Of a DNA stretch of 64,000 nt, positions 1-64,000 are shown one piece after another. The position numbers and the translations under genes were made by a program. The stretch is from contig QPMI01000706.1 in the NCBI GenBank assembly GCA_004431415.1, positions 1-64,000 on the forward strand. Reading direction: 5' to 3'. Position 1 is the stretch's first letter. Each line of letters begins with the position of its first letter. Source of the stretch: Cyanophora paradoxa CCMP329 (lineage: Eukaryota > Plantae > Glaucophyta). A model generated the notes under the pieces. It was given only the letters and a program-made list of their open reading frames with translations, was not told the DNA's origin and ran no database searches.

Positions 1-3000
1 ATTGATTGTGAAACACCTAGAGGTGTCATACTCACGGCTTTAAAAGAAAATGGAAAAATACTAATTTCGTTAAAAGACCGATTAGTTGGACGCGTTCTTT
101 TACATAATCTTTATCATCCAAAAACTCACTCACTTATTGCACAAAAGAATGAAAGTATATCCGTTTTACTTGCAGATGATATTATAAAAGCTGGTTTAAA
201 AGAAGTTTGGATCCGTTCGCCATTAACTTGTAAAGCAACTCGTTCTGTTTGTCAATATTGTTATGGGTGGAACTTAGCTCATGGGCGATTAGTTGAATTA
301 GGTGAAGCTGTTGGTATTATTGCAGCTCAATCAATTGGAGAACCTGGAACTCAATTAACAATGAGAACATTTCATACAGGAGGAGTATTTACTGCAGAAG
401 TAGCAAAACAAATAACAGCACCATTTCCTGGTCGAATTTATTATCCATTAAATACTACATTCCGAGAAATTCGTACTCGATATGGAGATAATGCTTGGTG
501 GGTAGAGAATAACGCTAAATTAAGATTAGAAGGAGAAAATGGAAAACGAGTCTCTTTTAATTTAACTCAAGGATCAATTATTCGTATTAAAGATCAATCT
601 TGGGTAGAAACAAATGATTTATTAGCTGAAATTGCTTCAACTGCTCCAAATACTAGACGTGCAAAAGAAAAAACAACTCGTGAACTACGAACTGATATTG
701 CAGGAGAAGTTTATTTTCAAAATTTAGAAATTGATGAAGCAGGAGGACAAGTTGATACTGCTGGGGGATCGATTTGGATTTTAGGAGGAAATGTTTATAA
801 TTTATCCTCAAACTTTGATGTGATATTAAAAAATGGTGATTTTATTTTAAATGGTTCAATATTAGCCCGGACACAATTTATTAGTCAGTATGGAGGATAT
901 GTTAGACTGACTGATGATAATTTAACTGTTGAAGTCATTCCAGCTTCTTTAAAAATTCAAAATGCTAAAATTTTCATAGATGAAACAGATCAACCGTGTC
1001 TACATTTTAAGAATAATGAAACATTTGAATTAAAAATCCAAAATGAGACCCAATTAAAACATGGACAAGTAGTTGCCGAACGTTATTTGACTACAGAAAT
1101 GGGTGGAATTATTCGTTACGCCGATTTAGATGCTAAAACAACAAATAAAAATGGATATGAAATAACTAAATCTGGAAGTTTATTATGGATTCCAGAAGAA
1201 ACTCATGAAGTCAATACAGAAGCGAAAAATGTTTTAGTTAAAAATGGACAATATATTCCGAGTGGAACTCAATTAATTAAAAATAAAAAAATTCGAAACA
1301 AGCATAGTGGAGTTGTTGAATTAGTTCATAAAAAAAATTTTGTTATAGAGATTATTATTAAACCTGGAATTGTTTTGAAAATAAAAAATAATGTTTCATT
1401 TTCAAAAAAAGCTAAACGTTTCATACAACCAGGTGAATATCTTTTTTCAAAATTTGTAGTTGAAGATCTACGTTATTTAGATTACATCATAACATCAACA
1501 GGAATAATATTATTATTACGTCCAGTTGTTGAATATAAAGTTGAATCACCAAAAACAATAATTAGAGATGATAAAAATCATCTAAAAATTTCTAGTATTC
1601 AATCAATTTTATATAAAGATGGAGAACGGATTAAATCAGTTCAAGGGATTGAATTATTTAAAATTCAATTAAAATTACAGGTTAGAAAAGGTCTTAAACA
1701 TTTACCAATAAAAACGAATTTTATTCCATCAAGTCAAAATTCATTTGAATTAGAGTTTTTAATTATTGAATCTATTTTGCCAAAAAATGATAAGTATTTT
1801 GATTCAACCGTTTTAGAATCATTAGCAAAAGCTCAAACTAAAATTCTAGTAAAAAATAATCAATTAGTAAAAAAAGGAGAGTTGATTGCTCAAATTGAAA
1901 TTATTTCAATTAATCAAGGAGAAATTCGTTGGATTGGTGATAATACGGCAAAACAAATTCGTCGTCTTTTATTAATAACGGAAAAACAAATTGTAACTAT
2001 TCCAATTCAAAATTTAACGAAATTAAAAAATAAAAATTTAAATTTAGGAAATTTTATTCGAGCTGGAGAAGAAATTGAAGAAACAATAAAAATTCCTAAT
2101 TCGGGTCAAATAATTGAAATAACATCAACTTATATTCGATTACGCATATCAAGACCTTATTTAATTTCAGCTCGGGCCATTATTCGAGTACTTACAGGAG
2201 ACTTAGTACAATCTGGAGAAAGTTTAGCTTTATTAGTATTTGAACGCGCAAAAACAGGTGATATTATTCAAGGTTTACCTCGAATCGAAGAATTATTAGA
2301 AGCTCGAAAACCAAAAGACAATTGTGTTTTATCCACTCATCCAGGGTTTACTCAACTTTATTATAGTGAAACTATTGAATTAAAAATTAAAAGTTTAGAT
2401 AAAATCAATACCTTGTTAGAATTACAACCTGGTGTTTTCCCAACTGTAACAAATAATCAGTTTATTGAAGCTGGTGCTCCATTAAGTGAAGGAGATATTA
2501 GTGTACATGAAATTCTTGAAATCTTCTTTAATTTATATTTTAAAAATCGAGTAAATTGTCTTTCTTTAGCTGATGCTATTCATTTAAGTTTACAAAAAAT
2601 TCAGCAATTTTTAGTAAGTGAAGTACAATCCGTTTATCAATCACAAGGAATTGATATTTCTGATAAACATATTGAAATTATTATAAAACAAATGACTAAT
2701 AAAGTAAAAATCGAAGAAGGAGGAGATACAACTTTATTACCAAATGAACTTATTGAATTTCAACAAATTGAAAAAATGAATGAAAAATTTAGTACTTCTA
2801 ATGGACAACTAGCAAGCTATACTCCTATTTTATTAGGAATAACTAAATCATCTTTAAATACTCAAAGCTTTATTTCTGCAGCAAGTTTCCAAGAAACAAC
2901 TCGTGTTTTAGCAAAAGCCGCTGTAGAAGGTAAAATTGATCAATTACGTGGATTAAAAGAAAATGTTATTATTGGAAATTTAATTCCAGCAGGAACTGGA

Positions 3001-3138
3001 TTTAGTGCTTATAATGATAATGCTGTTTTTCAAAATGAAGATATTGAATCAATTGAAGTAAAAACTTCTGTATTGAATTCACCAGCAGAGAGTGATACGA
3101 ATTCTGATTTAGATGATATTATTTTAAATAAAGATTAA
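1..3138 (+). CDS. rpoC2: RNA polymerase beta'' subunit, 5'-truncated by the window edge
   Basis: Frame 1 is open from base 1 (IDCETPRG...IRSPLTC...GEAVGIIAAQSIGEPGTQLTMRTFHTGG) and ends with SFISAASFQETTRVL and GLKENVIIGNLIPAGTG. The ORF-track ATG at 361 is internal. Confidence 0.98.
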   Translation: MDCETPRGVILTALKENGKILISLKDRLVGRVLLHNLYHPKTHSLIAQKNESISVLLADDIIKAGLKEVWIRSPLTCKATRSVCQYCYGWNLAHGRLVELGEAVGIIAAQSIGEPGTQLTMRTFHTGGVFTAEVAKQITAPFPGRIYYPLNTTFREIRTRYGDNAWWVENNAKLRLEGENGKRVSFNLTQGSIIRIKDQSWVETNDLLAEIASTAPNTRRAKEKTTRELRTDIAGEVYFQNLEIDEAGGQVDTAGGSIWILGGNVYNLSSNFDVILKNGDFILNGSILARTQFISQYGGYVRLTDDNLTVEVIPASLKIQNAKIFIDETDQPCLHFKNNETFELKIQNETQLKHGQVVAERYLTTEMGGIIRYADLDAKTTNKNGYEITKSGSLLWIPEETHEVNTEAKNVLVKNGQYIPSGTQLIKNKKIRNKHSGVVELVHKKNFVIEIIIKPGIVLKIKNNVSFSKKAKRFIQPGEYLFSKFVVEDLRYLDYIITSTGIILLLRPVVEYKVESPKTIIRDDKNHLKISSIQSILYKDGERIKSVQGIELFKIQLKLQVRKGLKHLPIKTNFIPSSQNSFELEFLIIESILPKNDKYFDSTVLESLAKAQTKILVKNNQLVKKGELIAQIEIISINQGEIRWIGDNTAKQIRRLLLITEKQIVTIPIQNLTKLKNKNLNLGNFIRAGEEIEETIKIPNSGQIIEITSTYIRLRISRPYLISARAIIRVLTGDLVQSGESLALLVFERAKTGDIIQGLPRIEELLEARKPKDNCVLSTHPGFTQLYYSETIELKIKSLDKINTLLELQPGVFPTVTNNQFIEAGAPLSEGDISVHEILEIFFNLYFKNRVNCLSLADAIHLSLQKIQQFLVSEVQSVYQSQGIDISDKHIEIIIKQMTNKVKIEEGGDTTLLPNELIEFQQIEKMNEKFSTSNGQLASYTPILLGITKSSLNTQSFISAASFQETTRVLAKAAVEGKIDQLRGLKENVIIGNLIPAGTGFSAYNDNAVFQNEDIESIEVKTSVLNSPAESDTNSDLDDIILNKD

Positions 3139-3285
3139 AATCGAGTTAGCAAGAATTAATGTAATAAACGATATTGATTAAATTTCATTAATTTCGTTAA
3201 TAACTCAAAAATCAACTTAAAAAAGTTATTTTTTTTTATTAAAAAACAAGTTTCAATAATTTATTTTTTAAAAGGAGTTTATATA

Positions 3286-3987
3286 ATGGCAATTGTTACG
3301 TTAGATGAAATGTTAGAAGCCGGTGTACATTTTGGGCATCAATCAAGACGTTGGAATCCTAAAATGTCACAATATATTTTTACTGAACGAAATGGTATTC
3401 ATATTATCGATTTAGTTCAAACTGCTCAGTTATTAGCTGAAGCATATGATTTCTTACGTATTTCAGCTGAAGAAGGTAAAAAAGTTCTTTTTATTGGTAC
3501 AAAACGACAAGCCGCAAATATTATTGCACAAGAAGCTACGCGTTGTGGAGCATTTTATATTAATCAACGTTGGTTAGGTGGAACATTAACCAACTGGACT
3601 ACAATTCAAAGTCGTGTTGAATATCTTAAAGAACTTGAAATGCGCGAAGAAAGTGGTGCATTAGATTTATTACCAAAAAAAGAAGCTGCGATCTTACGTC
3701 GTCAACTTGAAAAATTACGTAAATCTTTAGGTGGGATTCAAACTATGCGTCATATCCCGGACATCGTAGTAATTGTAGATCAAAAACGTGAGAATAATGC
3801 TGTTCAAGAATGTAAAAAATTAAATATTCCGATTATTGCATTATTAGATACCAATTCTGATCCAGATGTTGTTGATATTCCTATTCCTGGAAATGATGAT
3901 GCTATTCGTTCCATTAAATTAATTATTGGAAAACTAGCGGATGCTATTTTAGAAGGTTCACATACTAAAACTTCCTCAGCAGAATAA
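3286..3987 (+). CDS. rps2: 30S ribosomal protein S2
   Basis: [17 protein letters not shown] motif; AAGGAG SD upstream. Confidence 0.99.
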
Positions 3988-4116
3988 ATTCAATTTCATA
4001 TAAACTTTTAGATTAAAATTATTTTTAATCTAAAAGTTTTTTTTAACTAATTGCATAAAATAAATAAATTTTAAACTAAAACTGGTTATCTTTCTTTATT
4101 AAGAAAAAAAAATTAA

Positions 4117-4374
<258 letters not shown>

Positions 4375-4389
4375 ACAAAAATGATCGTC

Positions 4390-4424
4390 AGATAATTAGT
4401 CTTAATTATTAAGACTAATTATCT
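4390..4424. terminator. Stem-loop after atpH (17-bp arms); likely mRNA stabiliser or partial terminator
   Basis: AGATAATTAGTCTTAAT-T-ATTAAGACTAATTATCT. Confidence 0.7.
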
Positions 4425-4480
4425 TTCATTAAACGGAAGAAAAATATATTGTCAAATTAGCTTAGAATCAGGTAATTGAA

Positions 4481-4975
4481 ATGACACAATGGATAATTTG
4501 GCTAGCAATTGAAACCGAAGCTGCAAAGCCAGAAGGTGGGTTGTTTGATTTTGATGCAACATTACCTGTAATGATGGTTCAATTATTAGTCTTAATGCTA
4601 ATATTAAATGCTGTTTTTTATAAACCGCTAATTAAAATTTTAGATGAACGAAAAGAATATATTCAATCTAATTTTAATGAAGCAGAAAAATGTTTAGCAC
4701 AAGCTGCTGAATTAACAACACAGTATGAAACAAAAATAACAGATGCTCGTCAAAACGCGTCTAAACTTACAAATACTACACGTAGTGAAATTCAAAGATT
4801 TGTAAGTGAAAAATTAGAAGAAGCTCAAAAGAAAGCAGATAGCGAATTAGCTTCTGCCACTAATAAATTAGAACTTCAAAAAGATGAAGCATTAAAATCT
4901 TTAGAATCCGAAGTACAAACTTTAAGTACTAAAATTCTAGAGAAACTTTTAGGTATTCAAATAGCTAATACATAA
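4481..4975 (+). CDS. atpG: ATP synthase CF0 subunit b' (II)
   Basis: GGLFDFDATLP, single TM helix plus coiled coil; operon position. Confidence 0.97.
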   Translation: MTQWIIWLAIETEAAKPEGGLFDFDATLPVMMVQLLVLMLILNAVFYKPLIKILDERKEYIQSNFNEAEKCLAQAAELTTQYETKITDARQNASKLTNTTRSEIQRFVSEKLEEAQKKADSELASATNKLELQKDEALKSLESEVQTLSTKILEKLLGIQIANT

Positions 4976-5034
4976 TTTCTTTTGGCGATGTATGTTGAAT
5001 AGCAGATGCCAGTAGTATAGATTGGGGATTAACA

Positions 5035-5592
5035 ATGAATCTAATAAATTCAACAAAAATATTTTCATCGCTCATGATAGCTTCAGTTGAAAATAATACC
5101 GCAATTTTTAGTTTAAATACTGATATTCTTGAAACAAATCTGATCAACCTGTTAGTTATTTTCTTTTTATTAATTTATCAAGGTCGACCATTTTTTACCG
5201 CTCTTCTTGAAGAACGTCGTAAAACAGTACTTGATAAAATCAAAAAGTCAGAAAATAGTTATAACGAAGCATTAGAGAAATTAAAAGAAGCAAAAAGTAA
5301 ACTTGCTCAAGCTGAATTAGCAGCAAAGCAAATTTACGAAGAAGCTGAAGCGGTAGCTGAATCCATTAAGAAAACTGGGTTAGCACAATTAGAAAAAGAT
5401 ATTAAGCGTATTGAAGAAACAACACAAGCAAGTATCAATACTCAACAATTATCAGTAATCACTTATTTACGTCAGCAAGTTGCTTTATTAGCACTTCGAC
5501 GCGTTGTTTCTCAACTTAAAAATTATTTAAAACCTGAACTTCATAGTCAATTTATCGATCGTAAAATTCTTCAATTAAGAAAACAAAAATGA
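5035..5592 (+). CDS. atpF: ATP synthase CF0 subunit b (I)
   Basis: LNTDILETNLINL motif; ATGA overlap with atpD. Confidence 0.97.
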   Translation: MNLINSTKIFSSLMIASVENNTAIFSLNTDILETNLINLLVIFFLLIYQGRPFFTALLEERRKTVLDKIKKSENSYNEALEKLKEAKSKLAQAELAAKQIYEEAEAVAESIKKTGLAQLEKDIKRIEETTQASINTQQLSVITYLRQQVALLALRRVVSQLKNYLKPELHSQFIDRKILQLRKQK

Positions 5593-6149
5593 AACAAAGT
5601 GCTGTCGTTTCGAAGATAACTCAACCTTATGCGGAAGCATTATTAGAAATGGCTCAAAAATACGATATTGTTGAGACTGTTAATAATGATATTACGCTGA
5701 TATTAAATTGTCTTCAAAATTCAACAAAGTTACAACAATTTCTTGCAAATCCCTTAGTAAAAAAATCTTCGAAGAAAAATTTTTTTGAAAAGACCCTTGC
5801 AAAAGAAATTCACCCGTATACTTTCAAATTTTTACTGTTAGTTATTGATAGAGGCCGTATTTCTTGTTTAGAAATTATTGCTCAAAAATATCAATCACTA
5901 ATTTTAAAATTAACTAAGACTGAATTAGCTGAAGTTGTTACAGCTGTTCCTCTTTCGAGTGAACAAGAAGCTGCACTTAATAATATTATTAAAGAATTAA
6001 CCAATGCTAATGAAGTTAAATTAGTTTTTAAAATCGATCAAAATTTAATCGGTGGTTTTATTATAAATATTGGATCAAAAGTTGTTGATGCTAGTTTATT
6101 AGGTCAATTACTTAGAATCGGAAATTATTTAGGATTAGAAACCGTTTAA
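5589..6149 (+). CDS. atpD: ATP synthase CF1 delta subunit
   Basis: PYAEALL...D..LIGGFII..GSKVVDASL. Confidence 0.97.
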   Translation: MKQSAVVSKITQPYAEALLEMAQKYDIVETVNNDITLILNCLQNSTKLQQFLANPLVKKSSKKNFFEKTLAKEIHPYTFKFLLLVIDRGRISCLEIIAQKYQSLILKLTKTELAEVVTAVPLSSEQEAALNNIIKELTNANEVKLVFKIDQNLIGGFIINIGSKVVDASLLGQLLRIGNYLGLETV

Positions 6150-6190
6150 TTTTTTATTCAAACTACATAATTTTTTAAATCTTAAATTAG

Positions 6191-7715
<1,525 letters not shown>

Positions 7716-7717
<2 letters not shown>

Positions 7718-7778
7718 ATTAATTAAAATAATATTGATCAAATTTTATTAATTTGATCAATATTATTTTAATTAATTT
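7716..7778. terminator. 29-bp-arm inverted repeat overlapping the atpA stop codon
   Basis: AAATTAATTAAAATAATATTGATCAAATT-TTATT-AATTTGATCAATATTATTTTAATTAATTT. Confidence 0.85.
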
Positions 7779-7905
7779 GAATATTTCTTAAAAAAAAATT
7801 TTACAAATTGTTAGTAATTAAATTACAATAATCATAAAAAAACTTTTTATAAAATAATTTTATTTGTTTTAAATTTTGAATAATATTTAAATTCATTTTC
7901 TAGGT

Positions 7906-8553
7906 ATGATTAATTCAAAAAATAATAGTCCGATTGAAATTAGTATTATTGATTATCAAATGGGGAATCTCTATTCGGTATGTAAAGGAATTGAGAGATC
8001 CGGTGGCATTCCAAAAATAATTAATTCTGCTGAAGAAATTAAAAAAGCAACTGCACTAATTCTTCCTGGTGTTGGATCTTTTGATCCAGCAATGAAACAA
8101 TTAAAAAAACAAGATTTAATTAATCCTATTAAAGATGCAATCTCAGAAAAAAAACCCTTTTTAGGAATTTGCTTAGGCTTACATTTATTGTTTGAAGAAA
8201 GTGAGGAAGGTATAGAATCAGGATTAGGTATTTTATCAGGTTCAGTAAAAAGAATAAAGAATGAACCCGAAATTACAATTCCTCACATGGGGTGGAATCA
8301 ATTACAATTAACAAATCCTAAATGTTATTTATGGGATGGATTAACAAAATATCCTTGGGTTTACTTTGTTCATTCTTATTTTGCCCAACCAAAAAATCCA
8401 AACGTTATTGCTGCAGCAGTAACTCATGGAACTCAACAAGTAACAGCAGCAATTCAATATGAAAATATTTCTGCTGTTCAATTTCATCCTGAAAAATCTG
8501 CTTCTATTGGGTTACATATGTTAAATAATTTTGTTCAACAAAGTTGTAATTAG
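7906..8553 (+). CDS. hisH: Imidazole glycerol phosphate synthase glutaminase subunit
   Basis: IIDYQMGNL.SV, LPGVGSF, GICLG (Cys), PHMGWN, YFVHSY, QFHPEKS (His/Glu). Confidence 0.96.
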   Translation: MINSKNNSPIEISIIDYQMGNLYSVCKGIERSGGIPKIINSAEEIKKATALILPGVGSFDPAMKQLKKQDLINPIKDAISEKKPFLGICLGLHLLFEESEEGIESGLGILSGSVKRIKNEPEITIPHMGWNQLQLTNPKCYLWDGLTKYPWVYFVHSYFAQPKNPNVIAAAVTHGTQQVTAAIQYENISAVQFHPEKSASIGLHMLNNFVQQSCN

Positions 8554-8639
8554 CTATATTTTTATAAAAAATAAATAACAAGAAAAACCATAAATTTATG
8601 GTTTTTTTTGTTATTAAATACATAATTTAATAATTAAAT

Positions 8640-8753
8640 TTAGAATTCAAATTGGTTTCCGCGACGATATTGTAAATATGCTGCAACAAATAAACCAATT
8701 AAAGTTACGGGAATTAAACCCAGAACAATTCCAGAAAGTAAAGGTTCTACCAT
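8640..8753 (-). CDS. petG: Cytochrome b6f subunit V
   Basis: Hand translation [37 protein letters not shown]. Confidence 0.97.
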
Positions 8754-8999
8754 TTAAATATCCTATAAATATTTTAATTTCTTTTTATTTTATATCTTTT
8801 CTTTGTTAATGAAAACATTTTTTTTTTAATTAAGTAATAAAAATAGCTTTATTTTTAAATAAAGATTAATGAATTTTAATTAAGATCTATAACTAAAAAT
8901 CTATTTTGCTATTTTGAATATTTAAAAAATGGTTAATTTTGAAATTAAGTTAATAATTAAAACATATTTAAGTCAGGTTTTTAACTTATTAAATAATAA

Positions 9000-11252
<2,253 letters not shown>

Positions 11253-11263
<11 letters not shown>

Positions 11264-11330
11264 TTTAAAATAAAAAAAGAAAATTTACAAATCTGTAAAT
11301 TTTCTTTTTTTATTTTAAATTATTTTTTAA
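11253..11330. terminator. 37-bp-arm perfect inverted repeat spanning the whole sufC/rps20 convergent spacer; probable bidirectional terminator
   Basis: Arms 11253-11289 and 11294-11330, loop AATC; both stop codons lie inside the arms. Confidence 0.88.
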
Positions 11331-11607
11331 TCACATTATATTTTAAAGCAAGTTTTGATTTCATTCTTGCAGCTTTATTGGAATGATAAACACCACGTTT
11401 AACGGCTTTATCAATTTTACTATATACAATTCCTAATGTTGTTTGTATATTTTCAACTCCGTTAGAATTTGGTGCATTTGTATAATCACTTAAAACTTTT
11501 AAATATTTTTTAATAAAAGTTTTAACAACAGATTTATAAGCACAATTACGAATACGATTTCGTTCGATTGTTTTGATTCTTTTTATTGCAGATTTGGTAT
11601 TTGCCAC
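11320..11607 (-). CDS. rps20: 30S ribosomal protein S20 (GTG start)
   Basis: ANTKSAIKR...IDKAVKRGVYHSNKAARMKSKL. Confidence 0.97.
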   Translation of the reverse strand: MANTKSAIKRIKTIERNRIRNCAYKSVVKTFIKKYLKVLSDYTNAPNSNGVENIQTTLGIVYSKIDKAVKRGVYHSNKAARMKSKLALKYNVIKK

Positions 11608-11803
11608 GATTTTTTATCTATTATAAGTATTAACTTAATTAGTATAACAGATTTTTAGTATTTTAGTTATAAAATAAATAATTTTAAATATGATATTAGA
11701 ACAGTTATTAATTAATAAAAGCAAGTTTATTAGAAATAAATTAGGATTTTTATTTAAAATTTCATTTTAAATAAAAACCCTAATTTTTTAAGTTAAATCT
11801 AAA

Positions 11804-11893
11804 TTAAAAGCCGTTTCTACCCCAAACAACAAGACTTAAAGAAAATGTGAAACTTGCCATTAATGCAGCCCAGCCTAAACTAAGAATATCCAT
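11804..11893 (-). CDS. petN: Cytochrome b6f subunit VIII (Ycf6)
   Basis: Hand translation [29 protein letters not shown]; GGAG SD. Confidence 0.97.
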
Positions 11894-12071
11894 TTTTAAC
11901 TCCAACAAAATAAACTATTTATTTTATTTGTAATATTACCTGAAAAAAATAATCAAATGTTATTTAAATAATTACTATACCAAAAAAAGAATGATATATA
12001 ATTCTTTTTGAATCCTTATTCAAGATAAAAAATTACTTTTGCAATTAAATAAAGCAGGTTAGGTTAAAAAA

Positions 12072-12563
12072 ATGATAGAATTTTCTTTGTTAACAAAAAT
12101 CACCTTAAGTTTTACTATTTTATTTTTAATACTTTCAATTATAAGTATTATTAAAGGTTGGAAGAACCGTTTCCAATTTATCGGAGTCACTTCATTTTCA
12201 GCTTTATTAACAATTTCATTCTTTGTTTTTACTTTTGTTCCTTTCACCCATAAACTAATTCCTGGAGCTGAAAAGTATAAAGTTGTTTTTGATGATGGCG
12301 CAAATCAAATCGTTATAGCTGTTTCCTCAAAATTAAATCAGGATCAATTAGTTGCCACATTAGAACAAGCAGCAAGTGATTTATTCTCTCCGGGTAGGTT
12401 ATCAAGAAACAATAATTCATTTATTATAAAAGCTCGCGCTTTATCTGATTCAATTGGTACAACAAACAATTCTCTTTATCTTGGTGAACTTGATAAAATT
12501 TTAGATTCTAATACAAATGATTTTGAAACAAAAATAAAAATTTTTAATGATTCAACCTTATAG
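12072..12563 (+). CDS. ycf51: Ycf51 family membrane protein
   Basis: Two N-terminal TM helices, RFQFIGVTSF, VVFDDGANQIVIAV, TLEQAASDLFSPGR. Confidence 0.85.
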   Translation: MIEFSLLTKITLSFTILFLILSIISIIKGWKNRFQFIGVTSFSALLTISFFVFTFVPFTHKLIPGAEKYKVVFDDGANQIVIAVSSKLNQDQLVATLEQAASDLFSPGRLSRNNNSFIIKARALSDSIGTTNNSLYLGELDKILDSNTNDFETKIKIFNDSTL

Positions 12564-12663
12564 AATTAAAAAAATTCCATTTTTAACCAGTATCAGAAAA
12601 TACAAAAATAGAGTATCATATTTAATAATAAATATTTTTAATTAATCTTATCTTTTAAAAATT

Positions 12664-13707
12664 GTGAAAAATAATAATCGTCCTATTTTTCCGTTTACCG
12701 CTATTGTGGGTCAAGAAGAAATGAAATTAGCTCTTCTGCTAAATATCGTTGACCCAAAAATTGGAGGAGTAATGATTATGGGCGATCGTGGAACAGGAAA
12801 ATCCACGACGATCCGAGCCCTTGCTGATTTATTACCCGAAATTGATATTGTTGCAAATGACCCTTTTAATTCTCACCCAACTGACATTGAATTAATGAGT
12901 GATAACGTGAGACAATTAAAAGAAAATGGTGAAGAAATATCTCTCATTCAAAAAAAAGTTCCAATGATTGATTTACCTTTAGGTGCAACTGAAGATCGAG
13001 TTTGTGGAACAATTGATATTGAAAAAGCATTAACTGAAGGCGTTAAAGCTTTTGAACCCGGTTTATTAGCACAAGCAAATCGAGGGATTTTATATGTTGA
13101 TGAAGTAAATTTATTAGATGATCATTTAGTTGATATTTTATTAGATTCTGCTGCATCTGGGTGGAATACTGTTGAAAGAGAAGGGATTTCCATACGTCAC
13201 CCCGCACGTTTTGTTTTAGTTGGTTCTGGTAATCCAGAAGAAGGAGAATTACGTCCTCAATTATTAGATCGATTTGGAATGCATGCAGAAATTCGTACTG
13301 TTAAAGATCCAACATTACGAGTACAAATTGTAGAAGAACGTTCCGAATTTGATCGTTCCCCAGAGGACTTTTTACAAGAATATAAACTTCAACAAGAAGT
13401 TTTACGTCAACGTATCATAAATGCTCAACAACAATTAAATAACGTTCAATTGAATTACGAAATTAAAGTAAAAATTTCTCAAGTTTGTTCCGAATTAGAT
13501 GTTGATGGTTTACGTGGAGATATTGTAACTAATAGAGCGGCAAAAGCATTAGCTGCTTTTGAAGGTCGAGATGAAGTTACTGTTGATGATGTTTTACGCA
13601 TTATTACATTATGTTTACGTCATCGTTTACGTAAAGATCCATTAGAAGAAATTGATTCTGGTCAAAAAGTTGAAAAAGTTTTTCAAAGAATTTTTTCAAA
13701 TTTATAA
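12664..13707 (+). CDS. chlI: Magnesium chelatase subunit I (GTG start)
   Basis: [34 protein letters not shown]. Confidence 0.98.
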
Positions 13708-13783
13708 ATTTAAAAAACCTTTTTTCTAAAGTAAAAAAAAAAAGGTTTTTTTTTTCTAAAAATTGATGTATAATTATTCTTAG

Positions 13784-13799
13784 GGGCAGTTAGCTCAGC

Positions 13800-13830
<31 letters not shown>

Positions 13831-13855
13831 ACAGGTTCAAATCCTGTACTGCCCA
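13784..13855 (+). tRNA. trnV: tRNA-Val(UAC)
   Basis: Cloverleaf; anticodon arm CCTGC-CTTACAA-GCAGG; GGTTCAAATCC T-arm. Confidence 0.97.
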
Positions 13856-13897
13856 GAGTTAGAGAACATAAATATTATAAAATATATTTATTGATAT

Positions 13898-13969
13898 GGG
13901 CTTATCGTCTAATGGATAGGACAGAAACCTTCTAAGTTTCCAGTGTAGGTTCGATTCCTACTGAGCCTG
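13898..13969 (+). tRNA. trnR: tRNA-Arg(UCU)
   Basis: GAAAC-CTTCTAA-GTTTC; GGTTCGATTCC. Confidence 0.95.
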
Positions 13970-14092
13970 GTATATGTTCTAATTAATATTTTTCAGAATT
14001 TTTTATTTTTTATTCAAGTATTGAAATAAACGAATATTTTTAGAGTTAAAATTACTTATAAGATAAAAATTTAAATTCAATCAATTTCACTT

Positions 14093-14203
14093 ATGGGAAA
14101 CTTAGATTTAGAAATTATAGCTCAATTAACAGTAGTAACATTAACTCTTCTTGCTGGACCTGTAATTGTTTTTCTATTATCTGTACGTAAAGGTAATTTA
14201 TAA
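14093..14203 (+). CDS. psb30: Photosystem II protein Psb30 (Ycf12)
   Basis: Hand translation MGNLDLEIIAQLTVVTLTLLAGPVIVFLLSVRKGNL*. Confidence 0.95.
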   Translation: MGNLDLEIIAQLTVVTLTLLAGPVIVFLLSVRKGNL

Positions 14204-14290
14204 AGCTCATTTGAAATAGAGACAATTTTAATTATTGAAAAAATTTCAATAATTAAAATTGTCTCTATTTCAAATGAGCTTTATAAATTA
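14194..14290. repeat. 47-bp-arm perfect inverted repeat between convergent psb30 and rps4
   Basis: Arms 14194-14240 and 14244-14290, loop AAA; left arm contains the last codons and stop of psb30. Confidence 0.95.
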
Positions 14291-14337
14291 TCTTTATTAT
14301 CATATTAATAATAATTAGAATAAGATTAATACTAAAA

Positions 14338-14943
14338 TTAACGGGAATAAAATTCCACGATTAATAATTCATTAACTTCTAAAGCAACCCATTCTCTTTG
14401 AATGATATCATTTACCTTACCTTGAAGCTTGGATTTATCAAATTCTAAATGACTTGGTAAATTAGCTAATCCAGGAAATAATAAATTAGTTTCTACTATT
14501 TTTTTAGAAGCATTACGTTCTTTTACCGTAATAATATCACCTGGCTTACATTGATAACTTGGAATACTTACAACTTTATTATTTACACAAATATGTCCAT
14601 GATTTACTAATTGACGAGAAGCTGGAATAGTAGGTGCCATTCCTAAACGAAAGACAATATTATCTAGTCGCATTTCTAACAATTGAAGTAAGATTTGTCC
14701 AGTTGAACCTTTCATTTGTTTTGCTCTGCGTACACATTGAACTAATTGTCTTTCAGTTAGACCATAATTATAGCGTAACTTCTGTTTTTCTTCTAATCGG
14801 ATAGCATATTCAGAACGTTTACGAGATTTTTGTCCATGTTGACCTGGTGGATATTTACGTTTTTTTACAACTTTACGTGTTAAACCTGGTAGTTCTCCTA
14901 AACGTCTTATAATTCTTAAAGAAGGTCCTTTATAACGAGACAT
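14338..14943 (-). CDS. rps4: 30S ribosomal protein S4
   Basis: [28 protein letters not shown]. Confidence 0.99.
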
Positions 14944-15037
14944 ATAATATTAACAACTCCTTTGTTGATATTTCATTTAATGATTTTATCATTAACTATT
15001 TAAATATGTCTACCAAAAATAAATAGTAGATTAAGTA

Positions 15038-15110
15038 AGCTAGAAAGGGGACTTGAACCCCTGACCGGCTGATTACAAATCAGCTGCTCTACCAACTGAG
15101 CTATTCTAGC
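15038..15110 (-). tRNA. trnT: tRNA-Thr(UGU)
   Basis: Reverse-complement cloverleaf GCTGA-TTTGTAA-TCAGC. Confidence 0.96.
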
Positions 15111-15402
15111 ATATAAATTAAGATCTTTAGATATATATATAAATATACATATATATATATAATTATTATATCGATATATCTCTATAATTTAAATATATCA
15201 TAGATTCGTTTCAGATAAAACTTCACTAAAATTATTTTATATATTTACTTTGTGAACTACCCATCTATATTTTACTATAATAATTATATATGTATATATA
15301 TATATATCTATTAGGAATATTAAAATTTAGTAATCACTTTACAAAAAAGTTTAAAAATATATTTTATTTTTTCTTAAAAATAAGTTACAATAATGAATAG
15401 AA

Positions 15403-15419
15403 CGCGGAGTAGAGCAGTT

Positions 15420-15451
<32 letters not shown>

Positions 15452-15476
15452 AGTGGTTCAAATCCACTCTCCGCAA
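15403..15476 (+). tRNA. trnfM: Initiator tRNA-fMet(CAU)
   Basis: C1:A72 mismatch; GGG/CCC pairs in the anticodon stem TCGGG-CTCATAA-CCCGA. Confidence 0.96.
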
Positions 15477-15499
15477 GTTAAGTTATTAAACCGATTTTA

Positions 15500-15979
15500 T
15501 TATTGAATTAATAAAGTAAACCCCAAAATTAAAATTACAACCCCCAAAGTTTGTTTTAAACGATTTAAAACAGGTCTAACTTGATAAATTCCAATAAGAC
15601 GATCTTGAATTAAAACTTCAGAAGATTTTACCCAAATTTGACCATCATACCATCCGGATTCTTCATAAGATACAGTTGCACTAAGTAAACGTTGACAAAT
15701 ATAAGACCAACCTAAATAAAGTCTAAGTAAATCAAGAATTAAAACAAAATTACCTCCAATAATTCCATGTACAAAAATATTAACAGGATGAACTATAAAA
15801 AGATCATTATAAAAAGTTATTAAAAATGTTAATAAAAAACCAATGGAATAAATAGTAAACAAATAAAAAAAATAAATTTTTAACTTTTGGGATGGCCAAT
15901 TAAATAAAACCGAATTATTTAATATCTGATATTCATTTAAAGGTTGCTGTTCCGTTGGAATAGGACAAAAAGTGCACAT
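15500..15979 (-). CDS. ycf36: Ycf36 (CGLD27/DUF1230-type) membrane protein
   Basis: CPIPTEQQPLNEY, RLYLGWSY..RL.SATV.YEESGWYDGQIWVK. Confidence 0.92.
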   Translation of the reverse strand: MCTFCPIPTEQQPLNEYQILNNSVLFNWPSQKLKIYFFYLFTIYSIGFLLTFLITFYNDLFIVHPVNIFVHGIIGGNFVLILDLLRLYLGWSYICQRLLSATVSYEESGWYDGQIWVKSSEVLIQDRLIGIYQVRPVLNRLKQTLGVVILILGFTLLIQ

Positions 15980-16020
15980 AAAAATAGAAAAAGATAAAGA
16001 GAAAAGCTTGTAAATAAAAT

Positions 16021-16347
16021 CTAAAAAAACGATGGAGTTTCATTATTAGGGGCTTGTAATTTAACTGTTTTTGGAACAAAAAAATATAATTTTTCCCGTA
16101 TACATGTTTTATCGCCTCCTAAAGCGTAAGTCGCACCAGCTAAAGAATCTAAAATTCGTTGGGCTAAAGGATAATCAATATGTTCAAAATTAAAAACAAC
16201 AGCTTTGTTAATACGAAGTGCGTCTAAACTTTGCATTAAATAATATTCAATTTCTTCTTCTTTGAGTGGCTTAAGAACAACAATATCAAATTTTTTATTG
16301 TTGTATTGGTCGTAATTATAAAACGAATTGGTATAATCAAATGTCAT
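16021..16347 (-). CDS. sepF: SepF-like cell-division protein (Ycf50)
   Basis: IVVLKP...DALR..KAVVFNF.....AQRILD.LAGATYALGG....I....YFFVP matches the SepF core. Confidence 0.85.
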   Translation of the reverse strand: MTFDYTNSFYNYDQYNNKKFDIVVLKPLKEEEIEYYLMQSLDALRINKAVVFNFEHIDYPLAQRILDSLAGATYALGGDKTCIREKLYFFVPKTVKLQAPNNETPSFF

Positions 16348-16451
16348 AAGAAAATTAATGTCTATGTTTAATATTTTTATTTAATAATAGAATATAAAAA
16401 TAATAAATTGATAAAAATCCAACATTTTTATAAAAAAAAAATAAGGAAATA

Positions 16452-16523
16452 CTGGGGTGGAAGGATTCGAACCTCCGAATAGCGGAACCAAAATCAGCTG
16501 CCTTGCCACTTGGCGACACCCCA
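16452..16523 (-). tRNA. trnQ: tRNA-Gln(UUG)
   Basis: TGGGGTG acceptor, anticodon loop TTTTGGT; one U:C mismatch in the anticodon stem. Confidence 0.93.
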
Positions 16524-16708
16524 AAGTTAATAAAAAATGAATGGAAATTTATTCTTATTTAAAAGCGAAAAATTTGAAATTACAATTTCAATTCTAATTA
16601 TATTATACAAAATTTTTTTTAGATAACAAGTAGTTAATAAATATTTACTAAATAAATTTATTAAAAACTTTAAAATAATTGTATAATTTAAATATTCTAT
16701 AATTTGAT

Positions 16709-16738
16709 TTGACAAATTCATGTTAAGTTCGATATAGT
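16709..16738 (+). promoter_or_regulatory. Sigma70-type promoter of the rps12-rps7-tufA-rps10 operon
   Basis: TTGACA-18 nt-TATAGT, ending 47 nt upstream of the rps12 ATG. Confidence 0.7.
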
Positions 16739-16785
16739 AAACAATGAAAAATTCAAGTAGATAGAAGGTTCGAAAACTACTTACA

Positions 16786-17160
16786 ATGCCAACAATTCAA
16801 CAGTTAATTCGATCTAAACGTACAAAAATTGAGAAAAAGACTAAATCTCCGGCTTTAAAAGCTTGCCCTCAACGAAGAGGGGTTTGTACACGTGTTTATA
16901 CTACCACTCCGAAAAAACCAAATTCTGCTCTACGAAAAGTAGCGAGGGTTCGTTTAACTTCTGGTTTTGAAGTAACAGCTTATATTCCAGGAATTGGTCA
17001 TAATTTACAAGAACATTCAGTTGTTCTTGTTCGTGGAGGAAGGGTAAAAGATTTACCAGGTGTTCGTTATCATATTGTTCGTGGTGCACTTGATGCAGCC
17101 GGAGTTAAAGATCGTCGTCAAAGTCGTTCAAAATATGGTGCAAAACGACCAAAAGCATAA
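16786..17160 (+). CDS. rps12: 30S ribosomal protein S12
   Basis: [19 protein letters not shown]. Confidence 0.99.
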
Positions 17161-17194
17161 TTTTATAAAAAAAAACTATAATTGGATTTAATTT

Positions 17195-17665
17195 ATGTCT
17201 CGTCGTAGTACTGCCAAAAAACGTCTAATTTTACCAGACCCTATTTATAATAGTAGATTAGTTACATTGTTAATTAATCATATGTTAAAAGATGGAAAAA
17301 AATCTATTGCACGAAGCTTTATTTATGAAGCTTTAAAAATTATTGAAGAAAAAAAAGGTTCAGATCCACTTGAAGTTTTAGAACAAGCTGTTCGTAATTC
17401 AACTCCTTTAATTGAAGTTAAAGCACGCCGAATTGGAGGTTCAACTTATCAAGTTCCAATGGAAGTACGTGTAGATAGAGGTATTACTTTAGCTTTACGC
17501 TGGTTAACACGTTTTTCTTTACAACGTCCTGGAAAAACGATTGCTGTTAAATTAGCAAATGAATTAATTGATGCTGCTAATGAAACAGGCAATACAATTA
17601 AAAAACGAGAAGAAATGCATCGTATGGCTGAAGCTAATAAAGCATTTGTTCATTATCGATATTAA
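17195..17665 (+). CDS. rps7: 30S ribosomal protein S7
   Basis: [21 protein letters not shown]. Confidence 0.99.
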
Positions 17666-17799
17666 TTAGGAAGATAATTTGATTATTTTGAAAGAAATTA
17701 TTACTTAAAATAAAAATATTTTATTTTCAAAATATAATTCTTTATTATCAAAATCAAAGGGAACTCTAAAAAAAAAACTAACAAAGGATTTTTAAATTT

Positions 17800-19029
17800 A
17801 TGGCAAGACAGAAATTTGAACGAAATAAACCACATGTAAACATTGGTACTATTGGTCACGTTGACCATGGAAAAACTACCTTAACTGCTGCAATTACAAC
17901 TGCTCTAGCATCCCAAGGTAAAGGAAAAGCTCGTAAATATGATGAAATTGATGCTGCTCCAGAAGAAAAAGCACGTGGTATTACTATTAATACTGCACAC
18001 GTAGAATATGAGACTGAAAAACGTCATTATGCACACGTAGATTGCCCAGGACACGCAGATTATGTGAAAAACATGATTACAGGTGCAGCTCAAATGGACG
18101 GAGCTATTTTAGTTGTTTCTGCAGCTGATGGTCCAATGCCTCAAACTCGTGAACATATTCTGTTAGCAAAACAAGTTGGTGTTCCGAACATGGTTGTTTT
18201 CTTAAATAAAGAAGACCAAATTGATGACGCTGATTTATTAGAATTAGTAGAATTAGAAGTTCGTGAATTATTAAGCAAATATGATTTCCCAGGTGATCAA
18301 ATTCCGTTCGTTAGTGGTTCTGCGTTATTAGCTTTAGAAAGTCTAAGTTCTAATCCAAAACTTATGCGTGGCGAAGATAAATGGGTAGATAAAATTCTTG
18401 CTTTAATGGATGCAGTTGATGAATATATTCCTACTCCAGAACGTCCAATCGATAAATCTTTCTTAATGGCAATTGAAGATGTTTTCTCTATTACCGGTCG
18501 TGGTACAGTAGCTACTGGTAGAATTGAAAGAGGTGCTATTAAGGTTGGTGAAACAGTTGAATTAGTAGGTTTAAAAGATACTAAATCAACAACAGTTACT
18601 GGTTTAGAAATGTTCCAAAAAACATTAGAAGAAGGGATGGCTGGTGATAACATCGGTATTCTTCTTCGTGGTGTTCAAAAAACTGATATTGAGCGTGGTA
18701 TGGTTTTAGCAAAACCAGGTTCTATTACTCCACATACTCAATTTGAATCTGAAGTTTATGTATTAACAAAAGATGAAGGTGGTCGTCATACTCCATTCTT
18801 CTCTGGATATCGTCCACAATTTTATGTACGTACTACTGATGTTACTGGTAGCATTGATGCGTTTACTGCAGATGATGGTAGTAATGCAGAAATGGTTATG
18901 CCAGGAGATCGTATTAAAATGACAGTAAGTTTAGTACATCCAATTGCGATTGAACAAGGTATGCGTTTCGCGATTCGTGAAGGTGGTCGTACAATTGGTG
19001 CAGGTGTAGTTTCTAAGATTTTAAAATAA
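17800..19029 (+). CDS. tufA: Elongation factor Tu
   Basis: [17 protein letters not shown]. Confidence 0.99.
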
Positions 19030-19115
19030 TTAAAATCTAAATTTTAGAGAGAAATAGAAAATGTATTTATTTCTCTCTTTTTAATTTAAAAAATAAAAAT
19101 TAAAAATTAAAAATT

Positions 19116-19433
19116 ATGGCCAGTAATCAACAATTAAAAATTCGTATTCAACTACGTTCTTATGACTCTTCATTATTAGAAAACTCATGTGAACAAATTA
19201 TTGAAGCTGCAAAACGAACTGATGCTACAGCAGTAGGACCTATTCCTTTACCAACAAAAAAGAAAATTTATTGCGTTTTACGTTCCCCACATGTAGATAA
19301 AGATTCACGAGAACATTTCGAAATTAGAGTTCATCGCAGAATAATTGATTTATATTTACCATCTTCCAAAACAATTGATACTTTAACTCGTTTAGATTTA
19401 CCAGCAGGTGTTGATGTGGAAGTTAAACTTTAG
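19116..19433 (+). CDS. rps10: 30S ribosomal protein S10
   Basis: [21 protein letters not shown]. Confidence 0.99.
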
Positions 19434-19450
19434 TTTTTTTTTGAATTAAG

Positions 19451-19498
19451 AAAATCTAAATAATAAAATAGAGATTTCTATTTTATTATTTAGATTTT
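19451..19498. terminator. Inverted repeat between convergent rps10 and petF
   Basis: AAAATCTAAATAATAAAATAGA-GATT-TCTATTTTATTATTTAGATTTT. Confidence 0.8.
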
Positions 19499-19505
19499 TT
19501 ATTTT

Positions 19506-19805
19506 TTAGTAAAGAGATTCTTCTTGGTGAGTTTTAACTGTACAGTCAGAAGATGGGTATGCTACACAAGTTAATACATAACCAGCTGCTAATTGAGCGT
19601 CATCTAAGAAAGATTGATCAGATTGATCTACAGTTCCTTCTACCACTTTACCTGCACAAGTAGAACATGCACCTGCACGACAGGAGTATGGTAAATCAAT
19701 ACCTTGTTCTTCTGCTGCATCAAGAATGTACTCATCATCTGGACATTCAATAGTGGTATCTAAACCTTGTTCTTCACAAATAAGACGAACTTTATATACT
19801 GCCAT
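19506..19805 (-). CDS. petF: Plant-type [2Fe-2S] ferredoxin
   Basis: [13 protein letters not shown]...VLTCVAYP. Confidence 0.99.
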
Positions 19806-20245
19806 AAAATACTATCTCCTAAATAATTATAGTTACAAGGTAGAACTTTTAATAATTTAATTTAAATTATTTTAATCTAAAATATATATATATATAAATT
19901 TATTTTTATTATTTTTTCAGTTAATTATAAATTTATATTTAAAGTTTACCATGTTTATTAATTTTTTTTTAATATGTTTTAATTGCTTTTTTCGAAAAAC
20001 TTAATTTTTTCTATTTAAAATTAAATTTTTATAAAGAAAAAAAAGGAAAATTTAAATTTAGTATCGATTTTTAAAAAAAATTAATATATACTATAAATAT
20101 AGATATATATTTTTATTTATTTACATATCTTAGATAAGATCTAGATTTAGATATATCTAAACAGAAATAGCTAAAGTATACAGATCAATATATAAATATC
20201 TAGAAAATATTTAAACAACTAAAGTTTAAATTCATATAACGAAAA

Positions 20246-20333
20246 GGAGAGATGGCCGAGTGGTTGAAGGCGCAGCACTGGAAATGCTGTTTAAGGTTTT
20301 CCCTTAACGAGGGTTCGAATCCCTCTCTCTCCG
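20246..20333 (+). tRNA. trnS: tRNA-Ser(GGA)
   Basis: CAGCA-CTGGAAA-TGCTG, long variable arm. Confidence 0.96.
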
Positions 20334-20549
20334 TTTATTATTATTATTCTTATTATTAAGAACCAAAAAAAGGTTAAATCTAAAAAACTATATTAAATAC
20401 AAATTTATTCTTATTAAATCTGTTTTTTTTTAGTTAATATTAAACTTTAAATTTGGGTATTCATAGATTATGATTAATAAAGAAACAAATAGAATATTTT
20501 ATAATATTCAATATTTCAATTTAAATTAACTTTTTAGGAGACTGAAACT

Positions 20550-20747
20550 ATGTTAATTGCATTTCAAGGTGCTGTATTTGCTTTAGTTCTTTTATCCTTC
20601 GTATTAATCGTTGCTGTTCCTGTTGCTTTAGCATCTCCTGGTGAATGGGAACGTTCTCAACGTTTAATCTACGCAGGCGCTGCTTTATGGACTTCTTTAA
20701 TTATTGTTATTGGTGTTCTTGATTCTGTTGTAGCAAATCAAGCATAA
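20550..20747 (+). CDS. psbZ: Photosystem II protein Z (Ycf9)
   Basis: FQ.AVFALV..SF.LIVAVPV..ASP..W; two TM helices. Confidence 0.96.
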   Translation: MLIAFQGAVFALVLLSFVLIVAVPVALASPGEWERSQRLIYAGAALWTSLIIVIGVLDSVVANQA

Positions 20748-20866
20748 TTAAAAAAAAATTTATTTCCATAAAATTTTTTATGGAAATATTTTTTTATAAA
20801 AAATTTCTTTAATTAAAGTTGACAATTTGACCTTACTTGTATCATAATATAAGTATAGAAAAAATT

Positions 20867-20939
20867 GCGGGTGTAGCTCAGCTGGTAGAGCGCAACCTTG
20901 CCAAGGTTGATGTCGCGCGTTCGAATCGCGTCACCCGCT
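20867..20939 (+). tRNA. trnG: tRNA-Gly(GCC)
   Basis: CAACC-TTGCCAA-GGTTG. Confidence 0.96.
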
Positions 20940-21028
20940 TACTTAAATAATTTAAAGAATACTATAAAAAATAAAAATATTTAATAATAAATATCTTTAT
21001 TTTTTATAGTATTTTCTTTTTTTAACTT

Positions 21029-21244
21029 TTAACTTTCACGATTAACAAACGGTAATAATGCTAAAACTCGAGCTTGTTTAATAGCTTTTGTTACAGCACG
21101 TTGTTGTTTTGCTGTTAATCCAGTTACACGACGTGGTAAAATTTTACCTTGGTCAGTAATAAAAGTACGTAATAATTCTACATCTTGATAATCAATTACT
21201 TGATTCGGTTTTAACGGAGATAAACGACGACGATATACAGACAT
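21029..21244 (-). CDS. rps18: 30S ribosomal protein S18
   Basis: IDYQDV.LL..FI...GKILPRR.TG...K.QR....AIKQAR.LALLPF. Confidence 0.98.
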
Positions 21245-21277
21245 AATGAAATGTTTGGTTTTTTATACTAACTAAAA

Positions 21278-21472
21278 TTATTTAATTTCTCTGTGTAATA
21301 CGTGTTTTTTACAGTATGGACAAAATTTATTTAATTCAAGACGATTAGGAGTATTTCTTCTATTTTTTTTAGTAGCATAACGAGAAACACCACCACCTAA
21401 TCTTTCACCATTAGATCTACATTCTGTACATTCTAATGTTACTAAAATACGAACACCTTTAGCACGAGCCAT
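21278..21472 (-). CDS. rpl33: 50S ribosomal protein L33 (four Cys retained)
   Basis: LECTEC...[25 protein letters not shown]. Confidence 0.98.
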
Positions 21473-21595
21473 ATTGATTAATTCTTAAAATGATTATTGT
21501 ATTGTTTATTATAATAATTTATTATAACTTGTTTTTTGTTATTTAGTTTGAAAAATACAGTATTATTTAGTTATATTTTTTAAGAAAAAATTATT

Positions 21596-21904
21596 ATGAA
21601 TGTATTATCCTACTTTACTTGGTTTGTTCATTTATCTTCAGTTTTAGAATGGTTAAATATTATTTATTTTTTTTTACTCTATACTAAACTAAAAAAAAAT
21701 CTTTCTTTAAAAACATTTATTTTTTCATTTTTTATATCATTTTGTAGTGCATTATGTGCTTGTACTTTGCATTTTTTTAATAATCAGAGTTTTTATTATT
21801 TTTTAATAAATTTACAAAGTTTTTTAACTTTATTTGCAAATATAACTTTATATTTCTCAATTTTAATTTATAAACAACAGATTTTAAAAAATCAAAACTA
21901 CTAG
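21596..21904 (+). CDS. ycf49: Ycf49-like small membrane protein
   Basis: LS..TW..H.SSVLEW and SALCACT.HFFNN motifs. Confidence 0.8.
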   Translation: MNVLSYFTWFVHLSSVLEWLNIIYFFLLYTKLKKNLSLKTFIFSFFISFCSALCACTLHFFNNQSFYYFLINLQSFLTLFANITLYFSILIYKQQILKNQNY

Positions 21905-22028
21905 ATGGAATAACAATATAATGTTATTATATACATTTATAATACAACCTATTTTTTTATTTGAAAATCGTATTTAATAAATAAAAAATGTATTGCTCTA
22001 ATATAATCAAACAAAAGGAAGGAATTTT

Positions 22029-22658
22029 GTGTCGATAGGTATTCTTGGTACAAAATTGGGCATGACGCAAATTTTTGATGAAGCAGGAAATGCTATTCCT
22101 GTAACCATTATACAAGCCGGACCATGTCCCATTACGCAAATAAAAACAACAGCGACTGATGGATATAATGCCATTCAAGTTGGTTATAGAGAAACTAAAG
22201 AAAAAAATCTAACAAAAGCTCAATTAGGACATTTACAAAAAACAAATAATTCAGCTTTAAGAGTATTACAAGAATTTTCAATTGAATCATCTGATTCTAT
22301 TGAAGTTGAAAAGCCAATTACAGTTGAATTGTTTAATGATAATGATATTGTCAATATTCAAGGATATAGTATTGGACGAGGATTTTCTGGTTATCAAAAA
22401 CGACATAATTTTGCTCGTGGTCCTATGAGTCACGGTTCAAAAAATCACCGTTTACCAGGTTCCATTGGAGCAGGTAGTACACCAGGACGTGTTTACCCAG
22501 GTACTCGAATGGCAGGTAGAAAAGGCGACAGCAAAATTACAATTCGTGGTTTGAAGATTGTAAAAGTAGATTCTGAACGTAGTTTATTAATTGTTAAAGG
22601 ATCTGTACCAGGTAAACCTGGAGGATTATTAACAATAACTCAAGTTAAAAAAGTTTAA
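22029..22658 (+). CDS. rpl3: 50S ribosomal protein L3 (GTG start)
   Basis: [29 protein letters not shown]. Confidence 0.99.
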
Positions 22659-22719
22659 GATTTTTAAAGATGATTCTTTAAATCATTTAACAAATTTATA
22701 AATTCAAATAAAAAAGATT

Positions 22720-23547
22720 ATGGCCATTCGTTCTTATAAGGCATATACGCCAGGCACTAGAAATCGGACAATTTCCGAATTTAGTGAAATTACCAAATCA
22801 GAACCTGAAAAAAGTTTAACTTTTTTAAAACATCGTAAAAAAGGTAGAAATAACCGTGGTATTATAACAACCGCTCATAAAGGCGGTGGTTCTAAACGTC
22901 TTTATCGTATTATTGATTTTAAACGTGATTTAAAATTAGTTCCTGCTAAAGTTGCTGCAATTGAATATGATCCAAATCGTAATGCCCGCATTGCCTTATT
23001 ACATTATCAAAATGGTGAAAAAGGTTATATTCTGCACGCACGTGGATTAGCTGTAGGCAATATGGTTTATTCTGGACCAAATGCTCCAATTGAAGTAGGG
23101 AATTCTTTACCTTTAAGTGAAATTCCTTTAGCAACTGAAATTCATAATATTGAATTAACCCCAGGTAAAGGAGGACAATTAGTTCGATCCGCTGGAAGTT
23201 CTGCTCAATTACTAGCGAAAGAAGGTAATTATGTTACTTTACGCTTACCATCTGGTGAGATGAGATTTGTTCGAAAAGAATGTTATGCGACTATTGGACA
23301 AATAGGTAATGCAGAGATTAGTAATATTAGTATTGGGAAAGCAGGAAGAAATCGTTGGTTAGGAATTCGTCCAACAGTTCGTGGTGTTGTGAAAAACCCT
23401 GTAGATCACCCGCATGGTGGTGGTGAAGGTCGTGCTCCAATTGGACGTAGTACTCCTGTAACACCATGGGGTAAACCAGCTTTAGGACGAAGAACTCGAC
23501 GTACTAAAAAGTACAGTGATAATTTAATTATTCGTCGACGTAAATAA
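22720..23547 (+). CDS. rpl2: 50S ribosomal protein L2
   Basis: [18 protein letters not shown]. Confidence 0.99.
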
Positions 23548-23605
23548 TTTATAAATTATCGTATTAGTTAACAGTTTATTCTTTTATAAAAATTAGATTC
23601 TAAAA

Positions 23606-23884
23606 ATGGCACGTTCTTTGAAAAAAGGTCCTTTTATTGCTCACCATTTATTAAAAAAAGTAGAATTATTAAATACGTCTGGTAAAACTGAAGTTATTAA
23701 AACTTGGTCTCGCGCATCTACAATTTTACCCATGATGGTTGGGCATACGATAGCAGTTCATAATGGTCGTCAACATTTACCAGTTTTTATTACTGATCAA
23801 ATGGTGGGACATAAATTAGGAGAATTTGCTCCTACACGTACTTTTAAAGGACATACTAAAAGTGATAAAAAAGCACGTAGATAA
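23606..23884 (+). CDS. rps19: 30S ribosomal protein S19
   Basis: [19 protein letters not shown]. Confidence 0.99.
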
Positions 23885-23905
23885 AAATTAAAATTTAAAT
23901 AAATT

Positions 23906-24250
23906 ATGGCTACTGAAGTAAAAGCAATTGCAAAATATGTTCGAACTTCTCCACAAAAAGTTCGACGAATATTAGATCAAATTCGTGGTAAATCCTACAA
24001 GGAAGCCGTTATGCTTTTAAGTGTAATGCCTTATAAAGCTTGTAGTATAATCTTAAAAATTGTTGATTCCGCTGCAGCAAATGCTCAAGTTACAAAAGGA
24101 TTCAATAAAAATAAATTAATTATTAGTAAAACTTTTGTTGACAAAGGTCCAACTTTAAAACGTTTTCGTCCTCGTGCACAAGGACGAGGTTATAAAATTT
24201 TAAAACCGACCTGTCATATTACAGTGCAAGTACAAGATCAAAGTTTATAA
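23906..24250 (+). CDS. rpl22: 50S ribosomal protein L22
   Basis: [10 protein letters not shown]...K.TCHIT. Confidence 0.99.
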
Positions 24251-24296
24251 TTTTCCATTTATATTTCATTAATTAAATTAAAGGATATCAATTCGA

Positions 24297-24956
24297 GTGG
24301 GACAAAAAATTCATCCAATTGGATTTCGTCTTGGTATAACACAGAAACATCGTTCATGTTGGTTTGCTAATCCAAAACAATATCCGACTCTTTTACAAGA
24401 AGATCATCTAATTCGTCAATATATTGAAAAAAATTTAAGTAATGCTGGAATTGCTCAGATTTATATTCAACGAAAAGCAGATCGTATCGAATTAGAATTA
24501 CGAACTGCTCGTCCAGGTGTTGTTGTTGGTCGAGGCGGAGCTGGAATTGAAGTTTTACGAAAAGGATTAAAAGATTTATTAGGCGAACAAAAACAAATTC
24601 GCATTAATGTTATCGAAGTTAAACAAATTGATGCTGAAGCAGCATTAATTGGTGAATTTATTACACAACAATTAGAACGACGTGTAGCATTCCGTCGAAT
24701 TGTTCGAAAAGCAATTACAAGAGCTCAACGAGCAGGAATTGAAGGTATTAAAATTCAAATTTCTGGTCGTTTAAATGGCGCGGAAATTGCACGTAGTGAA
24801 TGGTCCCGTGAAGGTCGAGTACCATTACAAACTTTACGCGCAGAAATTGATTATTCCTATAAACGCGCACAAACAATTTATGGTGTTTTAGGTGTTAAAG
24901 TATGGATTTTTAAAGGAGAAGTTATTCCTGGTAATCCAACAGAGATTTCTGAGTAA
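24297..24956 (+). CDS. rps3: 30S ribosomal protein S3 (GTG start)
   Basis: [25 protein letters not shown]. Confidence 0.99.
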
Positions 24957-25014
24957 TAGAATTTATTAATTTATATTTAAAAAATTATTCAAAAAGAAAT
25001 TAGAGAAGTTAAAC

Positions 25015-25422
25015 ATGTTAAGCCCAAGAAGAACAAAATTTAGAAAACAACAACGAGGACGAATGAAAGGAATTAGTACTCGTGGTAATAATTTGGTCTT
25101 TGGTGATTTTGGATTACAAGCTTTAGAACCTGCTTGGATAACCTCCCGTCAAATCGAAGCAAGCCGTCGTGCAATTAATCGTTATGTTCGTCGTGGTGGT
25201 AAAATTTGGATTCGAATTTTCCCTGATAAACCGGTTACAATGCGTCCTGCTGAAACTCGTATGGGATCTGGTAAAGGTGCACCTGAATACTGGGTAGCAA
25301 TTGTAAAACCAGGCCGTGTTATTTTCGAAATAAATGGTGTATCTCAAGAAATGGCGAAAGCAGCTTTACGAATAGCTACTTTTAAATTACCAATTAAAAC
25401 AAAATTTATTTCTCGAGTTTAA
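25015..25422 (+). CDS. rpl16: 50S ribosomal protein L16
   Basis: [18 protein letters not shown]. Confidence 0.99.
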
Positions 25423-25469
25423 AGTATTTACTATTCAGATGCAAAAATTTAATAAAAGGGGCGATTTTT

Positions 25470-25736
25470 ATGGCGTCTAAGGAAAGAGTCGGTGTAGTTA
25501 TTCGAAATCCACAAGAGAAAACAGTAATTGTTGCTGTTAATAATCGAGTAAGACACAATAAATATTCTAAAATTATTATTCGAACAAAAAAATATCAAGT
25601 TCATGATCATTCTCATATTTGTAAACTTGGTGATGAAGTAAAAATTTCTGAAGTTAAACCTATAAGTAAAACCAAACGTTGGATTATTTCGGAAGTTTTA
25701 TCTTCTACAGTTAATCCTGAAAAATTTGGAGATTAA
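25470..25736 (+). CDS. rps17: 30S ribosomal protein S17
   Basis: [20 protein letters not shown]. Confidence 0.97.
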
Positions 25737-25741
25737 AAGTA

Positions 25742-26110
25742 ATGATTCAACCACAAAGTTATTTAACTGCGGCCGATAATAGTGGAGCTCGTAAATTAAT
25801 GTGTATTCGAGTTCTTGGGGGAGGAAATCGTCGTTATGCTCGAATTGGTGATGTAATTGTCGCTGTAGTAAAAGATGCGATTCCTAATATGCCAATTAAA
25901 AAATCCGATACGGTTAAAGCTGTTATTGTTAGAACTCGAAAAGAGTTAAAACGTGATAATGGTATGAATATCTGTTTTGATGATAATGCAGCGGTAATTA
26001 TTAATGCGGATGGAAATCCTCGTGGAACACGTGTGTTTGGACCTGTAGCTCGTGAATTACGAGATAAAAATTTTACAAAAATTATTTCTTTAGCTCCGGA
26101 AGTATTATAG
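25742..26110 (+). CDS. rpl14: 50S ribosomal protein L14
   Basis: [19 protein letters not shown]. Confidence 0.99.
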
Positions 26111-26217
26111 AAATATTTTTAAACTTAAATTTAATAAAAATTATTTTTGAAAATTTAAGTTAACTATGTACCTCTCTAAATTCAAATTAATTTAAAAATG
26201 TAAAGGATTTACGAATT

Positions 26218-26763
26218 ATGGTTCAACGGTTAAAAACTGTATATGAACAAGAAGTCATTAAACAATTAATGACTCGCTTCCAATATAAAAATATCCATGA
26301 AGTACCAAAATTAAAAAAAATAACTGTAAATCGTGGATTAGGAGAAGCTGCTCAAAATGCAAAGATTTTAGAAGCTTCTGTTAAAGAAATTACTGAAATT
26401 ACCGGTCAAAAAGCTATTGTTACTAGAGCCAAAAAAGCTATTGCTGGTTTTAAATTAAGACAAGATATGCCTATTGGTGTTATGGTTACTTTACGCGGTG
26501 ATTATATGTATGCTTTCTTGGATCGTTTAATTAATTTATCTTTACCAAGAATTCGAGATTTTCGCGGTATTACTGCAAAAAGTTTTGATGGTCGTGGAAA
26601 TTATAATCTTGGTTTAAAAGAACAATTGATTTTTCCAGAAGTTGATTATGATAGTATTGAACAAATTCGCGGTATGGATATTTCAATTGTAACCACTGCA
26701 AAAACAGATCAAGAAGGTCTTGCTTTATTAAAATCTTTAGGCATGCCATTTGCTGAAAGTTAA
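26218..26763 (+). CDS. rpl5: 50S ribosomal protein L5
   Basis: [17 protein letters not shown]. Confidence 0.99.
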
Positions 26764-26786
26764 CTTCATTATTATAAGGAGGAAAA

Positions 26787-27185
26787 GTGGTTAACGATAC
26801 AATTGCTGATATGCTTACACGTATTCGAAATGCAAATTTAGCAAAACATAAAGTTGCACGTGTTAAAGCAACAAAAATAACTCGTTGTTTAGCTAATGTT
26901 TTAAAAGAAGAAGGCTTAATTCAAAATTTTGAAGAAATAGAAAATAATCTTCAAAATGAATTATTAATATCTCTTAAATATAAAGGTAAAAAACGTCAGC
27001 CGATAATTACTGCTTTAAAAAGAATTAGTAAACCAGGTTTACGTGTTTATGCGAATCATAAAGAACTACCTCGTGTATTAGGAGGTTTAGGTATTGCTAT
27101 TCTTTCAACTTCTTCAGGAATTATGACTGATCAGACCGCTCGTCATAAAGGTTGTGGTGGAGAAGTTTTATGTTATATTTGGTAG
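26787..27185 (+). CDS. rps8: 30S ribosomal protein S8 (GTG start)
   Basis: [21 protein letters not shown]. Confidence 0.99.
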
Positions 27186-27201
27186 ATTTATTAGGTGAAT
27201 T

Positions 27202-27741
27202 ATGTCTCGGATAGGTAAACGATTAATTAATATTCCTAGCCAAGTTACGGTTAGCATCAAGGATCAAGTATTTTCTGTTAAAGGACCAAAAGGAGAGTTA
27301 TCTAAACAAATTCCTTATGGAATTCAAGTAGTTCAACAAAATGATCATTTAGTTGTTGAAAGAGTAGCTGAATCATTATTAGCTCGTAAACTTCATGGAC
27401 TTTGTCGAACTTTGGTTTCTAATTTAGTTCAAGGCGTTTTTCAAGGTTTCGAACGTCGTCTTGAAATTCAAGGAGTTGGATATCGAGCACAAATGGATGG
27501 AAAAAAATTAGTTTTAAATATTGGTTTTAGCCATCCAGTTGTAATTGAACCTCCTACAGAAATCCAATTACAAGTAGAAAACAATACAAATATTATTATA
27601 AAAGGTATTGATAAAGAACTTGTTGGTAAATTAGCAGCAGAAATTCGTGCTGTACGTCCACCAGAACCTTATAAAGGTAAGGGGATTCGATATTTAGGAG
27701 AAAATGTAAAACGTAAAGTTGGAAAAGCAGGTAAGAAATAA
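27202..27741 (+). CDS. rpl6: 50S ribosomal protein L6
   Basis: MSRIGK, RPPEPYKGKGIRY. Confidence 0.99.
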   Translation: MSRIGKRLINIPSQVTVSIKDQVFSVKGPKGELSKQIPYGIQVVQQNDHLVVERVAESLLARKLHGLCRTLVSNLVQGVFQGFERRLEIQGVGYRAQMDGKKLVLNIGFSHPVVIEPPTEIQLQVENNTNIIIKGIDKELVGKLAAEIRAVRPPEPYKGKGIRYLGENVKRKVGKAGKK

Positions 27742-27744
27742 ACC

Positions 27745-28110
27745 ATGAAATTAACTCGTAAACAAGCAACACAGCGTCGCCATCGACGAGTACGTCGTAA
27801 AGTTTTTGGTACTTCTGAACGCCCAAGATTAGCGGTATTTCGTTCACATCAACATATTTATGCTCAAATTATCGATGATACCCAACATCGTACATTAGCT
27901 GCAAGTTCTACATTAGAACCATCAGTAAAAAATTCAGAGCTATCTTCAACTTCTACTTGTGCTGCTTCTGCAATTGTAGGTCAATTAATTGCAAAAAAAG
28001 CACTTGAAAAAGGAATTACTCAAGTAGTATTTGATCGTGGTGGAAAAATTTATCATGGTCGTGTTCGAACTTTAGCTGAAGCAGCACGCGAAGCAGGGTT
28101 ACAATTTTAA
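27745..28110 (+). CDS. rpl18: 50S ribosomal protein L18
   Basis: [20 protein letters not shown]. Confidence 0.99.
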
Positions 28111-28165
28111 ATAATTTATAAAATTCAATTTTTGAATCTTCCCTATTAAAATAAAAAGGAAAAAA

Positions 28166-28675
28166 ATGGCAAATCGTCAAAAAATGAGTAAAACTCGTGA
28201 TAAAAAACCAGATTGGCAAGAACGAGTAGTTCAAATTCGTCGTGTATCTAAAGTAGTAAAAGGTGGTAAAAAACTAAGCTTTAGAGCAATTGTTGTTATT
28301 GGAAATGAACGTGGTCAAGTTGGTGTAGGTATTGGAAAAGCTAGTGATGTAATCAATGCTGTAAAAAAAGCTGTTGCCGATGGAAAAAAACATGTTGTTG
28401 AAGTTCCATTAACTCGTTCTAATTCTATTCCACACCCAATTGATGGAATTGGCGGGGCAGCACGTGTAATTATGCGACCATCAGCTGAAGGTACTGGAGT
28501 AATTGCAGGTGGAGCTGTACGTACAGTTTTAGAATTAGCTGGAGTTCGAAATATTTTAGCTAAACAACTTGGTTCTAATAATCCGTTGAATAATGCTAGA
28601 GCAGCGATGAATGCTCTTTCTCGTTTAAAAACTTTTTCCCAATTTGCAAAAGATCGCGGTGTAATTGCTGAATAA
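28166..28675 (+). CDS. rps5: 30S ribosomal protein S5
   Basis: [18 protein letters not shown]. Confidence 0.99.
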
Positions 28676-28756
28676 TTTCTAATAAAAAATATAATATTTT
28701 TATTTTAATAATTTGCATTTTTAAAATAAAAATATTATATTTTTTATTAGAAATTA
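28673..28756. repeat. 36-bp-arm perfect inverted repeat starting at the rps5 stop codon
   Basis: Arms 28673-28708 and 28721-28756, 12-nt loop. Confidence 0.9.
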
Positions 28757-28794
28757 GTATCGAAAAAGAAAAAAAGTTAACAAGGAGTTAGTTA

Positions 28795-30273
28795 ATGCTT
28801 TCAAGATTAATTATTTCAATTTTTATAATTTTTGAAACAATTTATTTGCAAATTTTTAAACCTGTAAATAAAACTTTTAAACAAGGAGAAGCAAAATTAA
28901 AACGAACATTGCAAACGTTACAATCTCGTGAACTTAGTGAAATTAGAAAACGCGCAATTTCCACTTTATGTTTAATTTTTCTAATACGGATAGGTACATT
29001 TTTACCAATACCAGGCACCGGACTCAATTTTGATTTAGAAAGTTTTCAGCAAAATAATTCGAGAAATGAATTAGCTAATATTTTAAATTTATTATCAGGA
29101 GGTGGATTTTTAGAAATAGGATTTTTCACATTAGGTATTTTACCTTATATGAATGCTTCATTTTTCTTACAAGTTTTAACAAAAATATTACCTTCTTTAG
29201 AGCGTTTTCAAAAAGAACAGGAAGAAATCGCACAACGTGAATTTAAAAAATGGACAAGATATTTAACAGTTATTTGGGCTTTTATTCAAAGTATTGTTAT
29301 TTCTTGGATTTGGATTCGTCCATATGCATTAAATTGGGATTTTTTTTTAGGATTAAAGGTTGTTGTTGCATTAACTTTAGGAGCAGTAATTGTTATGATT
29401 ATTGCGGAACAAATTACTGAAATTGGTTTAACCAACGGCTCTTCACTATTAATTTTTATAAATATTATTGCGCGTATTCCTAATTCAATTGAACAATTAT
29501 TTAATTCTAATATCAATTGGACATTTCCAATGATTTCAAGTTTAATATTAAGCTTAAGTTTATCCTTTATAACAATGTTTGTTATTATTGGATTACAAGA
29601 ATCTGGGCGACCTGTTCCAGTTTTAATTGCAAGACAAGAAGCTGAACGTCAAAAGTTTAATGAACCAATTACAGAAGCAGAACGCCGTAAAACACAAGCT
29701 TATATCTTTTTCCAACTTTTACCAGCTGGAATTATGCCGGTTATTTTTGCTTCTACAATTTTTGATTTAGCTCTTCCAGCTTTTACTAATTTCTTATTAC
29801 AACAAGGAAATTGGGGTTACCAATTAATCAAATCGTTTCCTTTTAATTCATTATTTAAAGATTTTTGTTATCTAATAACAATTATGTTATTTAGTTCAAA
29901 TTATGCATTAACAATTATGATTAATCCTAAAACTTTAGCTGAAAATCTTAATTCAATGAACGCATTAATTCCAGGAGTTCGTCCGGGTTCAGAAACAAAA
30001 GTTTATTCAGAACAATTAATTCATCGATTAAATTTTATTGGTTCTTTTGTACTTGCTTTAGTTTGTATTTTACCTTCTATAGTTGAGCGTTCGCTAGGTC
30101 TTCCTAAGTTACAAATTTTAAGTCCAGTTTCAATATCAATTGCTCTTGGTGTTGCAGTTGATACAACACGTCGAATTACTAGTTATTTAGGATCGTCTTC
30201 TCCTTTTAAAAGAGATTCTTCAAAAAGAGAACCTTTAAAACGAGATTTTTCAAAACGACGTTCCGCAAACTAA
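28795..30273 (+). CDS. secY: Preprotein translocase subunit SecY
   Basis: RIG..LPIPG, LGILPY.NAS, G..NGSSLLIF, AGIMPVIFAS, IPGVRPG; follows the spc cluster. Confidence 0.96.
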   Translation: MLSRLIISIFIIFETIYLQIFKPVNKTFKQGEAKLKRTLQTLQSRELSEIRKRAISTLCLIFLIRIGTFLPIPGTGLNFDLESFQQNNSRNELANILNLLSGGGFLEIGFFTLGILPYMNASFFLQVLTKILPSLERFQKEQEEIAQREFKKWTRYLTVIWAFIQSIVISWIWIRPYALNWDFFLGLKVVVALTLGAVIVMIIAEQITEIGLTNGSSLLIFINIIARIPNSIEQLFNSNINWTFPMISSLILSLSLSFITMFVIIGLQESGRPVPVLIARQEAERQKFNEPITEAERRKTQAYIFFQLLPAGIMPVIFASTIFDLALPAFTNFLLQQGNWGYQLIKSFPFNSLFKDFCYLITIMLFSSNYALTIMINPKTLAENLNSMNALIPGVRPGSETKVYSEQLIHRLNFIGSFVLALVCILPSIVERSLGLPKLQILSPVSISIALGVAVDTTRRITSYLGSSSPFKRDSSKREPLKRDFSKRRSAN

Positions 30274-30396
30274 TAATAAATTTAAAAAAAAGATAAACTA
30301 ATTTTATTCTTTTTATTTAAACATTATTTTAATGTTAATAAAAAAGAAATAGTTTATCTTTCTTATTTTATAATGACTTAATTATTCTTTTACAAA

Positions 30397-31368
30397 ATGG
30401 CTTCAATCACTAATATTCTTGCTCCTGTTGAAAATGAATTAGATTTGTTAACAAAAAATCTTAAAAAATTAGTTGGCTCTGGACATCCAATATTATCTGC
30501 TGCTTCTGAACATTTATTTAGCGCAAGTGGAAAAAGACTTCGCCCAGCGATAGTATTGTTAATTTCAAAAGCAACTATGGAAAATGAAATAATTACTTCT
30601 CGTCATCGACGACTTGCTGAAATAACCGAAATTATTCATACAGCAAGTTTAGTTCATGATGATATTTTAGATGAATCCGATGTTCGAAGAGGAATACCAA
30701 CTGTTCATAGTGATTTTGGTACAAAAATTGCAATTTTAGCTGGTGATTTTTTATTTGCTCAATCTTCATGGTATTTAGCAAATCTTGAAAGTTTAGAAGT
30801 TGTGAAATTAATTTCAAAAGTAATTACAGATTTTGCAGAAGGAGAAATCCGACAAGGTTTAAATCAATTTAAAGTAGATGTAACTTTAGAAGAATACTTA
30901 GAAAAAAGTTTTTATAAAACGGCTTCTTTACTTGCTGCAAGTTCTAAAGCTGCTGCTCTATTAAGTCATGTAGATTTAACAGTAGCTAATGATTTATATA
31001 ATTATGGGCGCCATCTAGGATTAGCTTTCCAAATTGTAGATGATATTTTAGATTTTACATCTTCCACAGAAGAATTAGGTAAACCTTCTTGCTCAGATTT
31101 AAAAAAAGGAAATTTAACAGCTCCTGTACTTTTTGCATTAGAACAAAATTCGGAATTAATTCCGTTAATTCAACGCCAATTTTCCGAACCAAAGGATTTT
31201 GAATATACCTTACAAATTGTTGAAGAAACAAAAGCGATTGAGAAAACACGCGAATTAGCTATGGAACATGCTCAAGTAGCAATCCAATGTTTAGAAAATT
31301 TACCTCCTTCTTCATCAAAAGAAGCTTTAAAACTTATTACAAAATATGTTCTTGAGCGATTATATTAA
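30397..31368 (+). CDS. preA: Long-chain trans-prenyl diphosphate synthase (solanesyl-PP type)
   Basis: GKRLRP and two DDxxD motifs (HDDILD..RRG; QIVDDILD). Confidence 0.93.
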   Translation: MASITNILAPVENELDLLTKNLKKLVGSGHPILSAASEHLFSASGKRLRPAIVLLISKATMENEIITSRHRRLAEITEIIHTASLVHDDILDESDVRRGIPTVHSDFGTKIAILAGDFLFAQSSWYLANLESLEVVKLISKVITDFAEGEIRQGLNQFKVDVTLEEYLEKSFYKTASLLAASSKAAALLSHVDLTVANDLYNYGRHLGLAFQIVDDILDFTSSTEELGKPSCSDLKKGNLTAPVLFALEQNSELIPLIQRQFSEPKDFEYTLQIVEETKAIEKTRELAMEHAQVAIQCLENLPPSSSKEALKLITKYVLERLY

Positions 31369-31423
31369 AAAAAAACAATCAATTAAAAAATTCTAATTAT
31401 AGAATTTTTTAATTGATTTAATA

Positions 31424-31511
31424 CGGAGAGAGAGGGATTCGAACCCCCGGAATTCTTTCAAATTCGTCTGATTTCAAGTCAGATGCAATCGACCAACTCT
31501 GCCATCTCTCC
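31424..31511 (-). tRNA. trnS: tRNA-Ser(UGA)
   Basis: TCTGA-CTTGAAA-TCAGA, long variable arm. Confidence 0.96.
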
Positions 31512-31813
31512 AAATTTTAATTTAATAGTAAAATTAAACAAAAAAATAAATTAAAAAATTTACTTTTTAATTTTTAAACTAGTTTTAAATTAATTTTATT
31601 CTAACATAATTTCGATAAAATTAATATAAAACTAAAAAAGTGATTCTAAAATAAAATTAACCAAATTATGATAAATTATGAAATAAAGTTAACGTAAAAA
31701 ATAATTCTTTTTTTTTATAATTTCATCTTCTAAAGAATTTCAATATTTCGAATATATTCTACATCATTATTTCTTTAACTTAAATTTTTCAATTTTATCA
31801 AGGATAATCCAAA

Positions 31814-32803
31814 ATGAGTATTTTTCTTAAAAATAAACAATTTGAAAACATTACATCGCAAGAACAAACCAAAAATAATTATAAGCAATTAATTAATGAT
31901 ATTCAGACATTAAAAAAGGATTTAAATGCAATAATTTTAGCTCATTATTATCAAGAACCTGATATTCAAGATGTAGCTGATTTTTTAGGCGATTCATTAG
32001 GATTAGCTAGAGAAGCTGCTAAAACAAATGCGGATATCATTGTATTTGCTGGTGTTCATTTTATGGCTGAAACAGCAAAAATCTTAAATCCTGAAAAAAT
32101 GGTATTACTTCCAGACTTAAATGCTGGTTGTTCATTAGCTGATAGTTGTCCTCCTGAGATATTTTCCGAATTTAAAAAAGCTCATTCAGATCATTTAGTA
32201 ATTTCTTATATTAATTGTTCAGCTTCAATTAAAGCAATGAGTGATATTATTTGTACGAGTGCAAATGCAGTAGACATTGTAAATAAAATTCCTCTAACTC
32301 AACCAATTTTATTTGCCCCTGATCAAAATTTAGGACGTTATGTAATTTCGAAAACTGGTCGAGATCTTCTTTTATGGCCAGGTAGTTGCATTGTTCATGA
32401 AACGTTTTCGGAAAAAAAGATATTTGAATTTCAATCTCTTTATCCAACAGCTGAAGTCATAGCACATCCTGAATGTGAACCAACAATATTAAAACATGCA
32501 AATTATATCGGTTCAACAACTTCACTTTTACAATATGTAAAAAATAGTAAAAAAACTACTTTTATTGTTATTACCGAACCGGGAATTATTCATCAAATGA
32601 AAAAAAGTTGTCCAGAAAAACAATTTTTAGCATTACCTACTGTTAGTGGGTGTGCTTGTAATGAATGTCCACATATGCGATTAAATACTTTAGAAAAACT
32701 ATATTTAGCAATGAAAACTCGTTCTCCACAAATTGAAATTCCTGAATCAATATTACTAAATGCAAAAAAACCGATTGAAAGAATGTTAGAAATGAGTAAT
32801 TAA
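31814..32803 (+). CDS. nadA: Quinolinate synthase A
   Basis: LAHYYQ, GDSL, GVHFMAE; three Fe-S Cys (GCSLA, SCIVH, CPHM). Confidence 0.97.
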
Positions 32804-32836
32804 TTAATTAATTAATTATTACTCATTTCTAACATT
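32782..32836. repeat. Inverted repeat (19-bp arms, TAAT-repeat core) whose left arm is the last six nadA codons
   Basis: AATGTTAGAAATGAGTAAT-(TAAT)4T-ATTACTCATTTCTAACATT between convergent nadA and apcD. Confidence 0.9.
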
Positions 32837-32840
32837 AAAA

Positions 32841-33329
32841 TTAAGCTGCCATTGCTTGAATAATATAGTCAAAGTATGGTTTTACTTCTTCACTATCTTC
32901 TGGACTTAAAACAGATAAAGTTGAATTTTTTAATGCAGTAATAGCATCTACCATACCAATAACAGGAACTCCTAAAGAGTTATACATTTCGCGTACGCCA
33001 ATGATACCAATTTTTTCAATTGGACGTTGATCACCTGCTAAAATGCCATAAGTTACTAAACGTAAGTACCAACCATAATCACGTAAACAAAGACTTCTTT
33101 GACGTGCTCCATATGCGTTACCACCCGGAGAAATATATTCTGGGTGAACTTGCCAAAGTTGTTTACTAGCTTGCTCAATAATCTTTTTTTCATTTTGAGC
33201 AATATTATTAATAATACTAATTCGTTTATTTCCAGTTTTTAAGAAACTTTTAATAGTTTCTAATTCACCACTGGTAGGGTAACGTAATTCGTCATCGGCA
33301 TTTAATAAAATTTGGGTAACTAAGCTCAT
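32841..33329 (-). CDS. apcD: Allophycocyanin-B alpha subunit
   Basis: [27 protein letters not shown] (ApcD-type). Confidence 0.96.
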
Positions 33330-33691
33330 TGTTTAAATAATTTATAAATTAAAGATCTTAATTTATAATATATAATGAGAAAAAAGAAAAAAAAAAGGCT
33401 ATATACTACTACTTTAAAGTATTTTAGTTTTTCTATTTGTCTCTTAAATTAAGAAACAAATAGGAAAACTAAATCGTTTTTATCAATTTATAATTTATTT
33501 CTAAAAAAACAAAAAGTCTTAATTTTAGATATTAAAAACAATAATATTTATAGAATTCTTAGTTAATTTAAAATTTTTAATTTTTTTTTTATTTTAAGGA
33601 TTTGTTATAATCATACTAAATAATAGTAGAGAATTTAAGTCAACAAATATCTATATTTATATATATATATCATTAAGAATAGGATTTAATT

Positions 33692-34291
33692 ATGCCAATT
33701 GGGTATCCACTTGTTAAAGCGATGGACAAGGATCGTTTTATCTCATATTTTTTAATAAATAATGCTTTATTAAATGAAAGGGTAATTTTTCTTTGTAATT
33801 ATGAGGATGCTACTGACGAAAGTATTTATATCGGGATGTTATTATATTTAGAAAGTGAAAATTCACAAAAACCAGTTTCTTTTTATATAAATTCTTCCAT
33901 AACTTTTCCAAATCTTTGCTTTGGACTTTATGATACCATATTACAAATAAAAGCTGATATTGTAACCATTTGTCTAGGTTTAGCTGGTGGAATGAGTTCT
34001 TTAATTTTAGCAGCCGGAACCAAAGGACAACGATTTGCGCTTCCAAATTCTCGGATTATGATGCAAGAACCTTTAATTGATGGAGGAGTAAACGGACAAG
34101 CTACTGACTTAGCAATTGAAGCAAAAGAATTAATGGATACTAAGGAAATTTTAATAAATCTTTATCATGAACGAACTGGACAACCAAAACCTGTAATTGA
34201 AAAAGATTTACAACGCCCACGTTATTTTTCTGCACAAGCAGCTAAAGAATATGGTTTTATTGATTCTCTTTTAATGGCATCCAATGGTTAG
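33692..34291 (+). CDS. clpP2: ClpP-family protein, predicted catalytically inactive
   Basis: [35 protein letters not shown]; Ser/His/Asp triad positions read G/Q/P. Confidence 0.88.
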
Positions 34292-34389
34292 ACAATTTCT
34301 TAAATATAATAAAAAATTTATTTATTAAATTATTCGGAACGGCAAATTTTAAGATAATATTGAAATATATTTATTTGGGATATATTTTT

Positions 34390-34497
34390 ATGGTATCAAA
34401 TTTACCTTCTATTCTTGTTCCTATGGTAGGAATTGTCTTACCAGCAATTGTTATGGCATTATTATTTGTTTATATTGAAACAGATGAAATTGCTTAA
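34390..34497 (+). CDS. psaI: Photosystem I subunit VIII
   Basis: Hand translation [35 protein letters not shown]. Confidence 0.95.
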
Positions 34498-34601
34498 TTT
34501 CTTTTATTAGTTATAAATGTCTAAAGAATAGAGAGTTAAAAAAATTTAACTCTCTATTTTTTTTTAATTAATTTATTACAAAAAATCTTAAATTGATTTT
34601 A

Positions 34602-34724
34602 TTAAATAGAGGAACCTAAACCAGAGTAACCACCATAGAAAAAGATTCCTAGTACACCAATAGCTGCTAAACCTGCAACTGTAGCAACAAGCCATAAAGG
34701 AATGCGTCCACCAGTATTTGCCAT
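34602..34724 (-). CDS. psbJ: Photosystem II protein J
   Basis: [18 protein letters not shown]...[13 protein letters not shown]. Confidence 0.97.
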
Positions 34725-34746
34725 AAAGACTCCTTATTGAAGAAAT

Positions 34747-34863
34747 TTAGTTAAAAATGTAGCTAGAGAATAAAATTGCTAATACGAAAATTAAAAGTAA
34801 TCCCCAGAATAGGGAAGTACGATTTAATTCAACTTTTTGTCTATTAGGATTTTGGCTAACCAT
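34747..34863 (-). CDS. psbL: Photosystem II protein L
   Basis: [38 protein letters not shown]. Confidence 0.97.
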
Positions 34864-34872
34864 ATATATCTC

Positions 34873-35001
34873 CTATCGTTGAATAAATTGCATTGCAGTA
34901 ATAGATCCAATAAAAAATACAGCTGGAATTCCAATAGCATGAATTGCTAACCATCTAACTGTAAAAATTGGATAAGAAACCGGTTGATTAGGATTATTCA
35001 T
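34873..35001 (-). CDS. psbF: Cytochrome b559 beta
   Basis: [21 protein letters not shown]...AMQFIQR*. Confidence 0.97.
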
Positions 35002-35040
35002 TTCCTTTTTCCTCTTTTAGAAACTATAAATTAATAACGA

Positions 35041-35265
35041 TTAATTAGTTGAAAAACGTTGATTAATAATTGGTACTTCTTGACGTTCTTCAGTGAAGTA
35101 TTCATCTGGTCTTGGAGTACCAAATACATCATAAGCTAAACCAGTACTTACAAAAAGCCAACCTGCAACAAATAAAGATGGAATAGTTACAGTATGAATA
35201 ACCCAATAACGAATACTAGTAACAATGTCAGAAAATGGGCGTTCGCCAGTAGTTCCTCCAGACAT
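35041..35265 (-). CDS. psbE: Cytochrome b559 alpha
   Basis: [20 protein letters not shown]; ATG at 35265 chosen because the AGGAG SD overlaps the upstream GTG. Confidence 0.97.
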
Positions 35266-35357
35266 ATAAATCACTCCTAAAAATTATATATATATATATA
35301 TGATGCTTTTATGTATAATAAAAGATTTTATTCAAATTATAGATATTAATTATTCTA

Positions 35358-36359
35358 TTATAATGATACATATCGTAAAAGTGTTCCCTGATTTCCTAGT
35401 ACAAAACCTACTTCTTTATCTATAAAACTAATTTTATAGAAATTTGAAGGAATATTGTCTGTACTTGTTTCTTTTTTCCAAGTATTTCCAGTATCTTGAC
35501 TACTTAAAAGAATACCACTTCCACCTGACACCCAAATTTCTGTTGGAGTCTTAAAAGCTAAATTTAATAAACCTAAGCCAAATCCAACTTTTCCTTCTGG
35601 AGTTTTTGGTCCTTCCCAATTTGGTTCATCAAAAGAGTCATTTGAACTAAACCATAATTGACCACCACGTGTCAACATCCATAAGCGATTATTATTGGTG
35701 AAACCCATACTTTGAATTCTTCGTGAACTTTGGCGTGGATGGGAGATCCACTTATCATCACCTTCTTTCCAAGTGGAATAAAAATTTCCTTTAGCTGATA
35801 CAGCAACATAAGAACCGTTTTCAGAACGAGCCACGGTTCGAATTACACCTAAGGGTTCTTGAATTTGAGCTTTCCAGGTTTGACCAGAATTTTCTGTTCG
35901 ATAAATTGCTCCAATATCTGTTGCAAGCTCTGCTTTTCCTGTTCCTAAAGCCGTAATTAACGCTGGATCTCCGGGTAATTGATTGCTTAATGGAATACGA
36001 CTCCAAGAAGAACCTCCATCTGTTGTATGTAATAAAATTGCAGGCTTACCTGTAACCCATCCTTCTTTTCCAGAAAAACTTATTGAATTTAGTCGATATT
36101 TGTCATCTTCTAAATTTAAACTTCTTAATTCCCAAGTTTTTCCTTTATCCGTTGTTTCAAATAAAGTACTGCGAGTTCCTAATAACCAACCTCTTTGTGG
36201 TTGATCTGGTACAAAACCAATATCTAATAAGATTTCATCAGTATTTAAGGGAATTTGTTCCCATTTATAAGATTCAGCGTGAGTAAAAGAAATATTATAA
36301 AAATTTGTAAGTATAATGACCAAGAAACTCACTATAACTTTTCGCCAATTCAAAATCAT
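35358..36359 (-). CDS. ycf48: PSII assembly factor Ycf48/HCF136
   Basis: Signal peptide, repeated T.DGG.SW (BNR) motifs, SSRRIQSMG; upstream of psbEFLJ as in cyanobacteria. Confidence 0.95.
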
Positions 36360-36587
36360 TTTTTTTATACTAGTTTTAAATTTTTTGCTATTATCCTTAT
36401 CTATCTTAGTCTTAAACCTTCAATAAATTCTATTAAAAATAATAAAATTTCAAGGTTTATTAAAAAAAAAGATATTGTTGTAATAAATTTAAATTTTAAA
36501 ATTTAAATTTTAAAAATCTAAAATAAAAAAGAAAGATTGATTTTCGTTCTTTAAGTTTGATATACTGAATTATATAGAAAAAATTAA

Positions 36588-36661
36588 GGGCTTGTAGCTC
36601 AGTGGACTAGAGCACATGGCTACGAACCATGGTGTCGGGGGTTCGAATCCCTCCTTGCCCG
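36588..36661 (+). tRNA. trnR: tRNA-Arg(ACG)
   Basis: CATGG-CTACGAA-CCATG. Confidence 0.96.
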
Positions 36662-36670
36662 TTAAGAAAA

Positions 36671-37023
36671 AAAACGAACTTAATTTTAAGCCGGGTTTTG
36701 TTTATAAAATGATTATCTGTCTTCAAAATTAATTACTCAATTTTTCTAGCAGTAAAAAATAAATATAAGGAAAGAAAAAAGGTTAATTACTTTCCGCTAA
36801 ACTTTGCTCCTGAACGGGGTTTACTAAGTATAGATTTTGAAATCTAACTGGTTTGCTTTAACCAAGCCTTTGCACCCTTACTTAAAATATTTTTAAGCGG
36901 TGTTTTTCTGTGGCACTATCCTCACGATATCTCGTACTGGGAATTACCCAGCAATTCTAACCTTTAAGGAGCCCGGACTTTCCTCAGATTGAATAAATCT
37001 GTAATCATTAATTAAATTCGTTT
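36671..37023 (-). ncRNA. rnpB: RNase P RNA (bacterial type A, AT-rich)
   Basis: Minus strand carries GAGGAAAGTCCGGGC, AGTGCCACAGAAA, GGGTGCAAAGG, TAAACCCCG...GGAGCAA and 3' ACAAAACCCGGCTTA; ends pair as P1 (AAACGAATTTAATT/AATTAAGTTCGTTT). Confidence 0.95.
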
Positions 37024-37153
37024 AAAGAGTATTTTAACATATTTGTAATTTTTTATAAAAAATTTAATTGAAATTGTATGTTTTATTTGTTATATATATA
37101 TATAGATATCTATCAACATAGATAAAAATCTGAATTTTTATCTAAGTATTTAT

Positions 37154-37227
37154 GGCGATCGTAGCCAAGTGGTTAAGGCAGTGGATTGTGGTTCCACCAC
37201 TCGCGGGTTCAATTCCCGTCGTTCGCC
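37154..37227 (+). tRNA. trnH: tRNA-His(GUG), G-1 encoded
   Basis: GTGGA-TTGTGGT-TCCAC; extra 5' G opposite C73. Confidence 0.96.
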
Positions 37228-37290
37228 CTTTTTTATTAATTTTTTTTAATTAATATATTAAATAAAAATTCTTTAGTTGATAAAGAATAT

Positions 37291-37923
37291 TTATGTAATT
37301 AAATTATTTTCTAATGCATATTTGACTAATTCAGCTCTATTACGAGTTTTTGTTTTAATAAATAAACGACTAACATATTTTTCTACAATTCGAATACTAA
37401 TATTTAAATTAGCTGCAATTTGTTTATTCAATAAACCTTCAACAACTAGATTTAAAACACTTTGTTCACGAGGTGTAAAATTTATTTTTAAATTATTAGA
37501 TTTTATTAATAAAAAAGAATTTTTCTGTTTCTTTTCTAATTTCAAACGAATTAATGTATGCCGATTTAAAACTCCTTCAATAATTACAACTAATTCTTCA
37601 ATATTAAAAGGTTTTGAAATATACGAATCACAACCGGTTTTATAACCAATAATTCGATCTTGTGTTAATCCCCTAGTAGTTAATAAAATTACTGGTAAAG
37701 TACAATAATCAGTATTTAAACGCAATTGATGTAAAAAGTTAAATCCACCCATACCCGGCATTATGATATCACAAATAATTAAATCAATTTTTTTACGCTT
37801 TAAAATATCCCATGCCTGGTCTACACAAGTACTTTCTTCTACGTGAAAACCAATCTCTGTTAAATATAATTTTAATGAATTACGAATACCAATATCAGTA
37901 TCTAGAATTAAAATATTTATCAT
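37291..37923 (-). CDS. ycf29: NarL/LuxR-family response regulator Ycf29
   Basis: Receiver domain (CDIIMPGMGG, YISKPF) plus LuxR HTH (TPREQSVL.LV.EGL.NKQIA). Confidence 0.92.
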   Translation of the reverse strand: MINILILDTDIGIRNSLKLYLTEIGFHVEESTCVDQAWDILKRKKIDLIICDIIMPGMGGFNFLHQLRLNTDYCTLPVILLTTRGLTQDRIIGYKTGCDSYISKPFNIEELVVIIEGVLNRHTLIRLKLEKKQKNSFLLIKSNNLKINFTPREQSVLNLVVEGLLNKQIAANLNISIRIVEKYVSRLFIKTKTRNRAELVKYALENNLIT

Positions 37924-38129
37924 GGGGAATTAAAATAAAAAATTTTAATATTTTTTGTTATTATAATTTATTATTTCTAATAATTTTATTAGAAATAGAT
38001 TAATATTATTAAAAATTTAATGGATTTTTTTAATTAAAAAATTAATATATTAATTTTTTATATAATCCTTCAAAAGATATAATACCTTTGGTAGCTAAAC
38101 TTTAAAAATAATAATTAAATGGAAAATAG

Positions 38130-38783
<654 letters not shown>

Positions 38784-38827
38784 TATTTTGTAATCATAAT
38801 TAAAACTGAAAGGAATAATTAATTCTT

Positions 38828-39310
38828 ATGTCTATTCTAAAAAAACCTGATTTAAATGATCCTGAATTACGCGCAAAATTAGCTAAGGGTATGGGTCATA
38901 ATTATTATGGTGAGCCTGCATGGCCTAATGATTTATTATATATTTTCCCGGTTGTAATTTTAGGTTCTATTGCTTGTTGTGGTGGTCTTGCAGTTCTAGA
39001 TCCCGCATTAATTGGAGAGCCAGCTGATCCATTTTCTACTCCATTAGAAATTTTACCAGAATGGTACTTTTTCCCAGTATTCCAAATTTTACGTGTAATT
39101 CCTAATAAATTATTAGGTGTTGTATTAATGGCAGCTGTACCAGCAGGTTTAATTGCCGTTCCATTTATCGAGAATGTAAATAAATTTCAAAATCCGTTCC
39201 GTCGTCCAGTTGCAAGTGCAGTATTTTTATTTGGTACATTTGTAGCTATCTGGTTAGGTATTGGTGCTACATTCCCTATTGATAAATCTTTAACATTAGG
39301 TTTATTCTAA
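38828..39310 (+). CDS. petD: Cytochrome b6f subunit IV
   Basis: [19 protein letters not shown]. Confidence 0.99.
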
Positions 39311-39364
39311 ATTAAAAAAAAAACAGAATTAACATAATAAAAATATGTTAATTCTGTTTTTTAA

Positions 39365-39757
39365 TTATTTAATACTTACTTTTGCTCCAGCTGCTTCAAG
39401 TTCTTTTTTAGCTGCTTCAACTTCGTCTTTAGAAGCCCCTTCTTTAACTACTTTAGGGGTAGCTTCCACTAAATCTTTTGCTTCTTTTAAACCAAGATTA
39501 GTTAAACTACGTACTACTTTTAAAACTGCAATCTTTTTATCAGCAGGTACTTCTTCTAATACTAAATCAAATGCAGATTTTTCTTCTGCTGCATCAGCGC
39601 CACCGCCTGCCGCAGGAGCCATCATAACCATACCCCCACCAACAGGTGCGGATGCATCAACACCAAATGCTTCTTCAATAGCTTTAACTAAGTCAGCTGC
39701 TTCAATTAAAGTTAAACCTTTTAATTGTTCTAAAATTTCATCAGTTTTGGAAGACAT
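39365..39757 (-). CDS. rpl12: 50S ribosomal protein L7/L12
   Basis: [21 protein letters not shown]. Confidence 0.98.
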
Positions 39758-39831
39758 AAATAGAATACTCCTAAATTAATTTGAAAGAAAAATATATATA
39801 TATACTCAAATAGTATTTAAAAAATTTATTT

Positions 39832-40545
39832 TTAAGTATTTTCAGTTAATTTTAAATCGCGTAGTAGATTATAATCAACTTCGATTGAAGGACTCATGGT
39901 AGAAGTAATATAAATACTCTTCCAATATTTTCCTTTAACACCAGAAGGACGATTACGATCAACTGCTTCTTGAACAGCTTTTAAATTTCCAAGTAAAGCT
40001 TCTTCTGAAAAATTTGCTTTTCCAAATAGAACGTGAACAATTCCAGTTCTATCATTTCTAAATTCAAGTTTTCCAGCTTTAAAATCATTAATTGCTTGAG
40101 CTAAATCAAACGTAACAGTACCACCTTTTGGAGAAGGCATTAGTCCTCTTGGACCTAATACACGTCCTAATTTTGCCACTTGTGGCATCATATCTGGTGT
40201 AGCAATTAAACAATCAAAGTCTAAACGTCCGTTTTGAATTTCATCAATTAATTCTTCAGCACCAACAAGATCAGCACCGGCAGTAGAGGCTTCATTAATT
40301 TTTTCTCCTCGTGTAATTACTGCTACTCTTAAAGTTTGACCAGTTCCATTTGGAAGAGTTACTGTTGCACGTAATTGTTGATCATTATACTTTGGATCGA
40401 TTCCTAAACGGCAATGTACTTCAACCGTTTCAATAAATTTTGCTGTTGAAATTTGTTTTAAAAGTTGAATTGCTTCTAATGGTTCATATAGTTGTTCTTC
40501 AACTTTTCCAACCAATTCTTGCATTCTACGTGATCTTTTTTTCAT
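39832..40545 (-). CDS. rpl1: 50S ribosomal protein L1
   Basis: [19 protein letters not shown]. Confidence 0.99.
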
Positions 40546-40593
40546 TTGGTTTCTCCAAGAGATTAAAACAAAAATTTAATATTTAAGTGGTTA

Positions 40594-41019
40594 TTAATCA
40601 GTAATGGTAATACCCATATTTCGTGCAGTACCTTCTACGATTCGGCTTGCTGCTTCAAGATTTTGAGTATTTAAATCCGGAAATTTGACCTTAGCAATTT
40701 GTTCTAATTGAGCTTTTGTTATAGAACCTACTTTTTTACGATTAGGTTCACCAGATCCTTTTTCTACACTTGCTGCTTTAGCAATTAATACAGAAGCAGG
40801 AGGTGTTTTTAAAACAAAGCTATAACTTCTATCATCATATACTGTAATTTCGGCCGGTATAACTAAGCCACCTTTATCAGCAGTTTTAGCATTATATTCT
40901 TTACAAAAATTAACACTACTAACCCCATATGGTCCTAATGCTGGACCTACTGGAGGTGCTGGTGTTGCTTTTCCTGCTGGTAAAACGATCTTAATTATGG
41001 CGATTACTTTTTTTGCCAT
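40594..41019 (-). CDS. rpl11: 50S ribosomal protein L11
   Basis: [21 protein letters not shown]. Confidence 0.99.
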
Positions 41020-41076
41020 ATTTTTTTTTAATTGAAATATTTAAAGAATTATATGAAGTATTTATATACTCTCATA

Positions 41077-41151
41077 AAAAAGCTATATATCAAATTCATG
41101 ATATATATATATATATATATCATATATCATAGATTTGATATATAGCTTTTT
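41077..41151. repeat. Inverted repeat with (TA)n core between orf182 and rpl11
   Basis: AAAAAGCTATATATCAAAT ... ATTTGATATATAGCTTTTT (19-bp arms) around an AT microsatellite. Confidence 0.85.
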
Positions 41152-41196
41152 CATATAAATATTCTGTAATTTAATTTTCATTTATTCTAATCTTTA

Positions 41197-41745
41197 TTAT
41201 TTTTTTATTCGGGATTTTAACCACATTAAAAAAATTAAAATACCTTTTTCAAAATTAGAATAAAGTAAAAATATTAATTTAAGAAAATAAATTAAACTAT
41301 TAAAAAAGAAAATTTCTATCCATTCAAATATAGGTTGAAGAGTAAGTTCTAATAAAACTAATAAATAGTTCATAAAATGCAAAAAAATGGCAAATATTAT
41401 ATAAATCCAATAAATAGCTTTATATAATAAATTAACTAAAGAAATTAAAATTTTAAAAATAAAATTAAAAATTCCTGTTAAAATTGGTGCAGTAATATAT
41501 TTACTAATCAAATCAAGAACAAATAAAATAAAAATTGAAAGAAGAGTAAATCTTAGTAATAATCGGGACAAATTTAAAATTTGTTTTTTTGAAACAACAA
41601 CTTTTTTTAGGAAATGATAATAGCTTATTATCCATACATTTTTTTTACTAATCACTAATTTTATTGTTAAAATAAAAATTTTTATTTCTTCGAGAAGAAC
41701 TAAATATAATTGTTTAATCTGATCTTTTAAATTTGGTTTCCCCAT
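41197..41745 (-). CDS. Hydrophobic 182-aa ORF; putative divergent SecE with terminal extensions
   Basis: Long open frame in the trnW-[secE]-rpl11 position; residues 45-91 (FLKKVVVSKKQILNLS...FILFVLDLISKYITAPILTG) resemble the SecE core. Confidence 0.6.
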   Translation of the reverse strand: MGKPNLKDQIKQLYLVLLEEIKIFILTIKLVISKKNVWIISYYHFLKKVVVSKKQILNLSRLLLRFTLLSIFILFVLDLISKYITAPILTGIFNFIFKILISLVNLLYKAIYWIYIIFAIFLHFMNYLLVLLELTLQPIFEWIEIFFFNSLIYFLKLIFLLYSNFEKGILIFLMWLKSRIKK

Positions 41746-41854
41746 AAGTTTTAATATTTAAAAATGTTATTAATTTAATTATTTATAATAATTGAAAAAT
41801 AAAATAAAAGCAACTTTTTAATAGAAATCTTCTAAGTTTTTTTTTAAGTAAATA

Positions 41855-41927
41855 CGCGCCCTGAAGGACTTGAACCCTCGACATCAGGTTTTGGAGACCT
41901 GCGTTCTACCAACTGAACTAAAAGCGC
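41855..41927 (-). tRNA. trnW: tRNA-Trp(CCA)
   Basis: CAGGT-CTCCAAA-ACCTG. Confidence 0.96.
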
Positions 41928-42036
41928 ATTGAAAACTTTAAATAATAAAAATAAATTTTTGTTATAAATATATATATAACATGTTTTAAATAAAAATAGA
42001 AATTTTTACAAATTTCTATTTTTATTATTAAAAAAT

Positions 42037-42240
42037 TTAAGCTGTTGCTGCAGTCCAACTTACTTGAACATTCTCTAATAAAAGAGAAGAATTATAAATT
42101 TGGATAATAATTAATAAAAATACAAAAAATAATAACATAAATACAGCCATTAATGGGGTTGTTCCCCAACCTGGAGCTACTTTCCCATACTCAGAATTTA
42201 AAGGTCTAAGAATATTTCCTAATGCAGTTCTTTGTGGCAT
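42037..42240 (-). CDS. psbH: Photosystem II protein H
   Basis: [29 protein letters not shown]; ATG at 42240 preferred over the upstream GTG. Confidence 0.96.
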
Positions 42241-42423
42241 AGTTAACTTCACTAAAAATTAATTAAATTTATAATATTAAATATATAGGTTCTTTTATCA
42301 AAAAAGAACGAAAAAATTTAATTTCATCAAAAAAAGCTTATTTTTTATTGTTTAAACTCAAAAAATAGAAAAAATTCTTCTTTACTAATAATAAATTATA
42401 ATTTTCTAAAAAACATAAACATT

Positions 42424-43296
42424 ATGAACTTCAAATTAAAAAATTTACGTCTCTCCAGATTAAATCAAGAAAAATCCTCTTCAGTAACTTCTTTTTTTTT
42501 CATTCAAGAACTTTTTGTCTTAGTGAAAAGGTTATTTATTCAATTAAAACGTCGTCCTATAACATTAATTTCCGGTATTTTACAACCCTTATTATGGTTA
42601 ATTTTATTTGGAGCATTATTTCAAAAAGCCCCATTTGCAATTTCAAATTTAGAAAATAATTATCTTCAATTTTTTTATCCTGGAATTTTGGTCTTTACAG
42701 CATTTGCTGGTTCTTTAAATTCAAGTTTGCCATTGATTTTTGATAGAGAATTTGGATTTTTAAATCGTTTATTAGTCGCGCCACTTAATTCCCGTTTTTC
42801 AATTTTATTTTCTTCTGCTTTTTTTATTAGTGTTCTTAGTTTTATTCAAGTTTTTTTTATTATGTTATTTGGCGTATTCTTAGGAATACAATTACCTCCA
42901 TTTAAAAGTCTAATAGTTAGTTTCTTTTTTCTTTTTTTATTAATAATTGGTATAACTACTTTTAGTATTTTATTAGCTTTACTTTTACCAACCCATATTG
43001 AATTAATTGCTGTTATTTTTGTATTGAATTTACCATTATTATTTTCAAGTACAGCTTTAGCTCCTTTAGATTTTATGCCAAGCTGGTTACAAATAATTAG
43101 TTGTTTAAATCCTTTAACTTATACAATAGAACCAATTCGTTTTTTATATTCGCATTCAAGTTGGCTTTTTTCTTCTTCCTTATTTGAGTTGTCTTTCTTT
43201 TCTATTAATATAGGACAAAGTTTAATAATATTAATTATTTTTGATTTAGTCGGTTTTCTTTTATTTAAAAAGATTCTTAAATCAATTTTCATTTAA
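42424..43296 (+). CDS. ycf38: ABC-2 type permease Ycf38
   Basis: QPLLWLILFG, FDREFGFLNRLLVAP, MPSWLQ....NPLTY. Confidence 0.9.
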   Translation: MNFKLKNLRLSRLNQEKSSSVTSFFFIQELFVLVKRLFIQLKRRPITLISGILQPLLWLILFGALFQKAPFAISNLENNYLQFFYPGILVFTAFAGSLNSSLPLIFDREFGFLNRLLVAPLNSRFSILFSSAFFISVLSFIQVFFIMLFGVFLGIQLPPFKSLIVSFFFLFLLIIGITTFSILLALLLPTHIELIAVIFVLNLPLLFSSTALAPLDFMPSWLQIISCLNPLTYTIEPIRFLYSHSSWLFSSSLFELSFFSINIGQSLIILIIFDLVGFLLFKKILKSIFI

Positions 43297-43472
43297 GAAA
43301 TATTAAATTTCTACTAAATTTTTCTTTATTCCGTTTTGAAGTATGTTATCTATTAATATTCTTCAGTTAAAATATAAAAAAAGAAAATCATTTTTTAAAT
43401 CTTTTTCAGTCTTTCGAATGTTAGAAAGTAAAAAATATTATATATTATTGTTTTTTCGAAGGAGTTTAGTCG

Positions 43473-45002
43473 ATGGGACTACCCTGGTACCGTGTACATA
43501 CGGTTGTACTTAATGACCCTGGTCGTTTAATTGCTGTACATTTAATGCATACTGCACTTGTTGCAGGTTGGGCTGGCTCAATGGCCTTATATGAAATTGC
43601 TGTTTTTGATCCTTCTGATCCTGTATTAAATCCAATGTGGCGTCAAGGTATGTTTGTATTACCTTTTATGGTTCGCCTTGGTATTACAAATTCTTGGGGC
43701 GGTTGGACTATTAATGGTGAAAACGTTACTGATCCAGGATTCTGGAGTTTTGAAGGCGTAGCAGCTGCTCATATTGGCTTATCCGGTTTACTTTTCTTAG
43801 CAGCTATTTGGCACTGGGTATATTGGGATCTTGAATTATTCCGCGATCCACGTACTGGTGAACCAGCATTAGATTTACCTAAAATGTTTGGTATCCATTT
43901 ATTTTTATCTGGTTTACTTTGTTTTGGATTTGGTGCTTTCCACTTAACTGGTTTATTTGGACCAGGGATGTGGGTTTCTGATGCATATAGTATAACTGGA
44001 AGAGTTCAACCAGTTGCTCCTGCATGGGGACCAGAAGGATTTAATCCTTTTAACCCAGGTGGTGTTGTTTCTCATCATATCGCTGCTGGTATTGTTGGTA
44101 TTTTAGCTGGTTTATTCCATCTAAGTGTTCGTCCACCACAACGTTTATATAAAGCACTACGTATGGGTAATATTGAAACAGTATTATCTAGTAGTATTTC
44201 TGCAGTATTCTTTGCTGCTTTCATTGTTGCTGGTACTATGTGGTATGGTAGTGCAGCTACTCCAGTGGAATTATTTGGTCCTACCCGTTATCAATGGGAT
44301 CAGGAATACTTCCATCAAGAGATGGAACGTCGTGTTCAAAAAGATGTAGCAGCAGGAGCTTCTTTATCTGAAGCTTGGAATCGTATTCCTGCAAAACTAG
44401 CTTTCTATGATTATATTGGTAACAACCCAGCTAAAGGTGGTCTTTTCCGTGCTGGTCCAATGAACAAAGGTGATGGTATTGCAGAATCTTGGTTAGGACA
44501 TGCTACATTTAAAGATAAAGAAGGTCGTGAACTAACTGTACGTCGTATGCCTACTTTCTTTGAAACATTCCCAGTTGTTTTAATTGACAAAGATGGCGTT
44601 CTACGTGCGGATATCCCATTCCGTCGTGCTGAATCTAAGTATAGTATCGAACAAATGGGTGTTACTGTTAGTTTTTATGGTGGAAAATTAGATGGTCAAA
44701 CTTTCACTGATGCACCTACTGTTAAAAAATATGCACGTAAAGCGCAATTAGGTGAAGCTTTTGAATTTGATCGTGAAACTTTAAAATCTGACGGTGTATT
44801 CCGTAGTAGCGCTCGTGGTTGGTTTACTTTTGGTCATGCAAGTTTTGCATTAATTTTCTTCTTTGGTCATCTTTGGCATGGCGGTCGTACCTTATTCCGT
44901 GATGTATTTGCGGGTATTGGTGAAGAAGTTACTGAACAAGTAGAATTCGGTGCATTCCAAAAAGTAGGTGATAAAACTACTCGTAAACAAGAGGCAGTAT
45001 AA
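43473..45002 (+). CDS. psbB: Photosystem II CP47
   Basis: [18 protein letters not shown]. Confidence 0.99.
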
Positions 45003-45166
45003 TTAAAATTCAGGATTTTATATAAATAAATTAATCGAAAAAAAGGATAGCTCTATATCTTTAATATTAGAGATATTTATATATTTTTCGAATAAGATTA
45101 TCAAAATAAAATCTTGAAATATTTTTCAATCTTTTGTTTTTACATTATAAACTTTAGGATGTTCAT

Positions 45167-45262
45167 ATGGAAGCATTAGTTTACACTTTCTTATTAGTGA
45201 CAACTCTCGGAATTCTATTCTTTTCAATTATTTTCCGTGACCCACCTCGTATTAATCAATAA
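45167..45262 (+). CDS. psbT: Photosystem II protein T
   Basis: [31 protein letters not shown]. Confidence 0.97.
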
Positions 45263-45279
45263 TTTTATATTTTCTCAAT

Positions 45280-45317
45280 AAAAAAGTATTCTCTAAATTT
45301 TTAGAGAATACTTTTTT
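45280..45317. terminator. Bidirectional hairpin between convergent psbT and psbN
   Basis: AAAAAAGTATTCTCTAAA-TT-TTTAGAGAATACTTTTTT. Confidence 0.8.
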
Positions 45318-45319
45318 TT

Positions 45320-45451
45320 TTAATCTTCGTGTTCTTCAAATGGATCTCTTAAGTTTTTTGAAGGAGGACCAAAAGCCGTATAAATAGAGTAACCGGTAAT
45401 TCCAAGTAGTGCTGCAGAAATAAAAATACTTAAAAAAGTTGAAATTTCCAT
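45320..45451 (-). CDS. psbN: PsbN
   Basis: [10 protein letters not shown]...[25 protein letters not shown]. Confidence 0.97.
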
Positions 45452-45507
45452 GATTTTAATGTTAATTTTTTTTTATTATAATAAAAATTAATAATTTTTT
45501 TATTTTG

Positions 45508-45563
45508 TATAAATCTATAACGATGATTATATATATATATATAATCATCGTTATAGATTTATA
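45508..45563. repeat. Perfect 56-bp palindrome with (TA)n centre between divergent psbN and recO-like gene
   Basis: TATAAATCTATAACGATGATTATATATATATATATAATCATCGTTATAGATTTATA is its own reverse complement. Confidence 0.95.
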
Positions 45564-45599
45564 ATATAATCATATTATTTTTTTTGGATTGTTTTAAAT

Positions 45600-46421
45600 A
45601 TGTTATTTGCAAGTAATGCCATTATTTTAAAAATAAAGCAGCGAAACAGTAATAGTTATATATATACTTTATATACGTACGAAGAAGGTTTAAAAGAAGT
45701 AATTATTTTTACAAATCAAAAAATTTTATGTTCGAATTTAAAATTATATCGTATTTATTTTGTTCTTTTTAAGAAAGGAGCTCCTTGGGATCAAATTCAA
45801 CGCTTGTACCCTTTATTTTTTTATCCAAAAATTGAACAAAACCCTTTAAAAATGATTGTTTTAGAGTATTTAAGTGAATTGATTATTTATCAATTATATA
45901 GTCCAGAAAATTGTACTTTTATTTATTTTATTTTTCATTATACGTTGTTTCAATTAAATATTTGTTCAAACAATATGATATTGCCAATTTTTATTAGTTC
46001 GTTATATTCGTTACTTAAATTTTTAGGTTGGGAACCTGAATTATCTAATTGTGTTTATACGGGAGAAAGTTTAAACAGTGAAAACTCTAATTTGACTGAC
46101 TCAAAGATTGGATTTAGTGCGTCTTATGGTGGAATAGTAAAGTTGAATGTCTTACCTAAACAAGAATATATTGGTTTTTTTAATAAAGACGAATTATCAT
46201 TTTTACAAATGATAATTAATGAATCTATTTGGGAGTGGAAATTTAAAATTTCCTCCGAGGAATGTAATAAAATGTTAATACACATTGAATTTTTATTATG
46301 TCAATTTATTGAATATCAAATACGGAAAAGAATATTTTCTTCAATTAAATTAAATAAAATTTTTTGCGAATCAATCGAATATTGGGAAAGATTAAATGAT
46401 AAGAAAAGTGATTTTAATTAA
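45600..46421 (+). CDS. recO: Divergent RecO-like DNA repair protein
   Basis: N-terminal OB-fold-like AIILK......S.IYTLYT.EEGL and C-terminal LL..LGW.PEL..C..TG...FS.SYGG.V, both RecO-like; length typical of RecO. Confidence 0.7.
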   Translation: MLFASNAIILKIKQRNSNSYIYTLYTYEEGLKEVIIFTNQKILCSNLKLYRIYFVLFKKGAPWDQIQRLYPLFFYPKIEQNPLKMIVLEYLSELIIYQLYSPENCTFIYFIFHYTLFQLNICSNNMILPIFISSLYSLLKFLGWEPELSNCVYTGESLNSENSNLTDSKIGFSASYGGIVKLNVLPKQEYIGFFNKDELSFLQMIINESIWEWKFKISSEECNKMLIHIEFLLCQFIEYQIRKRIFSSIKLNKIFCESIEYWERLNDKKSDFN

Positions 46422-46556
46422 AAAACTTTTTATTCATGTTTCCTTTTATCTTTCATTTAGCTTACTTTTAAGACTTCGTTATTTTACATCTATATTTGTA
46501 TTTTTACAGATATAATTAAATAGTTTATAATATAAATAAAAAATTATTAAAAAAAA

Positions 46557-47855
46557 ATGAATATTATTGTTGTTGGTTTAAGCCATAAAACAGCACCTGT
46601 AGATTTTAGAGAAAAATTAAGTATTCCTAAAGTTCGTATTGGGGAAGCTATTCGTGAATTATGTAATTATCCTCATATTGAAGAAGTAGCAATTTTAAGC
46701 ACTTGTAATAGACTTGAAATCTACCTATTAACTTCTGATACGTATCAAGGTATACGTGAAGCTACTCAATTTTTAGCTGATTCTAGTGATTTATCTTTAC
46801 CTGAATTGCGCCAACATTTATTTATTTTATTACATCAAGATGCTGTAATGCATTTAATGCGTGTAACTGCCGGCTTGGATAGTTTAATTATTGGAGAAGG
46901 TCAAATTTTATCTCAAGTAAAACAGTGTTATCAACTTGGTCAACAATATCAAGGTATTGGTCCTGTTTTAAATAATATTTTTAAACAAGCTATTTCAGCA
47001 GGAAAAAGAGTTCGAACCGAAACACAAATTAGTACTGGAGCTGTATCAATTAGTTCTGCAGCAGTAGAATTAGCTCAAATTAAAAAGCAAGATTTACGAA
47101 CAGCTAATATTACAATTTTAGGTGCAGGCAAAATGTCTCGCTTATTAGTTCAACATCTTTTATCTAAACGTGTAAAAGATATTAATATTGTTAATCGTTC
47201 TGTAGAAAGAGCAAAATTATTAGTAGATCAATTTAAAGAAGCAAATATTAATATTTATAATTTATCAGAATTAAAAACAATTTTACAAAATTCAGATATT
47301 GTTTTTACTGGAACGAGTTCTCAAGAACCAATAATCACACCAGAATTAATAAACGATTGCGATAATCTTCCTTCTGAATTAATGCTTTTTGATATTGCTG
47401 TTCCTCGAAATGTTGATCCAAATGTTAGTCAATTTGACAATATTAAAGTTTTTAATGTAGATGATTTAAAAGTAGTGGTTTCACAAAATCAACAAACCCG
47501 ACGTAAAATGGCAAAAGCAGCGGAAATTTTATTAGAAGAAGAATTATCTGCATTTAATATTTGGTGGGGTTCATTAGAAGCAATTCCAACTATTAATAAA
47601 TTACGTGAAAAAGCAGAAATTATTCGAGTTAAAGAACTTGAAAAAGCTATATCACGTTTAGGTAATGAATTTGTATCTGATCACCAAGAAATTGTTGAAT
47701 CTTTAACACGTGGAATTGTAAATAAAATTTTACATGATCCAATGGTTCAATTACGTGCTCAACAAGATATTGAAATTAGAGGACGAGCTTTAAAAATCTT
47801 ACAAACTCTATTTAATTTAGATACCATAAAAAATGGGATGTCCCCTACTCTTTAA
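46557..47855 (+). CDS. hemA: Glutamyl-tRNA reductase
   Basis: [39 protein letters not shown]. Confidence 0.98.
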
Positions 47856-47904
47856 AAAAAGAATAGTAATGAGGCTGTATACAATCTCATTACTATTCTT
47901 TTTT
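47855..47904. terminator. Hairpin after hemA (convergent with rpl20)
   Basis: AAAAAAGAATAGTAATGAG...CTCATTACTATTCTTTTTT. Confidence 0.8.
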
Positions 47905-47997
47905 AATATAAATCACCTTAAATTTTATTTATGGTATTTTGCTTATTTATTTTTCTAGATAGGATATTGATTAGCTTTAATTAATAAATTAACTTTA

Positions 47998-48342
47998 TTA
48001 AGGAATGGTTTTTAAAATTTCCATAAATGCATCTTTATCATAAATCGCTAATTGAGAAAGACTTTTTCTATTTAAAATAATATTAAGTTTCTTTAAACTT
48101 CCCATTAATTTACTATAGGTCATACCTTCTAAACGTGCGGAAGCATTAATACGTGCAATCCATAAAGCACGAAAATCACGTTTACGTTTATTACGATCAT
48201 TATAAGCATAACGTAACGCTTTCATTACTTGTTGGTTTGCAACACGGAATAAACGAGAATGAGCACCTCTAAATCCACTAGCTAATTTTAAAATTTTCTT
48301 ACGACGTTTTCGGGCAACATTCCCACGTTTTACTCGAGTCAT
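47998..48342 (-). CDS. rpl20: 50S ribosomal protein L20
   Basis: [21 protein letters not shown]. Confidence 0.99.
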
Positions 48343-48387
48343 TTTTTAGAAATTCCTTTTTTTTTATTTAAACTTAAAAAATAAAAT

Positions 48388-48585
48388 TTATAAATATGGT
48401 AACATTAAATAAATTTTTTTAGTATCACCTGGGCTTGCGATCACTACTTGTGATAATTGACGTTTTCTATTTGTGCTTTTTTTCTGTAATAAGTGACTTC
48501 GAAACGCTTTACGACGACTAATTTTTTTATTACCTACTGCTTTATAACGTTTAGCTGCTGCTTTACGTGTTTTTAATTTATACAT
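48388..48585 (-). CDS. rpl35: 50S ribosomal protein L35
   Basis: [12 protein letters not shown]...[13 protein letters not shown]. Confidence 0.97.
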
Positions 48586-48858
48586 GAATTTTTCTGTGAA
48601 AATAAATTATTATTTAATAAACTATATTATAATATTCTTTTTTTAAAAACTGAAAAGAAGTTTAATTATAAGAAAATAATTTTTTCTTTTAGTATACTTT
48701 TTATTTCTTAATAAAACTTATTTTTTACTAATAAATATTTACCTTTCTATGTATTAATATAGTAAAAATTTTAAAAATTTAGTTTTTAAATCATTTTTAA
48801 AACGGAAGCAATAAAAAATTTTTTGAATTTTAAAAATTAATATCATTACAAATAATAA

Positions 48859-51540
<2,682 letters not shown>

Positions 51541-51786
51541 TTCTTTAAATAATTTTGTTATTTATTAAAGATTGTGACTAATTTGTGCTATAAGATTTTT
51601 TAATTAAAGTAAGTTTTATAGTAACAATTAATGGATACTTATGAGTAAATACTTTTTACCTATAGGTATCCATTTTGTTCATAGAAAGTATTGACGGATC
51701 CATTCATATAATTTACTCATTTATAGTATTATAGAAATTGGTTCCAAAGCCCATAACTTTTTATTCCTTTTAAAAGAACCTATCTT

Positions 51787-52272
51787 ATGAGTATCGTTAC
51801 CAAGTCTATTGTTAATGCTGATGCTGAAGCTCGTTACCTTAGCCCAGGCGAGTTAGATCGTATTAAAAGTTTTGCTGCGTCTGGCGAAAGACGTTTACGT
51901 ATTGCACAAATTTTAACTGATAACCGTGAACGCATCGTTAGAGAAGCTGGTCAACAACTTTTCCAAAAACGCCCTGATATCGTTTCCCCTGGTGGTAACG
52001 CATATGGTGAAGAAATGACTGCTACTTGTTTACGTGACTTAGATTATTATCTTCGTTTAGTAACTTATGGTGTTGTTGCTGGTGATGCAACTCCAATTGA
52101 AGAAATTGGTTTAGTTGGTGTTAAAGAAATGTATAATTCTTTAGGTACTCCAGTAGCAGCTGTAGCAGAAGGCGTTCGTTCCGCTAAGAGTGTAGCAACT
52201 GGTTTACTTTCCGGTGATGATGCTGCTGAAGCTGGCTCTTACTTCGATTACGTGATTGCTGCTTTACAATAA
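51787..52272 (+). CDS. apcA: Allophycocyanin alpha
   Basis: [29 protein letters not shown]. Confidence 0.99.
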
Positions 52273-52311
52273 AATTTTTGTAATTTTAACAAACTGTAAG
52301 GAACTGAACTT

Positions 52312-52797
52312 ATGCAAGACGCTATTACTGCTGTAATTAATGCTGCTGATGTACAAGGTAAATATCTTGATACTGCATCTGTAGAAAAATTAAAAAGCTA
52401 TTTCCAAACTGGTGAATTAAGAGTTCGTGCAGCTGCAACTATTGCTGCTAACTCTTCTGCAATCATTAAAGAAGCTGTAGCTAAATCCCTTCTTTATTCC
52501 GATATCACCCGTCCAGGTGGTAACATGTACACTACTCGTCGTTATGCTGCATGTATTCGTGACTTAGATTACTATGTACGTTACGCTACTTATGCAATGC
52601 TTGCAGGTGACACATCTATTTTAGATGAACGTGTATTAAATGGTCTTAAAGAAACTTATAACTCTTTAGGTGTACCTGTAGGTGCAACTATCCAAGCAAT
52701 TCAAGCTGCTAAAGAAGTAACTGCTGGTTTAGTAGGTCCTGATGCTGGTAGAGAAATGGGTATTTACTACGACTACATTTCTTCTGGTTTAGGTTAA
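52312..52797 (+). CDS. apcB: Allophycocyanin beta
   Basis: [24 protein letters not shown]. Confidence 0.99.
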
Positions 52798-52826
52798 TTC
52801 TTTAATCAAAACTTTTTTTATTAAGA

Positions 52827-52881
52827 ATATATATAAATATCTACTCCTCTTTTTAAAAGAGGAGTAGATATTTATATATAT
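52827..52881. terminator. 27-bp-arm hairpin after apcB
   Basis: ATATATATAAATATCTACTCCTCTTTT-T-AAAAGAGGAGTAGATATTTATATATAT. Confidence 0.85.
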
Positions 52882-53037
52882 ATATATATCTATCTATAAA
52901 TATATATATATATATATTTATGTTTTTTTGTTTCTTTGATTAATTACAAATTCAATAATTAATAAAAAAAATAATCATTTCTCTTCTAATGACTGATAAA
53001 CTTTAAACAAAGACTAAAATAATTTTTATAAGTGTTC

Positions 53038-54003
53038 ATGAGTATATTAGTAATTGGTGCTACAGGCACCTTAGGACGACAAATTGTTCGATCTGCATTA
53101 GATGAAGGTTATCAAGTTCGTTGCTTAGTACGAAATTTACGAAAAGCGGCTTTTTTAAAAGAATGGGGAGCAAAATTAATTTGGGGAGATCTTTCCCAAC
53201 CTGAAAGTTTATTACCAGCATTAACTGGGATAAGAGTAATTATTGATACTTCTACTTCTCGCCCTACAGATCCCGCTGGTGTTTATCAAGTTGATTTAAA
53301 AGGAAAAAAAGCTTTAATTGATGCAGCTAAAGCTATGAAAATTGAAAAATTTATTTTCTTTTCAATTTTAAATTCTGAAAAATATTCCCAAGTTCCATTA
53401 ATGCGAATAAAAACTGTAACGGAAGAATTATTAAAAGAATCTGGCTTAAATTATACAATTTTTAAACTTTGTGGCTTTTTCCAGGGTTTAATAGGTCAAT
53501 ATGCTGTTCCTATTTTAGATCAACAAACAGTGTGGATTACTACTGAGTCGACTTCAATTGCATATATGGATACAATTGATATTGCCCGTTTTACTTTACG
53601 ATCTTTAGTTTTAAAAGAAACAAACAATCGTGTTTTTCCATTAGTCGGAACACGAAGTTGGAATTCCGCTGATATTATTCAATTATGTGAACGTTTATCC
53701 GGCCAAAATGCTAAAGTTACACGTGTGCCTATTGCATTTTTAGAACTTGCTCGAAATACTTCCTGTTTCTTTGAATGGGGATGGAATATTGCTGATCGTT
53801 TAGCATTTACTGAAGTACTATCTAAAAGTCAATTTTTTAATTCTTCAATGGATGAAGTTTATAAAATATTCAAAATTGAATCAACTTCTACCACAATATT
53901 AGAAAGTTATTTACAAGAATATTTTAGCCGAATTTTAAAACGTTTAAAAGAAATTAATTCCCAACAAAGCCAAAAGAAAAAAACTAGTGATTTATTTGTT
54001 TAA
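53038..54003 (+). CDS. ycf39: Ycf39 (atypical SDR, PSII assembly)
   Basis: ILVIGATGTLGRQ, GLIGQYAVPILD; ATG at 53038 (alternative GTG at 53032). Confidence 0.95.
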   Translation: MSILVIGATGTLGRQIVRSALDEGYQVRCLVRNLRKAAFLKEWGAKLIWGDLSQPESLLPALTGIRVIIDTSTSRPTDPAGVYQVDLKGKKALIDAAKAMKIEKFIFFSILNSEKYSQVPLMRIKTVTEELLKESGLNYTIFKLCGFFQGLIGQYAVPILDQQTVWITTESTSIAYMDTIDIARFTLRSLVLKETNNRVFPLVGTRSWNSADIIQLCERLSGQNAKVTRVPIAFLELARNTSCFFEWGWNIADRLAFTEVLSKSQFFNSSMDEVYKIFKIESTSTTILESYLQEYFSRILKRLKEINSQQSQKKKTSDLFV

Positions 54004-54011
54004 AGTTTTTA

Positions 54012-54091
54012 TGGGTGAGGAGGGATTCGAACCCTCATGGAATACCGTCACATTTTGAGTGTGATGCGTCTACCAGTTTCGCCACTCACCC
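54012..54091 (-). tRNA. trnL: tRNA-Leu(CAA)
   Basis: TCACA-CTCAAAA-TGTGA with variable arm. Confidence 0.95.
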
Positions 54092-54307
54092 TTTTTTTAT
54101 TTGTAGTAATTATAGTTATTTAAAAGTTTTTAATTTAAAATTTTTATTTTTAGCTTTCTATAGAAAAAAATTAATAATACATAATAGAATTAATTTATGT
54201 AAATGTTATAATATATTATTATATCTCTCTTCCCAGATATATGTTTTTTATTATTAAATATTTGAAGAATCAACATTAGAAATATTAATAAAAATAGTTT
54301 ATTTTTT

Positions 54308-54691
54308 ATGCACACACAACAATTAATTAGTCAAATTGAATCTCAATATCTAAAGGATAATTTACCCGAGATTTGTGTAGGAGATACCGTTAAAGTCGGT
54401 GTTTTAATTCAAGAAGAAGATAATAAAAATAGTGGCGAGAAAGAACGTATTCAGTTTTATGAAGGCGTTGTTATTTCTTTATCCAAATTAAAAAATATTA
54501 ATGGTACAATTCGTGTTCGTCGAATTTTACAAGGTATTGGTATTGAGCGTACTTTTTTAGTTCATTCTCCATTAATAAAAAGTATTAATATTATTCGTCG
54601 TTCTAAAGTTCGTCGTGCAAAATTATATTATTTACGCACTCTAACTGGAAAAGCAACTCGTTTAAAACAACGTTTTGATCAAGCATTATAG
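54308..54691 (+). CDS. rpl19: 50S ribosomal protein L19
   Basis: [19 protein letters not shown]. Confidence 0.98.
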
Positions 54692-54760
54692 ATTGATATA
54701 CTAAAACTTTTTAGGTATATAATAATTTAATTTTTTTTATATTATTTTATACCTTTTTTT

Positions 54761-54834
54761 GGAAACATAGCTCAGTTGGCTAGAGCGACACGTTGACATC
54801 GTGTAGGACGCTGGTTCAATTCCAGTTGTTTCCA
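54761..54834 (+). tRNA. trnV: tRNA-Val(GAC)
   Basis: ACACG-TTGACAT-CGTGT. Confidence 0.94.
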
Positions 54835-54933
54835 TCTAAAGTAAGTTCAAAAAAATAGGTTTTGAATAAAAAAGTATGTATCTTTTTTTATAAATTTGTA
54901 AAATACAATATAGTAATTAATTTTGATAAACTT

Positions 54934-55035
54934 ATGGGTAAAGAAATTTTTAATACTGCAGTAATTTGTTTCACTTTAACATTAATTGGATTAAGTCTTG
55001 GTTTTGTTTTATTAAAAATTCAAGGTGATGAATAA
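54934..55035 (+). CDS. petM: Cytochrome b6f subunit VII (Ycf31)
   Basis: MGKEIFNTAVICFTLTLIGLSLGFVLLKIQGDE*. Confidence 0.93.
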   Translation: MGKEIFNTAVICFTLTLIGLSLGFVLLKIQGDE

Positions 55036-55118
55036 ATATATTTCAATTCCATAATAATTAAAAAAAAATATCATGATGATTTTTATCATGATATTTTTTT
55101 ATTAAATTATAAATAAAA

Positions 55119-55191
55119 CGGGCATGGAGGGATTCGAACCCCCGACCATCAGAACCGGAATCTGGCACTCTATCCTCTAAGTTACATGCCC
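55119..55191 (-). tRNA. trnR: tRNA-Arg(CCG)
   Basis: Anticodon loop TTCCGGT; GGGCATG acceptor. Confidence 0.93.
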
Positions 55192-55273
55192 CAACCATCG
55201 TTTAGATTAGATTTTTTATAAATTTTAATTTATTGTTAATTATTTAAAATTCTAATTTTTATTTTTAACGTTA

Positions 55274-55795
55274 TTAAATTAAAATATCTAATTTTGAACG
55301 ACCTGTTGTTTTCAGCCAATTTTGAGCTTCAATATAGTTATCAGGTGCTAATCTTATTGCTTGTTTCCAATAAAAAGCAGCTTGATCAAATAATGCTTCT
55401 GCCATTTCCATGTCACCTTGTTCTGCAGCTTGTTCACCTTGAGCATGATAAATAACAGCCATATTATTTAACGCTTGTGGCATTTTGGGATTTAAATCTA
55501 AGGCTTGACGGTAATATTCAAGAGCTTTTGTTTGATCTCCATTACTTGTGTGAATTAAAGCAATATTGTAAAAAGTATATGATTTATCATAAGGATCTTC
55601 TTCTAAACGTAAGGCTTCATAATAATTTTCTAAAGCTTCAGCATATTCTCCTTCAGATTGTGCAGACATACCATCTCTATAATAAGCAAAAGCCTCTTTA
55701 GTCTTTTTACTAACAGGTAATATTTTTAGTATTAAATCTGCTATAACGGTAAAAGTTTTATCGATAAAATTATCGTTTCGTTGAGATCGAGGCAT
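55274..55795 (-). CDS. ycf3: PSI assembly TPR protein Ycf3
   Basis: [25 protein letters not shown]. Confidence 0.98.
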
Positions 55796-55910
55796 GTAAA
55801 AATTCCATGATTAAATGTTAGTTTGATTTATTCAATATTATATCAATATAATAAAATTGTTAAAAATTGTTTTTTAAATTTATCAGTTTTGTAAATTTGT
55901 AAAATCATTA

Positions 55911-55984
55911 TCGGGATGACAGGATTTGAACCTGCGACATCCTGCTCCCAAAGCAGGCGCGCTACCAAACTGCGCTACATCCCG
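55911..55984 (-). tRNA. trnP: tRNA-Pro(UGG)
   Basis: CCTGC-TTTGGGA-GCAGG. Confidence 0.96.
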
Positions 55985-56285
55985 TATTTATTAACTATAA
56001 TATTTATATATTCTTTAGAACATATATCTATATATATATATATATATTATAGCGTATATTTTGAATATACAAGTAAAAATAGTGTTAAATTTGTATTATT
56101 TTAGTTAATTTAAGTTTAAAAAAAAATTTAATATTGGAGTAAAACTTTTTATTTTTAGGACTATTAATATCTTTTTTAAAAATCTTTTTTATTATTTTTT
56201 CATTAGTTTTTTTTTAACATTTATAATAAAGAAATAAATTTTTTAAATTTCCAAATTTCTTTTTCCTATCCTTGTAGGAGGTATA

Positions 56286-56846
56286 ATGAGAAAATTATTT
56301 TTATTAATGTTCTGTTTATCAGGATTAATCTTAACTACTGATATTCGTCCAGTAAGAGCAGATGTAGCAGGTTTAATTCCATGTAGTCAATCTGATGCTT
56401 TTGAACGTCGTTTAAAAAATACAACACAACGTTTAGAAAATCGTTTAAAAAAATATGAACCTGGTAGTGCTCCAGCAGAAGCATTACAAAAACAAATTGA
56501 TAAAACTCAACAACGTTTTGACAAATATAGAAATTCCGGATTACTTTGTGGTGCTGATGGTTTACCACATTTAATTACTGATGGTCGTTGGAGCCACGCA
56601 GGAGAATTTACTATTCCAGGATTATTATTCCTTTATATTGCTGGTTTTATTGGCTGGTCTGGTAGAAGTTATTTACAGGCAGTTGCAGCAAGTGATAATA
56701 GCACTGAAAAAGAAATCATTATTGATATTCCAGTAGCATTACAATCCGTATCAAAAGGATTTGTTTGGCCATTAGCTGCATTACAAGAATTTAGTAGTGG
56801 TAAATTAACTGCACGAGATGAAGAAATAACTATTTCACCTCGATAA
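56286..56846 (+). CDS. psaF: Photosystem I subunit III (with signal peptide)
   Basis: [26 protein letters not shown]. Confidence 0.98.
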
Positions 56847-56880
56847 TAATCATTACGAATGAAGGAGAATATTGTATTTT

Positions 56881-57003
56881 ATGTCTTTTAGCAAATATCT
56901 TTCAACTGCTCCTGTTATAGGAACTTTAACTGCGTTTTTCTTAGCAGGTTTATTAATTGAAATTAACCGTTTTAACCCGGATTTATTAGTTTATCCATTT
57001 TAA
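56881..57003 (+). CDS. psaJ: Photosystem I subunit IX
   Basis: [12 protein letters not shown]...[19 protein letters not shown]. Confidence 0.96.
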
Positions 57004-57009
57004 TTAAAG

Positions 57010-57044
57010 AAAGCTAATCTTTCTATTATAGAAAGATTAGCTTT
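57010..57044. terminator. Hairpin between convergent psaJ and psaB
   Basis: AAAGCTAATCTTTCTA-TTA-TAGAAAGATTAGCTTT followed by a T-tract. Confidence 0.82.
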
Positions 57045-57089
57045 TTTTTTTGGAAATTTATTTAATGGAAATTTGTAAGAAACTTACTA

Positions 57090-59303
57090 TTATCCAAACT
57101 TACTTGCAGTAGAAGCAATTAAGAATGCAGCATAAGTTACAATGTAACCTACAGCAAAGTGAGCTAAACCTACTAGACGAGCTTGAACAATAGATAATGC
57201 TACTGGTTTGTCTTTCCAACGTACTAAATTTGCTAATGGAGTACGTTCATGTGCCCAAACTAATGTTTCAATTAGTTCTTGCCAGTAACCTCTCCAAGAA
57301 ATTAAGAACATAAAACCAGTCGCCCAAATTAAGTGACCAAATAAGAACATCCAAGCCCAAACGGATAGGTTGTTCATACCAAATGGATTATAACCGTTAA
57401 TTAATTGGGAAGAATTTAACCATAAGTAATCACGGAACCAACCCATTAAATAAGTGGAAGATTCATTAAATTGAGCAACGTTTCCTTGCCATACACCTAG
57501 ATGTTTCCAGTGCCAGTAGAATGTTGTCCAACCAATTGTGTTTAACATCCAGAATACTGCTAAATAGAAAGCATCCCATGCAGAAATATCACAAGTACCA
57601 CCACGGCCTGGACCATCACAAGGGAAACTATAACCAAAATCTTTTTTATCTGGCATTAGTTTAGAACCACGTGCGTCTAAAGCACCTTTAACAAGAATTA
57701 AAGTTGTAGTGTGTAAACCTAAAGCAATAGCATGGTGAACTAAGAAGTCACCAGGTCCAATAGTTAAGAATAAAGAATTATTTCCACTATTGATTGCATC
57801 TAACCAACCAGGTAACCAAATTGGTTGTGCGGAACCAGGAGCTACTCGAGTAATACTATCAGCATTATTTAATAATACTTCAAAGCCATATAAGGATTTA
57901 CCATGAACGGATTGAATCCATTGAGCAAAAACTGGCTCAATTAAGATTTGCTTCTCTGGTGTTCCAAAAGCTTGTACTACATCATTATGAACGTAAAGAC
58001 CAAGAGTGTGGAAACCTAAGAATAAAGAAACCCAACTTAAATGAGAAATGATTGCTTCTTTATGATCAATAATACGTGCTAATACGTTATTTTTGTTTTG
58101 CTCTGCATCATAATCACGTACTAAGAAAATAGCACCGTGAGCAAATGCACCAACCATTAAGAATCCTGCGATATATTGATGGTGAGTATATAAAGCTGCT
58201 TGAGTTGTAAAATCACGTGCTAAATAAGCATATGGAGGAATAGAATACATATGCTGAGCTACTAAAGAAGTAATTACACCTAAAGCTGCTAGAGCTAGAC
58301 CTAATTGGAAGTGTAAAGAATTATTTACGGTATCATATAATCCTACGTGACCTGCACCTAAGCGACCGCCTGGAGGACGATGTCCGTTTAAAATTTCTTT
58401 AATACTGTGACCAATACCAAAATTGGTACGGTACATGTGACCAGCAACGATGAATAATACTGCAATTGCTAAATGGTGATGAGCGATATCAGTTAACCAT
58501 AAAGATTGAGTTTGTGGGTGGAAACCACCTAAGAACGTTAAAATTGCAGTACCTGCACCATCAGAAGAACCAAATACATGATTTGCTGTATCCGGGTTTT
58601 CTGCGTAAACACCCCAATTTCCAGTAAAGAATGGTTGTAAACCTGCTGGATGTGGTGCTACTTGTAAAAAGTTATCCCAACCAACATGTTGACCACGAGA
58701 TTCTGGAATTGCTACGTGTACTATGTGACCAGTCCATGCTAATGAACTAGTACCAAATAAACCACCTAAATGGTGATTTAATCTAGATTCCGCATTTTTA
58801 AACCAAGAAAGGTTTGGACGGAATTTTGGTTGAAGATGTAACCAACCTGCAAATAAAGATAATGCAGATAAGATTAATAAGAAGATAGCACCATTATAAA
58901 GTTCTTCATTGGTACGCATACCTTGGGTATACCACCATTGATAAACTCCAGAATAGGAAATGTTTACAGGACTAGATGCACCTGCTTGTGAAAATGCTTC
59001 AATTGCTCGTTGACCGAAATGAGGGTCAGAAATTGCATGTGCAATTGGACGAGTGTTTAATGGATCTTTAACCCATTGTTCGAAATTACCTTGCCACGCA
59101 ACGTGAAATAAGTTACCAGATGTCCATAAAAAGATAATAGCTAAATGGCCAAAATGGGATGCGAAAATCTTTTGGTAAAGATTTTCTTCAGTAATACCAT
59201 CATTGGTTTCAAAATCGTTTGCGGTAGCAATTCCATACCAGATACGACGTGTAGTCGGATCTTGAGCCAAAGCTTGACTCGCTTTTGGAAATTTAGTACC
59301 CAT
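57090..59303 (-). CDS. psaB: Photosystem I P700 apoprotein A2
   Basis: [22 protein letters not shown]. Confidence 0.99.
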
Positions 59304-59328
59304 AGTATCCGTTAGATTCTCCTAATAC

Positions 59329-61587
59329 TTAACCTACTGAAATAATTCTCGCATGGAAGAAGGACCAAGTAGTCGCGATTCCACCTAAGAGATAATGTGC
59401 AACACCTACAGCACGACCTTGAGTAATACTCAATGCACGTGGTTGAATAGAAGGTGCAAATTTTAATTTGTTATGTGCCCAAACAATAGATTCAATTAAT
59501 TCTTGCCAATAACCACGACCACTAAATAAGAACATTAAACTAAATGCCCAAATAAAGTGAGCTCCTAAGAACATTAAGCCATATGCGGATAAAGCAGAAC
59601 CGTAAGATTGAATTACTTGAGATGCTTGTGCCCATAAGAAATCACGTAACCAACCATTAATTGTAATGGAGCTTTGTGCAAAGTTATTACCTGTAATATG
59701 GCTAACTGCACCGTCTGCGGTTACATTACCCCAAACATCAGATTGCATTTTCCAACTAAAATGGAAAAGAACAACAGAAAGGGAATTATACATCCAGAAT
59801 AAGCCTAAGAAAACATGATCCCAAGCAGATACTTGACAAGTACCACCACGGCCTGGACCGTCACAAGGGAAACGGAAACCAAGATTTGCTTTATCAGGAA
59901 TTAAACGAGAATTTCTTGCGAAAAGTACACCTTTTAATAAAATTAAAACAGTTACGTGGATAGTAAATGCATGAATATGATGTACTAAGAAATCTGCAGT
60001 ACCTAAAGAAATAGGCATCATTGCAACTTTTCCGCCTACAGAAACAATATCGCCACCAAATGCATAACTTGCGTTAGCTAAAGCGTTTGGAGCAGTATTA
60101 CCTGCAGCAGCACTGTTTACACCTTGTACCCATTGAGCAAATACAGGTTGTAATTGAATTGCTGCATCAGAGAACATATCTTGTGGACGACCTAATGCAC
60201 GCATAGTATCATTATGGATATATAATCCAAAACTATGGAAACCTAAGAAAATACAAACCCAATTTAAATGAGAAATAATTGCATCTCTATGGCGAAGTAC
60301 ACGGTCTAATAAGTTATTGTAGTTTTGTGCCGGATCGTAATCACGTACCATGAAAATAGCAGCATGAGCACCTGCACCAACGATTAAAAATCCACCAATC
60401 CATACATGATGAGTGAATAAACAAAGGCTTGTTGCATAATCTGTTGCTAAATATGGATATGGCGGCATAGAATACATATGATGCGCCACAATGATGGATA
60501 AAGAACCAAATAATGCTAAGTTAAGAGATAACTGAGCATGCCAAGAATTTGTAAAGATCTCATATAAACCTTTATGGCCTTCACCAGTAAAAGGTCCTTT
60601 ATGAGTTTCTAACATTTCTTTCATACTGTGGCCAATACCCCAATTAGTGCGATACATATGACCAGCAACGATGAATAATACTGCAATTGCTAAGTGATGG
60701 TGCGCACTATCGCTTAACCATAAACCACCAGTAACTGGATTTAATCCACCTTTAAAAGTTAAAAAGTCAGAATATTCATTCCAATTTAATGTAAAGAATG
60801 GGGTTAAACCTTGACCAAAACTAGGGTATAATTGAGCAATTAAATCTTTATTTAAAATAAACTCATGTGGTAATGGAATTTCTTGTGGAGAAACACCAGA
60901 ATCTAAAAGTTTATTTACTGGTAAGGAAACATGAATTTGATGTCCTGCCCAAGATAAACTGCCTAAACCAAATAAACCAGCTAAGTGGTGGTTCATCATG
61001 GATTCCGCATTTTGGAACCATTCTAATTTTGGAGCTGCTTTATGGTAATGGAACCAGCCTGCAAATAACATTAAAGCTGCCATTACTAAAGCACCAATTG
61101 CTGTTACATATAATTGTAACTCGGTAGTAATACCAGAAGCACGCCACATTTGGAATAAACCAGAAGTGATCTGAATACCTTGGAAACCACCACCAACATC
61201 ACCATTTAAGATTTCTTGACCAACGATTGGCCAAACAACTTGTGCGCTTGGTTTAATTGTTGTTGGATTACTTAACCATGCTTCGTAATTAGAAAAACGA
61301 GCGCCGTGGAAGTATGCACCACTTAACCAAATAAATACTACAGCTAAATGACCAAAATGTGCACTGAAAATTTTTCTAGAAACATCTTCTAGATCACTAG
61401 TATAACTATCAAAGTCATGAACGTCGGCATGAAGATTCCAAATCCAAGTTGTTGTCTTAGGACCTTTTGCTAAAGTACGAGAAAAATGACCAGGAACTGC
61501 CCATTTATCAAAAGAAGTACTTACAGGATCTTTGTCAATAACAATTTTGACTTTTTTTGCCTCGCGTTCTGGTGGACTAATTCTCAT
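59329..61587 (-). CDS. psaA: Photosystem I P700 apoprotein A1
   Basis: [13 protein letters not shown]; ATG at 61587 follows a GAGGAG SD. Confidence 0.99.
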
Positions 61588-61755
61588 CGAGATTCTCCTC
61601 TTATGAGGCAAACAGAACGATAAAACTCATTACTTCATCAAAATTAAAAAAAAATAATTTATTGAAATATTTTTTTTTAACTCAAAATTCAATTTATATT
61701 TTTTTTGTATAGAAATTTTTTCAATTTGAATTTTTATTTTATTTAATTATTATTT

Positions 61756-61783
61756 ATTATAAAACATAAATATTCGGTGTCAT
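61756..61783 (-). promoter_or_regulatory. Putative psaA-psaB promoter
   Basis: Minus strand ATGACA-16 nt-TATAAT, about 170 nt upstream of the psaA ATG. Confidence 0.5.
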
Positions 61784-61895
61784 AGGTGCTGTTAACAATA
61801 AGTTAAATATTTTATATATAAATCCAATAATTATTTTTTTAAATATTTTTTTATTTAATAATTTTATTATTAAATAAAAAAATATTTAAATTTAA

Positions 61896-62759
61896 TTAAA
61901 TGATTTCATTAAATAAAGTAAAAGAATTTTTTCTATCTTTTAAATTTAAACTATTAAATAATAAATCCATGATAGTTTTTACACCTTCATAACCGACCAT
62001 TGGTTTATACGATAGTGGAAAATTTTGAATATGAATTGGACTAGAAATAACACCACAAGGAATCCCCAGTCGTTTTCCAATATGTCTTTCCATTTGTGTT
62101 CCAAAAATAACATCAGGTTTTAACTTTGAAATTTCATTACTGATCATTGTATGATCTTCAGTAATTAAAATCTTATTACAATAGTTTTGAACTTGTTCAC
62201 TAAACCATTTTGATTCTGATTTACAATACGTACCACAAAGGATAATTTCTAAACCAATCTCTTTACTTAATAATTTTGTTAAAGTTGCAACATGATTTGA
62301 ACTTCCAAAAATAATAGCTTTTTTTCTTTTTAATTTACTTTTAATAGCTTCTTTCTTTATCCAATTTAAATTTAAAAGTTTTAGTAATTTGATATTAATT
62401 ACTTTTGTTATCGTATTATTTTCAAGTTTTAAACTAAAAAGTAACTTTTTTAAAAAACGATTTAGATTAATATTGCCCATTGGAAGTATAACTAAAGATA
62501 ACAGTCCAAATTCTTTATTTAAATATTTACTTGTCAAAAGTCCTAGTTCGCGATATGGAAGAATATTGAGCCAGGCTTTTGGTAAATTTATTAAAGTTTT
62601 AACTGTTGTTCCTTGAGGTAAACTACAATTAAGTATTATTTCATATAATTCAAACAATTTCTTTAGTTCTCGAGTGTCATGATTATTATGAAAACCTAAA
62701 CTAGAAATTCCAATTAGATTAACAGAAGGAAGAAGAGTTTTAACCTTTTCTAACGTCAA
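61896..62759 (-). CDS. chlB: ChlB C-terminal part (divergent, truncated; TTG start or frameshift continuation)
   Basis: [54 protein letters not shown]. Confidence 0.8.
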
Positions 62760-63217
62760 ACTTGCTCTATTTTTTCTATATAAAAACGAACTATTTGTTC
62801 TAATGTTTTATCACAAGCTTGTAATTCATTAATACGATAATGATTTACGTCGGCTAAAAGAACATCAGCCATGGAATTTAAGGAAGCTTGTTCAACAAAA
62901 TTTTGAAGGTCTTCTTGTAAAATACTAGAAGTACAAGTAGGTGTTAAAACAATTAAATCAGGTTGTTCTTCTTTATCCTTTCTAAGAATATTATCTATTA
63001 CTTTTTCTTGTGATCCTCGTGCTAATACATTACGATCTACAACACTTGTTGTAACTGGAGTATAGTTTCTTTCGCGTTCAAGCATTGAACGCATAACATT
63101 AAAATAATCATCTCCTAATGGGGCATGCATAATAGCATGTACATTTTTAAATGAACTTGCAATTCGCAAAGTACCAATATGTGCAGGTCCTGTATACATC
63201 CAATAAGCTAATTTCAT
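62756..63217 (-). CDS. chlB: ChlB N-terminal part (light-independent protochlorophyllide reductase B)
   Basis: [36 protein letters not shown]; stops after YIEKIEQV. Confidence 0.9.
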
Positions 63218-63279
63218 TTAGATTTCCTTTTTTAATTTACTAAACTAATAATTTTGGTATTTTTCTATGTGTTAATACC

Positions 63280-63323
63280 TAAATAAAGATATATATATAT
63301 ATATATATATATATCTTTATTTA
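63280..63323. repeat. Perfect 44-bp palindrome with (AT)13 centre between divergent chlB and rps14
   Basis: TAAATAAAG-(AT)13-CTTTATTTA. Confidence 0.9.
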
Positions 63324-63432
63324 AGGTTTTAAGGAAGATATTTTTAATTTTTTAAACTTAACTATTCAAATTAAAATAAATAATATATTATTTAATTAGA
63401 TAAAAAATTAGATTAAAAATATTTGAGTAACT

Positions 63433-63735
63433 ATGGCTAAAAAAAGTATGATTGAACGTGATAAAAAACGTGAAAATCTAATGAATAAATATTTAGTAAA
63501 AAGACAACAATTAAAAACTCGTTTAAATGAAACAGATTCCGTAGAAGAAAAGTTATTATTAAATCAAGAATTACAAAAATTACCTCGTAATAGTGCTCCT
63601 TCTAGAGTTAGAATTCGTTGTTGGTTAACAGGTCGCCCACGTGGAAATTATCGTGATTTTGGTGTATCTCGTCATGTTTTACGTGAAATGGCGCATCAAG
63701 GTCTTTTACCAGGTGTAACTAAATCTAGTTGGTAA
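63433..63735 (+). CDS. rps14: 30S ribosomal protein S14
   Basis: [28 protein letters not shown]. Confidence 0.99.
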
Positions 63736-63834
63736 TTTGTTAAGAAATAAGAAAAAATGAAGATTAATAATAAAACTACTATTAATCTTCTTTAATAAAG
63801 TTGATGGTTTTAATCTTTAAGACTAGTTAGTTTT

Positions 63835-64000
63835 TTATTGATTTGAATCTAATGGAATATTTAAAAAACTAGCTAAATTTGCTGCTTGTTCTTCAACAAC
63901 TGAAATTGGCAATAAATATCCAATTGGAGTAATTACAATTTCATTTTTTTCTTGAATTTTTAAGGAAATAGAATGACGTGGATTTAATCCTTGTTTTATT
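63835..64000 (-). CDS. ycf4: PSI assembly protein Ycf4, C-terminal fragment (5' part outside the window)
   Basis: Hand translation IKQGLNPRHSISLKIQEKNEIVITPIGYLLPISVVEEQAANLASFLNIPLDSNQ*. Confidence 0.88.
   Translation of the reverse strand, partial: IKQGLNPRHSISLKIQEKNEIVITPIGYLLPISVVEEQAANLASFLNIPLDSNQ

Follow-up and report, generated by a model that had tools for sequence, protein, structure and literature searches.

The Cyanophora plastid reading frame orf182 probably encodes a fast-evolving, enlarged SecE

The plastid reading frame orf182 is probably the SecE that in 2008 was still reported as not found in C. paradoxa, in a fast-evolving and enlarged form. Cyanophora is a model glaucophyte whose plastid is surrounded by a peptidoglycan wall. 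The DNA analysed here, a stretch of 64,000 nucleotides referred to below as the window, is a glaucophyte plastid (cyanelle) genome; its closest protein relatives are labelled Cyanophora. orf182 is a real open reading frame, conserved in Cyanophora. On the strength of synteny and sequence comparison we find it reasonably likely that this frame descends from secE, still occupies the ancestral slot of that gene and most likely continues to act as a SecE subunit. The initial annotation had already taken orf182 for a cryptic SecE: the synteny and the forward and reciprocal tests with their controls speak for this proposal, while the scores remain modest and the curated threshold is missed. None of the scores decides the matter by itself and the curated test fails, so orf182 is not filed here as an established member of the SecE family.

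Gene neighbourhood and the secE slot

The neighbourhood of orf182 is as the initial annotation described it: the frame lies between trnW and rpl11-rpl1-rpl12, all on one strand, according to the ORF list and to ARAGORN (Table 1). The peptide quoted there for the SecE-like stretch, FLKKVVVSKKQILNLSRLLLRFTLLSIFILFVLDLISKYITAPILTG, is found exactly, as residues 45-91 of orf182 (nt 41613-41473). The cyanobacterial gene order that had been cited for comparison, trnW-secE-nusG-rpl11-rpl1-rpl10-rpl12, is also correct and can be read from two loci: a cyanobacterial metagenome contig (L077), with the order rplS-trnW-secE-nusG-rpl11, and a Thermosynechococcus locus (L068), with the order secE-nusG-rpl11-rpl1-rpl10-rpl12. 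Twelve loci were checked for a trnW ahead of secE on the same strand, and 4 have one (L076, L077, L078 and L081, which are cyanobacterial or bacterial). The context typical of secE, (trnW)-secE-nusG-rpl11-rpl1, thus has its counterpart in the window, where the order is trnW-orf182-rpl11-rpl1-rpl12.

A plastid-encoded secE is present in some, not all, glaucophyte genera (PMC6330054, 2018), and the earlier remark that secE is not known as a standard plastid gene is outdated by this listing. In a 1639-bp contig carrying an exact Glaucocystis incrassata L11, a 67-aa gene recognised by Pfam as SecE occupies positions 61-264. It is followed, after a gap of 144 nt, by rpl11 (409-834) and then by rpl1, and nusG is absent. 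From this arrangement together with the cyanobacterial order, it follows that orf182 sits, on the right strand, in the slot that holds a canonical plastid secE in a sister genus. A plastid-like contig (L087) shows the fully emptied state of this slot: there trnW directly precedes rpl11, with nothing between them.

The presumed partner gene, secY, with which orf182 would in the view of the initial annotation form a co-diverged pair, is present in the window where that annotation had placed it, with a recognised domain that begins only at residue 111. No secG/ycf47 is present on this plastome. The spacer between orf182 and rpl11 contains a near-perfect long hairpin (-37.4 kcal/mol, z -9.3), a stability that none of 200 shuffles equals; it is likely to be a stem-loop of the plastid type, marking a 3' end or a processing site. 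An AT repeat is located just upstream of rpl11, and both Logan and metagenome contigs break there.

Table 1. Position of orf182, of its parts and of neighbouring or associated features in the window
Feature	Coordinates	Strand	Description and source
orf182	41197..41745	minus	ATG ORF, stop codon included; 182-aa predicted membrane protein
Residues 6-48	41602..41730	minus	Lys-rich N-terminal helix, putative counterpart of the SecE amphipathic helix; AlphaFold2 model
Residues 47-57	41575..41607	minus	KKVVVSKKQIL, degenerate SecE hinge; HMM alignment
Residues 46-88	41482..41610	minus	SecE-like core: hinge and TM helix (~62-84), Asp78; Pfam, hhalign and reciprocal search
Residues 78-101	41443..41514	minus	DLISKYITAPILTGIFNFIFKILI; 24 residues, 100% identical in two C. 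paradoxa-labelled strains
Residues 92-182	41200..41472	minus	Hydrophobic C-terminal extension, about three predicted helices; hydropathy
tRNA-Trp (cca)	41854..41928	minus	108 nt upstream of orf182; ARAGORN
Long hairpin	41073..41155	minus	Near-perfect, in the orf182-rpl11 spacer; RNA fold
rpl11	40594..41019	minus	177 nt downstream of orf182; ORF list and relatives
rpl1	39832-40545	minus	Downstream of rpl11
rpl12	39365-39757	minus	Downstream of rpl1
secY	28795..30273	plus	Presumed partner; Pfam SecY, E 1.1e-65, residues 111-457 of 492

Orthologues of orf182

Relatives of orf182 were identified within Cyanophora. The closest (P0002) belongs to a second strain with the label C. paradoxa, where it is annotated as hypothetical; it also has 182 aa, is 64% identical and aligns to orf182 without any gap. 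In Cyanophora sudae the corresponding protein (P0129, YP_009504525.1, 'hypothetical/transmembrane protein') has 161 aa and is 35% identical; we regard it as the positional orthologue because its accession adjoins that of the C. sudae L11 (YP_009504526.1). In Logan contigs from other Cyanophora-like samples, rpl11 is preceded at a distance of about 147 nt by an ORF of 189 or 159 aa that bears no annotation, and in all an ORF is found in this slot in at least four Cyanophora lineages. The names given to the orthologues in databases are 'hypothetical', 'uncharacterized' and 'transmembrane protein'.

Larger searches returned the same few proteins. P0002 was the sole relative in a word-index search with the whole of orf182, and a similar search with the core alignment gave 2 candidates, none of which scored. 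An exhaustive HMMER search of 1.84 billion representatives matched only P0002 and the C. sudae P0129, and a metagenome scan using the orf182 alignment gave no match. The relatives found being restricted to Cyanophora, plain HMMER provides no bridge to SecE.

Similarity to SecE

The whole of orf182 has no match in Pfam at E<=10 and none in NCBIfam; the composition correction of HMMER takes about 15-19 bits off this very hydrophobic protein. Taken in pieces, the protein does match the Pfam SecE family (PF00584) below threshold: the piece 40-95 gives an E-value of 0.0098 and 16.3 bits over profile positions 8-49 of 55, short of the gathering score of 22.7, and the core pieces give E-values of 0.0098-0.011 and about 16 bits over profile positions 4-49 of 55. 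The comparison of roughly residues 35-95 with the Pfam SecE model, which the initial annotation had put forward as a check, therefore produces a match (E 0.0098), but one that lies below the gathering score. The matching piece of the C. sudae P0129 retrieves SecE as its sole family, in the same register (E 0.03-0.04, 14.6 bits), and the matching piece of P0002 has no Pfam SecE match; neither orf182 nor any orthologue piece attains the gathering score of PF00584. A MatE match of equal strength occurs in Pfam on the same orf182 core piece, which indicates that hydrophobic pieces attract weak matches. The N-terminal and C-terminal parts have no match in Pfam, so that nothing points to a remnant of NusG or SecG.

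A SecE HMM was built from 36 bacterial SecE taken from rpl11 loci, and scored against the 1771 tiles of 60 aa into which the six reading frames of the window were cut. The best of these tiles corresponds to residues ~37-96 of orf182 (E 0.028), and other orf182 tiles follow with lower scores. The cores of the three orthologues, scored by HMM with Z=1, give P-values of 1.3e-4, 3.4e-4 and 2.3e-3, all in a single register: LKKVV-VSKKQIL is placed on LkKVvWPskkel, and Asp78 on the conserved Asp of SecE. A strict hinge pattern, designed post hoc, recognises 18 of the 69 SecE and, in about 5300 decoy segments, a single other sequence. No SecE came up when PDB sequences were searched by profile, and a feature search of the ESM Atlas returned nothing; the structure matches were generic helices.

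Comparison of profiles with profiles gave the following results. Aligned by hhalign to 48 SecE, the three-sequence orf182 family obtains a score of 24.8 (P 0.001). With a set of 30 diverse SecE (A5) the P-value is 2.7e-4 for the full length (probability 42%) and 6.8e-5 for the core (probability 63%), and the hhalign probabilities across the orf182 runs range from 21 to 63%. A cyanobacteria-only SecE profile, which is shallow (nine close sequences, Neff 2.0), gives a P-value of 0.08.

The reciprocal search started from an HMM of the orf182 core, used against 5000 six-frame segments, among which are 69 SecE; the segments were drawn from 86 loci of bacteria, cyanobacteria and plastids that add up to 440 kb. 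SecE segments fill 8 of the first ten ranks, 13 of the first twenty and 31 of the first fifty, the ranked SecE stemming from several phyla. The hypergeometric p of 1.4e-20 attached to this ranking overstates independence, because the SecE matches are interrelated. When the window's own membrane proteins were added as decoys, SecE was not displaced.

Architecture and comparison with known SecE

The N-terminal part of orf182 is rich in lysine, with 10 Lys in residues 1-48; the membrane part contains few Lys. The AlphaFold2 model, computed from three sequences, is weak (pLDDT 71, pTM 0.30); it has a helix at 6-48, with a break at 49-52 that coincides with the proposed hinge. Relative to the SecE consensus KKVvWPskkel the hinge is one residue shorter, and W and P are lost. 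Loss of the WP had been noticed from the outset, and it holds for the window protein and for P0002; the C. sudae P0129, on the other hand, keeps the Pro (TTFLPKKEII). The W, invariant in A5, occurs in none of the three orthologues; W-P-S/T is shortened by a one-residue deletion, and the window protein keeps the Ser. Once this deletion is allowed for, KKVV, S/P, KK(Q/E) and Asp78 are present and correctly spaced. Two Arg are present at the start of the SecE-like helix.

About 90 extra hydrophobic residues had been said to follow this helix, and they are indeed there, as residues 92-182, with about three helices predicted from hydropathy. This extension is poorly conserved, and it is 21 residues shorter in C. 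sudae. The conserved helix of orf182 is thus not the last one, as ~90-100 residues come after it; in all of the 48 SecE collected, only 5-15 residues follow the Asp. Given the basic residues at both ends of orf182, its helices are likely to be even in number and its two termini stromal.

Among known systems, cyanobacterial SecE (71 aa in Thermosynechococcus, L068; also L076-L080) resembles orf182 in several respects: the gene order trnW-secE-(nusG)-rpl11; the succession LxKVV(W)(P)S+xQ(L/I), ~21-22 residues of TM helix and an Asp; and a basic stromal/cytoplasmic side ahead of the helix. The SecE pattern given for cyanobacteria in the initial annotation is accurate, since L076-L080 read ...EELNKVVWPSRQQLISES.AV.LMV.LSAT.IYLVD..F.W. 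Three differences are apparent. Cyanobacterial SecE stops 10-13 residues past the Asp whereas orf182 runs on for ~100; its WP is replaced by a single V in the window protein or L in P0002; and the N-terminal part of orf182 is longer and more hydrophobic.

Additional helices are also a feature of Escherichia coli SecE, which has three TM helices, the extra and dispensable ones being N-terminal to the conserved one. orf182 resembles it in having extra TM helices but differs in that they are C-terminal, an arrangement that is not known from any described SecE or Sec61-gamma.

The secE of Glaucocystis incrassata was compared with orf182 by position, length and Pfam match alone. Like orf182 it is plastid-encoded and lies upstream of rpl11-rpl1 in the absence of nusG (PMC6330054); unlike orf182 (182 aa, sub-threshold, with a degenerate hinge and an extension) it has 67 aa and is recognised by Pfam. 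Arabidopsis SECE1 and SECE2 (PMC6857650) share with orf182 a single conserved TM helix, and they are partners of plastid SecY homologues; they differ in being nuclear-encoded, imported and tail-anchored, and in having no C-terminal extension.

Constraint on orf182 and alternative explanations

Sequence comparison presents orf182 as conserved within Cyanophora and as fast-evolving: its identity to the C. sudae protein is 35%, against ~92% for the neighbouring L11. This identity is unevenly distributed, with 36% in the N-terminus, 52% in residues 53-100 and 24% in residues 101-182, so that the conserved heart of the protein consists of the SecE-like stretch and the helix after it. The initial annotation had asked for conservation of the KVV...D segment in related plastids, and the SecE-like stretch is in fact the best conserved across Cyanophora species. 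Between the two closest strains the least conserved part is the TM segment (residues 61-77, 53%), and the 24-residue block that begins at Asp78 is invariant (Table 1).

The neighbouring genes give a scale for these figures. For rpl11, rpl1 and rpl12 of the window and of the P0002 strain, dS is 0.33-0.38 and dN ~0.02. Spacers carry indels, as seen for the rpl1-rpl12 spacer (74 nt in the window and 83 nt in the P0002 strain); over its 182 codons orf182 shows neither indel nor stop relative to P0002, at 64% identity. Set against the dS of the neighbouring genes, this kept length and the 24-residue invariant block indicate purifying selection on orf182.

The main rival explanation, to which we give a minor share of belief, accepts that orf182 derives from secE but holds that it is now a relic, re-used or decaying, and that a nuclear-encoded SecE serves SecY. 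The rate gap between orf182 and L11 would fit such a history, as would the loss of the hinge W, the multi-helix extension at the C-terminus, the variable length (161, 182, 159 or 189 aa) and the fact that the most conserved block, residues 78-101, lies mostly past the SecE-like helix; in plants, moreover, SecE is nuclear-encoded (PMC6857650). Over the deeper Cyanophora divergence, however, it is the SecE-like stretch that is best conserved, and by 2008 the ESTs of C. paradoxa had not yielded a SecE (PMC2600650). Poor conservation is besides a general property of SecE, whose mean column identity is 29% in A5. The need for a SecE partner supports a functional orf182: SecY is plastid-encoded, and secE was reported as not found in C. 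paradoxa (PMC2600650). We consider continued service of orf182 as SecE subunit to be the likelier outcome on these comparisons, with a fair amount of doubt attached.

A different explanation is that secE was lost and that orf182 is a membrane ORF particular to the Cyanophora lineage, with no kinship to SecE, the resemblance being compositional. The composition of the protein invites this idea, as Lys, Ile, Leu and Phe are what A+T-rich DNA yields and a positively flanked TM helix is generic. It could also be argued that every score is sub-threshold, that the MatE match is equally strong, that other orf182 tiles score slightly against the SecE HMM, that HMMER over 1.84 billion proteins finds relatives in Cyanophora only, and that trnW in L087 directly precedes rpl11 with nothing in between. 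Yet an unrelated ORF would need to have landed in the exact secE slot and on the right strand, and composition does not reproduce the score. The reversed hhalign alignment reaches 13.8, and neither the 200 block shuffles, in which local composition and hydrophobic runs are preserved, nor the 200 full shuffles attain the value of 24.8 (mean 12.3, sd 2.2, max 20.4), with p ~4e-4 from a Gumbel fit to the shuffle scores; low-G+C and window six-frame decoys do not reproduce it either. An HMM built as a control from the C-terminal half, which is just as hydrophobic, places 0 SecE in its top 20. The remote similarity of orf182 to SecE thus extends beyond composition-matched controls, and the three orthologues match in one register. 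We regard an unrelated ORF as improbable. Descent from secE is favoured because of the coincidence of slot and strand, of a similarity to SecE that composition-matched controls match in fewer than 1 of 1000 cases and of the one register in three orthologues, and on this sequence evidence we hold such a descent to be quite probable.

The coding character of the frame was also considered. The orf182 stretch has a G+C of 17.7%, at which the expected stop spacing is ~11 codons, and the frame stays open over 186 codons, an event of probability ~2e-8. When the rpl11-trnW spacer was shuffled 2000 times, the longest ORF had a mean of 51 codons and a maximum of 106; with stops expected so often and shuffles never above 106 codons, orf182 is not a chance ORF. 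Its G+C falls from the first to the third codon position (0.25, 0.17, 0.12), and T makes up 55% of codon position 2, as expected for a membrane protein. That orf182 could be an untranslated, chance or residual open frame, for which its G+C of 15-19%, the same as in the surrounding spacers, might be invoked, is hardly credible in view of its length compared with the shuffles, of a codon-position gradient typical of coding sequence, of an indel-free length at 64% identity while spacers have indels, and of its presence in at least four Cyanophora lineages.

A possible mode of action

If orf182 is a descendant of secE that still acts as SecE, the following scheme may be proposed. The ancestral slot would have been kept as trnW-secE-rpl11, with nusG lost from between the last two genes. 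The Lys-rich N-terminal helix would lie on the stromal face, and the degenerate hinge KKVV-SKKQIL would lead into the TM helix (~62-84, ending near Asp78). By analogy with bacterial SecYE, this helix would pass behind SecY and hold the two halves of that protein together. Very fast evolution in an extremely A+T-rich setting would have been accompanied by the gain of ~90 C-terminal hydrophobic residues. A bolder version, which we find doubtful, makes orf182 a remodelled plastid SecE composed of the clamp helix and three C-terminal helices, with an extension that replaces SecG or docks YidC/Alb3. If true, such a remodelled SecE would have an architecture without a described counterpart among bacteria, archaea or organelles.

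Significance for the glaucophyte plastid

As of 2008 neither secE, the partner of the plastid-encoded SecY, nor secG/ycf47 had been located in C. paradoxa (PMC2600650). The same work describes a SecY complex of 280 kDa and places Sec translocases of the Cyanophora plastid in the thylakoid as well as in the inner envelope membrane, which is unusual (PMC2600650). Our literature search found no paper equating orf182 with SecE, and ORF182, SecY and SecE are all absent from the proteomics supplements of PMC4510345. Since a glaucophyte plastid secE has been published since 2018 (PMC6330054), orf182 is to be seen as a variant, and the gain as incremental.

A practical warning emerges from this case: curated scans miss fast-evolving, A+T-biased organelle genes, which synteny combined with controlled profile tests can recover. 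If orf182 is the partner of SecY, one of the classic unassigned ORFs of the cyanelle gains a function. The plastid secE of glaucophytes would then be retained in at least two genera, instead of being a patchy oddity. orf182 would also show, by a case from nature, the extent of drift that SecE can undergo, with the hinge W lost and C-terminal helices added, while presumably still clamping SecY.

The trnW-rpl11 interval in related plastids

The secE/nusG slot, i.e. the place between trnW and rpl11 that holds secE and nusG in cyanobacteria, is occupied in the window by orf182, the gene of a predicted membrane protein and probable diverged SecE. In the plastid-like ENA contig L087 (positions 98-716; its first ~75 nt are an apparent assembly or adapter artefact), whose L11 is 77% identical to that of the window, trnW(cca) lies 120 nt upstream of rpl11 and the interval is devoid of any ORF: this arrangement is the slot in its emptied state. 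In the Logan contigs of four Cyanophora-like samples (ERR10034878/80/84/87) an ORF was called upstream of rpl11, of 189 aa in two samples (191 aa where the contig end cuts the ORF) and of 159 aa in two others with the same L11 protein. The orf182 orthologue has either a variable start codon or a variable length among close strains.

The orf182-rpl11 spacer of the window contains a near-perfect hairpin of ~38 bp, centred on an (AT)n run, for which RNA folding gives -37.4 kcal/mol and a z-score of -9.3. The hairpin resembles a plastid-type 3' stem-loop and as such would provide orf182 with a transcript end of its own. In related plastids, Logan and metagenome contigs break at this same AT repeat.

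Other open reading frames and SecY

Coordinates of the features considered here are collected in the table below. The permease ORF, of low G+C content (about 23-28%), is on the strand opposite to orf182, beyond trnW and the 71-aa ORF. The 88-codon frame scored 18 bits against the orf182 core HMM, a profile of the SecE-like core of the family, only when composition correction was off; with correction on, the score was 10.8 bits with a bias of 8.8. This match is probably a composition effect.

The initial annotation had remarked that SecY, the presumed partner of the orf182 product, carries extensions, and this is borne out: since the Pfam match begins at profile position 3 and spans only part of the protein, there are both an N-terminal extension, rich in Ile, Phe and Lys, and a basic C-terminal tail of Ser, Arg and Lys.

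Features of the window
Feature	Position	Strand	Description
secY	28795-30273	+	492 aa; Pfam domain, residues 111-457
ABC-2 type transporter permease	42424-43296	+	290 aa; Pfam PF01061, E 3e-33
ORF	42037-42252		71 aa
Open frame	16530-16796	-	88 codons; small, hydrophobic, A+T-rich
Hairpin	41073-41155	-	orf182-rpl11 spacer; RNA fold

Environmental contigs

Two contigs from JGI metagenomes, L089 (1-2423; 3300039353) and L090 (1-1876; 3300037891), show rpl11-rpl1-rpl12 followed by petD (cytochrome b6-f subunit IV) on the opposite strand, an order identical to that of the window; L089 has, past petD, one more partial gene on the opposite strand. Both stop ~55-75 nt upstream of rpl11, where G+C content is 9-13%. 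The L11 is 76% identical. A possible source of the two contigs is an unsampled glaucophyte-like plastid present in environmental data.
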